Origin: an uncultured archaeon
GTDB taxonomy: Archaea; Asgardarchaeota; Heimdallarchaeia; Heimdallarchaeales; Heimdallarchaeaceae
Reading direction: 5' to 3'
Assembly: GCA_964534625.1 (NCBI GenBank)
Contig: CAZHRF010000001.1
Span: 32,001-96,000, forward strand
Length of the DNA stretch: 64,000 nucleotides
Below the pieces are notes generated by a model. That model saw only the letters and a list, made by a program, of their open reading frames with translations, did not search any database and was not told where the DNA came from. Made by a program: the position numbers and the translations under genes. Of the stretch, positions 1 to 64,000 are shown one piece after another. How positions within the stretch are numbered: the stretch's first letter is position 1; each line of letters opens with the position of its first letter.

Positions 1-115
1 CTAAAAACGTTTTTTGTATTTTCTTTCCATAAGTAATCTTTTTAAATATCCGTAATTAGACATCACTAAAGTAAAATCTATTATATTAGGATAGATTACA
101 ATAGGTGAATGATGC

Positions 116-2374
116 GTGTCTGGTAGAACTGAAATGTCTGGTATATTCGGTAACTTTTGGGAAAAAGTCGTTGATCATTTTGAAGACTATGAAATTGATA
201 AAGAATTTTTATTACACAAACTTGCTCTAATTTGTATACTAACTGCAGGTATCATTATTCGACTTTTTTCTTTAATCAAGGGTTATGATATTATTATTAA
301 AGCATTTGATCCCTATGTTCAATTTATAAGTGCCAACTATATTGAACGGAATGGTTTTATAGATTTTGTTCATTGGGTAAAAAATGATTCTTGGTATCCT
401 TTTGGGTTCCATATAGGTAGGGAATTGTATTGGGGCGTACCTATTAGTGCTATTGTTCTCCATTGGTTTCTTAATCTTCTTACTTTTAATGTAACAATGC
501 AACAAGTTGCATATTTTATTCCCGTTATTTATGGTGGATTAACAATTATTGCCTCTTATTATTTGGGAAAAGAAACGATCAGTTCGAGAGCTGGACTGTT
601 GACTGCACTATTTATGTCTATACTTCCCTCTTATGCCTCCCGTAGTGTAGCTGGCTTTTTTGATAATGAATATATTGGAATACTTTTTGTTGTATTGTCT
701 TTATACTTCTTTTTGCGTGCCCTAAAAAGAGATGATACCTTATCAGCATTTTTAGCTGGCATATGCTTAGCTGTGCTTATGGGCAGTTGGGGTGCATATA
801 GATATGTGCTTGATTTACTGCCTCTTTGTGTGTTGTTCTTACTTTTATCGAGAAAAGTGACTTATAATCTAATAAAAACTTATACTATTACTAATTTTGT
901 TGCTATAAGTTTGGGATTTATTGTTAAAAGAGTTATTATGAATAAATTCTTTGGTATAGAAGTAATGATACCCATTTTAATGATAGCTTTGTTAATCTTT
1001 GTTGGGATAATACAAAATATATCAAGAAGTTTGCCTGAAAAAACATTCAAACAAGTACTTCTGATAGGGGCAATAAGTTCAATTTTATTACTTAGTATCA
1101 TTGTGGGTGTGTTACTTTCTGTTGGTATATTTGATAACATAGCTGCCAAATTCTGGGCTGTGATTATTCCACGGGGTAGGGTAGATATACCTATTATTAA
1201 TTCAGTGAGTGAGCACCAACCTATGCCTTGGGGTTCACTATTCAGAAACTTCCACATACTAACATTTTTCATGCCGTTAGGGATATATTATTGTTTAAAA
1301 AAGCCAACTGATGTTAATATATTTATTCTAGTTTTTGGTGTTTCTGCTATCTATTTCACTGGATCTATGATACGGTTGGTCTTACTTTTAGCACCCGCTG
1401 CATCATTATTAAGTGCATTAGCTATAGATAGGATACTATACCCTTATTCGTTGAGTGCTCATGGAAAAATAGCTTTAACTCGAAGGAAAGTACGTATTTC
1501 CAAATCAATAGGGCGGGATGAAGCAATGATTGCCTATATTGTGATATCCTTACTCTTGTTGACTTTTGTCTTCCACTGTGTAAAAATCTCTGAAGGTTAT
1601 GCTGCACCGGAGATGGCACCGCCGTCACCATATGGGAATTCTGTACCTATGACTGATTGGCAAGATGCATTAGCTTGGTTAAGAGAAAATGCTCAAGGAC
1701 CTGGTGTTATTCCTAATAGCCCTTCTGTTGTTTTGAGTTGGTGGGATTATGGTTATTGGATAACCAATTATGGTAATGCTACTACTCTAGTAGATAATGC
1801 TACGACAAACAAAACGCAGATTGGTACTGTGGGTACTATGCTTATGTGGAACCTCACCGAATCTATACGGTTAATGTATAGATATAATGTCAAATACGTG
1901 TTGGTCAATAGTCAAGCTGGTGTTACTTGGTTGGGTTCTGATCTAGGAAAATCTGCTTGGTGTATCCGTATTGCAGAAGCCGATGTCCCTCATTATGGGA
2001 TTAAAGAATCTGATTACATTGTAGAAGAAAGTGATGGGAGGCGCATTTATGCGAAACCTTTCTATGAATCAGTTCTATATAGATTATCGGCATATGACAA
2101 AGACACTGGTTTTGCATTTGACGGGCAGTATGGGCCCACAGGCCAAAATGCTCCATCTATATTTGCAAAAGCATCAGATTATCCTGTTAAAGATTTAAAA
2201 GGGCCTGATGGTCATATATACTTTACTGAGGTTTATAGAAGTTACGGATTGGGAACTGACTCCGCAGGTACAGGAAGAGCCTTTCCGGGTGTGCGTATTT
2301 ATGAAGTTATTTATCCTCCAAATATAGCCCAATTAGCAGCTGAACTTGATATGTTATATCCTAAAAATGGATAA
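116..2374 (+). CDS. stt3: Oligosaccharyltransferase catalytic subunit STT3/AglB, eukaryote-like
   Basis: Multi-TM N-terminal region with FDPY, SWYPFG, SRSVAGFFDNE and SVSEHQP; C-terminal WWDYG and TLVDNAT motifs. Confidence 0.97.
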   Translation: MSGRTEMSGIFGNFWEKVVDHFEDYEIDKEFLLHKLALICILTAGIIIRLFSLIKGYDIIIKAFDPYVQFISANYIERNGFIDFVHWVKNDSWYPFGFHIGRELYWGVPISAIVLHWFLNLLTFNVTMQQVAYFIPVIYGGLTIIASYYLGKETISSRAGLLTALFMSILPSYASRSVAGFFDNEYIGILFVVLSLYFFLRALKRDDTLSAFLAGICLAVLMGSWGAYRYVLDLLPLCVLFLLLSRKVTYNLIKTYTITNFVAISLGFIVKRVIMNKFFGIEVMIPILMIALLIFVGIIQNISRSLPEKTFKQVLLIGAISSILLLSIIVGVLLSVGIFDNIAAKFWAVIIPRGRVDIPIINSVSEHQPMPWGSLFRNFHILTFFMPLGIYYCLKKPTDVNIFILVFGVSAIYFTGSMIRLVLLLAPAASLLSALAIDRILYPYSLSAHGKIALTRRKVRISKSIGRDEAMIAYIVISLLLLTFVFHCVKISEGYAAPEMAPPSPYGNSVPMTDWQDALAWLRENAQGPGVIPNSPSVVLSWWDYGYWITNYGNATTLVDNATTNKTQIGTVGTMLMWNLTESIRLMYRYNVKYVLVNSQAGVTWLGSDLGKSAWCIRIAEADVPHYGIKESDYIVEESDGRRIYAKPFYESVLYRLSAYDKDTGFAFDGQYGPTGQNAPSIFAKASDYPVKDLKGPDGHIYFTEVYRSYGLGTDSAGTGRAFPGVRIYEVIYPPNIAQLAAELDMLYPKNG

Positions 2375-2669
2375 ACTCTTTTCTTCTTATTTTTTCTATT
2401 TTTTATTGGAATATTTGAAGAGATGTTTTAGATTATTCTTATTTGTAATATAATCTTGGTACTTTCGCTCCGTTAGTCTTTGTAGTCTTAGTACTATTTG
2501 TTACACTTTTTACATAAAGAATTGAAATTAATCAGAAATATAGAAGATATGTATGTGTTCAGTATAGAACCTCTCTTTCAATTAGTGTTCAAAGATGGGA
2601 CTAATTTTAGTTAAGCTAATAGGTTGCTCTTTAATAGTAAAATTTTAATTGTTTTGATGATGAAATAAA

Positions 2670-3440
2670 TTGAATAATATGACTAATTTTATCCATAAAA
2701 TCATAAATCTATTTAAAACAGAGGAAACAAAATTTAAAACAGAAATGACAGAGAGACTAGAAAAAGAAAAACATATTAATTTAAAGACCGTCAATACAAA
2801 ACTGCCCATAGATAACCGTATTTGTTTATTTCAAGAAATTGTGAAAAAAAGAAGAATTAACGGTGTTTATCTTTCGAAACACTATCATTTCTTTTTAATG
2901 TCTGAAATGGATATTTCAAATATAAAAACAAAATTAAAAAGAGAAGGAAGAATAGAAATAAAAGATTTTTTCCAAAAGTGGAATGTAGACAAGAAAGTAA
3001 TCGCTAGTTTACTAAACCAATTTGAGCGGGGAATTATGGGTAAGAGAGAATATTACGCTATCTCTCACCTAGAGAATAGTTATTATTCAAAACTTAGGAA
3101 CGTTGATGAATATGAACTTGAAAAACTAGAGGACGAAAACAAAGATTTGTCTATGGAACAAATTCATAGCATCATAAATAACCTTATTGAGACAAAAAGA
3201 TTAAAGGGCACTATACAAAGCAATTCAAAATATCTTAGTGGTTCTAAATTCAGAGAGATTATGACCGAATATCTAGAAAAATTAGCAGAAAAATTTATTG
3301 AAATTTCTTTTAGTAAAATTAGCAGAGAACTAGAAATAAAAAAATCAGAAATTGAAACATTTCTGATTGAATATGTAAAAAAGAATCCCAGCAAAATTAC
3401 TATATATCCCTTAGACCAAAAGATTATATTCAAAATATAA
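2670..3440 (+). CDS. Hypothetical protein with probable tandem winged-helix (PCI/UFL1-like) repeats; start may be ATG 2679
   Basis: 256-aa ORF; WH-like segments GRIEIKDFFQKWNV, LIETKRLKGTIQSNSKYLS and EISFSKISRELEI. Confidence 0.55.
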   Translation: MNNMTNFIHKIINLFKTEETKFKTEMTERLEKEKHINLKTVNTKLPIDNRICLFQEIVKKRRINGVYLSKHYHFFLMSEMDISNIKTKLKREGRIEIKDFFQKWNVDKKVIASLLNQFERGIMGKREYYAISHLENSYYSKLRNVDEYELEKLEDENKDLSMEQIHSIINNLIETKRLKGTIQSNSKYLSGSKFREIMTEYLEKLAEKFIEISFSKISRELEIKKSEIETFLIEYVKKNPSKITIYPLDQKIIFKI

Positions 3441-3584
3441 GATAATAGGTACATATCTTTAATAGAATAGATCTCTTTCTATCAAAAACCACTAAAATAA
3501 GATGGGATTTAGAAACGGATTAAAATTAATCTTGAAAAAGTGTTGAGTTTATTTACTAAAGTTGTTTTATTATAACAGATACAA

Positions 3585-4502
3585 ATGGAAAACAAAAAAA
3601 GAATTTCTTCAGGCATCACAGGTTTGGATGCCCTAATGTATGGAGGGCTAGTAAAAAATACAGTTAACTCTATTGTGGGAGGCAGTGGAACAGGGAAAAC
3701 AACATTTTGTTTATCATATATGCTTCAAGGATTACGCGAGGATGATCATATTCTATATCTGTCATTTGAAGAAACACCATCTAAATTGCTTGTTGAAGCA
3801 AAATCATTAGGAATAAACTTGGACAAATATGTATCAGATATAACTAATGTAATACACTTAGTGGAAAGCGAGAAAATTGTTGAATTCATTGTTGATATTT
3901 TACCTAGTTTAACAAAAAAGTTGAAAGACCAATATATCAAACATACAAGGATTATAATAGATCCATTAACACCCGTTTTATGGGAATTTCCTTCAGAAAA
4001 AGATCAGAGAAAAGTATTAACAAAAGCATACCGGTATTTGAGTTCTTTAGGTACAGTCTTACAAACTGTTGAAGAAGCCAACCCTTTCGGACAAGACAAC
4101 ATAGGAACAAGTGAAACTAGGGTCCCCATTTACCTATCAGATAGCGTAATCCAAATTCAGAACTTAGGCTTTGGAGGTAAATATAGTAGAACATGCAAAG
4201 TCATAAAATCAAGACAAACTGCTCATTACGAAGGTATTTACTCAATGAATTTTGCGTATGGATCCGGGATATCGATTGATGTAGAAACTAGAGATAATCA
4301 CATCTCAAATGAAATAAATACGGAATATGAACGGATTTTGACAGTTCTTCAAACTTGGTCCAGAGCTAAGGATCCAAAAAAGAAACTAGTGTCTCAAATT
4401 GCAAATAATCTTTTAGATAAATCAAAGAGAACGGTTACTAATAAGGAAGTCGAGTTAGTCAAAACCTTAACGGATCCAAAAATACTGCAAGAGGTAAAAT
4501 AA
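3585..4502 (+). CDS. KaiC/RAD55-family RecA-fold ATPase (single domain with C-terminal extension)
   Basis: RISSGITGLD, Walker A GGSGTGKT, SFEE, Walker B IIIDP, VIKSRQTAH arginine-finger motif. Confidence 0.92.
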   Translation: MENKKRISSGITGLDALMYGGLVKNTVNSIVGGSGTGKTTFCLSYMLQGLREDDHILYLSFEETPSKLLVEAKSLGINLDKYVSDITNVIHLVESEKIVEFIVDILPSLTKKLKDQYIKHTRIIIDPLTPVLWEFPSEKDQRKVLTKAYRYLSSLGTVLQTVEEANPFGQDNIGTSETRVPIYLSDSVIQIQNLGFGGKYSRTCKVIKSRQTAHYEGIYSMNFAYGSGISIDVETRDNHISNEINTEYERILTVLQTWSRAKDPKKKLVSQIANNLLDKSKRTVTNKEVELVKTLTDPKILQEVK

Positions 4503-4864
4503 TGGATTGCGTTTGTACCATAAAATCTGATTTAATGGATATTGTCAATTTAGAAGATGTCAATGCAGCATTATTATTTAGAATAGATGGCAATGTGATT
4601 AGATCCTGTTTTAAATCAGAGTATGAACAAACACTAGTCCATATTCTTCAATGGTGTAAAGCGAATGTAAAAAAAGTTTCTGGAGAAATGAAAGACAATA
4701 ATCTTGAGAAAGTGACCTATGAGCTAAGTAATGCTTGTATAATTTTTAATCTGGTTAATGATGTCTGTTTACTCACGACAATTGCAAAATCAGATGTTAA
4801 TGATACATTATTATCTATTGAATCAAAAAGGAAATCAATAGACATTGCAAAAAAGATGGGGTGA
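4502..4864 (+). CDS. Roadblock/LC7 (MglB/LAMTOR2-like) domain protein
   Basis: 120 aa; DVNAALLFRIDGNVI beta-hairpin, long helix and LEKVTYE...CLLTTIA strands typical of roadblock; TAATG overlap with the ATPase. Confidence 0.8.
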   Translation: MDCVCTIKSDLMDIVNLEDVNAALLFRIDGNVIRSCFKSEYEQTLVHILQWCKANVKKVSGEMKDNNLEKVTYELSNACIIFNLVNDVCLLTTIAKSDVNDTLLSIESKRKSIDIAKKMG

Positions 4865-6180
4865 TTATCATTCAGATAAGTTCAAATACATTTTCTCATC
4901 GAAGCATGGATAAAATAATAGCAGATATTAAAAAAGAAATAATTGGAGATATAAATGGAAAACCCGATTTTTTATTACTAGCTTTCACAACAGGATATAA
5001 AGTCCAAGAATATAAGAAAGCACTATCAATAATAAAAAATGAGAGTGGGGCTAAAAATATCATTGGAGGGACTTTTCCAGGTGTTACAACATCAAACAGT
5101 AATCCAACGACCCAAGGTGCCTCTATCATGGCGATAAAATCAAATGATATTCACTTTGATGATCTTATTTCTTATTCGAATGTTAGAGTCAAACAGAAAC
5201 ATATTATTGGAGAATTTAATGAATTATACAGAAATAACAACAGAAAATCAAAGGTTGGATTTGCAATTTCAGCTGGACCAACATTAGAAAAAAAGGCTAT
5301 GAAACAAATGAAAGTATTAGATACTTTCTTTGCACAAAAGTTTAAAAGGATATTTAATGCTTTGGGAAAAGTTATTGAAAAAAGCATGGGAAGAAAAGGT
5401 TTTGGAACAAATGGATATATTGATACTATAATATATGAACTGGCAAAAAACAATTTTAACCACTTAATTGGGGGAGCAACAGTAGATTTAAACTTAGATT
5501 CTATTAACTATCAATTTTTCAATCAAGAACTTATGAAAAATGCCTTTGTTGGGACTATTATCTCATCAGATAAATACAGATTTGGGCAAAACTGGACATT
5601 TGACATGTCAAAAAGAACAAATACTTACAGAATCAATGATTATTTAAAATCGGGTTATTTACAAAAAATTAATGATAAAAAAGCCAGTCAAGCATATCTT
5701 GATTTAATTGGAATGGAGAGGGATTTTTATAATGATGTTTTTGAGAGCTATTCTTATACAAATCTATTATATCTGTCTGCTTTTAAGGAAAAAAAGGGTA
5801 ATTATTTACCATTTTTAACAATAAATCATCCTTCTTTAGACGGGATAATTTCTTCAATTACAAAAAATCAATTTAAGAAAAATAATTTTGATGCTAAATT
5901 ATTTACACAATCAGGTAAAGGCATCAAAAAATCTGCTGCAAACTGTGCTTCAAGAGCAAAAGCTGGGCTCAAAACCCTAAAATTAGGTCTATTCATAAAT
6001 TGTTCTAACAGATTACTAATAGCGGGAGATAAAATTTATGAAGAAAATAAAGCGATCAAAGACGTTCTGGGTACCGATGTACCATTTATGACTTTATACA
6101 CAGGTGGAGAATTCGCCATAATAAATGGAAAACCAATTAACTCAACTGTTTCTGTACATGGTTTAATCATTGGTAAATAA
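4861..6180 (+). CDS. FIST N/C sensory domain protein
   Basis: KPDFLLLAFT, IIGGT, LIGGA, C-terminal LFINCSNR...E...FMTLYTGGEF FIST_C signature; GTGA overlap. Confidence 0.85.
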   Translation: MIIIQISSNTFSHRSMDKIIADIKKEIIGDINGKPDFLLLAFTTGYKVQEYKKALSIIKNESGAKNIIGGTFPGVTTSNSNPTTQGASIMAIKSNDIHFDDLISYSNVRVKQKHIIGEFNELYRNNNRKSKVGFAISAGPTLEKKAMKQMKVLDTFFAQKFKRIFNALGKVIEKSMGRKGFGTNGYIDTIIYELAKNNFNHLIGGATVDLNLDSINYQFFNQELMKNAFVGTIISSDKYRFGQNWTFDMSKRTNTYRINDYLKSGYLQKINDKKASQAYLDLIGMERDFYNDVFESYSYTNLLYLSAFKEKKGNYLPFLTINHPSLDGIISSITKNQFKKNNFDAKLFTQSGKGIKKSAANCASRAKAGLKTLKLGLFINCSNRLLIAGDKIYEENKAIKDVLGTDVPFMTLYTGGEFAIINGKPINSTVSVHGLIIGK

Positions 6181-6212
6181 AATTTGTGGAGTTTTAAAAG
6201 AATAATGGAGTA

Positions 6213-6818
6213 ATGAACATGATGATGACACATATCAATTCAAATCAATATGGCAAGGCTGATGTTTTAAAGATTGCATTGCTTGGATTAGGTTCGGTAG
6301 GAAAAACTACGATAACAAAAAGATATACAGGAGATATTACGGACCTAGGAAATATCTCAATGACAAAGGGTGTAGATATTTCAATTAAAAGACTTTTTTA
6401 TAAAAATAAACCTATCGTTATCCAAATTTGGGATTTTGCGGGACAAAAACAATTTAAGTTTATGCTTGATATTTTTTTGAAAGGTGTAAAAGGAATACTT
6501 TATGTCTATGATATAACAGATATTGAAACATTGTTTGATTTGGATGAGTTCGTTCTTTTAGCAAGAAACTTTTTGAAAGATAATGGTCTTCAAAGTATAC
6601 CCGAAGTATTGGTTGGTAACAAAATTGATCTTGGTGAAAGTGAGATAAACATGAACGATATTAACTATTTTCTTGCTGAACATAATATCTCAAAACATTA
6701 CTTAACAAGTGGACTATATGCAACTAGTGTTTCAGAACCTTTCACATACATCATATCAAAAATCCAAAATAAAGAATCAGATAAAAAACTGTTAAGTGTA
6801 TTAAAATCAAGAGATTAA
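6213..6818 (+). CDS. Rab/Ras-superfamily small GTPase
   Basis: G1 GLGSVGKT, G2 TKGVD, G3 WDFAGQ, G4 NKID, deviant G5 TSG; no CaaX tail. Confidence 0.93.
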   Translation: MNMMMTHINSNQYGKADVLKIALLGLGSVGKTTITKRYTGDITDLGNISMTKGVDISIKRLFYKNKPIVIQIWDFAGQKQFKFMLDIFLKGVKGILYVYDITDIETLFDLDEFVLLARNFLKDNGLQSIPEVLVGNKIDLGESEINMNDINYFLAEHNISKHYLTSGLYATSVSEPFTYIISKIQNKESDKKLLSVLKSRD

Positions 6819-6828
6819 GGTAAACAAG

Positions 6829-7137
6829 ATGGAAGATAAATATATAAAGAAAACTTTCACCTGTGATTGTTGTGGTCAAAAATTGCTATTCAAAATTGAG
6901 AAGAATAAGTTAGAGGAAATATCTAGAAGTCAATTAATGAATTTTGTGATCATGCATGCAGATGATCACACGCTCATTCTATCATTAGATGCTAGGGGTG
7001 AAATCCGACGAAAAAAAGTGGCAACTATCGGTGAGGTAGAAAATAACAGTTTAAATCAATCTTATCAAAAAATCAAGGCAATTTCGGAAGCAAAAAATCT
7101 CACTGAAGCCTTTAACATCTGGCTAAAGAACTGCTGA
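6829..7137 (+). CDS. Small putative Zn-binding protein (CxxC...HxxxH)
   Basis: CDCCG ... HADDH ... LDARGEIRR; 10 bp downstream of the GTPase with an AAGGT RBS. Confidence 0.7.
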   Translation: MEDKYIKKTFTCDCCGQKLLFKIEKNKLEEISRSQLMNFVIMHADDHTLILSLDARGEIRRKKVATIGEVENNSLNQSYQKIKAISEAKNLTEAFNIWLKNC

Positions 7138-7166
7138 AATAAAAAAAAATAAAAAATAAAGAAGTA

Positions 7167-8450
7167 TTATTTTGGTGTTAAGTCTATCACTGTTCCAACT
7201 GCAACAGTCTGACCCATATCTCTAACGGCAAATCGACCTAATTGAGGAATTTCTTGGAATTTCTCAATAACCATATCCCTAGTAGGTATGAACTTAACCT
7301 TTGCAGATTCACCATTTTTTAAGAACTGTGGGTTTTTTTCCACTCCGTCTTTACCTCTCTTCTCTAACAACTCTGCAAATCTTACAGCTATTTGTGCCGT
7401 ACCCGCATGGATAACGGGAGTATAGCCTTGTGCTATTACAGAAGGATGGCGAATTACAATTACCTGTGCAGTAAAATCTTTGACTACTGTTGGTGGATTA
7501 GAAGCTGGTCCAACAACATCACCACGGCGAACATCTTTCTTTGATAAACCTTTGCAGCTAAAACCTACATTGTCACCAGGCATGGCTTCTTGTATGGTTT
7601 CGTGGTGCATCTCTATAGACATTACAGCAGCTTCTTTTCCAGTAGGTTGGAAAACCACACGATCTTTTGGTTTTAAAACTCCAGTTTCAACACGGCCGAC
7701 AGGAACAGTTCCAATACCAGTAATTGTATAAACATCTTGTATAGGTAATCTGAGTGGTTTATCAATTGGTTTTTCTGGAACTTCAAAGTCATCTAAAGCA
7801 TCTATTAATGTTGGACCATCATACCATGGTGTGTTTTCGGATTTTTCTCTAAGATTATCGCCTTTCATACCACTTACAGGAATGAATTTTACATTATCGA
7901 TTTTATAACCGAATTTCTGTAGTTCTCGTGACATCTCGCTTTTAATTTCATCATAACGTTCTTGCTTGTAGTTTGCAAGATCCATTTTATTGACTGCAAC
8001 AATTATCTGGCTTACACCTAATGTTTTTGCTAACAATGCGTGCTCTCTTGTTTGTCCCGTTGCACTAATACCAGCTTCAAACTCACCAGTACCGGCACTA
8101 ACAACAAGTATAGCCGCATCAGCTTGAGATGTACCCGTAATCATGTTTTTTACGAAATCACGATGTCCTGGAGCATCAATTATAGTGAAATAATACTTTC
8201 GAGTAGAGAATTTATAGAAAGCCAAATCGATGGTAACGCCTCTTTCTCGTTCTTCTTTAAGCTTGTCTAAAACCCAAGCAAATTTGAAGCTACCTCGACC
8301 GATCAATTCTGCTTCTTTCTCAAACTTTTGGATCTCACGATCACTAATGCTTCCACATAGATAGAGTAAATGTCCTGTCATAGTGGACTTACCATGATCT
8401 ACATGACCAATAATTACTAAATTCAAATGATCTAAGTTTTTTGAGCTCAT
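7167..8450 (-). CDS. tuf: Translation elongation factor EF-1alpha
   Basis: [46 protein letters not shown]. Confidence 0.99.
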
Positions 8451-8734
8451 TTTTTATACACCTTTTCGACATCTTGGACATACGATAGCTCAAGTTGTAC
8501 TTGAATGGTACCGCTATTTTTATTTTTAAAAGCATTTTGGTTTTGTTGTTTTTTATTATAAATGATGTCGTAAAATTGGGCTAAGGGGAGGAAAGGGCGT
8601 TAAACCAAGTCAGAGCGAGATAACGAGAATCTTCACATGACGAGAAGGAAAAACAAGAGCCAAGATGAGGGGAGAAGGCGATGATCACGTGGAACTTGTG
8701 AGTTATAGGTTGGTGGTTACAGCGAAACAAGAAC

Positions 8735-8962
8735 CTATTTGTTTATATACAACTTGAAATTATACCAAATGAAAGGAGCAAGAAGCGTTTTAATACGGTT
8801 AGACGGTTCTCTATCAAACATACGTACATCTTCTAGTTTAAAAAGTCCAAACACATGTTTAACCGCTGCACGTAATTCAGGATGATTAAGGATATACAAA
8901 CCAATATGGTGGTGAAACGCCCGCAAAATAAGATCTTGGGAAGAAGCGGTTCCATAGTGATA
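8735..8962 (-). pseudogene. C-terminal relic of a DDE transposase (IS4/IS5/IS982-like superfamily)
   Basis: The frame reads ...LRAAVKHVFGLFKLEDVRM..., matching the R-x3-E-x2-F-x3-K motif with E>K (GAA>AAA). It has an upstream in-frame stop, locally higher GC, and sits next to a MITE. Confidence 0.5.
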
Positions 8963-8978
8963 CTAACTTGTTTATTTA

Positions 8979-9167
8979 AGTTCCTTTACAAAAGTTTTCA
9001 TACTCAATTATGTAAAATATTTCCTAGATAGTCTCTGTGGAACAAGAAGAATTCAATGAGGACACTTGTAAGTTAATTCTGTGTTTTATGTGATCAATAA
9101 CATCCTCTTGTTTGTTAATGACTAAAAACTCATAATCAAGGGATAACGAAATTTTTGTGAAGGAACT
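8979..9167. mobile_element. MITE (189 bp, non-autonomous)
   Basis: TIRs AGTTCCTTTACAAAA (8979-8993) and TTTTGTGAAGGAACT (9153-9167), 14/15 complementary; exact 8-bp TSD TTTATTTA at 8971-8978 and 9168-9175; no ORF inside. Confidence 0.85.
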
Positions 9168-9215
9168 TTTATTTATTTCTTCGAACAATTTTTGTTGTCA
9201 TGTTAATTTAGTGAC

Positions 9216-9802
9216 AAAAAATCACACAGTATGCGAAATCTTTAAAATAGTTTTTAAAATGTTGAAAAATAGAGAAATACAGGTAGATATATATGATAAA
9301 AAAATTACCATGGATTTTCCCGGGCATGAGAAGACCTAATTTTAATTTACACCGGCTTACATTTCGTATTCCGACAAAAGTTCCAAATAGTGTACTATAT
9401 GTGATTATATATACAATAATATTTTATATATACGCTGGTGGAGCTTACAATATTGTTAACAGAGACACTCTAATTAGCATTGGTAGTTCTGGAAGTCAAC
9501 CTGTTTTTATACATACCTCGGTTCAAGCTCAATTTTTAATTGAAGGCTTGGTTGCAGGATTTGTTTTTGCTCTTGCTTCTTTAAGTTTGTATCTGCTGGA
9601 TTATGCAACGAAATTCGCATTTGATGTAAATACAGCACAAAAAATAGAAGTTTTAGCTGCATTACTTTTGACTATATGGTATGTTGTGATCCTTTTAATG
9701 TATAATGCAAAAGGCTGATTTTAACTCTTCCTATTTATATAACAGAGTTAAATCACATCAGTTGAATTCCACTTAAGTAGGAACAGAAAAAATCACACAG
9801 TA
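9216..9802 (+). repeat. 16-bp direct repeat AAAAAATCACACAGTA flanking the OSTC-like gene
   Basis: Identical copies at 9216-9231 and 9787-9802. Confidence 0.6.
9293..9718 (+). CDS. OSTC/DC2-like (OST3/OST6 family membrane domain) oligosaccharyltransferase accessory subunit
   Basis: 3 TM, 141 aa; P..RRPNFNL, FYIYAGGAYNIV, QPVFI...VQAQFLIEGLVAGFVFALASLSLYLLD parallels the OSTC motifs GGIIYDVI / PVAFL..RVNGQYIMEGLASSFLF. Confidence 0.82.
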   Translation: MIKKLPWIFPGMRRPNFNLHRLTFRIPTKVPNSVLYVIIYTIIFYIYAGGAYNIVNRDTLISIGSSGSQPVFIHTSVQAQFLIEGLVAGFVFALASLSLYLLDYATKFAFDVNTAQKIEVLAALLLTIWYVVILLMYNAKG

Positions 9803-10150
9803 ATTTAGTTAAGAGGTATAGAAAAAACAATATAATATCTCCAAAGATGTGCTTGAAGTATCGTTTCTACTTACTGAAGTATCTTTTTTGTTTAGTATAT
9901 ATACTGTCTTATACTAATAAATCTTGTATGTCAAAGATCCCTCTAGACTTAATAGTGTTTTTTAGTTTAACAGAAAAAGTACTTCTTATTATTATCTTTG
10001 TTACTAAAATTTTATTGCTTGTTAGTTTAATGTCTATCTCTTATTATTTGACCAAAATAATTATATCTAAACATTTCAAAAAATATAATGCAAATTTTTT
10101 TAAGAGCTTATTCCTATTGTTTACATCATTAATAATATTATCATATTATT

Positions 10151-10834
10151 TTAATATTTTGATGTAATTCTTATCCCTTCTTTTGTGATGAAATATGTAA
10201 TTTCATCATTTTCACATTTTGCCTTCCATTTATTCTTACTAGGCACTACTTCTGATAAGAATATTGTTTTATCCACATAATACTCAAATGCTGCTTTTGC
10301 TACGGGTTTATATTCATATTTTGTTTTTGTTCCGCTTATTTGGTTACTTATAACGATGGATAGATTTTTGTTTTTTCTGATTTGTTTGAGATATGCAAGT
10401 TGCATTGTTATTAGTTTTTGTTTTTTGATAAAATTTGTGTTAAGTATGCTTCTATATTGTGTTGTTAATCCGTTTATTATTATAAGTTCTATATTTGATT
10501 TTGTTAAAAAGTTTTTGAGATTCATAACAATTTGAAGTTGTTTGTGTATGCTCTCAATTGGCATTAAAATAATATTTTCAAGTATTTCACTTTCGGAGAC
10601 AATATTATTTAATCTTCTTCCACTAAAATTTGCCTCACAATCCAATACACAAACTCTATCAATTTTTTTTATATTTGAACAAATATGATACAAAAATATC
10701 CTTTTTCCAGATTTTGGTGGACCTGTTATTTGTGTTATCCCTTCTGGTATTTTTTTGTTCTTAAATATATCTAAAAACATGATTGTCATTAGTAGTTGGA
10801 TACTAAAACTTTTTTGGTGGATTTCTATGTACAT
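10151..10834 (-). CDS. RadB/Rad51-paralog RecA-fold protein (start probably ~10780-10789)
   Basis: IPEGITQITGPPKSGKR (deviant Walker A), LDCEANFSGRRL, IIING (deviant Walker B), VISNQ. Confidence 0.85.
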   Translation of the reverse strand: MYIEIHQKSFSIQLLMTIMFLDIFKNKKIPEGITQITGPPKSGKRIFLYHICSNIKKIDRVCVLDCEANFSGRRLNNIVSESEILENIILMPIESIHKQLQIVMNLKNFLTKSNIELIIINGLTTQYRSILNTNFIKKQKLITMQLAYLKQIRKNKNLSIVISNQISGTKTKYEYKPVAKAAFEYYVDKTIFLSEVVPSKNKWKAKCENDEITYFITKEGIRITSKY

Positions 10835-10847
10835 TTTTTATTTAGAA

Positions 10848-10946
10848 TGGAGCCTCGAGGGGGAGTTGAACCCCCGACCTCTACCTTTTTGGAATCCATT
10901 TCGGATCTTACCAAGGTAGCGCATCTACCTACTGAGCTACCGAGGC
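10848..10946 (-). tRNA. tRNA-Thr(GGT) with 22-nt intron at 37/38 (10887-10908)
   Basis: Cloverleaf GCCTCGG...CCA, anticodon arm CTACC-TTGGTA|A-GGTAG, canonical BHB; extra U in the 3' D-stem strand. Confidence 0.95.
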
Positions 10947-11087
10947 TTTCTTGAAATCTACTTATTATTTCGTTTTTAAACGTTCCGTTTTTATCTATTT
11001 CCATACTCTTCAATAAAATCCTCAGAAGGCGAAAAGTCTAAATATAGTTTCATTTATTGGCAGTTAAATCAGTAACAGTGAATAATT

Positions 11088-12110
11088 ATGGGTAAAAAAG
11101 CGATTATATGGTTTCTGTTATTTTCATCATTGTTTATTGGTAACTTAGTACAAGTTCATGGGGCGAATTCTGACGAATATATAGTACTATTTGATGAATC
11201 TCACGGACAGTATTTCAATAGTACAAGAATGGAAACAGCTCTAAGTTATCTTAGTGAGAGTGATAATGTGAATGTTACTATTCTAACCCAAAATAATGGC
11301 TTTAACTCCACAAATCTCCAAGGTATAGACTTGTTAATTATAGCTAATCCTGGATCCTATGATAATTATAATTTGTCTTCAAGTGAAGTAGAATCTATCT
11401 TAGATTTTGTTGAACTAGGTGGCTCGTTATTTTTATTAACTAACCCCCTAAGTCATGATTCAAACATAACTGGAAATCCAAGAACATTCAACAATGATTT
11501 ATTGAGCGCTAGAAATAATTTTTTGACGCCCGCAGATTTTGATGAAAAGAATGGATTCCCATCCGTAATATCTAATGATTTTATTGCTCCTTTACAAAAT
11601 GAGAGTTATCTTTTACTGAATAATTTTGAAAGTGATTCTCATGAAATATTCAAAGAAGGATCAATAGATGAAGTGTTTTTGTACTCTTCTCCAATATCTA
11701 TGAATGGAGAACTCGATTCAAGTTCTATTGGACTTGTTCCTAAATCTTCTTATTCAATTTACTATGATAATACTTACAATTTCCCTTTCGACTCCTTAAC
11801 TTGGTTTTTAGCAAAGGAAATCGGTGAAGCAAGACTAGTTTTATCTGGTTCATCAATTATGTTTAGTGATTTAGATTCTATTTTTAATAACACAAAGTGT
11901 ATTGAAACTGCGAATAATAAACAATTATGGAAAAACACTGTTTTTTGGTTACTTGGTATTGATCTTTTAGAAGAAGAAGTAAAGATAGTCATTCCTACTT
12001 TTCAATATTTGACATTTTCGGTAATCGGTACGTCTATTGTCGTTCTTATAATGTCTTTACTTCTGTATAAATTTAAATTGGAAAAAACAAAGCCCATTGA
12101 CTTAAAGTAG
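11088..12110 (+). CDS. Type I membrane protein with GIFT/DUF4350 (GldG/IFT52/Wbp1-like) extracellular domain
   Basis: Signal peptide; IVLFDESHGQ, IDLLIIANP, FVELGGSLFLL, ARLVLSGSSIMFSD, NKQLWKNTVFWL; C-terminal TM with basic tail; several N-x-S/T sequons. Confidence 0.75.
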   Translation: MGKKAIIWFLLFSSLFIGNLVQVHGANSDEYIVLFDESHGQYFNSTRMETALSYLSESDNVNVTILTQNNGFNSTNLQGIDLLIIANPGSYDNYNLSSSEVESILDFVELGGSLFLLTNPLSHDSNITGNPRTFNNDLLSARNNFLTPADFDEKNGFPSVISNDFIAPLQNESYLLLNNFESDSHEIFKEGSIDEVFLYSSPISMNGELDSSSIGLVPKSSYSIYYDNTYNFPFDSLTWFLAKEIGEARLVLSGSSIMFSDLDSIFNNTKCIETANNKQLWKNTVFWLLGIDLLEEEVKIVIPTFQYLTFSVIGTSIVVLIMSLLLYKFKLEKTKPIDLK

Positions 12111-12333
12111 TTTTTTTCTTTTTGTCTTTATTCCTAATCTTTTAACTGGATGTTTTTATAAATTCTGTTTTAGTTCATTAAAAACACAGTCAGTCCATAG
12201 ACAATTTATTATATTCAGCCTAAAGTGGATTTAATTATTTACAAAACAAGACGATAACATGTTTTCAATTGAATTCCTAGTTTAGTTAGCGTTTTTTTTG
12301 GGGTATATATAATTCTCTCTCATTAGATTAATA

Positions 12334-13647
12334 ATGAGCAATAATAAAGAGAATCAAAGAAGAACAGATTTCTTATCTGTCTTAAAGAGAGGAGAACATA
12401 GAAAACTAATACTTTTGATTGAATCGTTGTTAGATGGTAGTTTGAAAGCGTGTGATTTTCGATTAGTTGTATCGCAATATTCACCGAAAACTGCGACAAC
12501 ACTATTTAGGGATATGTTACCTCGTTTTTCCTCTGATTTAAAAAAGAAATTGGGCATTATTTTTGAAAGGTTCTTTTTTTGTAATTCAAAAAAAAATGTT
12601 AAAACACTTTGGAAACTCGTTAACCATAGTACTTTTTGGACTGATTTGAAGAATTTTCATGATTACTCAACAAAAAATATAATTGACTATGGTGACATCA
12701 AATCCTTTTTGTCGCAAGCTTATAATAATTGTACTTATAAGCGGCCTTTAACTTATGTTCAACGTAAGCTAGTAGAATCACTTGAAAAAAGTCCTACTCT
12801 CACTTATAGTAAGATATCTGAAGAAATCCAAGTTTCAAAGAAGAAGCTTTCTTTTGAAGTTAAAAATCTAAGAAATAGAGGTATATTTTTGGGAAGTTTT
12901 ATTGATTATCGTAGTCTAGGTTTTTTTGAATATTTTACGTTCAATGAAGCATTAAAAGGCATTGATTCTATTTTACTGAAGAAAACTTATACCCTCTTTC
13001 CGAATTTTATATTGAACCAATTTGTGTGTAATAAATTACCTAAAGATACTTGTTATTACGCTATTGATAAAAAAGTTGTTATAAGTAATTCTGTCTTATT
13101 ATCTAATAATATTAATTTTGACCAATGTAAATCTGGTCTGCGTTTGAATCCTCCTGGTCGTATTACGTTCTCTGAAAACCAAGACATCGTTTGTAATTTG
13201 AACGTTGACAAACCCTATGGATTGGATCTGGTAGAGAATTGCAAAATAGATTTTCGGCATCCTGATTTCCAGTCTATTGCGAGTCGTTATGATGTTTCTA
13301 TTAGGACATTGATCAGAATGAAAAAAATGCTTATAAAAAACAAAGTCGTTCAACCACACATAAGTATTAAGGATAAATCACTAAGTAAAATTGTGTTTCT
13401 TTCGCAACAAGAGATTCCTTTCTTATATAATAAACTTCCTTATATTGAGGCTTATAAATTAAATTCAGGAAACAATGAGTCTCTTTGGCTTAGTATGGCT
13501 TTGATCCTCCCACATGACATTGGTCCTTTGCATAACTTTTTTAGAAAAAAGTCTGAAATGTTTATTGTTACCGAAGAAAAAGTTAGCAAAATATCAGCTA
13601 TTGACGGAATTTCTTATAACAATTATCATAAAACTTATACAAAATAA
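12334..13647 (+). CDS. Divergent Lrp/AsnC-like protein with two HTH modules
   Basis: PLTYVQRKLVESLEKSPTLTYSKISEEIQVS...IDYRSLG and FQSIASRYDVSIRTLIRMKKMLIKNKVV. Confidence 0.6.
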   Translation: MSNNKENQRRTDFLSVLKRGEHRKLILLIESLLDGSLKACDFRLVVSQYSPKTATTLFRDMLPRFSSDLKKKLGIIFERFFFCNSKKNVKTLWKLVNHSTFWTDLKNFHDYSTKNIIDYGDIKSFLSQAYNNCTYKRPLTYVQRKLVESLEKSPTLTYSKISEEIQVSKKKLSFEVKNLRNRGIFLGSFIDYRSLGFFEYFTFNEALKGIDSILLKKTYTLFPNFILNQFVCNKLPKDTCYYAIDKKVVISNSVLLSNNINFDQCKSGLRLNPPGRITFSENQDIVCNLNVDKPYGLDLVENCKIDFRHPDFQSIASRYDVSIRTLIRMKKMLIKNKVVQPHISIKDKSLSKIVFLSQQEIPFLYNKLPYIEAYKLNSGNNESLWLSMALILPHDIGPLHNFFRKKSEMFIVTEEKVSKISAIDGISYNNYHKTYTK

Positions 13648-13664
13648 AAAGGATTGTATATTGT

Positions 13665-15782
13665 ATGTCTAATAATCACTCTTTAAATGAGATTGTAGAA
13701 GCCATTGTATCTAAAACTAATTACTCAAAGGCTCAAATTCAAAATATGATTAATGAAAAAATGGATGAGTTTGAAGATTTAGTTACTGAATTAGGTGCAG
13801 CTCATATTGTGGCGAAAGAATTAGGTGTTACTTTTTCTACAGAATCGAGCTCTCAACTTGTTCCCTCTATTACTTCTATTCACAGTTTAACTCCACAGCT
13901 AAATAATGTAAGTATTCAGGGGCGTATTCAAAAAATTTATAGTCACATAACCTTCAATAGAAAAGATGGTGAAGAGGGTATTTTGCAACCCTTTTTAATT
14001 GAAGACAAATCCGGTTCAATTAGGGTTGTTCTTTGGGGAAAAAAAGTCTATGAATTTCAACAATCAGAGAGAGAGATTGGAACTCCGGTTAGATTAATTA
14101 ATGGATATACTAGAGAAGGTAAATATCAACCTATTGAATTTCATTTAAATGATCAGTCGCATTTTCAATTTAATCCTAGTGATCTAAATTCAAGCGATCT
14201 ACCTCCTGTAAATAAAACATATACAAAGATCAATCAAGTAAAAGAAAATAGTATGGATATTTCTCTTCGATGTAAAATTATTGATATATCTGAAGTAACT
14301 GAATTTGTGAGAAATGATGGCAGTAAAGGTAAAGTCCGTAATATTTTTGTTGGTGATGAAACTGGTCGGATAAGAATAAGTTTATGGGATGAAAAAACTG
14401 ATTTGATTGATCCAGACAATAATGATCAAGTTATATGTGTTTTTGGTATAAATGCAAAAAGGAACAATAAAGGATATTTAGAATTACACTCATCAAAATT
14501 GACCAATATAAAAAAAGTTAAACTTCGGGAGGAGGAGGATTTTCACATTAAAAAAGAGACCAAAACTGTTGTATCTCAACCAGAAGAAGTAGGTTCTCTT
14601 TCTAAAATCAAATATGAAAATAAACTTATTTCTGTTACTGGATTAATTGTTTCAATTAGACCCCTTCATAAATTTCAAAGAACTGATGATTCTGATGGCA
14701 TGGTCAGGAATATACGGCTATCTGATAGAAGTGGAACAATTCGTGTTGTACTTTGGGATGAAAATGCACAGAAGATAACCGATGCTAACTTAAATACGAT
14801 CGTTACTATAAGTGGAGGTTATACAAAAAAGAATCAGTATGGCGATATAGAAGTACATTGTGGCAATAAAAGTTTAATCAATACTGAAATATCTGAAACT
14901 CTCTCGAGAAGTAAATATGAGGTTGAATTTAAACCTATAAGTGATATATCATCAGAACTAAAGGAAGTACATATAAAAGGACTGGTGACTAATATTTATC
15001 CAATTAAATCTATTGTTACAAAAGATGGTAAGAATATACAATTACAATCTTTTCGATTAGCTGATAGTAGTGGTGAGATACGTTTAACTTGCTGGCGAAA
15101 CAATATTAAAAAGTTAAATAATATAGGTGAAAATGAGCATATAAAAATTTTAAATGCTAGGGTGAAGAGTAATGATGAGTATGGAACGGAACTAACAATA
15201 ACTGGAAAAACAATTGTAAAAAAAGTTGATGAAGTAGAACGAGAAAACTTTGGATTTATTTCAAGTGACTTGGTTAAAGATAATAGATCTGTTTATTCAC
15301 ACATTAAAAATATTGCCGATATAAACGAAAATGAGGAAGTAACTATTCAGGCCAGCATTGCAAAAGTAATAGACAGACCATTTGTATTTCCTCTCTGTCC
15401 CGATTGTAAAAAGAAATTACATGAAAATGAGGATGGTTTTGAATGTAAAACTCATGGTAAATTAGAGATACCTGAATATTTGCTTTTATTTTCTTTCATT
15501 GCTAATGATGGTACGGGCAATGTACGTGTTGTATGTGGTGGTTCTTTAGCAGAGAAGATTGTTAATATGAGTGCAAATGAAGCGGCAAGTTTTGTAAACA
15601 AGGAAGGTTCAACGCGCGCTCCTTATTTATATTTAAAGGAGCAAGATTTTGAAGATAATGAATATATAATTACAGGTTTAGTAAAAAATAATAGCTATTT
15701 CGATGCACTAGAATTAAAAGCAAAGGCAATTGATGTTATAGACTATACACCAATGACAAGGCAAATTATAAAACAAGTTTAA
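13665..15782 (+). CDS. rpa: Replication protein A large subunit (multiple OB folds plus Zn finger)
   Basis: Repeated D-x-S/T-G-x-IR-x-x-LW OB motifs; CPDC...CKTH zinc site; N-terminal LGAAHIVAKELGV. Confidence 0.93.
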   Translation: MSNNHSLNEIVEAIVSKTNYSKAQIQNMINEKMDEFEDLVTELGAAHIVAKELGVTFSTESSSQLVPSITSIHSLTPQLNNVSIQGRIQKIYSHITFNRKDGEEGILQPFLIEDKSGSIRVVLWGKKVYEFQQSEREIGTPVRLINGYTREGKYQPIEFHLNDQSHFQFNPSDLNSSDLPPVNKTYTKINQVKENSMDISLRCKIIDISEVTEFVRNDGSKGKVRNIFVGDETGRIRISLWDEKTDLIDPDNNDQVICVFGINAKRNNKGYLELHSSKLTNIKKVKLREEEDFHIKKETKTVVSQPEEVGSLSKIKYENKLISVTGLIVSIRPLHKFQRTDDSDGMVRNIRLSDRSGTIRVVLWDENAQKITDANLNTIVTISGGYTKKNQYGDIEVHCGNKSLINTEISETLSRSKYEVEFKPISDISSELKEVHIKGLVTNIYPIKSIVTKDGKNIQLQSFRLADSSGEIRLTCWRNNIKKLNNIGENEHIKILNARVKSNDEYGTELTITGKTIVKKVDEVERENFGFISSDLVKDNRSVYSHIKNIADINENEEVTIQASIAKVIDRPFVFPLCPDCKKKLHENEDGFECKTHGKLEIPEYLLLFSFIANDGTGNVRVVCGGSLAEKIVNMSANEAASFVNKEGSTRAPYLYLKEQDFEDNEYIITGLVKNNSYFDALELKAKAIDVIDYTPMTRQIIKQV

Positions 15783-15817
15783 TTACTTATGAATCATGTA
15801 TTATGAATTGTTTTGAT

Positions 15818-15895
15818 TGGTGCCCCGACCGGGATTTGAACCCGGGTCTGTGGAGTGAGAGTCCACAATTCTTGGCCGAACTATACTATCGGGGC
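15818..15895 (-). tRNA. tRNA-Glu(CTC)
   Basis: GCCCCGA...TCGGGGC-ACCA; anticodon arm GTGGA-CTCTCAC-TCCAC; GTTCAAATC. Confidence 0.97.
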
Positions 15896-15972
15896 TATAA
15901 TAACACAAAAAGTGAAGGATTTTTTAAGTTTTCTTTTTAGTATAGTCTATCAGAAATTTATGAAAATATGAG

Positions 15973-16818
15973 TTGATTAATATGCGTTATTTCATTAAAG
16001 TTTTTTATGATGGAACACAATATTTTGGATATCAAAGACAGCCAAAATTTCCTACAGTAGAAGAAAATATAATTAAAGGATTAAAAAATACTGGTTTTAT
16101 AGATTCAGCAAAACAGAGTAATTTTAAAAGTGCAAGTAGAACAGACAAACACGTATCAGCAATTGGTAATGTTTTTGCATTTAACACGGAGGATGAACCT
16201 CTTCTTGGTTTAATAAATTCAAAGATATCATTAGATTATTCAATTCTTTGCTGGGCTAAAAGTAAAGTTCCATCAACTTTATCGCCTAGAACTTCAATAT
16301 CCAAAAAATATTGGTATGTGCTTCCTTGGGAGTATCTGAATAATACAACTGATTTATCTATTATTCGGAGTTTATGTAAAAAATTTGAAGGTACTCATAA
16401 TTTCAAGCTTTTTTGTAAAAATGATCATCGTAACACAATTAGATCAATTGATCAAGTGAATGTGAAAAAATTCATGAACATTGTTATTTTTGAATTTGTT
16501 GGGGAATCATTCTTGTGGGCTCAAATAAGGCGCATAATGTTTTACCTCTTAAATTATTCCACGTTTTCTTCTAAATATCAAGACGTCGAACATCTCTTAG
16601 AAAAGCCCGAACAAGTAAAAAATTTATATTTAAGGTCTGCAGATCCACATTATCTTGTACTAATTGACCATTATTTTGAAAATATTGAATGGACTGTTAA
16701 TGACATAATTATTAATAAACTGAAAAAGATAATAAAGAATAAGTTACTTAACTATAAAAAGCAGTATTCTTTGTTTAACGCATTACATTTTCATGTTGAT
16801 AATTTTATTAAAAAATAA
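15973..16818 (+). CDS. truA: tRNA pseudouridine(38-40) synthase
   Basis: YDGTQYFGYQRQP, ASRTDKHVSA, GTHNF, SFLWAQIRR. Confidence 0.95.
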   Translation: MINMRYFIKVFYDGTQYFGYQRQPKFPTVEENIIKGLKNTGFIDSAKQSNFKSASRTDKHVSAIGNVFAFNTEDEPLLGLINSKISLDYSILCWAKSKVPSTLSPRTSISKKYWYVLPWEYLNNTTDLSIIRSLCKKFEGTHNFKLFCKNDHRNTIRSIDQVNVKKFMNIVIFEFVGESFLWAQIRRIMFYLLNYSTFSSKYQDVEHLLEKPEQVKNLYLRSADPHYLVLIDHYFENIEWTVNDIIINKLKKIIKNKLLNYKKQYSLFNALHFHVDNFIKK

Positions 16819-16833
16819 GCTGATTATCTTTCT

Positions 16834-17451
16834 TTATTTGAAAAATTGTGAAAGAAACGTACTGATGGCCACTATTATTATTAAATGAATAAATGAGATA
16901 ATTATTAACTGAACTTTGATTTTATTTTTATTAGTTAGTTTAAGTAAAAAATAATTATTGAGTACGTTAAACATCAAATATGATAAAGAAAAATAGTTAA
17001 TTAGAGAGATTTGAAACTCTTGAATTTGATAATTCAAAATTGAATAAAGAAATGAAAATAAAGGTGAAAAACCTGCAATAATAGCAATTGTTAGTGTTGT
17101 CACATATCTTATTAATGAGATTCGTTTTTGGTATATGGCAAGTGTATTTTCTTTTTCTTTCAAAGCTTTTTTTCTGTTTTTTATAAGATTTGATGTGATA
17201 TTGATATCTTTGATTGCATTTTTTTTCTTTGTATTACTTAATGAAAGTAGTAATGTTTGGATTAGTGGGAATTCAAAATCTATATCTTTTAATATTTCAT
17301 TTAAACTTTTCCCAAACTGTAATTTAAAAGTTAATTCTTTAGGTATGTATCTTGACAAAAAAAATGCGCCCTCCATATTTTCCTCTTCTTGAAGACTATT
17401 CAATAAGTCATCTAATATTATATCATCACTATGTTCTAATTTCATTTTCAT
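16834..17451 (-). CDS. TadC/FlaJ-like type IV pilus platform membrane protein (divergent)
   Basis: Helical cytoplasmic domain followed by 3 TMs; overlaps the upstream membrane gene in an operon with a VirB11 ATPase. Confidence 0.5.
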   Translation of the reverse strand: MKMKLEHSDDIILDDLLNSLQEEENMEGAFFLSRYIPKELTFKLQFGKSLNEILKDIDFEFPLIQTLLLSLSNTKKKNAIKDINITSNLIKNRKKALKEKENTLAIYQKRISLIRYVTTLTIAIIAGFSPLFSFLYSILNYQIQEFQISLINYFSLSYLMFNVLNNYFLLKLTNKNKIKVQLIIISFIHLIIIVAISTFLSQFFK

Positions 17452-18238
17452 TACCTATTATAGTTTTATTTTGTATGTATTGCAAAATATATGTACCAAA
17501 GAACCCATAAAAAACAGGAAAAAGAATGATTAAGAGGGAATCGTTGGGAACAACAAGTGATATGACCAAACTTAAAATTAATGGAAATAAGCAAGAAATT
17601 GCTATAAAAATGCTTATATTGTCTTCAATAAGAGCAATCTCTCTTTTTATATTAAGTAAAAACTCGGGTTCTGACTCAATTATTATCGTTTGTTTTTTGA
17701 TGTTTCTTAACATTCTTCTGTATTTTTCATTCAAAAAGATAGCACTTATCTCTTCAATTATTTGATCTTCTTTACTGTTCCCAATATTCAGTTTGAATAT
17801 TGCTTTTTGAAATGCTTTTTGATAATTTTCTTCTTCTAATTGATATTCGATAATATTTTCTAGTGCATGAGGAAATGAGTTTAAAACTGTCATATTAATG
17901 GAAAGGGAATTTAAAGTAAGAAATGCTTTTTCATCAAATTTTTGGTGTTTTTGTATTATCTTGCTTCTAGTATAATGAATGCAGATTAGCATGTTTAGTA
18001 TGCCCATAAATAATGAAAGAATTAGTGCATTAGCTATTTTCCATTTCAATAACTGTGTGAAAAAGATAAATAGTGTGAGTGTGATACTGCCTGAAATATT
18101 TCTGAATTGCATTAATCTTTTTTTATCTTCATTTGTGAAGAAATGTTTTGTCTTATTATTCATGTTTTTTACTGTTAAATACTCTAAAAAGGTTAATTCT
18201 TCATTAAAAATCTCTTTTAATTCATTGTCTTGTTTCAA
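17429..18238 (-). CDS. TadB/T2SSF-like platform membrane protein (divergent)
   Basis: TM pair, then AFLTLNSLSINM..NSFPHALENI (T2SSF-like), then a TM pair; directly downstream of the ATPase. Confidence 0.6.
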   Translation of the reverse strand: MKQDNELKEIFNEELTFLEYLTVKNMNNKTKHFFTNEDKKRLMQFRNISGSITLTLFIFFTQLLKWKIANALILSLFMGILNMLICIHYTRSKIIQKHQKFDEKAFLTLNSLSINMTVLNSFPHALENIIEYQLEEENYQKAFQKAIFKLNIGNSKEDQIIEEISAIFLNEKYRRMLRNIKKQTIIIESEPEFLLNIKREIALIEDNISIFIAISCLFPLILSLVISLVVPNDSLLIILFPVFYGFFGTYILQYIQNKTIIGNENEIRT

Positions 18239-18258
18239 GCAAATTTTCCTCCGTTTGT

Positions 18259-27341: not shown

Positions 27342-28181
27342 ATGGACATTAAACTTATAGAGATATTTGATGATTCAATCAAATTTATACTTACTGAAAG
27401 TACAATAGCGTTTGCTAATGCTGTTAGAAGAATTGTATTAGCTAATGTTCCGACCTTGGTGATAGAGGATGTTTATGTTTTAAAAAATACTTCTCCCCTT
27501 TTTGATGAATTTATTGCGCAAAGATTGGGTTTGGTGCCTCTTAAGTATAATGAGGATTTTGAGTTAAATTTTAGAGATAAGTGTGAATGTGGTGGTATTG
27601 GATGCAATTTATGTACTGTCACTTTTACAATATCAAAAAAGGCTACCGATAGCCCTACAACGATTTATAGTGGAGATTTAATATCATCACAGGAGGGGGT
27701 TGAACCTATAAATCGTAATATTCCCATTGTAAAAATTGGCCCAAATCAGAGTGTCGAATTGGAATGTATGGCACAATTGGGAACTGGGAAAGATCATGCT
27801 AAATGGCAACCCGTTTCAGCTATTGGTTATCAACTAGTCCCTCTCGTTGAAATTGATCAATTAAAATGTAATAATTGTAATGAATGTATTAATTCTTGTT
27901 ATAGGGATGTTTTTGATGAGGATTCTGGAACGATTAAAGTTGTGAATTCCCTAAATTGCAATTTATGCAAATATTGTGTAGAAATGTGTGACGAGGGAGC
28001 CATATCAATAAGTGAGGATCCCTCTCAAATAATTATTTCATTCGATATCAATACTGGAACCCCAGCATCATCGATTTTAGTAAAAGCTGGTGAACTACTT
28101 TTAGCTAAAACCGACGAATTCAAAAATGCATTACAGAAAGCTATTATTGAAAAGGAAGAAAAGGAAAAAAATAAGGAGTAA
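27342..28181 (+). CDS. rpoD: RNA polymerase subunit Rpo3 (D) with ferredoxin-like domain
   Basis: FANAVRR, DEFIAQRLGLVP, HAKWQP, CNNCNECINSC and CNLCKYCVEMC. Confidence 0.97.
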   Translation: MDIKLIEIFDDSIKFILTESTIAFANAVRRIVLANVPTLVIEDVYVLKNTSPLFDEFIAQRLGLVPLKYNEDFELNFRDKCECGGIGCNLCTVTFTISKKATDSPTTIYSGDLISSQEGVEPINRNIPIVKIGPNQSVELECMAQLGTGKDHAKWQPVSAIGYQLVPLVEIDQLKCNNCNECINSCYRDVFDEDSGTIKVVNSLNCNLCKYCVEMCDEGAISISEDPSQIIISFDINTGTPASSILVKAGELLLAKTDEFKNALQKAIIEKEEKEKNKE

Positions 28182-28187
28182 TATGAA

Positions 28188-28553
28188 ATGCCAAACGTAA
28201 CTGGACCTAGCGATCCAAATGTAGTAAGCTTAATTAATAAACTAAGGAAAACATCTTCAGAGAATAATACAGAATTATGGAAAACAATCGCTGAAAAACT
28301 AGGAAAATCTAGACGAAAAAACATTGCAGTCAATCTCAGTAAAATCAATAGATTTACAAAGAAAAACGATGTTGTTGTAGTTCCTGGTTCAGTACTTAGT
28401 GCTGGTTATTTAGATCATAAAGTGAAAATTGCTGCACTAAGATTTTCTGAAAGAGCAAAACAAAAAATAAACGAATTTAAGGGTGAATCCCTCACTATTG
28501 CTGAGTTATTAGAGGAAAAACCTGATGAAAGTACAGTCAAAATTATAATTTAA
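28188..28553 (+). CDS. rpl18e: 50S ribosomal protein eL18
   Basis: VNLSKINR, VVVPGSVL, ALRFS. Confidence 0.96.
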   Translation: MPNVTGPSDPNVVSLINKLRKTSSENNTELWKTIAEKLGKSRRKNIAVNLSKINRFTKKNDVVVVPGSVLSAGYLDHKVKIAALRFSERAKQKINEFKGESLTIAELLEEKPDESTVKIII

Positions 28554-28565
28554 GGTGGTAAAAAC

Positions 28566-29018
28566 ATGCAAAAAGAAGCAGAATTAAATCATGCAAATGT
28601 ATTTGTAGATGCAACTGATGCAATATTAGGGAGATTATCAACAAAAGTAGCAAAATATCTCCTTGAAGGAAAGAAAGTTAATATTATCAATTGTGAGAAA
28701 GCTGTAATTTCGGGTAAAAAACATTCTATAGTTAATGAATATAAAAAGAAACACGAGATTCACACAGCTTCTAATCCAAGACGAGGACCTTTTCATCAGA
28801 AACGTCCAGATAGATTGGTTCGAAAAACTATTCGTGGAATGTTACCATACAAAAAAAGTTCAGGTCGTGCCGCTTATAGCCGACTAAGAGTGTATATTGG
28901 AATTCCAGAAGAATTTAAAGAGAAAGAATATATTAAGCCAACTTCAAACGTAAATAAATTGGATTGTAAATTTCTCTCAATTGGCGATTTGTGTAGGGAA
29001 CTAGGATGGCAATCATAA
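28566..29018 (+). CDS. rpl13: 50S ribosomal protein uL13
   Basis: VDATDAILGRL, NPRRGPFH, IRGMLP. Confidence 0.97.
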   Translation: MQKEAELNHANVFVDATDAILGRLSTKVAKYLLEGKKVNIINCEKAVISGKKHSIVNEYKKKHEIHTASNPRRGPFHQKRPDRLVRKTIRGMLPYKKSSGRAAYSRLRVYIGIPEEFKEKEYIKPTSNVNKLDCKFLSIGDLCRELGWQS

Positions 29019-29025
29019 GGGTGAA

Positions 29026-29436
29026 ATGAAATTGAGTAAAGTAATAGTATCGTCAGGAAAACGTAAAACTGCAATTGCACGGATTACTATCAAGGAAGGT
29101 AAAGGAAGAATAAGAGTTAATGGCGTTCCGCTTGAAGTAATTCCAAATGAGTTGTATAGAGCAAAGATTAAGGAAATATTCATACTTGCTGGGCAAGAGA
29201 TGCATGATTCGGTTGATATCAAAGTTAATGTTTCTGGTGGCGGATTTATGGGACAAGCAGAAGCCATACGTACTGCAATTGGTAGGGGACTTGTTGAGTA
29301 TTTTGAGGATCAAGTATTAAAAGAAAAGATGGTTGAATATGATAAAACAATCATTTCAGGTGATCCAAGAAGAACAGAATCAAAACATTTCGGTGGTCCT
29401 AGTTCAAGATCTAGATTTCAAAAATCCTACCGTTAA
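29026..29436 (+). CDS. rps9: 30S ribosomal protein uS9
   Basis: GKRKTAIA, GGGFMGQ, FQKSYR C-terminus. Confidence 0.98.
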   Translation: MKLSKVIVSSGKRKTAIARITIKEGKGRIRVNGVPLEVIPNELYRAKIKEIFILAGQEMHDSVDIKVNVSGGGFMGQAEAIRTAIGRGLVEYFEDQVLKEKMVEYDKTIISGDPRRTESKHFGGPSSRSRFQKSYR

Positions 29437-29457
29437 TCTTTTTTTTTCTTATTAAAA

Positions 29458-30498
29458 ATGACATTAAGTATTGATGGGTCAATGGGAGAGGGTGGTGGTT
29501 CTATTGTACGACTGTCTGTTGCTTTAGCCGCTGGTTTGGATATCCCTGTGTCCCTATATAACATTCGTAAAAAAAGAACCTCTCCTGGTTTAAAATCACA
29601 GCACATTAATGCAATTAAGGCCATAAAACAATTTTGTGGGTGCTCTGTTGAAGGCTTGAAACTTGGAAACCAATCAATTTTATTAGGTCATAATGGTCGG
29701 AAAAAAAACTTTGCTTCTGTTAATGTTCAGACAGCTGGAAGTGTTGGATTAATATGCCAAGCAGCATTATATTATTCGCTAAATAGACATGACGATATCG
29801 ATTTACAAATTACTGGTGGTGCAACTCATGGAAAATGGGCCCCATCAATAGAATATGTAAAACATATTATTTTTCCAATAGTTGAAAAGATGGGAAAGAA
29901 AATAGAAATCACTTTACATAGATACGGTTTTTTCCCAAAAGGAGGGGCAAAGTTATCTTTTATGTTTAAAGGACATAAAAATCTTTCTTCACTCGATTTA
30001 AGAGAGGCAGGTGATCTAGAAACTGTTGATGTTTATTCCATTGCATCAAAATCTCTAAAAGGGAGAGAGGTAGCTGAAAGACAATATAAGGCTTTTGTGA
30101 ACAATACTAATATAACTATTGATTTTTCTCCACATATTCATTATGTAGATACTATCTGTACTGGCACTGGATTAACTGCAGTTGGTCAGTTATCCGGGGG
30201 TGGTATAATAGGTCATTCGGTAATTGGCGAAAGAAACTTAACATCTGAAGAAGTTGGTAAAAAATGTTCAAAAGAGTGGATAAAAATTCACGAAAGCAAA
30301 GTTCCTATTGACTATCATGCCGCTGATCAACTGATCCTACCAATGATTTTTGCTGAAGGTAAATCTACTATTTTCACAAATAAAATAACCAATCACACAC
30401 GAACTAATATTAATGTCGTTAAACACTTCCTTGAACGCAACATTACTATTAAAAAAGAAAATCGTGTTTATTCTATTATTGTAAATGGTGACTATTAA
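29458..30498 (+). CDS. rtcA: RNA 3'-terminal phosphate cyclase
   Basis: DGSMGEGGG, NIRKKR..PGL..QH, TAGS, GFFPKGG, DYHAADQL, catalytic His in TNHTRTN. Confidence 0.95.
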   Translation: MTLSIDGSMGEGGGSIVRLSVALAAGLDIPVSLYNIRKKRTSPGLKSQHINAIKAIKQFCGCSVEGLKLGNQSILLGHNGRKKNFASVNVQTAGSVGLICQAALYYSLNRHDDIDLQITGGATHGKWAPSIEYVKHIIFPIVEKMGKKIEITLHRYGFFPKGGAKLSFMFKGHKNLSSLDLREAGDLETVDVYSIASKSLKGREVAERQYKAFVNNTNITIDFSPHIHYVDTICTGTGLTAVGQLSGGGIIGHSVIGERNLTSEEVGKKCSKEWIKIHESKVPIDYHAADQLILPMIFAEGKSTIFTNKITNHTRTNINVVKHFLERNITIKKENRVYSIIVNGDY

Positions 30499-30598
30499 TA
30501 ATTAACTTCTTTCTTCTCATCTGTTTTTTTGATGAACAGAATTTAAATTCTAATTATACGAAAAAAATCTATAAACAGGTTATTATTACTTATTTTAT

Positions 30599-30708
30599 CC
30601 TTCGCTTGCTATTTGCTAATAATACTTGATGAACGACAGCTTTATATGAAGCTAATAATGTCGGAGTACAGCCTTAAAGACTAGTATAAGCTAGTTATTA
30701 ATTGAAGG
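30599..30708 (+). promoter_or_regulatory. Putative structured 5' leader of the rpl3-rpl4-rpl23-rpl2 operon
   Basis: BRE/TATA AAAAAATCTATAAA at ~30562-30575; nested stems 30599-604/30703-708, 30617-623/30694-700, 30624-627/30664-667, 30634-638/30659-663, 30639-643/30648-652. Confidence 0.5.
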
Positions 30709-30759
30709 CACTTTAAATAAGTAAAGAAATAAATCAATAGAAAATTAGGAAGTGAAAAA

Positions 30760-31761
30760 ATGGGTCATCGAAAGGTAAGTGCTCCCCACCGTTCTTCTCT
30801 AGGCTATCGGCGGGCAAGAGCGAAACGTATGGTACCTTCACCTCGTGCTTGGCCAGAGTATACTGGAAATCCCAAACTACTTGGATTTTTGGGTATTAAA
30901 GCTGGAATGACACACTGTGTGTGTATTGAAGATAGACCGAGGAGCCATTTAGTAAATAGAGAAGTCATTGTACCTCTCACAGTAATTGAAACACCACCTA
31001 TTGTGGTATTTGGAATGAGAGGATACAAAAAAACCCCTTATGGTTTAAAGATTGTTGCAGATCTTCAAGCAGAGGAAACAAAAGAAGAATTGAACAGAAG
31101 AATAAAACCACCCAAAGAATATGACTATGAAAAAGCAAAAGATATTTTTAATAATTATATTGAAGAGATGATCGAAGTTCGGGCTGTTGTCCATACCCAA
31201 CCTTATTTGACGGGCATTGGGGCAAAGACACCGAATATTGCTGAAATTAAAATAGGTTGTAATAATATTCAAGAAGGTGTGGAATATGGAATGTCCTTGT
31301 TAGGAAAAGAAGTTTTATTACGTGAAATTTTCAAAGCAGGACAATTTATTGACACTATGGGTGTAACAAAAGGTAAAGGATTTCAAGGTCCTGTGAAACG
31401 TCATGGAATAAAAATTCTTCAACACAAGTCAAAACACACCAAACGCGGTGTTGGTTCAATTGGACCATGGCATCCTGCTAGGACAATGTGGACTATACCT
31501 AGACACGGACAAATGGGTTACAACACACGAACTGAGTATAATAAACGAATTATGCAAATTGGTGCTGATAGTGAAAAAATTATCCCCAATGGCGGTTTTG
31601 TAAATTATGGACTTGTTAAAAATGATTACGCTTTAATAAAAGGTTCTGTACCTGGGTCAAAAAAGAGAACAATTGTTTTAAGACATGGTATGAGAAAACC
31701 ACCTATACCTGAAAAACCACCTCAGATATTATATATATCTACTGAGAGTCAACAAAGATAA
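30760..31761 (+). CDS. rpl3: 50S ribosomal protein uL3
   Basis: KAGMTH, TKGKGFQGPVKR, GSIGPWHP, GQMGY. Confidence 0.98.
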   Translation: MGHRKVSAPHRSSLGYRRARAKRMVPSPRAWPEYTGNPKLLGFLGIKAGMTHCVCIEDRPRSHLVNREVIVPLTVIETPPIVVFGMRGYKKTPYGLKIVADLQAEETKEELNRRIKPPKEYDYEKAKDIFNNYIEEMIEVRAVVHTQPYLTGIGAKTPNIAEIKIGCNNIQEGVEYGMSLLGKEVLLREIFKAGQFIDTMGVTKGKGFQGPVKRHGIKILQHKSKHTKRGVGSIGPWHPARTMWTIPRHGQMGYNTRTEYNKRIMQIGADSEKIIPNGGFVNYGLVKNDYALIKGSVPGSKKRTIVLRHGMRKPPIPEKPPQILYISTESQQR

Positions 31762-31778
31762 TGTGGAGGAAATGAAAA

Positions 31779-32561
31779 ATGCAAATTTCTATTTATACTA
31801 TCACAGGACAAGAAAAAGATAAAATGGATTTACCTGAGGTTTTTAATGCTGCATTAAGACCTGATGTTATAAAAAGAGCTGTTTTAGCTGAACAAACATG
31901 GAAAAAACAACCCAAAGGTGTTAAGCCTCTTGCTGGCAAACTAGTTTCTGTTGAAAACTGGGGTCCGGGTAGAGGGGCTGCGCGTGTTCCTAGAACAAAG
32001 GGTAGTAGAACACACAGTGGTTCAAGAGGGGCTTTTGTACCTCAAGCCAGAGGTGGGCATAAAGCACATCCTCCTAAATCAGAAAAAAAGATTATTGAAA
32101 AAATAAATCGAAAAGAACATAGGTTGGCTATTCAATCGGCTATTTCTTATACAGGTCACAAAGATCATGTTATGAACCGAGGTCACAATTTTGAAGAAAA
32201 TGTTATCTTTCCTATAATTGTAGAATCCAAAGCTGAGGAAATCGAAAAAACAAAAGATGCGGTACGCTTATTAAGAAATTTAGGTTTATATCCTGATTTG
32301 GAAAGAGTAAAGAAAGGTAAAAATGTACGTGCTGGAAAAGGAAAATTAAGAGGAAGGAAGTATAAAATTCCTATTGGACCACTCATTATAGTGGGAGAAG
32401 AAGACTGTCCCTTGATTAGAGCTGGAAGAAATATACTAGGAACACAAGTATTGCCTCTCAAAGACATTAATACTGAAGTCTTAGCTCCTGGTACCCATCC
32501 TGGTCGTTTAACTGTGTGGACAGAAAATGCAGTAAATTTATTGAATGAAAGATATAGGTGA
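31779..32561 (+). CDS. rpl4: 50S ribosomal protein uL4
   Basis: RPDVIKRAV, WGPGRGAARVPR, RAGKGKLRGR, LAPGTHPGRL. Confidence 0.98.
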   Translation: MQISIYTITGQEKDKMDLPEVFNAALRPDVIKRAVLAEQTWKKQPKGVKPLAGKLVSVENWGPGRGAARVPRTKGSRTHSGSRGAFVPQARGGHKAHPPKSEKKIIEKINRKEHRLAIQSAISYTGHKDHVMNRGHNFEENVIFPIIVESKAEEIEKTKDAVRLLRNLGLYPDLERVKKGKNVRAGKGKLRGRKYKIPIGPLIIVGEEDCPLIRAGRNILGTQVLPLKDINTEVLAPGTHPGRLTVWTENAVNLLNERYR

Positions 32562-32827
32562 TACTGATGGATCCATACAAAATAATCAAAAAACCGTTAA
32601 TAAGCGAAAAAGACTTTGAGTTAATAGAAAATGAAAATAAATTAGTAATACTAGTTGATCTTAAAGCTACAAAAGGACAAATAAAGGAAGCTATGGAAAA
32701 ACTTTATGATGTTAAAGTATTGAAAGTCAATACTTTAATAACTCCAAGAGGAGAAAAGAAAGCTTATGTTAGACTTAGTGATTATGATGATGCAGCTGAC
32801 ATTGCCTCCCGTATGGGATTATTCTAA
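32558..32827 (+). CDS. rpl23: 50S ribosomal protein uL23 (start probably 32567)
   Basis: IIKKPLISEK, KVNTLITPRGEKKAYVRL. Confidence 0.97.
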   Translation: MILMDPYKIIKKPLISEKDFELIENENKLVILVDLKATKGQIKEAMEKLYDVKVLKVNTLITPRGEKKAYVRLSDYDDAADIASRMGLF

Positions 32828-32840
32828 CGTGGTGATATAA

Positions 32841-33581
32841 ATGGGTAAAAAGATTTTAGTACAAAGACGTGGTCGTGGAACATCACAATTTCGCGCAGCA
32901 TCTAACAAGAAGAAAGGAAGTGTAAAATACAGAAAAATATCAAAACTTGAATATTCAGACAAACTGACTGGTATTATCACTGATATTGTACATGATCCTG
33001 GTAGAGGAGCACCTGTTGCAAAAGTACTGTTTGAAGACGGATTAAAGAAAATTATTCTCCCCTCTGAAGGCATAAGAGTGAATCAAAAAATCTTTTATGG
33101 GGCAACTTCTGAGATTGAAGTGGGTAATACTTTACCTTTAAAATTTATCCCTGATGGAACGCCAGTTTTTTGTATTGAATTGACACCTGGTGACGGTGGT
33201 AGAATTGTTAGGTCAAGTGGGGGTTATGCTACTATCTTAGGTAGAGGTAAAGGGAAAGTTTCATTACAGTTATCTAGTGGTGAAATAAAGCCCATCCCAG
33301 AAAGATGCAGAGCTACTATCGGTGTTGTAGCTGGTGGAGGAAGGACTGAGAAACCTTTCGTAAAGGCTGGAAATAAACATCATCTTATGAAGGCAAAGGG
33401 GCATAAATATCCTCGTGTTAGAGGGACTGCTATGAATGCTGTGTCACATCCTCACGGTGGCGGTGCTCATCAAAGTCCACCCCGATCAACAACAGTTTCA
33501 AGAAACGCCCAAAGAGGGCGAAAGGTTGGTCTTATAGCAGCAAAACGAAGTGGTAAAAGAAAAGGTAGAAAGAAGCAATAA
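32841..33581 (+). CDS. rpl2: 50S ribosomal protein uL2
   Basis: QRRGRG, HDPGRGAP, VRGTAMNAVSHPHGGG. Confidence 0.98.
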   Translation: MGKKILVQRRGRGTSQFRAASNKKKGSVKYRKISKLEYSDKLTGIITDIVHDPGRGAPVAKVLFEDGLKKIILPSEGIRVNQKIFYGATSEIEVGNTLPLKFIPDGTPVFCIELTPGDGGRIVRSSGGYATILGRGKGKVSLQLSSGEIKPIPERCRATIGVVAGGGRTEKPFVKAGNKHHLMKAKGHKYPRVRGTAMNAVSHPHGGGAHQSPPRSTTVSRNAQRGRKVGLIAAKRSGKRKGRKKQ

Positions 33582-33644
33582 GGCTTTCAATTTTTCTCTT
33601 TTATTTTTACTACGTTAAATGTTAATCCCAACGGTGAAATTAGT

Positions 33645-34388
33645 ATGAATATTGTGGAAGAGTTTAATTCAATTCAATTTATATTTAAAGAAGAACAAAA
33701 TTTTGAGAATTGTATCTTGCTTAATGGATGGCATGGTATTGGTGAATGTGGTTTTATTTCTATGAGTCATTTGGTAGATAAATTGAAGGCAAAGAGAATC
33801 GGTTTTATAATTACTGATAATTTACCTCAATTTATTACAGTTAAAAAAGAAACCATTACTTTCCCTTTTGAAATTTACAGAAAAGATAATGTGGTTATTG
33901 TACTACCAATATTTGAGCCAGTAAAATCTGAACATCAAACTTTTACTAGAACACTAGTTCAATGGTCGATCAATAGAAAGTTCAATAAAGCCCTTTTAGT
34001 GGGGGGACTAGATAACAGATTAAAGGATAAAACGTCATTAAAGATTATATGTACAAAATCTTTTAAAAATAAATATCCGTTAGTTGATCTTGAAATCCTA
34101 GAAGAAGGTCTTTATGTTACAGGACCACTAGCTTATATGTTATTGTTTTATGAACTAGAAGATTTTCCTGCCATAGCTATATTACCATATTCTGAAAGAT
34201 CTAGACCAGATCCAATTGCTGCTAGTATAGCTATAAAACAAATTAATGCATTACTTAATCTTAATGTCAACGTTGATGAGCTATTAGAAGAAGCAGAAAG
34301 AATAGAAAAAGAAATTGAATCTTTATTAAATGCAAGAAAACAACCAAAAGAACAAGAAGAATCAAAAGACAGAGGTATGTTTGTATAA
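33645..34388 (+). CDS. PAC2-family proteasome assembly chaperone-like protein
   Basis: GWHGIGECG..S..HL, PFEIY, VGGLD, RPDPIAA, LLEEAERIE; C-terminal MFV. Confidence 0.88.
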   Translation: MNIVEEFNSIQFIFKEEQNFENCILLNGWHGIGECGFISMSHLVDKLKAKRIGFIITDNLPQFITVKKETITFPFEIYRKDNVVIVLPIFEPVKSEHQTFTRTLVQWSINRKFNKALLVGGLDNRLKDKTSLKIICTKSFKNKYPLVDLEILEEGLYVTGPLAYMLLFYELEDFPAIAILPYSERSRPDPIAASIAIKQINALLNLNVNVDELLEEAERIEKEIESLLNARKQPKEQEESKDRGMFV

Positions 34389-34411
34389 AACATCAAATAC
34401 TCTTCTTTGAT

Positions 34412-34531
34412 GGGTTGGTAGTTCAGTGGATAGAAAAAAATTTGGTTGTTACCAGTTTTCTAGAATGGTTGCCTCCGGTGAAATTCGGGGAAAGCAACAG
34501 GTCGCCCGTTCAAATCGGGCCCAACCCGCCA
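34412..34531 (+). tRNA. tRNA-Arg(CCG) with two introns (30 nt in the D-arm, ~34431-34465; 14 nt at 37/38, 34479-34492)
   Basis: Removing both inserts gives a 76-nt cloverleaf GGGTTGG...CCAACCC-GCCA with A20 and G73; the second intron has a canonical BHB. Confidence 0.9.
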
Positions 34532-34534
34532 AAT

Positions 34535-35650
34535 TTAATAACCATATTTATTTTCTTCGTTAATTTCTTCTTTAAACTCTTCTGCAATCTGTAACTTTCT
34601 ATATTCTTCAAACTTTTCTTTTGTCTTTAAAATGTTAATAATGAGAACATCCAAATCTTTAGCAAAATTTTTTATACCATCCATGTTTTTCGTAGAAAAA
34701 GTATATTTTATGTCATATTTTTCCTTAACATAATCAACATCTTTTATTGTCAGAATATCTGTCTTATTTAATGTTTTTATGGTGGGTACTTCAGGATATT
34801 CGTTTTGAATATCTTTCAAAAGGTTTAATTGCTCCTCCTTTGATAATGTTGTATCTTTACTAAAATCAAAAATAAATACTATAATGTCTGCTATATATCT
34901 TATAGTTGCAATGCTTTTTTTTTCTATCAAATTTTTCTCGGAAAATGGACGATCCAATAATCCTGGCGTGTCCACTATTTGGGCATTCCCAAATAGTAAT
35001 TTTCTATGTCCAAATATAACTTTCTTTGTAGTAAACGGATATTCTGCTATTTCCGGAGTGCCAGATGAAATTATATTGATAAGTGATGATTTACCCACAT
35101 TAGGTGCACCAGCTATTACAACAGTTGGAACGCTTATATCAAAATCCGGAACTTCTTTCAATTTTTTTATAATGTATATTAGATATTCAACATCTGATCC
35201 TATTTTTTTTAATAAAGATACAAATCTTCCACCAGCTTCTCTCCTTATTTTAGCCATGTTTTTTGGGTGTTTTGTCTCAAAAATCTGTTTAATAAGCTCT
35301 AGTTCTATTTTTTTAATTTGTTTTGAAATTCCATCGATCCTTCCAAGTATATTTTTTACTCTGTCAATATCTGCGATTAGATCACATAACTCCACGTAAA
35401 ACTTGTGTAGAGTATCAATAGACGGAAATTGTTTGACAATTATATCTAATTTTTGAGTCATTTCCTCTGCTAGTATTTCTATCCTTTGATGTTCAATAGT
35501 AGCAATTTTTTCTTCTCTTGACATTCCCTTTCTGATAGATTTTGGTTTGTGTTTGTTCACTTTTGCAAAAGCATAATCTATTATGAGTGGGATTGGCGTA
35601 ATAAATTGAACATTTTTGAAGGGATTCCTTCTATATATCTCTCGATCCAC
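34535..35650 (-). CDS. NOG1-family (Obg-like) ribosome biogenesis GTPase
   Basis: FPSIDTLHKFY, GAPNVGKSS, YPFTT, DTPGLLDRP, NKTD. Confidence 0.95.
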   Translation of the reverse strand: MDREIYRRNPFKNVQFITPIPLIIDYAFAKVNKHKPKSIRKGMSREEKIATIEHQRIEILAEEMTQKLDIIVKQFPSIDTLHKFYVELCDLIADIDRVKNILGRIDGISKQIKKIELELIKQIFETKHPKNMAKIRREAGGRFVSLLKKIGSDVEYLIYIIKKLKEVPDFDISVPTVVIAGAPNVGKSSLINIISSGTPEIAEYPFTTKKVIFGHRKLLFGNAQIVDTPGLLDRPFSEKNLIEKKSIATIRYIADIIVFIFDFSKDTTLSKEEQLNLLKDIQNEYPEVPTIKTLNKTDILTIKDVDYVKEKYDIKYTFSTKNMDGIKNFAKDLDVLIINILKTKEKFEEYRKLQIAEEFKEEINEENKYGY

Positions 35651-35660
35651 TTAAATCACA

Positions 35661-36770
35661 TTATATTTCAATTAAAGATTTATCAATCTCATGTTCAAAG
35701 TAGCTTTCAATATCTTCTATAACTTCTTTTCTTTTGGTCATATATTTATCTTGATATTCTAAAATCATATTGATTAGTTTTGGCTTACAATCTAATCCAC
35801 ATATGACATCACCATTTTTACATTTTTTCTTGATATCATTGAGTTTTTGATCATCTGTGACAAACAAATATTTGAACCAATCATATACAGTACAAATCTC
35901 AGGAACACCGCCTAATTCTCTCTGTTCTTTTATTGTTGTTCTTCCCCCCGTAAAGGCTGACATTACCTTCTCTCTTATCTGTTCCTTGGTATCCCTAAGG
36001 TAAATGCAAGTTTCAGGTATCGAAGACGACATTGGACCACCTGTTAATCCCTTTAGATATGTTGTGTAAAGAGATGCAGGGGCGTTTATCTTTCTTTTTC
36101 CTGCAATATCTCTCGTAAGCCGTATGTATACATCTTGATCTAATCCTATTGGTACTACTACTGGAAGATTAAAGTCAACAGTTGGTTGTAAAATGTGTGC
36201 TGCTTGAATACAAGAATAGAATATAGCACCTGGATTTTCATCCCCCTCAAAACCAAAAGCGGATTTAATTGTATTATACGTGAGATTTGTTGAAAACTTA
36301 AGAGCTAATTCATAAATTTTATGATCCTTACTCGAAATATATCCGTGAGTTTTCTCTGGATCGAACCCAATTGAAAAAATATCTATTGCATTTTCAATTG
36401 CAACTTTATAAGTACTTCCTAGATCATTAACTTTATTGAAGACATATTTTTCATCATCAGAAAATGGGATAAAATAATGGCAGTCATATTTTTTTTGTAA
36501 ATATTTAATTAGTTTAAATACAACTAGATGTCCAAAGTGTAAATCGTTAGATGGCCCTCTTCCACTTACTATGGCCCAACTTTTACCTTCTTCGGTTATA
36601 TCTAGTATTTTATTGAAATCCCTGTGGGCAAACACAATGTTTCTTCTAAACATGTAATAGTCTTTCCCAATTCGCTGTGTAATATCAGAAATATTAGAAA
36701 TACCAAATTCTTTTAGAATTGCTTCATAATCTGTTCTTTTTTCAATATCACGGACCTTATTTTCTGTCAT
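35661..36770 (-). CDS. trpS: Tryptophan--tRNA ligase (archaeal/eukaryal type)
   Basis: AHRDF, SGRGPS..LHFGH, DDEK, IGLDQD, MSSS, AFTGGR. Confidence 0.96.
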   Translation of the reverse strand: MTENKVRDIEKRTDYEAILKEFGISNISDITQRIGKDYYMFRRNIVFAHRDFNKILDITEEGKSWAIVSGRGPSNDLHFGHLVVFKLIKYLQKKYDCHYFIPFSDDEKYVFNKVNDLGSTYKVAIENAIDIFSIGFDPEKTHGYISSKDHKIYELALKFSTNLTYNTIKSAFGFEGDENPGAIFYSCIQAAHILQPTVDFNLPVVVPIGLDQDVYIRLTRDIAGKRKINAPASLYTTYLKGLTGGPMSSSIPETCIYLRDTKEQIREKVMSAFTGGRTTIKEQRELGGVPEICTVYDWFKYLFVTDDQKLNDIKKKCKNGDVICGLDCKPKLINMILEYQDKYMTKRKEVIEDIESYFEHEIDKSLIEI

Positions 36771-36891
36771 TTTGTCTTCATTTAAAGTATATGTGTTATA
36801 TATATTATATTTTTGTTAAGAAATACATATTTTGAGTATTCATCTCTTTTAATGTTAATTATCTTGAACTAAACTAGTATATATATGTCAA

Positions 36892-38424
36892 ATGATAGAT
36901 GAATTTAATTTTGCCTTTTTTCCATACCGACTTGTACAAATAATTTATAAAATTTGTATGAATGTTCTATCAATGAAAGATTGGACGTTAATATATGATA
37001 AAATAGCAAAGCATGCCATTGACGTCATTTCTAATTTTGATGATATTATACTTGGATTTAATGTTAATGTTGATAAAGTGATATATATTAGCCCAGCTGT
37101 ATTAGATGAACTATTATTGGAATTAGAAATCGAAAAGAAGGGATTAATGGACTCCTTTGATAAAGTTCCTGCTAAAATTTCAACCCCTATGGATTTAATA
37201 TTTTGTTTGATAAATTCAATTAGTAAAGGAATAGCTGATGAAAAATTAATAGTTTCTGATGATCTCAATGAATGGATCGAGAACCATTTTATAATCGAAG
37301 AAAAAAAAATAGGTGGTCAAGCGGGAATTATGGCAAATATGCTTTCTGATATCGGATTAAAAAATATTTTAATTAGCGTTCCAGCTTTTCAAAGAGAACT
37401 TAAACCTTTATTGAACCCCAATATAAAAGTAGGAGTGAGAAAAAATGGTTCCTGTGCAATGAGACCAATAAATGAGATGAATTTTGAAGATCAAGGGAAT
37501 CTTAGTCATTATATATTCGAGTTCAAACAAGGCAAATATCTTTTTGATTATATCGATTGTAAGCGTGATAATCGTTTTATTGCTTCTTCAGATCATTTGA
37601 ATACTACACTTAAGATTAATTCAGGATTTAAATATTGTAGCAAACAAAATATATCCGTTTTTAAACTAGCCATTATTTCTGGCTTTCATTTAATCAACAG
37701 TGAGAACAATAAGTATAGTAATTATAAAAGTCTGTTCTCCAATGTAGAGCAATTGTTAGCTGTATGGAAAAGAAAACATGCCTGCCTTCTTATTCACCTA
37801 GAATTAGCGGCTTTTTCTGATGATTTACTAAAGTCTTTTGTGATCAATAGGATTTTTCCGAGAATTGATTCTTTAGGATTAAATGAACAAGAATTGCTAT
37901 CATTGTTGATACATTTCGATCGCGAATTGTACCAAGAACTTCGCAATGAAATGAACGCGATTAATTTATTCAAGGGATTACATAAGTTATGGAAATCGTT
38001 TCCTAAAATAAGGTTCCATTTACATTATTTAGACTTTTATTTGGTCCTCTCCAAATCCATTACAAAAGATTTATTGATATATAGGCGAAATTCGTTAGTA
38101 TTTGCGGCACTTATGGGGTACCAAAAAGCAAAAACGGGTTCTATTAAATCATTAGATGATTTGAGGTGTTATCCCTCTAAAGTGTCTTCAAAAGGTTGGA
38201 AACACCTAACATCTTTGAATGAATATCTTTTGTCCTATTATAATGGAACTTGTTCTTTAATTGATGACGGTTTTTTCTATACTAAAGAATTTGCATTAAA
38301 TGCTATACCTACTGTTATGGTTAAAAAACCAAAATCTTTAGTAGGCTTAGGTGATACCATCTCTCTTTCTTCAATATTAGCAGAACAAGCATTTAAGTAT
38401 CAACCTAAACTCAAAAAAAATTAG
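36892..38424 (+). CDS. ADP-dependent glucokinase/phosphofructokinase (start probably 36958 or 36973)
   Basis: GFNVNVD, IGGQAGIMAN, HYIFEF, NRFI, SGFH, SLGLNEQEL, VGLGDTIS. Confidence 0.93.
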   Translation: MIDEFNFAFFPYRLVQIIYKICMNVLSMKDWTLIYDKIAKHAIDVISNFDDIILGFNVNVDKVIYISPAVLDELLLELEIEKKGLMDSFDKVPAKISTPMDLIFCLINSISKGIADEKLIVSDDLNEWIENHFIIEEKKIGGQAGIMANMLSDIGLKNILISVPAFQRELKPLLNPNIKVGVRKNGSCAMRPINEMNFEDQGNLSHYIFEFKQGKYLFDYIDCKRDNRFIASSDHLNTTLKINSGFKYCSKQNISVFKLAIISGFHLINSENNKYSNYKSLFSNVEQLLAVWKRKHACLLIHLELAAFSDDLLKSFVINRIFPRIDSLGLNEQELLSLLIHFDRELYQELRNEMNAINLFKGLHKLWKSFPKIRFHLHYLDFYLVLSKSITKDLLIYRRNSLVFAALMGYQKAKTGSIKSLDDLRCYPSKVSSKGWKHLTSLNEYLLSYYNGTCSLIDDGFFYTKEFALNAIPTVMVKKPKSLVGLGDTISLSSILAEQAFKYQPKLKKN

Positions 38425-38499
38425 GTGTTTAAATACCGTTATATCCTAAATATCTTAAGGGAAATAGACATAATCAAATGAAAAAAAGAATATTTTCTA

Positions 38500-39882
38500 A
38501 TGGATGTTGTTCAAGTGGATAATAAAGAAAATACTGATGTAAATAAGGTTGTATGGAACCAATTAGGCGACAAAATTGGGATGTTCGTATTTAAATTAAA
38601 AAAAAAGAACTTATGCAACTGTAGAAACATATTAGAGAGACTATCATCTAAACATATCCCTTTTTCTCTGCATTTTTGTGATAATGAAATACATTTGGTA
38701 ATCTATATAGAAGATTTAGAAAAAAGAAATGGTAATTCAGAACAAATCAATAAAAAGATTATTGAAGAATTTACCGAATCATCCTTTGCTGCACAAGTAT
38801 ATGCGCATGATTTTTTTAAACTAAAACATAACAAAATATCTATAAGGGAAAATCTTATTGAATTAAAGACAAATAAGCAGAAATCAATGCTTTTTTTTGG
38901 TTACATACTCCAAAAAACTAATGAAAAAGTACAAAATATTACCCAGAAATATAAACAATTTTATGAATTGGTCAACAACACAGGAAAATTTAGTTTTGTA
39001 CTTTCCCAGAGTTCAGAAAAAAACAAAAATAATACTAACTCATGGTCTTTTTTTTTCTATTCAACTAGTTATAACTATAAAGAATTGAACAATTTAAAAG
39101 ATTTGTTACACAAGGTGTTTAGTTTAGCTTCTGTTAACTTAGAATGGGAATTAAGACAGTTAACTTGTAGTGAGATAGAGTCACATTATGCTAGTTTTTG
39201 TTATTATAGGCCTTGGATAAAACATAAAGGAAATATCCTTGAAATAATTGATAGTATATTACCAGTTAAAAAATTAAGTCGTAAAAATGAATTATTAGTT
39301 GATAAGACGCACATAAGTCATCAAATAAAACAACCTTTATCTATTGATATTAAATCACCTTTACCTTCTGTTAAAACTTTATTTCCAGAACAATTTGAAA
39401 AAAATAGAAAAGAAGGAGCTCATGATTCTGTAGTCTTAGATCATGTTCCAGATGTTTTGACCACAAGAAATGAGCTTAAAGCTGAAAAACCCGATTCAAA
39501 TTCCCAAATATCAATGAATCCAAGATTGTTCATAAAAAAATTTTTTATCAAACTAAATTTCAAAGAAACTTCTATTTTTGAAGATAATTTTGATTTTGTA
39601 TTAAGGAAAAATTCTTTTTACATTTTAGTAAAATCTTTTGAGCTAGGACTGACATTAGATGATGCCCATAAACTCGTATCAAGACTTGAATTCATAAAAC
39701 GGTTCCAAAACAAGTTTCTATGTATAGTTGTAACTGATAAAATAGAGAATGAAATTCATGAGTTCTTTAAAGAATATAATATACTTTTAATTGAGAATAA
39801 TCTATGCTTATCCAAAGAATATTTTGAAGACAAATTGTATGATAAATTATTATACTCTAATCTTCCCGCACCTATAATGTAA
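38500..39882 (+). CDS. Hypothetical protein with a C-terminal restriction-endonuclease-like (PD-(D/E)xK, probably degenerate) domain
   Basis: Long ORF; C-terminal FFIKLNFK...FDFVLRK..FYILVK...CIVVT...FKEYNILLI pattern resembles the Mrr-like fold. Confidence 0.45.
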   Translation: MDVVQVDNKENTDVNKVVWNQLGDKIGMFVFKLKKKNLCNCRNILERLSSKHIPFSLHFCDNEIHLVIYIEDLEKRNGNSEQINKKIIEEFTESSFAAQVYAHDFFKLKHNKISIRENLIELKTNKQKSMLFFGYILQKTNEKVQNITQKYKQFYELVNNTGKFSFVLSQSSEKNKNNTNSWSFFFYSTSYNYKELNNLKDLLHKVFSLASVNLEWELRQLTCSEIESHYASFCYYRPWIKHKGNILEIIDSILPVKKLSRKNELLVDKTHISHQIKQPLSIDIKSPLPSVKTLFPEQFEKNRKEGAHDSVVLDHVPDVLTTRNELKAEKPDSNSQISMNPRLFIKKFFIKLNFKETSIFEDNFDFVLRKNSFYILVKSFELGLTLDDAHKLVSRLEFIKRFQNKFLCIVVTDKIENEIHEFFKEYNILLIENNLCLSKEYFEDKLYDKLLYSNLPAPIM

Positions 39883-40085
39883 TCTATGATACGCGCAATC
39901 TAATTTTTTTATTTGAGAGATCCATAATGTTTTTAAACCATTCATTTTGTTCCGCATTGTGTTAATAGAGCTAAAAGTGGAACCTACTTTCTGTGGTAAA
40001 TCAAAAGTTTTTTAATAAATTCTAAAACCATGAAAATAAGAGTAAATAATTGATTTATCTTATAATTAAGAAAAGTTAGGATTGT

Positions 40086-40538
40086 GTGATTATAATGACC
40101 GGTAGTAAAAGCCCAAAAGGAGAATTTGCAGCAAGAAAATTACAACAGAAGAGAAAACATTTTAGATGGAAAGATATTAAATATAAAAGGAAAATGCTTA
40201 GACTGGATAGAAAGGCGGATCCATTAGAAGGCGCTCCAGCAGCCAAAGGTATTGTAGTTGAAAAATATGGCGTTGAAAGTAAACAACCTAATTCCGCCTT
40301 ACGTAAATGTGTTCGTGTTCGCTTAAACAAAAATGGAAAGCAAATAGGTGCTTTTGTTCCTCATGATGGAGGGCTCCTATATATTGATGAACATGATGAA
40401 GTTATTCTTACCAGTATTGGTGGTTCAATGAAAGGAGCAAAAGGTGATCTGCCTGGAATTAAGTGGCAAGTAACTCACATTAATGGTGTAGGAATTGAAC
40501 AAATCGTTTTAGGTCGTAAACAAAAACCTCAAAGATAA
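40086..40538 (+). CDS. rps12: 30S ribosomal protein uS12 (start probably 40095)
   Basis: [25 protein letters not shown]. Confidence 0.98.
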
Positions 40539-40689
40539 AAACCTCTTTATTTGTTTCTTTACGATGGTCTTATATAGACCTATCTTCTTCTACTATTATA
40601 GTCGGTATAATCCGTACTGAGTAACATTACATGTAATAAATGTAATAATGCTCAATCTTAATACATTATAAAATAAAAAGGCGATAATT

Positions 40690-41106
40690 ATGAGTGAAAG
40701 TGATATTGAAGCTGTTAGAGCCACACAGTTAAAAGCAGGAAATCATATTGTTAAGGATGGAGATATTTATCTAATTCGTGAAACGGAGAAGTCTAAAGCT
40801 GGAAAACATGGCCATGCTAAATGCAGAATAAAAATTGAAAACATATTTACTGGTAGTAGAACGGAAATTACTGTACCTGGAGACACAAAACTGCAATCCC
40901 CAATAATTGATAAACGCACAGCTCAAGTTCTAAACATTACTAGTGATAGTGTTCAATTGATGGATATGGAATCTTATGAAACTTTTGAAACTATACTTCC
41001 CACTGAAGAAGAAATTAGAGAAGATCTCAAAAAAGGTGAACCACCCGTATATGTTGAATATTGGAGAGTCATCGGTAAAAGACGAATTATGCGTATAAAA
41101 CCATAA
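40690..41106 (+). CDS. eif5a: Translation factor aIF5A/eIF5A
   Basis: Hypusine loop KAGKHGHAK, IFTG, QLMDMESYETFE. Confidence 0.97.
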   Translation: MSESDIEAVRATQLKAGNHIVKDGDIYLIRETEKSKAGKHGHAKCRIKIENIFTGSRTEITVPGDTKLQSPIIDKRTAQVLNITSDSVQLMDMESYETFETILPTEEEIREDLKKGEPPVYVEYWRVIGKRRIMRIKP

Positions 41107-41138
41107 GTTTTTATGTTTTTATTTTTCTTCCTGTTTTT

Positions 41139-41215
41139 GGGCCGATAGATCAGCCTGGTAGATCGCGACGTTCGCAACGTCGAAGCCTCGGGTTCAAATC
41201 CCGATCGGTCCACCA
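41139..41215 (+). tRNA. tRNA-Ala(CGC)
   Basis: GGGCCGA/TCGGTCC with G3:U70; anticodon arm CGACG-TTCGCAA-CGTCG; ACCA. Confidence 0.97.
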
Positions 41216-41307
41216 AAGGCAGTTTCAGATATAAAATGCGTTTTTGTCGATACTTTTATTAAAATGTAAACTATCAATAATATAGATAAAAAAACAGAGG
41301 AATGTAA

Positions 41308-42681
41308 ATGAAGAACTCCTTAGATTTTGTCAGGACAATTAGGGACCCAATTTATGATGAAGTTAGATTGACAGAAATAGAAAACAAAATTATTGACACA
41401 CCTATATTTCAGAGATTACGTTGGATTAGTCAATTATCTGGTGTTAAACACGTTTATCCATCAGCTGTTCATACTAGACTAGCACATAGTATTGGGGTTA
41501 TGCACTTAGCTGGTAGGTATGCAGAAGAAGTGTTTAAAAAACATGAAGATGTGGCATATAAAGTTCAAAAAATACGGCTAGCGGGATTGCTTCATGATAT
41601 TGGTCATGGTCCTTTCTCCCATCAATTCGATGATATTGTTTTCAAAAAAGTTTATCCTACTATACCTCATGGTCATGATCATCACAGAGATATTATTATC
41701 CAGTCTGATTTATTAGTAGATTTAATTGAAGAATTTTGTAATACAGAAGAACTTATGGCAATTTGGAATGGAACAGATAACTTAATGCACCCTCTAATTC
41801 AAGGAGCACTTGGAGCCGACAGGTTAGATTTTATGTTACGCGATTCAACATTTGCAGGAACATTGCATTTTGGCATTATCCCAGTAAGTAGAATTATAAA
41901 TAACACAACAATATATGAACATCAAGCCAGAGATGCAATCCATTATAATTGGAAAGTTTTGGATGATATTTATTCGAGTCTTATAGGTAGATTCTTTGAG
42001 TACAAAAACGTTTACTTTCATAAAGCATCACGTGCTGTAGATATAGCTATACAGGCGTTTTTAGAAGAAGCAACTGAACCATTAGAGTTAATTGAACGAA
42101 CTACTGATTTAACAAAGTATACGTATTTAAATGAATATACCTTATTGGGTGAAATATTTACAAGTTCTCGAGAAGAGTTAAAAAAAGCTAGAATAATAGT
42201 TAAAGATTTATTTGATAGACGACTATATAAAGCCGTTTGGGAAAAAATTATTGATGAAACTACTGCAACTGAACTGGGGATCACAGTAGAAGATTTGTGT
42301 AACCTAACAGCTCAGAAGTCATTTATCAATAGAATCCAAGAATATTGCAATAATAATGGTGTTCAACTAAAATACAAAATGAAAATTGATTCTACCTACA
42401 AATTATCTACAATAAATGAAGAAGAATTCCAAGCATCAAATATTTTTATTTATGATCCCTATGATAAAATAAGACCAGGTACAAAATCTTTTACACTGAA
42501 TGATGCTTTAAATACAACTCGATATATAGCTAATTTTTCGGGTCCCAAAGCTTATAATTCCTTATTTAAGCTGGTAAGGGTATATGCACATCCTGATGAC
42601 GCTAAAATTGTCAAAAATATTTGGAAACAAATTCAACCTGAAAAAGATCAGAAAAAAGACGTATCTTTAACTTCTTACTAG
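41308..42681 (+). CDS. HD-domain phosphohydrolase, SAMHD1/YwfO-like dNTPase
   Basis: IRDPIY, FQRLR.I.QL, HTRLAHSIG, LLHDIGHGPFSH, ADRLDF, VYFHK. Confidence 0.93.
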   Translation: MKNSLDFVRTIRDPIYDEVRLTEIENKIIDTPIFQRLRWISQLSGVKHVYPSAVHTRLAHSIGVMHLAGRYAEEVFKKHEDVAYKVQKIRLAGLLHDIGHGPFSHQFDDIVFKKVYPTIPHGHDHHRDIIIQSDLLVDLIEEFCNTEELMAIWNGTDNLMHPLIQGALGADRLDFMLRDSTFAGTLHFGIIPVSRIINNTTIYEHQARDAIHYNWKVLDDIYSSLIGRFFEYKNVYFHKASRAVDIAIQAFLEEATEPLELIERTTDLTKYTYLNEYTLLGEIFTSSREELKKARIIVKDLFDRRLYKAVWEKIIDETTATELGITVEDLCNLTAQKSFINRIQEYCNNNGVQLKYKMKIDSTYKLSTINEEEFQASNIFIYDPYDKIRPGTKSFTLNDALNTTRYIANFSGPKAYNSLFKLVRVYAHPDDAKIVKNIWKQIQPEKDQKKDVSLTSY

Positions 42682-42929
42682 TATAATTTAAAAATTGACA
42701 CATAGCGAGTAGTTTAGTTAAATTATACTTGCATTCTTCAGTTTGAAATGGAATTTCATTTTTTTAATCATTTCTTTTTTCTTCCACTACCTCTCTTTAT
42801 TGTCCAAATTTTTATTAGAAAATTACAAAAAAATCGTACTTTTTATCTAAAAAGTAAATAAGAATAGAGAGATACTGAAATTATACTATGAGTCACAATT
42901 TGGAATAGTTTTAGTTAGAATCTTTAATT

Positions 42930-46837
<3,908 letters not shown>

Positions 46838-47009
46838 TTAATCTTTCTCCAAAAAACTTTGATTCTCTCCACTAACCAAATCAATTACTCTCAATTGATT
46901 TCCCTTCCGTCTTGATAAAAAGGTTTTGATTTTTAACTAATGTTTTCTTTTTGATCTAAACTTAAAGGGTATTTTAATTATATGTATTTTAATTAAAAAT
47001 TAGTAAAAG

Positions 47010-47121
47010 TGGCGCCCGAGCCGGGATTTGAACCCGGGTCGAGGGAGTTTTGCGTCCCTTGTCTGCGGTCTCGCAGGGGTCTTGACAGTCCCCCATCATG
47101 GCCGAGCTAAACTACTCGAGC
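47010..47121 (-). tRNA. tRNA-Asp(GTC) with 35-nt intron at 37/38 (47048-47082)
   Basis: GCTCGAG...CTCGGGC-GCCA; GGGGA-CTGTCA|C-TCCCT; relaxed BHB. Confidence 0.93.
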
Positions 47122-47343
47122 TTTTTGGTAATTTTGCTTTTTTTGTGCTATTTTTATGAGAAACACTTTCCCATTTAAACTTGTCGTTTTTGAACAGCTT
47201 GGTGTATTTACTTTTATTTAAATAATATATTCTAAGAGTCTTAACTTTCATTTCATCAACTGTTTACTCTTTGATGGAGAAACGAAACTTGGTAAAGAAG
47301 CATATATTATTAAATTAGTTTTTATACATGATATTGATGGCTT

Positions 47344-47820
47344 ATGACAAAAGCAAAGATAAAAACTAATAAAGGACTAATATTTATTGGATTTTTTGAC
47401 CAATCAACACCTAATACTGTGAAAAATTTTGTTGTTTTAGCTAAATCCCATTTTTATGATGATGTAACTTTTCACAGAGTAATTCCCAATTTTGTTGTAC
47501 AAGGTGGAGATCCAGATGGAACTGGGCGTGGAGGCCCAGGTTATACCATACCCGATGAATTCGCCAATGATAAACAAAAACATACCTTGGGCGCTATCTC
47601 CATGGCTAATACAGGTGAACCAAATTCAAATGGCTCACAATTTTTCATAGTTTTGAATCCTGATAATTGTAAACATTTGGATAACAAGCACACAGTTTTT
47701 GGACAGGTAATTGAGGGAATGGAGACTGTAAACAAAATTGAGCAAGGAGATAAAATCTTAAAAGTAAATATTATCGAAGAAAGTGATTTGATCAAAAATC
47801 ATCAGTTAACAAGATTGTAA
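47344..47820 (+). CDS. Cyclophilin-type peptidyl-prolyl isomerase
   Basis: FHRVIPNFVVQGGDP.GTG.GGPG, SMANTG.PNSNGSQFFI, HTVFG. Confidence 0.97.
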   Translation: MTKAKIKTNKGLIFIGFFDQSTPNTVKNFVVLAKSHFYDDVTFHRVIPNFVVQGGDPDGTGRGGPGYTIPDEFANDKQKHTLGAISMANTGEPNSNGSQFFIVLNPDNCKHLDNKHTVFGQVIEGMETVNKIEQGDKILKVNIIEESDLIKNHQLTRL

Positions 47821-47916
47821 TTTCTTACATTTTTTAAATCGATATATATGTAAACTGTTTTTGATTTTAAACCCTTTAGATAGCGTAGGGGTAGATGTAA
47901 AAAATTTTGAGACATA

Positions 47917-48038
47917 TGGTGGCTCGGAGGGGTTTCGATCCCCTGACCTCAAGATTTCCCATCCGAGGTTCTAGACTGGAACTAGCCCTTTTAATCAAGA
48001 TTATGAGTCTTGCGCTCCACCGTCTGAGCTACCGAGCC
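47917..48038 (-). tRNA. tRNA-Met(CAT), elongator type, with 46-nt intron at 37/38 (47956-48001)
   Basis: GGCTCGG...CCGAGCC-ACCA; CAAGA-CTCATA|A-TCTTG; canonical BHB; T-loop ATCGAAA. Confidence 0.9.
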
Positions 48039-48068
48039 ATTTTATTTCACTTTTTTCCACATGAAAGT

Positions 48069-48623
48069 TTATTCTTGTTTTTTAGTTAAATATTTTTGTA
48101 TCAAATCATGTCCTTTTCCTATTTTGTTTCGACAAGGAATAGGAAAACGTGTATTGGCTCTCTTTAAAGCTTCTACTGCATGGTCATAGAACCTTGCATA
48201 TGTCCTTATTGTAACTAGTTCTTGTCCCTCTTTTACTCTGGCAGCTCTATCAGTTGGTTTTCCAAATGATAATCTCATACCATCCTGGATACGATCTGCT
48301 CCAGCCACTGCCATCATTTTATTTTCTCGTAATATATGGTGTGGTTTAACTCTTATAGTCATATGGTAGTTCTTTATTCCAACTTTTTTCTGTAAATATC
48401 GGTTTACTGCCATTCTTGCGGCTTCTAAAGCCGTATGTCTAATTTGGCAGCTTTCATCAGCTGTCAAATGGAGGTGAACAGGAAATGTTTCTTTTCTGTT
48501 CCCAGAATCATAAGCTCTGATTCTTGAATCTGGTGCTCCTCTTACGTATTTTTTTGTTCTAGTATATGCAGGACCTTTTACTCGTCGATAACATCTAGCT
48601 GGTCTTTTACCCATAATTATCAC
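48069..48623 (-). CDS. rpl10e: 50S ribosomal protein uL16 (L10e; start probably 48614)
   Basis: MGKRPARCYR, ALEAAR, AGADRIQDGMR.SFGKP. Confidence 0.98.
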   Translation of the reverse strand: MIIMGKRPARCYRRVKGPAYTRTKKYVRGAPDSRIRAYDSGNRKETFPVHLHLTADESCQIRHTALEAARMAVNRYLQKKVGIKNYHMTIRVKPHHILRENKMMAVAGADRIQDGMRLSFGKPTDRAARVKEGQELVTIRTYARFYDHAVEALKRANTRFPIPCRNKIGKGHDLIQKYLTKKQE

Positions 48624-48647
48624 CTAATTTTATCTTAATTAATATCA

Positions 48648-49223
48648 TTATCTTGCAGAAAGGGCTATCCTTTCTAGTTCTTGTTTCTTTCTAACAGCAG
48701 AGCTATTTGAGTCTCCTGAGGCTGCCAACATTAATTCTTCGGATACTATTTCTTCTGCTGATTTTACATTATTGAAACTCTTTTGTATTATAGCAATTGA
48801 AAGATAACGGAGTGCAATATCAACCCTGCGAAGAGGTGCAATGTCTACACTACTGTGTTGTACAACACCACCATAAGTGATCCTTGTTGTTTCCTCTCTT
48901 GGAGCAGCATTACATATCGCATCAACTAATATTTGAATTGGATTTTTATCCGTTCGAAGATGTATTATTTCAAAAGCAACTTTAACAATATTGATTGCTC
49001 TTAACTTCTTTCCAGCATTTCTCTCTCTTCTCATGAGCTGATTGATAAATCTCTCAACAATATTCATTTCAGCTTTTTTAAATCTCTGGTCTTGATTTCT
49101 TCCGCCAGAATGAGGATAATAGATTGGTTTCAGTGATATATATCTTTGTAAACCCAAATCATTAATTTCTACATCCTCAAAGGACCATTTACCAAATAAT
49201 TTAATTGAATCTTCTTTGCTCAT
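48648..49223 (-). CDS. rps7: 30S ribosomal protein uS7
   Basis: KLFGKW, NPIQILVDAI.NAAPRE, ELERIALSAR. Confidence 0.98.
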   Translation of the reverse strand: MSKEDSIKLFGKWSFEDVEINDLGLQRYISLKPIYYPHSGGRNQDQRFKKAEMNIVERFINQLMRRERNAGKKLRAINIVKVAFEIIHLRTDKNPIQILVDAICNAAPREETTRITYGGVVQHSSVDIAPLRRVDIALRYLSIAIIQKSFNNVKSAEEIVSEELMLAASGDSNSSAVRKKQELERIALSAR

Positions 49224-49307
49224 TTTACTGTCCTCTTCTGATATTTAGCCAAACCCGATGATATTTAAAAATCTAATGTTGAAAGACCAACTTTAGATGT
49301 GAAAAAG

Positions 49308-50306
49308 TTAAAGTTTCATACGTTTAATTAGCCATGGAGCAAGTAATATGATTGTGGGTCCAAGAAGTGCATAACGAAGAATGTCTAAAGTGATTTCTAA
49401 CCATGGAACATGTACGATTATAGTTCCAAACAATATTTTTAATCCAAAATATATGGTTGAAAATGTAAGCATTGCAATTACAAAGCGAAGAATGTATTTC
49501 CACCACTTGTCAGTCTTTGTATCATAGTTTACAAAATGTTCTTCAACAGAATATGATAATGTAGCTGTAGCAAAAAGCGTAAGATATTTGATATTATTTA
49601 TAAAAGTTTCATGATTATCAATTAATAGCGTAAAAATAACAATAAAAATACTGAATAATCCGATAATTATTAAGAATTGATATTGAATTTTCATTTTTTT
49701 CATATAATTTGTAACTGGTTCTTCAAAAAGAACATACAAACCTAAGATAATTAATCCCAGTCCCAGTCCCATTAAAACATCTGTAAACCAATGAACTTGA
49801 AGATATATTCGTGAAAAACTCACCAAAGCTATTAGTAAAACTAGAGCAAGATTTATCCATCGTCTCTTAATCATTGTTATAAGTGTTCCAAATAATGTTG
49901 TTGGAAGTTGTGTATGACCACTTGGAAGACCTGGATCCGTTGCATTAACACGATAGTGTCGAGTACTATCTGGTCTAGGAAGATTGAAAGCATACTTTAA
50001 ACTCGTATTGATGAATGTTGAAAAAAATAGAACAAACATTGCTCTGAACCCTTTTTTCTTATTCCATATATAATAAAGTGATAACAAAATAAAAACATAA
50101 GATAAAAATTCGCCAATATTTGTGATGTAAAAAAACACCTCAGCGAGAAAAGTAGTCCTATTATTCAACAAGTAGTCAGAGATAAAAAGATCCAATTGAT
50201 TTCTCTCAGGGTATGAACTATAGACAATAATGAGTGATATAATAGAAGACATTAATCCAGTAATTATAAGCGTGATTCCGGCTTGTTTTTTATTCATAGA
50301 AAACAT
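49308..50306 (-). CDS. PAP2-family membrane lipid (pyro)phosphate phosphatase
   Basis: K..F.LPRP, PSGH, SRIYLQVHWFTDV; multi-TM. Confidence 0.93.
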   Translation of the reverse strand: MFSMNKKQAGITLIITGLMSSIISLIIVYSSYPERNQLDLFISDYLLNNRTTFLAEVFFYITNIGEFLSYVFILLSLYYIWNKKKGFRAMFVLFFSTFINTSLKYAFNLPRPDSTRHYRVNATDPGLPSGHTQLPTTLFGTLITMIKRRWINLALVLLIALVSFSRIYLQVHWFTDVLMGLGLGLIILGLYVLFEEPVTNYMKKMKIQYQFLIIIGLFSIFIVIFTLLIDNHETFINNIKYLTLFATATLSYSVEEHFVNYDTKTDKWWKYILRFVIAMLTFSTIYFGLKILFGTIIVHVPWLEITLDILRYALLGPTIILLAPWLIKRMKL

Positions 50307-50337
50307 ATCAAATACTCATAAATATATTTTTTGTGCG

Positions 50338-51477
50338 TTATTTATCAAGAATATTAACTACATCGATAAACTTCTGAATATCCTTTTCTGTATTAAAAAA
50401 ATGTGGTGATACTCTTATACCGTTGAATCTATTAGCACAGCTAATAGCTTTTTTTCGTAATAACAAAATCATTTCATTGGATTTAATCTTTTTTGGTATA
50501 AAATTGACAATTCCACTTATTTTATCTGATTCAATTGGTGATTGTAGTTCATAATTTTTATCTATGAGATTATCAAGTAACATTTTTACTAAATTTTTGA
50601 TATGTCGTTCAATTTTTGCTACTGAGATTTTCTGAATAAGCTTTATGGAATTATCTAAACCAAAAATATTAGAAAAGGCTGGATTCCCGATTTCAAATTT
50701 TCTACCGGTATTAGCAAATGTTTTATTTTTTAATGCATAACTATCCAAGGGGTCATAATTCAACCAACCTCTAAAAGGCGGATCTAGTTGTTTTGCTATT
50801 TCTCTCTTCACATAGAGAAAACCGACCCCTAATGGACCGACTAACCATTTATGTCCCCCACAGGCAATAAAATCAGCTTTAATTTGCTTGTTATCAAATT
50901 CTAACGCACCAATACCTTGGATTGCGTCAACTAATACCTTACAGTTATAATCGTGAGAAACTTTTATTATTTCTTTTAAAGGCATTTTTGCTCCACTAGA
51001 GTATTGAACAAATGAGATAGTTACCAATTTAGTACGATTAGATATCGCCTCGTTCACTTCTTCTGGAGTCACATAGCCTTTTTTGGCTTCAATTACTTTC
51101 ATTTTTGTCCCATATTTATCACATATGGCTTCCCATGGTGTATAATTGCTCGGGAATTCTAAATCACAAAGAACGATTTCATCTTCTTTCTTCCATGGTA
51201 AAGCATAAGCAATAGTATTAATCCCTTCTCCCGTGTTTTTTAAAAAGGATATTTCTTGTTTTTGCACATTAATTAAATCTGCAACAGTTTTTCTTGCTTG
51301 TTCCATATTTTTTAACCAGCTATCATATCGCTCCTCTCCATATCCTGCTCTTTCGTGCAAAAAAGTATTAATGGTCTGAATTGTGGAGACAGGTAATGGA
51401 CTTGTTGCCGCTGTGTTAAGATAAGTCATTTTTTTTGTTATTGGGAATTCTTTCTGGGTTTTTTCACTATTAATCAT
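50338..51477 (-). CDS. Class V PLP-dependent aminotransferase/cysteine desulfurase-like enzyme
   Basis: YLNTAA, DAIQGIG, GGHKWL.GPLG.G, RVSPHFFN. Confidence 0.92.
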   Translation of the reverse strand: MINSEKTQKEFPITKKMTYLNTAATSPLPVSTIQTINTFLHERAGYGEERYDSWLKNMEQARKTVADLINVQKQEISFLKNTGEGINTIAYALPWKKEDEIVLCDLEFPSNYTPWEAICDKYGTKMKVIEAKKGYVTPEEVNEAISNRTKLVTISFVQYSSGAKMPLKEIIKVSHDYNCKVLVDAIQGIGALEFDNKQIKADFIACGGHKWLVGPLGVGFLYVKREIAKQLDPPFRGWLNYDPLDSYALKNKTFANTGRKFEIGNPAFSNIFGLDNSIKLIQKISVAKIERHIKNLVKMLLDNLIDKNYELQSPIESDKISGIVNFIPKKIKSNEMILLLRKKAISCANRFNGIRVSPHFFNTEKDIQKFIDVVNILDK

Positions 51478-51508
51478 TTTTATTCTATATTAATATATAT
51501 GATATGAT

Positions 51509-52435
51509 TCATATTTTTTTCGTCTTCTCTCTTATTGAAATTATAACAATGGAAAAGAAGACTAAAATTCCTCCAGTAATTGTCCAAATCGTTGGGATTT
51601 CAGTAAATAAAATGGCTTCTAAAACGAAAGCGACCAAAACTTCAATAAGCATTAAAATACTACTTGGTCCTGCTTCAATTTGTTTAAGCCCATACGTATA
51701 TAATCCAAATGCAACAACAGTACAGATGATAGATAAATAGCATACAGCTAATACAGACTCAAAAGTGATTTGTAAGGATATTTCCCTAATTGAATATTGA
51801 AAAAATACAAAGGGTAAACATGATAATAGAAAAAGAGTAGTCCATAAAAGTGTAACAGAGAAAATGTCAAAACTTGAATGCTTTGGATTTTTATTCAAAA
51901 AATTCTTTGAAATAATGATATATGCTGTCCAAGCTAAACTTGAAAGAAGAATGATTAAATCTCCCATTATAGTACCCTTACTTAATTGAGAGAAGTTAAG
52001 ATTAGTAGAAATAAAAAAAACCCCTGAAACACCTATTACTCCACTAATTAAAACGGACCAATGATACTTCTCTTTAAGTACTAAAGGTGAAAAAATTGGA
52101 ACTATGATGACATAAAAATTTACAAACAGTGATGCTTTACCAGCTGTTGTGTTTTGTTGTCCAATAAACTGAGATAGAAAAGCTAATGCATTTATTAATC
52201 CTATAATTATTACATCCTTCTTCAGAAGTAGTTTTTTTATTTTTTGTATTCTAGATAAAAAGAACGGTGTTAAGATGATAACCGCAAGAGAAAATCGAAA
52301 AAAAACAAAAAGGACGGGAGTAATATATTCTAATCCCCATCTTACTGCAATAAAGCTTGTGCCCCAAAGAATTGCAGCTAAAACTATCAAAAGTAGTGGA
52401 TACATATTTGAAATCTGATCATGATTAACCGACAT
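51509..52435 (-). CDS. DMT/EamA-family transporter
   Basis: 10 TM; LWGTSF, FFRF, LKEK, GDLIILLSSLAW, E.LVA. Confidence 0.92.
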   Translation of the reverse strand: MSVNHDQISNMYPLLLIVLAAILWGTSFIAVRWGLEYITPVLFVFFRFSLAVIILTPFFLSRIQKIKKLLLKKDVIIIGLINALAFLSQFIGQQNTTAGKASLFVNFYVIIVPIFSPLVLKEKYHWSVLISGVIGVSGVFFISTNLNFSQLSKGTIMGDLIILLSSLAWTAYIIISKNFLNKNPKHSSFDIFSVTLLWTTLFLLSCLPFVFFQYSIREISLQITFESVLAVCYLSIICTVVAFGLYTYGLKQIEAGPSSILMLIEVLVAFVLEAILFTEIPTIWTITGGILVFFSIVIISIREKTKKI

Positions 52436-52491
52436 AAGGGTATTTTTCTCCCTATGAGTTTATATACTAATCTCTAACTATATTAATTAGT

Positions 52492-53439
52492 ATGTCTAGA
52501 AACTTGTTACCATTATTACTATTAAAACATATGGGGATTATCAAAGGGAACACACAATTCCAGAAATTAATGTTTTTATTAAATTTTGAGTACAATGTAG
52601 ATACAAGATATGTCTTTGAGCCTTGGAAATATGGTCCTTATTGTGAAATCTTATCTCAAGATGTAGACACATTAACAGAATATGGTTACATTTATCATGA
52701 GAAAAAAGAACTAACAGAAGGAGAAAAAATTAATCGGTATCAGTTGACTGAATATGGCGAACAATGTCTTCTTGAACATGAAATCAATCAATCTGTTGAA
52801 TCAATAATTGAAGATTTATGTCAAAATTTCGGAAATTTAGCATTAAGAGCATTAATTGAATATATATATGAAAAATATCCAGACTATACAATAAAGTCAG
52901 AAATAAAAGACGAATATTGTCATCCCAATCCAAAGCTTTCTGGCTTTAAACCCGCGAATGAGTTGATAATGAAGCCAACAATCAGTCCTTCATTTGTTGA
53001 TTGGTTGGAGGATGAGTTAAAAGAAACCAAGGAGAGATTGAATGTTGTAGACGCTCCTGTTTTTCAAAATGAAGCAGAGACCCCAGTAGATGAAATCATA
53101 TTATCGATGCTTGATATCGCATATGAAGATCTAAATGAACAAGCACAAAATATTACTACTGAAATAGCCATACATGACTATGAAGAATCTGGTAATATAA
53201 ATAATCAAATCTATTTTATCTTGGAAATGATTCATGAGATGCTAAATGCATTAACAGAAAATGATATTATTGGAGTATTCACGGAATTTGCTAATATTCA
53301 AACAAATATGCAAATGCTGCATGAAAGACTAGAGTTGCACGCTTTATCGTTAAAATCTGCATTAATAAGAAAGGTACAAGAGTTCATGGGTGAGGTAAAT
53401 TACTTACTTGAGAGTATAGACAAACTAATTATGTTATGA
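52492..53439 (+). CDS. YwgA/Panacea (DUF4065/SocA-like) wHTH N-terminal domain plus acidic helical C-terminal domain
   Basis: IKGNTQFQKLMFLL...YVFEPWKYGPYC..L..DV..L...G.I...YQLTEYG...LIEYIYEKYP. Confidence 0.7.
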   Translation: MSRNLLPLLLLKHMGIIKGNTQFQKLMFLLNFEYNVDTRYVFEPWKYGPYCEILSQDVDTLTEYGYIYHEKKELTEGEKINRYQLTEYGEQCLLEHEINQSVESIIEDLCQNFGNLALRALIEYIYEKYPDYTIKSEIKDEYCHPNPKLSGFKPANELIMKPTISPSFVDWLEDELKETKERLNVVDAPVFQNEAETPVDEIILSMLDIAYEDLNEQAQNITTEIAIHDYEESGNINNQIYFILEMIHEMLNALTENDIIGVFTEFANIQTNMQMLHERLELHALSLKSALIRKVQEFMGEVNYLLESIDKLIML

Positions 53440-53449
53440 TGTTTAAAAA

Positions 53450-53516
53450 CACTCCCCCAAAAGGTTAGGGGGGTGAAAATGTCCCCCTTCTCATAGAGAG
53501 GTTGATTGGTTTTTTT
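53450..53516 (+). other. G/C-tract hairpin element between the YwgA-like and LAGLIDADG genes
   Basis: CACTCCCC (53450-57) pairs with GGGGGGTG (53468-75); alternative partner CCCCC (53483-87); short CTTCTC/GAGAGG hairpin then a T-run. Confidence 0.45.
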
Positions 53517-53533
53517 GCAAGAGAAGCTGTACT

Positions 53534-54610
53534 TTGAAGATGTGGATCATGAAAATGGAAATGAGTGAGGAACAAAAAAGATTGGTCAAGCTGTATATGG
53601 GTAATTTGATGGGTCTCAAACAAATAGGTTTTCAAACAAATCAAGATCCTAGGACATTTAAGAAGAAAATAACTTCACTAGGTATAGAAATACCTTATCC
53701 TGGTTCTATCTGGACAAAAATGAAAAAACATATTGAAGGAGCCTATCTTAATTCCATACCTTATTGGTTAATAGAAGTTATTTCTGGAATCATGTTAGGT
53801 GATGGAAGTATGAGATTACAGAGTAAAACTTTTTTTCACCCAAATCATCCAACATTAGAGCATTATAAAGTAACAATAAACTTGTTAAATGAAATACAAG
53901 AAAAGGTAAAAGAGGGTTTAAGCTTAACGAAAACTGATGTAAGGGAATGGAATAAAGGCATTCAGACTATTAGATATATAAATACAGCAAACTTAAGGAT
54001 GCACAAATCAATCTTGGAACTAGAATGGGTAAAAGTATTAGCTAAAATATTCAATGAATACTTTCAGATTCAGCCTTTTGTAAAAAAAAATTTAACTAAA
54101 TCAACAAAATGGTCATGTGGGTTTGATACTTCATCTAGTGTACAACTATTTAAAATCTGGAAACAATGGTATAGAGTTGAAGGAGACAAACAGTCTAAAA
54201 TCCTACCAAATATCGTTAAAATAACGCCAAATGTGCTTCTACATTGGTATGTTGGAGATGGATATTATTGTAATACAGATATATCCTTATGTTCCCACAA
54301 TTTTACATGGAAAGAACAAGATATGTTAGTTTGTTTATTGAAAGAACAAAATATAAAAGCTACAATAAGAGAAAAAAGCGGTGTTTATTATGTCGGAATA
54401 TCTACAAAAGAGAGTAATAAAGAAATTTTCTTTGAGTACATAAGGCGAGCAAAATTTTACAAACAAGCAAAAAAACTGTTCCCACATAAATTTAGTGCAA
54501 AGATAACGAAAAGAAAGATAGTAAAAAAAATGAAAATTGAACATCCAGAATATTTTAAGAATAGTCCTGAAATAAGAAAAAAAATATTGATAAAACTTTC
54601 AGAAATGTAA
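53534..54610 (+). CDS. Free-standing LAGLIDADG homing-endonuclease-like protein with N-terminal HTH (start probably 53549-53561)
   Basis: Two motifs EVISGIMLGDGSM and VLLHWYVGDG; WKQWY and SLCSHNFT typical of LAGLIDADG_2; no intein or intron host visible. Confidence 0.85.
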   Translation: MKMWIMKMEMSEEQKRLVKLYMGNLMGLKQIGFQTNQDPRTFKKKITSLGIEIPYPGSIWTKMKKHIEGAYLNSIPYWLIEVISGIMLGDGSMRLQSKTFFHPNHPTLEHYKVTINLLNEIQEKVKEGLSLTKTDVREWNKGIQTIRYINTANLRMHKSILELEWVKVLAKIFNEYFQIQPFVKKNLTKSTKWSCGFDTSSSVQLFKIWKQWYRVEGDKQSKILPNIVKITPNVLLHWYVGDGYYCNTDISLCSHNFTWKEQDMLVCLLKEQNIKATIREKSGVYYVGISTKESNKEIFFEYIRRAKFYKQAKKLFPHKFSAKITKRKIVKKMKIEHPEYFKNSPEIRKKILIKLSEM

Positions 54611-54631
54611 AAAATTAAGAAAGAGAAAAAA

Positions 54632-57355
54632 TCAGTTTTTCTCATATTTTAAAGTAGCGTGTGCAGCAGCTATTCGAGCACTAGGAACTCTGAAAGGAGA
54701 ACAACTGACATAATCCAAGCCAATTTTGTAACAAAATTCAATTGAACGAGGATCACCGCCTTGTTCACCGCATATACCTATTTCTAATTTTTCATTTGTT
54801 TTTCTTCCATCTTTTACGCACATTTCCATTAATTTTCCGACACCTTTTTCTTCTATTGATACAAATGGATCTCTTTCAATTAATCCCATTTCCATATACT
54901 TTGAAATAATTTTTCCCGCATCATCTCTGCTGAACCCTAGTGTCATTTGATGTAAATCGTTTGTTCCAAACGAATAGAAATCTGCTCCTTTTTCTCCTCC
55001 CGCTATTTCTGCACTTGTTAGCGTCGCTCTTGGTACTTCAATCATTGTTCCTATGAGATATTTGAATGTTACTCCTTCTTCTTCAAAAACCTCTTTAGCC
55101 ACGTCTTCTATATATTTTCTTTGGTTTTTAAACTCTGATTCAAACCCTATTAAAGGGATCATAACCTCGGGATATACGTCCTTCCCTAGTTTTTTCACTT
55201 TAGCAGCAGCTTTAAAGATAGCTCTTGCTTGCATTTTCGTAACTTCGGGCATTGTAATCCCCAATCTACATCCCCTAAGGCCAAGCATTGGATTCTGTTC
55301 ATGCATATCTCGAACTATTTCTAGTAGTTCATATTTTTCTTTTAATTCTTCTCTTGATACTCCTTCTAGACGTTTCTCATATATCTCAATAAGTAACTCT
55401 TCTTGTTTTGGTAGAAACTCATGCAGTGGAGGATCAATTAATCTTATGATCACTGGTTTTCCTTCAGCAACATTGAATAATCCTTCAAAGTCTTTCTGTT
55501 GAATTGGTTCTAATTGATCAATGTGTTTTTGTCTTTCTTCTTCTGTTTTAGCAAGAATCATTGATCTCACTATATCAAGTGCTTCAAAAAACATATGTTC
55601 TGTTCTACAGAGACCAATACCCTCTGCACCGAAATCTAATGCTTTTTGGAATTGATCTGCTTTATCCGCATTTGCTTTTACACCAATTTTTGCGATATCA
55701 TCTGCCCAATCCAAAATTTTTGACATACTTTCAGGTAATTCAGCCGGGGTTGTTGGTAGCTCACCTTTATAAATGGTACCATCTGTTCCGTCGATAGTAA
55801 CCCATTCTCCTTCTTTGATCAATAAACCATTACCTTTTAATTGGCATGTTTCAATATCAATCTTTATTCCCCCTCTCTCACTTCCGACAATACATGCTTT
55901 ACCGATCTGTCTTGCCACAATCGCTGCATGAGATGTTAAACCACCTTTTAATGTCAAAATACCTTTAGACGCGGCCATACCATGAAAATCTTCGGGAGTT
56001 GTTTCAACGCGAACTAAAATTGTTTCTTCACCTTTTTTAGCTGCTTCTTCAGCTCTATCTGCATCAAAGTACGCCTTACCAGAAGCAACTGCAGCTCCTG
56101 CTGCTAAACCAGTTCCAAGTAGTTTTTTTTCTAAATCTTTCTTTATTTCTTCACTTGATTTATAGGGATCAATTTCTTTCCAATTCAAACTTGGAAACAA
56201 AGAATTATCAACATCCGATGGTAAAATGCGTTGTACAGCTTCTTTTTTAGTGATTAGTTCCTCTTGCACCATGTCATAAGATATATTACCCGCTGCAATA
56301 CCTGTCCTTTTACCAGAACGGGTTTGAAGCATATAAAGTGTTCCTTCTTCAATAGTGAATTCCATATCTTGCATGTCTCTATAATACTTTTCAAGATCCT
56401 TTGCAATAGTAATTAGTTGCTCATAAACCTTTGGCATGTCCTCTTTAAGATTCTCTATCTCTTCTGGCGTTCTAATTCCTGCAACAACATCTTCACCCTG
56501 TGCATTGATTAAATATTCACCATAAACTTTCTTTTCACCTGTTGATGGATTGCGGGTAAAAGCCACACCTGTTGCTGATGAATCGCCTTTATTCCCAAAA
56601 ACCATGGTTTGAATATTAACCGCTGTTCCTAAATCGTGGGGAATATCTTGATAATTCCGATAATCTATAGCTCTTTTATTATTCCAGCTATTAAAAACTG
56701 CTCTAATAGCCTTATCTAGTTGATCACGTGGATTCTGTGGGAAGTCTTCTCCCAGATGTTCTTTGTAAATGGATTTATTTATTTGTACAAGTTTTTTAAG
56801 CTCTTCTGCAGGGATCTTAGCGTCAGATTCGACACCAATTTCCTCTTTTACTTTTTCAAGTTTCTTCTCGAAATGAGCTTTTGATAGTCCCATAACAACA
56901 TCAGCAAACATGTAAATGAACCGTCGATAACTATCGTAAGCAAATCTAGTATTATTTGTAGATTTGGCTAATCCTTCAACGGAAACATCATTTAAACCTA
57001 AATTTAGCACAGTATCCATCATACCTGGCATACTAATTGCTGCACCAGAGCGGACAGAGACAAGTAATGGGTCTTCGTTATCGCCTAATGTTTTTCCAAT
57101 TTGTTTTTCTAAGGCTTCTAATGCATCATCTATCTGTTCTTTTAATCCTTCTGGATACTCATTGTTGTTGTCTAAAAAGTGCAAACAAGCTTTGGTTGAA
57201 ATCACAAATCCAGGAGGTACGGGTAATCCTATAGAGGTCATTTGAGCAAGATTAGCTCCTTTTCCTCCAAGTAGGGATTTCATACTAGCGTCTGCTTCGC
57301 AAATATTTTTTTTAAAGAATTTATATACGTATTTTTCACTCATAATAATAGGCAC
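54632..57355 (-). CDS. ppdK: Pyruvate, phosphate dikinase (start probably 57343)
   Basis: LGGKGANL, SVRSGA..SMPGMMDTVLN, GGLTSHAAIVAR, GIGLCRTEHM, FGTNDL. Confidence 0.98.
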   Translation of the reverse strand: MPIIMSEKYVYKFFKKNICEADASMKSLLGGKGANLAQMTSIGLPVPPGFVISTKACLHFLDNNNEYPEGLKEQIDDALEALEKQIGKTLGDNEDPLLVSVRSGAAISMPGMMDTVLNLGLNDVSVEGLAKSTNNTRFAYDSYRRFIYMFADVVMGLSKAHFEKKLEKVKEEIGVESDAKIPAEELKKLVQINKSIYKEHLGEDFPQNPRDQLDKAIRAVFNSWNNKRAIDYRNYQDIPHDLGTAVNIQTMVFGNKGDSSATGVAFTRNPSTGEKKVYGEYLINAQGEDVVAGIRTPEEIENLKEDMPKVYEQLITIAKDLEKYYRDMQDMEFTIEEGTLYMLQTRSGKRTGIAAGNISYDMVQEELITKKEAVQRILPSDVDNSLFPSLNWKEIDPYKSSEEIKKDLEKKLLGTGLAAGAAVASGKAYFDADRAEEAAKKGEETILVRVETTPEDFHGMAASKGILTLKGGLTSHAAIVARQIGKACIVGSERGGIKIDIETCQLKGNGLLIKEGEWVTIDGTDGTIYKGELPTTPAELPESMSKILDWADDIAKIGVKANADKADQFQKALDFGAEGIGLCRTEHMFFEALDIVRSMILAKTEEERQKHIDQLEPIQQKDFEGLFNVAEGKPVIIRLIDPPLHEFLPKQEELLIEIYEKRLEGVSREELKEKYELLEIVRDMHEQNPMLGLRGCRLGITMPEVTKMQARAIFKAAAKVKKLGKDVYPEVMIPLIGFESEFKNQRKYIEDVAKEVFEEEGVTFKYLIGTMIEVPRATLTSAEIAGGEKGADFYSFGTNDLHQMTLGFSRDDAGKIISKYMEMGLIERDPFVSIEEKGVGKLMEMCVKDGRKTNEKLEIGICGEQGGDPRSIEFCYKIGLDYVSCSPFRVPSARIAAAHATLKYEKN

Positions 57356-57676
57356 CTGTTTGGTTTCCTTATTAAATAATAGTCAAATCAATCTCGGAGT
57401 ATTTGTTTTTTAATATTATGATTCATTTCATTTTTATTTACAAATATTACATTACGTATGTTAAAACTGTATTGGCTTTTATTAATTGAAAGTATTATCA
57501 TTTAACCATATTTCTTTCGTAAAAATATTTCTTTATGCGGTATAATAACTCTCGAGTTTATAGGAATGCGTAACCAAAGTTTTAGATATAACTTCTTATA
57601 TCTATTAAAAACATCTCTTCCAATTATCTCTATATTAAGACAATATTTAACAAACTAGTAAATTTTAGTATATTTA

Positions 57677-58489
57677 ATGCATGAAAAATTAATATTACTA
57701 ACAAATGACGATGGAATTAATTCGCTTGGCTTACAATCTCTCTATGAAGTTATAAAAGACAAGGGAAACACCATATGTGTCGCCCCCGTATCACCTAGTT
57801 CTGCTGTATCCAAATCCTTAACTTTTCATAAACCTATTAGATATAGCAAATACACTTTTCCTGATGGAAAGAAAGGGTATAGTACCACAGGTTCGCCTGC
57901 AGATAATGTTCTCGTTGGTATACATTTATTGAAGAAAAAACCGGATCTTGTAGTAAGTGGCATTAATTATGGTGATAATTCATCGATACATTCAATGCTA
58001 ACTTCTGGAACTTGTGCAGCGGCATTTGAAGCTTATTTTAATAAGATACCCGCTGTGGCCTTTTCAACCTCTCTCTCTCATGATTCACAATTAATTGAGC
58101 AAAAGGGTATTGATTTCAGTAAATTTGCAATGGTGTCTGGTGCAATAGTTGAACTACTACTTGAGATTGAGTGGCCCATAGGCTTAGCTTTTTTAAATGT
58201 AAATTTTCCCGCTACAATAAATTCTGAAACAAAAGTACATGTCACGTATCCGACTTTATATAAATATGATAACTATATGGTACAGAAAGATGATCCAAGG
58301 GGTCTGCCCTATTTGTGGCTTTGGGGTGAGCGCAAGACAACTTTTCCCGAGGGTAGTGACACATGGGCTGTTGTTCAGAAGAAAGGAATTAGTGTAACAC
58401 CTATTTCATTAAATTTACATGACATTACTGACCAATCACAAGGTTTAGCTTGTTATATACAAGAACATCTCGATGATTTACCTTTATAA
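57677..58489 (+). CDS. surE: 5'/3'-nucleotidase SurE
   Basis: LTNDDG, GSPAD, SGINYG.N, SGT, NVNFP, SVTP. Confidence 0.96.
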   Translation: MHEKLILLTNDDGINSLGLQSLYEVIKDKGNTICVAPVSPSSAVSKSLTFHKPIRYSKYTFPDGKKGYSTTGSPADNVLVGIHLLKKKPDLVVSGINYGDNSSIHSMLTSGTCAAAFEAYFNKIPAVAFSTSLSHDSQLIEQKGIDFSKFAMVSGAIVELLLEIEWPIGLAFLNVNFPATINSETKVHVTYPTLYKYDNYMVQKDDPRGLPYLWLWGERKTTFPEGSDTWAVVQKKGISVTPISLNLHDITDQSQGLACYIQEHLDDLPL

Positions 58490-58542
58490 TAGTTTATAGT
58501 AGATTATTTTTGTATCGTTCACTTTAAATAATAATAGCTATA

Positions 58543-59946
58543 GTGTGTGTGCATATGGATCTTCAGAACAGAGAGTACCAAACATATATTCAGAAAGAAA
58601 TAAAGAACCATGTGAAAAAGGACCATAGTGTTATACTTGAATTAGATTGTGGTATGGGAAAACGTGTTATAACTTATAATTTACTTACAAGGATTTTTCC
58701 AGACAAAAAAATAATTGTTTTTTTACAAAATTATTCTTCTCTACAAGAAACATTACATTATCTAGAAGAAGAATATGGTGGAGTTAAGGGTTTAGTAGCC
58801 ATACAGAGTGGATATAATTCTGACTATAGGAGAACATTAATACAAAATAATAGAGTAATCCTTTCATTACCAATTGTTTTCAATAATACATTAGAAAAAT
58901 ATCCTAAAATTATTAATGATTTGGACATTGTAATAATAAATGAAATTGACCAAATTATTCGAAGAGTATCTCAAAAAAATGTTCTCTGTGTGCCTTGGAA
59001 CAAATTAATTCCAAAGTTGAAGCATATAAAATTTATAGGTATGAGTGGAACATTACGTGACAATCATACAATTTTTGATGATGATCAACTCAAAATAAGA
59101 AATGAATTGAAGACACTACGTGACGTATTACCCAATGCTAAACTGATTACAATTGAAGATTTTATTGATACGGATTTAAAAGAATATATTAGAAATACAG
59201 AGGTGCATTTAATACCTATTCAAGATAAGAAAACCAAAGCGGTTTTGCTTTTTTTAACTGAAGAAATAAAAAAGGTAAAAACACAAATAATGGCGGATTT
59301 AGAAGAATATGCTCCACATCAACTTAAGAAAGCAAAAGAGAACTTTTATGGAAATTTGGGTTTATTTGATATCGAGACAGAATTATTACAAAAAATAAAT
59401 CGATTGTTGTTGCTTAGAAAGTATGTCTATTCTATGCCCGTTAAGAGTTATACCAATTATCTAAATCGATTTGGTTTTAACAATCAAGTTACAAGTGGAT
59501 TGACACACAGAAGTGGTAAAGAGCTGGAAATCATGAACATAGTAAACCAGCATAAAAAAAGTGCCATACTGTGTTCATATCTATCAACGGTTTATTCGTT
59601 ATCTGAATTAATCGCTGAACAACAAATAAAAACATTTATCGTAACAGGTAAGATTAGAAATAAAAATGAAGTGATTAATAATTTTAAAGAAGCAAAGAAA
59701 AAAGCTGTTTTATTAATGTCTCCAGTTGGAGAACGAGATATTGACATACCAGATACAGATGTTCTAATCGTGTTTGATGTGGTGAACTCAGCAAAGACAA
59801 TTTATCAAAAAATCAAACGGAGTCGAGGGGGAGATGTTTATATCCTTTTTTATGATGAAACACCTGAACGTTCAAAGGTTAGACGAGTAGTTAGTAAAAT
59901 TGTTATTAGATATCCGTGGTCTACTATTTTTTACTCAAAAAATTAA
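58543..59946 (+). CDS. SF2 helicase-like protein (Hef/XPB-like) with degenerate motifs (start probably 58555)
   Basis: REYQ Q-motif, LDCGMGKR (I), IINEID (II), GMSGT (III), VGERDIDIP (V), YQKIKRSR (VI). Confidence 0.8.
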   Translation: MCVHMDLQNREYQTYIQKEIKNHVKKDHSVILELDCGMGKRVITYNLLTRIFPDKKIIVFLQNYSSLQETLHYLEEEYGGVKGLVAIQSGYNSDYRRTLIQNNRVILSLPIVFNNTLEKYPKIINDLDIVIINEIDQIIRRVSQKNVLCVPWNKLIPKLKHIKFIGMSGTLRDNHTIFDDDQLKIRNELKTLRDVLPNAKLITIEDFIDTDLKEYIRNTEVHLIPIQDKKTKAVLLFLTEEIKKVKTQIMADLEEYAPHQLKKAKENFYGNLGLFDIETELLQKINRLLLLRKYVYSMPVKSYTNYLNRFGFNNQVTSGLTHRSGKELEIMNIVNQHKKSAILCSYLSTVYSLSELIAEQQIKTFIVTGKIRNKNEVINNFKEAKKKAVLLMSPVGERDIDIPDTDVLIVFDVVNSAKTIYQKIKRSRGGDVYILFYDETPERSKVRRVVSKIVIRYPWSTIFYSKN

Positions 59947-60044
59947 ACTTCTTTTAATAGAAGTCGTTATTCATAAGCTTTTTATTGGCTAGAAAAGTTT
60001 GGTTACAAGGACAAATAATTTTTATATATTCCGGGATGTTATAA

Positions 60045-63000
60045 ATGAGTAGTAAACTAAATAATAAAAACACAAATGTCCGTTGGACCATCATGAATTC
60101 AATGTTCAAAGAACTTGGTCTTGTACGACAGCATCTTGATTCTTTTAACAATTTTATTGAAAGTGGTCTAAAATCTGTTCTTGAAGAGATAGATGTGATA
60201 GAACCCGAAGATTCAGAATTCTATGTTAAATTAGAAGAGGTTGAAATTGAAGACCCAACCGTTCGTGAAGCAGATGGTTCTCAAACACCTTGTTTCCCAA
60301 TGGAAGCAAGAATTAGAAATCTGACTTATGCTTCAAGGTTGAACTTGATTATGACTCCTGTTCATCGAGATCCAAATACGGGAGTTGAGACTCAGAGAGA
60401 AACAACAAAAGTATTTATAGGTTATCTTCCCATCATGTTGAAATCAAGTAAATGTGTTCTAAGTAATTTTTCAAAAGAACAACTAATTAAATATGGAGAA
60501 GATCCAAAGGATCCTGGCGGTTATTTCATAATAAATGGTAGCGAACGAGTAATTGTGACACAAGAAGATCTGGCGCCTAATAGAATACTCACAGAAAGAT
60601 TAACAAAAAAAAGTAACATAACTTCTGAAGCAAAAGTATTTAGTGTGCATCATGGTTTTCGTGCTCCTGTTACTGTTGAGCATACAAAAGATGGACAATT
60701 AAGAGTAAGTTTCCCAAGTATGCCAAGAAAAATTTCTCTTATTTTGTTAATGAGAGCATTGGGAATTGAGAGAGATGATATGATTGCAATGGCTGTTAGT
60801 CCAACTCCTGAATTACGTTCACGGATAATGTCTATTTTGATGCGCGAATCATCTGAAGTAGACACAACAAAAGATGCTCTCGATTACATTGGAAAGAGAG
60901 TGGCTGTTGGTCAAACAAAAGAATATCGTATCAATCGTGCCATGCAAGTACTTGACAAATATTTGCTTCCACATCTTGGAAGTGATGAAGAGTCTAGAAT
61001 AAAGAAAGCGTTTTTCTTGGCAAGAATGGCACAAAGATTACTTGAATTAGAAGAAGGATTAAGAGAACCTGATGATAAAGACCACTATGCAAATAAAAGA
61101 TTAAAATTAGCTGGTGATTTGCTCTTAATGCTATACCGTGTGGCATTCCATGCTCTTTGTAGAGATATTAAATATCAATTAGAGCGAGTAACGGTGAGAG
61201 GTAGAAAACCAAATCTTAAAACAGCAGTACGTGCAGATTTAATAACTGAAAGATTAAAACATGCTTTAGCAACGGGTAATTGGACGGGTGGAAAATCAGG
61301 TGTCAGTCAGCTGCTAGATAGAACAAATTATATGTCTGCCTTGAGTCATTTAAGAAGGGTTGTAAGCCCATTAAGTAGAAGCCAACCCCATTTTGAAGCT
61401 AGAGATCTTCATCCAACACATTTTGGTAAAATTTGTCCAAGTGAAACACCAGAAGGACCTAATTGTGGTCTAGTCAAAAATTTAGCTTTACAAGCTTATA
61501 TTAGTGTGGGTATTAATCCAAATCTGATTGAAAAAGTAATAGTTGATGATCTGGGTGTTCATAAAATAGAAGCAAAAAATCTAACCTCACCAAATTCTCC
61601 ATTCGTTAAATTATTGGCAGATCCTAATACTGCTAAAGTTTTTTTGAATGGTAGTTTCTTAGGTGTGATAGATGATTCCAAAACATTTGTTAATAGTTTC
61701 ATTGAAAAAAGAAGAAAAGGAGAGATTTATCATGACGCAAATATATCTAGTTTTGAGGATACTCACGAAATAAATATAAATTGTGATGCAGGAAGAGTAA
61801 GAAGACCATTGATTATTGTTGAAGATGGAGAATCCCGATTAAAGAAAGAGCATCTGAATTCAATTGCTAATGGTAAATGGGTGTGGACAGATCTCATAAG
61901 AGATAGAGTTATTGAATATGTAGATGCAGAGGAAGAAGAAAATCTACTGATTGCAATTGATGAAAATAAAACGAATCGTGATACAACCCATATGGAAATT
62001 GTCCCAAGTACAATGTTGGGTATTTGCGCTTCCTTGATACCTTTTCCAGAGCATAACCGTTCTGATCGGAATGTGTATGAAGCAGGGATGGCAAAACAAG
62101 CATTAGGGTTGTATGCTGGTAATTTTAGATTTAGAGTTGATACAAGAGCTCACATTTTACATTATCCACAAAAACCTATTGTTAAAACACATGGAATGGA
62201 TCCCATAGGATTTGAAGATAGACCAGCCGGACAAAATTTTGTGGTTGCGTTACTTTCATATGAAGGTTATAATATGGAAGATGCATTATTGATAAATAAA
62301 GCAGCCATAGAAAGGGGCTTGGGTAGAAGTACATTCTATCGTACTTACGATGCCGAAGAAAGAAAGTATCCTAATGGACAAGAAGATACATTCGAAATAC
62401 CAGATGAAACAGTAAGAGGATATAAGGATGAATCTCAATATGTACATCTCGGTGAAGATGGGATAATAGAACCAGAAATAGCAGTTGATGGCAGTAGAGG
62501 CGAAGTTCTTATAGGTAGAACGAGTCCTCCCAGATTTTTAGAAGAATATACGGAATTTGATGTTCCTCCACAAAATCGAAGAGAAACAAGTAAAGCAATA
62601 AGACACGGAGAAAAAGGGATTTCTGATTTAGTTATTCTGTCTGATACAAATGAAGGAAATAGACTCGTTAAAGTAAGAGTTAGATCAGAAAGAATACCAG
62701 AAATTGGAGATAAATTTGCAAGTAGACACGGACAAAAAGGGGTTATTGGTTTGATTGTACCACAAGAAGACATGCCATTTACAGCTGAGGGGATAACCCC
62801 CGACATAATTATCAATCCTCATGCAGTACCAAGTCGTATGACAGTAGGACATCTTATGGAGTTGTTGGCTGGAAAAATTGGTTCGCAAAAAGGGACTTCT
62901 ATGTACGGTACAGCTTTTAGCAAAACGACCCCAAAGCAACTACACGATGAGCTGAAAAACCTAGGTATGAACCCATTAGGACGTGAGGTCATGTATGATG

Positions 63001-63443
63001 GAAAAAGTGGTAAAAAAATAGAAGGAACAATCTTTGTTGGATGTCAATTCTATCAAAAATTACATCATTTAGTACAAGATAAGCTACACGCCAGAGCAAG
63101 AGGACCAATTCAAATGCTAACTAGACAACCTACAGAAGGACGAGCTAGAGAAGGCGGTCTAAGGTTTGGTGAGATGGAACGGGATTGTTTAATTGGGCAT
63201 GGAACATCAATATTACTTAAAGAAAGATTATTAGATGAATCAGATAAAACAGAAGCCCTAATTTGTTCCAAATGTGGATTTTTAGCAATGTATGATCGAA
63301 ATAGAGATCGTTATCAGTGTCCTGTATGCAAAGAAGAAACAACGGTTTCAAAGGTTGTAATAAGTTATGCATTCAAATTGTTAATGCAAGAACTGATGAG
63401 TTTGGGCATTGCTCCACACATACAACTAGAAGACATAGCCTAA
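60045..63443 (+). CDS. rpoB: RNA polymerase subunit Rpo2 (B), unsplit
   Basis: GGYFIINGSERV, ETPEGPNCGLVKNL, GDKFASRHGQKG, GGLRFGEMERD. Confidence 0.99.
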   Translation: MSSKLNNKNTNVRWTIMNSMFKELGLVRQHLDSFNNFIESGLKSVLEEIDVIEPEDSEFYVKLEEVEIEDPTVREADGSQTPCFPMEARIRNLTYASRLNLIMTPVHRDPNTGVETQRETTKVFIGYLPIMLKSSKCVLSNFSKEQLIKYGEDPKDPGGYFIINGSERVIVTQEDLAPNRILTERLTKKSNITSEAKVFSVHHGFRAPVTVEHTKDGQLRVSFPSMPRKISLILLMRALGIERDDMIAMAVSPTPELRSRIMSILMRESSEVDTTKDALDYIGKRVAVGQTKEYRINRAMQVLDKYLLPHLGSDEESRIKKAFFLARMAQRLLELEEGLREPDDKDHYANKRLKLAGDLLLMLYRVAFHALCRDIKYQLERVTVRGRKPNLKTAVRADLITERLKHALATGNWTGGKSGVSQLLDRTNYMSALSHLRRVVSPLSRSQPHFEARDLHPTHFGKICPSETPEGPNCGLVKNLALQAYISVGINPNLIEKVIVDDLGVHKIEAKNLTSPNSPFVKLLADPNTAKVFLNGSFLGVIDDSKTFVNSFIEKRRKGEIYHDANISSFEDTHEININCDAGRVRRPLIIVEDGESRLKKEHLNSIANGKWVWTDLIRDRVIEYVDAEEEENLLIAIDENKTNRDTTHMEIVPSTMLGICASLIPFPEHNRSDRNVYEAGMAKQALGLYAGNFRFRVDTRAHILHYPQKPIVKTHGMDPIGFEDRPAGQNFVVALLSYEGYNMEDALLINKAAIERGLGRSTFYRTYDAEERKYPNGQEDTFEIPDETVRGYKDESQYVHLGEDGIIEPEIAVDGSRGEVLIGRTSPPRFLEEYTEFDVPPQNRRETSKAIRHGEKGISDLVILSDTNEGNRLVKVRVRSERIPEIGDKFASRHGQKGVIGLIVPQEDMPFTAEGITPDIIINPHAVPSRMTVGHLMELLAGKIGSQKGTSMYGTAFSKTTPKQLHDELKNLGMNPLGREVMYDGKSGKKIEGTIFVGCQFYQKLHHLVQDKLHARARGPIQMLTRQPTEGRAREGGLRFGEMERDCLIGHGTSILLKERLLDESDKTEALICSKCGFLAMYDRNRDRYQCPVCKEETTVSKVVISYAFKLLMQELMSLGIAPHIQLEDIA

Positions 63444-63461
63444 TTCATCTTTTTTTATTCT

Positions 63462-63890
63462 TTATTCTTGTTTAATATTTTTTATTCGTTCTAAGATCAT
63501 ATTATTGTATTCATTTGAACTGATCTCTATAGTTCTAAATATATTAAGTTCTTCTGCCAATATTTTTGCTATTAGATGATAACAATATTTGAGTTCTTTT
63601 CTATTTATTACTCGAATTTGAAAGTCATAGCATTCACAAAAGTTAGAGTCAATAATTAAATAAGGTTTTTTTGATCCTTTAACCTCCCAGATGTGCTGAT
63701 TTTTTGAGATGATTAATTTCTTGACGCCATTTTTTTTAATCACTTCAATAGCTTTTTCCCCTCTCAGACTAAAGGCATCAATAATTTCATTTTCCAGTAT
63801 TTCTGTTAATCTTTTTTCTTTTTTAAGATAAAAGAGTGATTTCTTCATATTTTCTTCGTCAATATCCTTTTTTGACATATTTATAACCAT
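63462..63890 (-). CDS. SWIM zinc-finger protein, Sws1/ZSWIM7-like
   Basis: WEVKGSKKPY...FCECYDF-x-CYHLIA with CxC-x15-CxH spacing; 142 aa. Confidence 0.85.
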   Translation of the reverse strand: MVINMSKKDIDEENMKKSLFYLKKEKRLTEILENEIIDAFSLRGEKAIEVIKKNGVKKLIISKNQHIWEVKGSKKPYLIIDSNFCECYDFQIRVINRKELKYCYHLIAKILAEELNIFRTIEISSNEYNNMILERIKNIKQE

Positions 63891-64000
63891 TTTAGTTAAG
63901 TATACTAAAAATATGCAAAGTTAACTATATAAGTTAACCTTGACCATAAATTATCATCAATTGAATGATGTATCTATGAAAGATCATTGTTTAATAATTA

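What the first reader, a model, noticed from the sequence alone, without database searches (positions are those of the whole stretch)
3585..7137. Five-gene signalling operon: KaiC-like ATPase, roadblock, FIST sensor, Rab-like GTPase, Zn-binding protein
Seen: co-oriented, tightly coupled genes (TAATG and GTGA overlaps, then gaps of ~32 and 10 bp) ending convergently at tuf. Known: roadblock proteins act as GAPs or scaffolds for MglA/Rag-type GTPases (MglB, Ragulator). FIST domains are proposed small-ligand (amino acid/NO) sensors, and archaeal KaiC-like ATPases are proposed signalling hubs. Inference: a ligand-sensing switch in which a FIST sensor and KaiC ATPase control a Rab-like GTPase through a roadblock GAP, conceptually a prokaryotic nutrient-sensing module analogous to Ragulator-Rag. 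KaiC linked to FIST or roadblock genes may be known in other archaea. I do not recognise the full combination with a Rab-like GTPase as described.
Basis: partly seen in the sequence, partly recalled or inferred. Interest (0 to 1): 0.82.

Follow-up and report, generated by a model that had tools for sequence, protein, structure and literature searches.

The report
KaiC-roadblock-FIST-GTPase operon, Heimdallarchaeaceae
An archaeon close to the ancestor of eukaryotes keeps five tightly packed genes together (KaiC-type ATPase, roadblock protein, FIST protein, Rab-like GTPase, small zinc-type protein), which names likely partners for one of its many otherwise unassignable GTPases, although how they work together is untested.

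Summary
Five co-oriented genes at 3585-7137 have the stated overlaps and gaps and the stated identities.

The cluster is conserved in two gene orders:
- About 23 Heimdallarchaeaceae genomes carry KaiC-roadblock-FIST-GTPase-Cys protein.
- About 15 Hodarchaeales genomes carry GTPase-KaiC-roadblock-FIST-MFS transporter.

The core is the trio KaiC-roadblock (Pfam AF0774 type)-FIST. I also found it without a GTPase: in two other Asgard-type loci with a longin-like protein, and on unassigned metagenome contigs, two of them with a small membrane protein. The Rab-like GTPase is an add-on in Heimdallarchaeia. The 102-aa CxxC...HxxxH protein occurs only in Heimdallarchaeaceae.

The FIST fold is confirmed (model pLDDT 93; best solved match FBXO22). 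The GTPase is Rab-like, keeps intact G motifs and has no prenylation cysteines. KaiC keeps its catalytic motifs.

Roadblock acting as GAP, ligand sensing by FIST and the Ragulator-Rag analogy all remain untested. The one complex prediction gave no verdict. The closest known analogue in layout is the actinobacterial conservon (kinase-roadblock-unknown-GTPase).

I found no description in the searchable literature. This scan had already reported the same operon on other DNA (at least 30 genomes), with readings that agree with mine.

Verdict: a real, conserved signalling operon, a new variant of a known kind.

The parts
3585..4502 (+). Single-domain KaiC-like (RecA-superfamily) ATPase, 305 aa, with a roughly 70-aa C-terminal extension
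   Evidence: Pfam KaiC E 2.9e-33. Best solved matches are the KaiC CI domain (8zn5, 1.7e-34) and single-domain SSO2452. Walker A GGSGTGKT, the SFEET glutamate pair, Walker B RIIIDPLT and KSRQTAH all align to the KaiC motifs. It scores below every NCBIfam equivalog cut-off. It is the only strong hit of the cluster KaiC profile in the genome (484 bits against 73 for the next).
4502..4864 (+). Roadblock-fold protein (AF0774-type), 120 aa, start overlapping the KaiC stop (TAATG)
   Evidence: Pfam Robl_LC7 is weak. The family profile hits the solved Robl_LC7 protein 7f8m at 1.9e-8 and MglB weakly. hhalign gives 99% to a protein that the source annotates as PF27410 AF0774. The KaiC/roadblock overlap is conserved in 22 of 22 A-type loci and 13 of 13 B-type loci.
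4861..6180 (+). Stand-alone FIST_N+FIST_C protein, 439 aa, GTG start overlapping the roadblock stop (GTGA)
   Evidence: Pfam. AF2 model pLDDT 93. Foldseek top hits are FBXO22 chains (E 6e-8). Atlas TM 0.82 to archaeal FIST clusters. Single copy in the genome.
6213..6818 (+). Rab-like small GTPase, 201 aa, no C-terminal cysteines
   Evidence: Pfam Ras E 2.4e-26. Best solved matches are Rab11, Rab1, Ypt1 and Thor-Rab 7ezb. Invariant G1 GxGxVGKTT, switch-I Thr51, G3 WDxxGQ, G4 NKxD (TKxD in Hodarchaeales) and G5 Ser. It is one of about 22-38 small-GTPase paralogues in the genome.
6829..7137 (+). 102-aa protein of no known family with invariant Cys12, Cys15, His43 and His47 (putative Zn site)
   Evidence: Alignment of 14 orthologues. 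In the AF2 model (pLDDT 76) both ligand pairs sit at beta-hairpin turns. No fold match (Z <= 3.5). Found only in Heimdallarchaeaceae, 59 clusters. Always directly after the GTPase gene.
2670..3440 (+). Tandem winged-helix protein (PCI/UFL1-like), a conserved neighbour whose membership in the module is uncertain
   Evidence: Pfam PCI 1.1e-6 and E3_UFM1_ligase 1.3e-5. Adjacent to the KaiC gene in 20 of 22 related loci, but divergently oriented there (spacer 77-167 nt) and co-oriented here. Absent from the Hodarchaeales version.

Best explanation
The five genes form one operon that encodes a cytoplasmic signalling module.

Its core is an old archaeal trio: a hexamer-type KaiC-like ATPase, a roadblock-fold adaptor of the AF0774 type, and a stand-alone FIST protein. 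Heimdallarchaeia attached a dedicated Rab-like GTPase to this trio. Heimdallarchaeaceae also added a small CxxC...HxxxH protein.

Shown:
- The gene identities.
- Intact catalytic motifs in both NTPases.
- Tight, conserved gene junctions.
- Conservation of the set in two different gene orders.

Inferred:
- The FIST protein is the input element (small-ligand or partner binding).
- The KaiC-like ATPase converts that input into an ATP-dependent state (hydrolysis or autophosphorylation).
- The roadblock dimer is the platform that docks the GTPase and changes its nucleotide state. Whether it acts as GAP, GEF or scaffold is not decided.
- The GTPase, together with the small Zn-type protein, is the output.

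What the module senses and what it controls is unknown.
For: Operon anatomy.

Conservation at 40-63% protein identity with the same order and junctions in about 23 Heimdallarchaeaceae genomes.

A rearranged set, GTPase-KaiC-roadblock-FIST(-MFS), occurs in about 15 Hodarchaeales genomes and on one further contig. Linkage therefore survived a change of gene order.

The trio occurs without a GTPase in other lineages.

Phyletic pattern: FIST family found in 27/30 Heimdallarchaeaceae and 22/22 Hodarchaeales genomes searched.

Catalytic motifs are intact. The FIST fold is confirmed and roadblock homology is confirmed.

Established knowledge:
- Roadblock/longin dimers are the usual platforms for small GTPases: MglB, Ragulator, CvnB (PMC4316618, PMC10933270).
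- In two GTPase-less versions of the trio a longin-like protein sits in the cluster instead.
Against: No experiment and no usable interaction prediction supports any contact among the five proteins.

The GTPases of the two gene orders are not reciprocal best hits. A careful tree does not join them. A single origin is not rejected either (AU p 0.44).

The trio works without a GTPase in other lineages, so the GTPase may be peripheral.

Sixteen genomes of sister families in the same order lack the FIST gene with this query, so the module is dispensable.

FIST function is not established for any archaeal member.

Transcription as one unit is inferred from spacing only.
Confidence: 0.55

Rival explanations
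1. The KaiC-roadblock-FIST trio is a self-contained unit, for example a regulator of a membrane or transport process. The GTPase and the Cys protein are merely co-transcribed neighbours with a separate job.
For: The trio occurs without any GTPase in G397, L125, L123, L127 and L129. Two euryarchaeal-type versions carry a small membrane protein instead. MFS transporters follow the trio in two lineages. The two GTPase groups are not shown to be orthologous.
Against: A GTPase gene sits directly against the trio in about 38 genomes, on either side, with gaps of 1-42 nt. Roadblock folds are the classic GTPase platforms. The two MFS genes are barely related to each other (22% identity, E 1e-4), and none related to the Hodarchaeales one is found in this genome.
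Confidence: 0.2
2. The FIST protein is an enzyme or a substrate-binding subunit, not a sensor. On this reading the operon is an ATP- and GTP-dependent modification or assembly system.
For: Invariant polar residues in the family (Cys381, Arg384, Asp390, Glu417; nearly invariant Ser235/236, Asn383). Weak fold matches to PurL and to cyclic-amide hydrolases (E 6e-6 to 1e-3, TM 0.2-0.36). In other Asgard families the FIST homologue is always followed by a LuxE-like acyl-protein synthetase. The eukaryotic relative FBXO22 is a substrate receptor.
Against: The enzyme matches have low TM scores. Bacterial FIST domains are typically fused to signalling outputs such as GGDEF, cyclases and SpoIIE. No catalytic activity is known for any FIST protein (own knowledge).
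Confidence: 0.15
3. The cluster is an anti-virus defence system built on a KaiC-like NTPase.
For: One weak P-loop match of the KaiC-like protein to PADLOC mad8 (24 bits).
Against: The other four proteins have no PADLOC match. There is no nuclease or other effector domain. The context is stable, vertically inherited housekeeping genes (EF-1alpha, STT3, RIO kinase), not a variable island. It is single copy with 27/30 and 22/22 occupancy.
Confidence: 0.02

Closest known systems
Actinobacterial conservon (CvnA histidine kinase, CvnB roadblock, CvnC unknown, CvnD MglA-like GTPase)
   Same: A four-gene operon in the same logical order: autophosphorylating NTP-using enzyme, roadblock protein, protein of unclear role, small Ras-superfamily GTPase (PMC4316618). 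A solved CvnB (3leq) appears among weak roadblock matches to a related Asgard roadblock-domain protein, not to this operon's own.
   Different: The kinase here is a soluble KaiC-like RecA-fold ATPase, not a membrane histidine kinase. The third protein is FIST, not DUF742. The GTPase is Rab-like with a Ras-type DxxGQ motif, not MglA-type. There is an extra Zn-type protein. The host is archaeal.
MglA/MglB (Myxococcus, Thermus)
   Same: A small GTPase encoded next to a roadblock-fold protein. The roadblock profile matches MglB weakly.
   Different: MglA-specific features are absent. The GTPase is nearest to Rab1/Rab11. There are two extra conserved partners (KaiC, FIST). GAP activity is untested.
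Archaeal KaiC-like ATPase modules (ArlH/FlaH, CirA-D; 'signalling hubs' of Makarova, Galperin and Koonin 2017, cited in PMC6393860) and the KaiC-AF0774-FIST gene trio
   Same: A single-domain KaiC-like ATPase with intact motifs, paired with an AF0774-type protein and a FIST protein, as on other archaeal contigs.
   Different: A Rab-like GTPase and a CCHH protein have been added and the small membrane protein is missing. The protein scores far below the ArlH and KaiC_arch equivalog cut-offs. I could not read the 2017 paper itself.
Asgard LAMTOR1-like roadblock / Rab-like GTPase / DENN operon (Liu et al., preprint 10.1101/2020.10.19.343400)
   Same: A conserved Asgard operon that joins a roadblock-superfamily protein and a Rab-like GTPase.
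   Different: The third gene there is DENN. Here the large protein has a FIST fold, not DENN, and a KaiC-like ATPase is present. The distribution is restricted to Heimdallarchaeaceae and Hodarchaeales.
Ragulator-Rag (eukaryotic lysosomal amino-acid sensing)
   Same: Roadblock-fold proteins together with a small GTPase. A transporter is linked in the Hodarchaeales version.
   Different: The GTPase is not Rag-type: it has no C-terminal roadblock domain and there is no heterodimer pair. No LAMTOR1-like anchor is present. The resemblance is conceptual only.

Membership tests
KaiC family (PF06745), single-domain archaeal type | RecA-like fold with Walker A, catalytic glutamate pair, Walker B and the K-x-R-G-x-x-H region | tested here: met
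   GGSGTGKT, SFEET, RIIIDPLT and KSRQTAH align to KaiC CI. Pfam E 2.9e-33.
Circadian KaiC (KaiABC clock) | Duplicated CI+CII domains of about 500 aa reaching the equivalog score | tested here: not met
   One domain in 305 aa. 97 bits against a cut-off of 408 for PRK09302.
KaiC family | ATPase and autophosphorylation activity | not testable with these tools
   Needs biochemistry.
Roadblock/LC7 superfamily | Sequence-profile similarity to solved roadblock proteins over the whole domain | tested here: met
   Profile A3 against 7f8m: E 1.9e-8, residues 2-119 of 120. Pfam alone is below its cut-off.
Roadblock/LC7 superfamily | Alpha-beta-alpha sandwich fold and dimer | not tested
MglA/MglB system | MglA-type GTPase, and GAP action of the roadblock dimer | tested here: inconclusive
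   The GTPase is nearest to Rab proteins and has Ras-type WDxxGQ. Whether the roadblock protein acts as a GAP cannot be tested with these tools.
FIST (PF08495 + PF10442) | FIST_N and FIST_C domains and the fold shared with FBXO22 | tested here: met
   FIST_N 25.0 bits (cut-off 23.2) and FIST_C 27.5 bits (cut-off 28.5). Model pLDDT 93. FBXO22 E 6e-8. Atlas FIST clusters TM 0.82.
NosP-type heme/NO-sensing FIST proteins | Conserved heme-ligating histidine (recalled from memory) | tested here: inconclusive
   No invariant or nearly invariant His in alignments A1 and A4. I could not align to a NosP sequence.
Rab family | Ras-superfamily G1-G5 motifs, with Rab proteins as the nearest relatives | tested here: met
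   Partial RabF-like motifs (KGVDI, IQIW, YVYDIT) read from the sequence.
Rab family | C-terminal prenylation cysteines | tested here: not met
   The C terminus has no Cys in any of 16 orthologues. The same is reported for Asgard Rab-likes (PMC10933270).
Rag GTPases / Ragulator | GTPase with a C-terminal roadblock domain, encoded as a dimerising pair | tested here: not met
   201 aa, GTPase domain only. Gtr1_RagA 23.8 bits against Ras 92.7 bits. One GTPase gene in the cluster.
Conservon (CvnABCD) | Membrane histidine kinase CvnA and DUF742 protein CvnC | tested here: not met
   No HK or DUF742 match among the five proteins. It is an analogue in layout only.
DENN-roadblock-Rab operon of Asgard archaea | DENN-domain protein | tested here: not met
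   The large protein has a FIST fold.
Zinc-ribbon-like small proteins | Four conserved metal ligands on two hairpin turns | tested here: inconclusive
   C12, C15, H43 and H47 are invariant and sit at two hairpin turns of the model. No fold match. Metal binding is untested.

The most novel reading that the evidence does not exclude
The module is an archaeal small-molecule (nutrient) sensing switch. The FIST protein binds a metabolite. The KaiC-like ATPase and the roadblock dimer then set the nucleotide state of a dedicated Rab-like GTPase, which controls a membrane or transport process. That would make it a prokaryotic forerunner, in logic, of roadblock-platform GTPase signalling such as Ragulator-Rag, sitting in the two Asgard lineages nearest to eukaryotes.
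Probability: 0.1. Interest if true: 0.9.

Novelty: new variant of a known kind. Interest (0 to 1): 0.6.

Why it matters
Asgard archaea carry dozens of Ras-superfamily GTPases and dozens of roadblock/longin proteins. Workers in the field state that these are generally not encoded together, so regulators cannot be matched to GTPases from genome layout (PMC10933270).

This operon is a conserved exception. It occurs in Heimdallarchaeaceae and Hodarchaeales, the Asgard groups usually placed nearest to eukaryotes. It names four concrete candidate partners for one Rab-like GTPase.

That makes an otherwise open question directly testable with recombinant proteins: how an Asgard GTPase is switched, and whether a roadblock platform was already doing this before eukaryotes.

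It also gives the uncharacterised archaeal KaiC-AF0774-FIST trio a possible output.

Tried and rejected
1. Complex prediction of two roadblock copies plus the GTPase gave no verdict (score 0.00). It counts neither for nor against binding.

2. The 102-aa protein was tested as a second roadblock or longin subunit and this was rejected. The model is a five-stranded sheet plus one helix with no fold match (Z <= 3.5). The profile search of solved structures gave only chance-level hits, and the Atlas features gave only unnamed Asgard clusters.

3. The FIST protein was tested as the DENN protein of the published Asgard roadblock-Rab-DENN operon and this was rejected on fold. A sequence search of solved structures with the FIST profile found nothing.

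4. Orthology of the two GTPase groups:
- Reciprocal best hits fail.
- A quick tree put them in one set of 24-26 paralogues.
- A careful tree does not join them.
- The AU test gives p 0.07 with a nested paralogue left out and p 0.44 with it included.
The question is left open.

5. A shared MFS transporter as evidence for a transport role: the two MFS genes are barely related, and none like the Hodarchaeales one is found in this genome.

6. Defence system: no PADLOC support.

7. Literature: searches for KaiC+roadblock+GTPase, KaiC+FIST and AF0774 found no description. The Makarova et al. 2017 KaiC paper is not held, so I cannot exclude that it lists the KaiC-roadblock or KaiC-FIST link.

8. The taxonomy of contigs L123, L126, L129 and L131 could not be established.

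9. The sigma-70 promoter/terminator scan was not used because it does not apply to archaea.
Full report
**1. Observation.**
The window holds five co-oriented ORFs:
- 3585-4502
- 4502-4864
- 4861-6180
- 6213-6818
- 6829-7137

aEF-1alpha lies convergent at 7167-8450. Short GGAG and AGGT motifs precede the last two starts.

Pfam gives KaiC (E 2.9e-33), a sub-threshold Robl_LC7, borderline FIST_N and FIST_C, and Ras (E 2.4e-26). It gives nothing for the 102-aa protein.

Gene callers begin the FIST gene at Met16. The upstream 15 residues are conserved in relatives and form a confident strand in the model, so the GTG start stands.

**2. Whose genome.**
Relatives found by the FIST protein are Heimdallarchaeaceae. 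They include Candidatus Heimdallarchaeum aukensis PM71 and H. endolithica PR6. More distant relatives are Hodarchaeales. The window's genus is divergent, at only 45-50% FIST identity to the rest of the family.

**3. Conservation.**
Three architectures appear.

Architecture A occurs in about 23 Heimdallarchaeaceae genomes. It has the same five genes in the same order at 40-63% identity.
- The KaiC/roadblock overlap is present in 22 of 22 loci.
- Median gaps elsewhere are 9-24 nt.
- A tandem winged-helix gene lies upstream. It is divergent in relatives and co-oriented in this window.

Architecture B occurs in about 15 Hodarchaeales genomes. It reads GTPase-KaiC-roadblock-FIST-MFS, at 21-33% identity to the window proteins. 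It is equally tight, and sits in a different context of RIO kinase and KH protein genes. One metagenome contig has GTPase-KaiC-AF0774-FIST without the MFS gene.

Architecture C is represented by two loci:
- One other Asgard family (G397) has KaiC-roadblock-FIST-MFS with a divergent longin-like gene.
- Contig L125 (GCA_016840025.1) has KaiC-AF0774-FIST-longin-like.

Neither has a GTPase. The two longin-like proteins are homologous to each other (E 9e-19).

The FIST family was found in 27/30 Heimdallarchaeaceae and 22/22 Hodarchaeales genomes searched. It was not found in 16 genomes of three sister families of the same order, which are 63-94% complete.

**4. The core is older than the GTPase link.**
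A profile search of 1.84 billion representatives gave 1390 FIST relatives. I sampled their contexts:
- KaiC, a 195-aa membrane protein, a roadblock-like protein and FIST on L123.
- KaiC, a 200-aa homologue of that membrane protein and AF0774, lying 2 kb from FIST, on L131.
- KaiC, a small protein and FIST on L127 and L129.
- Two contexts with no KaiC.

The source annotations call the small protein PF27410 'AF0774', a Pfam family absent from the local library. The window's roadblock profile matches such proteins at 99%, 92% and 87% hhalign probability.

In other Asgard families, the FIST homologue sits in a different conserved cluster:
- a 139-aa protein;
- a 330-aa protein with an N-terminal roadblock domain;
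- a 165-aa protein;
- FIST;
- a LuxE-like acyl-protein synthetase.

So FIST-roadblock linkage is general. KaiC linkage is frequent. GTPase linkage is specific to Heimdallarchaeaceae and Hodarchaeales.

**5. The parts.**

*KaiC-like ATPase.* It has one RecA-like domain with all the KaiC CI motifs. It falls below every curated equivalog cut-off. It carries a 70-aa C-terminal extension that the Hodarchaeales form lacks.

*Roadblock.* The profile hits the solved Robl_LC7 protein 7f8m at 1.9e-8 and MglB only weakly.

*FIST.* The model has pLDDT 93. The best solved matches are FBXO22, the eukaryotic FIST protein. TM is 0.82 to archaeal FIST clusters, while bacterial relatives are fused to GGDEF, cyclase or SpoIIE outputs. 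Invariant residues include Cys381, Arg384, Asp390 and Glu417, and no histidine.

*GTPase.* Its nearest solved relatives are Rab11, Rab1, Ypt1 and the Thorarchaeota Rab. The G motifs are invariant, including the catalytic Gln, and there is no C-terminal cysteine. The genome has roughly 22-38 paralogues.

*The 102-aa protein.* Cys12, Cys15, His43 and His47 are invariant and lie at two hairpin turns. It has no fold match and occurs only in Heimdallarchaeaceae.

**6. One origin or two for the GTPase link?**
The A and B GTPases are each strongly monophyletic (99/99 and 100/99). They are not reciprocal best hits and the careful tree does not join them. Forcing them into one clade costs only 3.5 log-likelihood units (AU p 0.44).

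The question stays open. Two independent recruitments would be, if anything, stronger evidence of functional coupling.

**7. Mechanism.**

*Shown.* This is a conserved operon with two intact NTPases, a roadblock-fold protein and a FIST-fold protein.

*Inferred from family knowledge.* Roadblock/longin dimers are the standard platforms that bind small GTPases and act as GAP, GEF or scaffold (PMC10933270, PMC4316618). KaiC-like ATPases are hexameric ATP-driven switches. FIST domains are input modules in bacterial signalling proteins.

*Most likely model.* FIST is the input, KaiC is the ATP-dependent state, the roadblock dimer is the platform, and the GTPase (with the Zn-type protein) is the output. 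The longin-like gene in the GTPase-less versions fits a GTPase-related role for the trio.

The direction of regulation, the signal and the target are unknown.

**8. Comparison with known systems.**

The closest layout is the actinobacterial conservon: kinase, roadblock, unknown protein, GTPase (PMC4316618). This cluster is not a member, because it has no histidine kinase or DUF742 protein and no MglA-type GTPase.

It is not MglAB, not Ragulator-Rag, and not the published Asgard roadblock-Rab-DENN operon (preprint 10.1101/2020.10.19.343400).

Tran et al. state that Asgard GTPases generally do not sit in operons with roadblock or longin genes (PMC10933270). That makes this a useful exception.

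My literature searches found no description. I could not read the 2017 KaiC-hub paper.

**9. Earlier notes of this scan.**
The same operon was reported before on other DNA: 37 notes in at least 30 genomes. Follow-up readings there agree with mine on three points: the core trio, the added GTPase and transporter, and the untested function. I reached the AF0774 link from source annotations before reading those notes.

**10. Verdict.**
The mechanistic reading (GAP, ligand sensor, Rag-like nutrient switch) is plausible only in outline and is untested. I class it as a new variant of the small-GTPase-plus-roadblock signalling cassette, built on an archaeal KaiC-AF0774-FIST core.

Noticed in passing
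window 2670-3440 (+): A 256-aa tandem winged-helix protein with weak PCI and UFL1 (E3 UFM1 ligase) similarity. It is conserved next to the operon in 20 of 22 related loci, but divergently oriented there and co-oriented here, which suggests a local inversion in this genus. The Atlas features also point weakly to UFL1-like proteins (score 0.81, a lead only).
   Followed up: partly
L075-L088 (other Asgard families), e.g. L081:4050-8738: A different conserved five-gene cluster surrounds the FIST homologue: a 139-aa protein, a 330-aa protein with an N-terminal roadblock domain (7f8m, E 1e-4), a 165-aa protein with a weak gelsolin match, FIST, and a LuxE-like acyl-protein synthetase. It was seen in 13-14 loci.
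   Followed up: partly
L123:5068-5655 and L131:8506-9108: A 195-200-aa multi-pass membrane protein of no Pfam family lies between the KaiC and AF0774-type genes in two non-Heimdall contigs. The two copies are 34% identical (E 1e-25).
   Followed up: partly
L074:3853-4338 (-) and L125:6412-6885 (+): Homologous longin-like proteins (weak Fuz_longin_1, Sybindin and Longin matches) are attached to the GTPase-less KaiC-roadblock-FIST trio in two loci.
   Followed up: partly
G059:C19:32249-32641 (L109:225-848, -): A second small GTPase nests inside the clade of the Hodarchaeales operon GTPases (support 100/99) but lies elsewhere in that genome. Its neighbours were not examined.
   Followed up: no
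window 10851-10946 (-): Rfam tRNA match of 96 nt (45.5 bits) that ARAGORN does not call. It is probably an intron-containing archaeal tRNA.
   Followed up: partly
window 116-2374 (+), 9293-9718 (+), 10151-10834 (-): STT3/AglB oligosaccharyltransferase, a small OST3/OST6-like membrane protein and a Rad51/RadB-like protein flank the region.
   Followed up: no
L061:4688-5344 and L069 (Hodarchaeales loci): Two B-type loci have no GTPase ORF in the 660-nt space before the KaiC gene. Only short ORFs are present there, so the GTPase gene may have been lost or replaced in some Hodarchaeales.
   Followed up: partly
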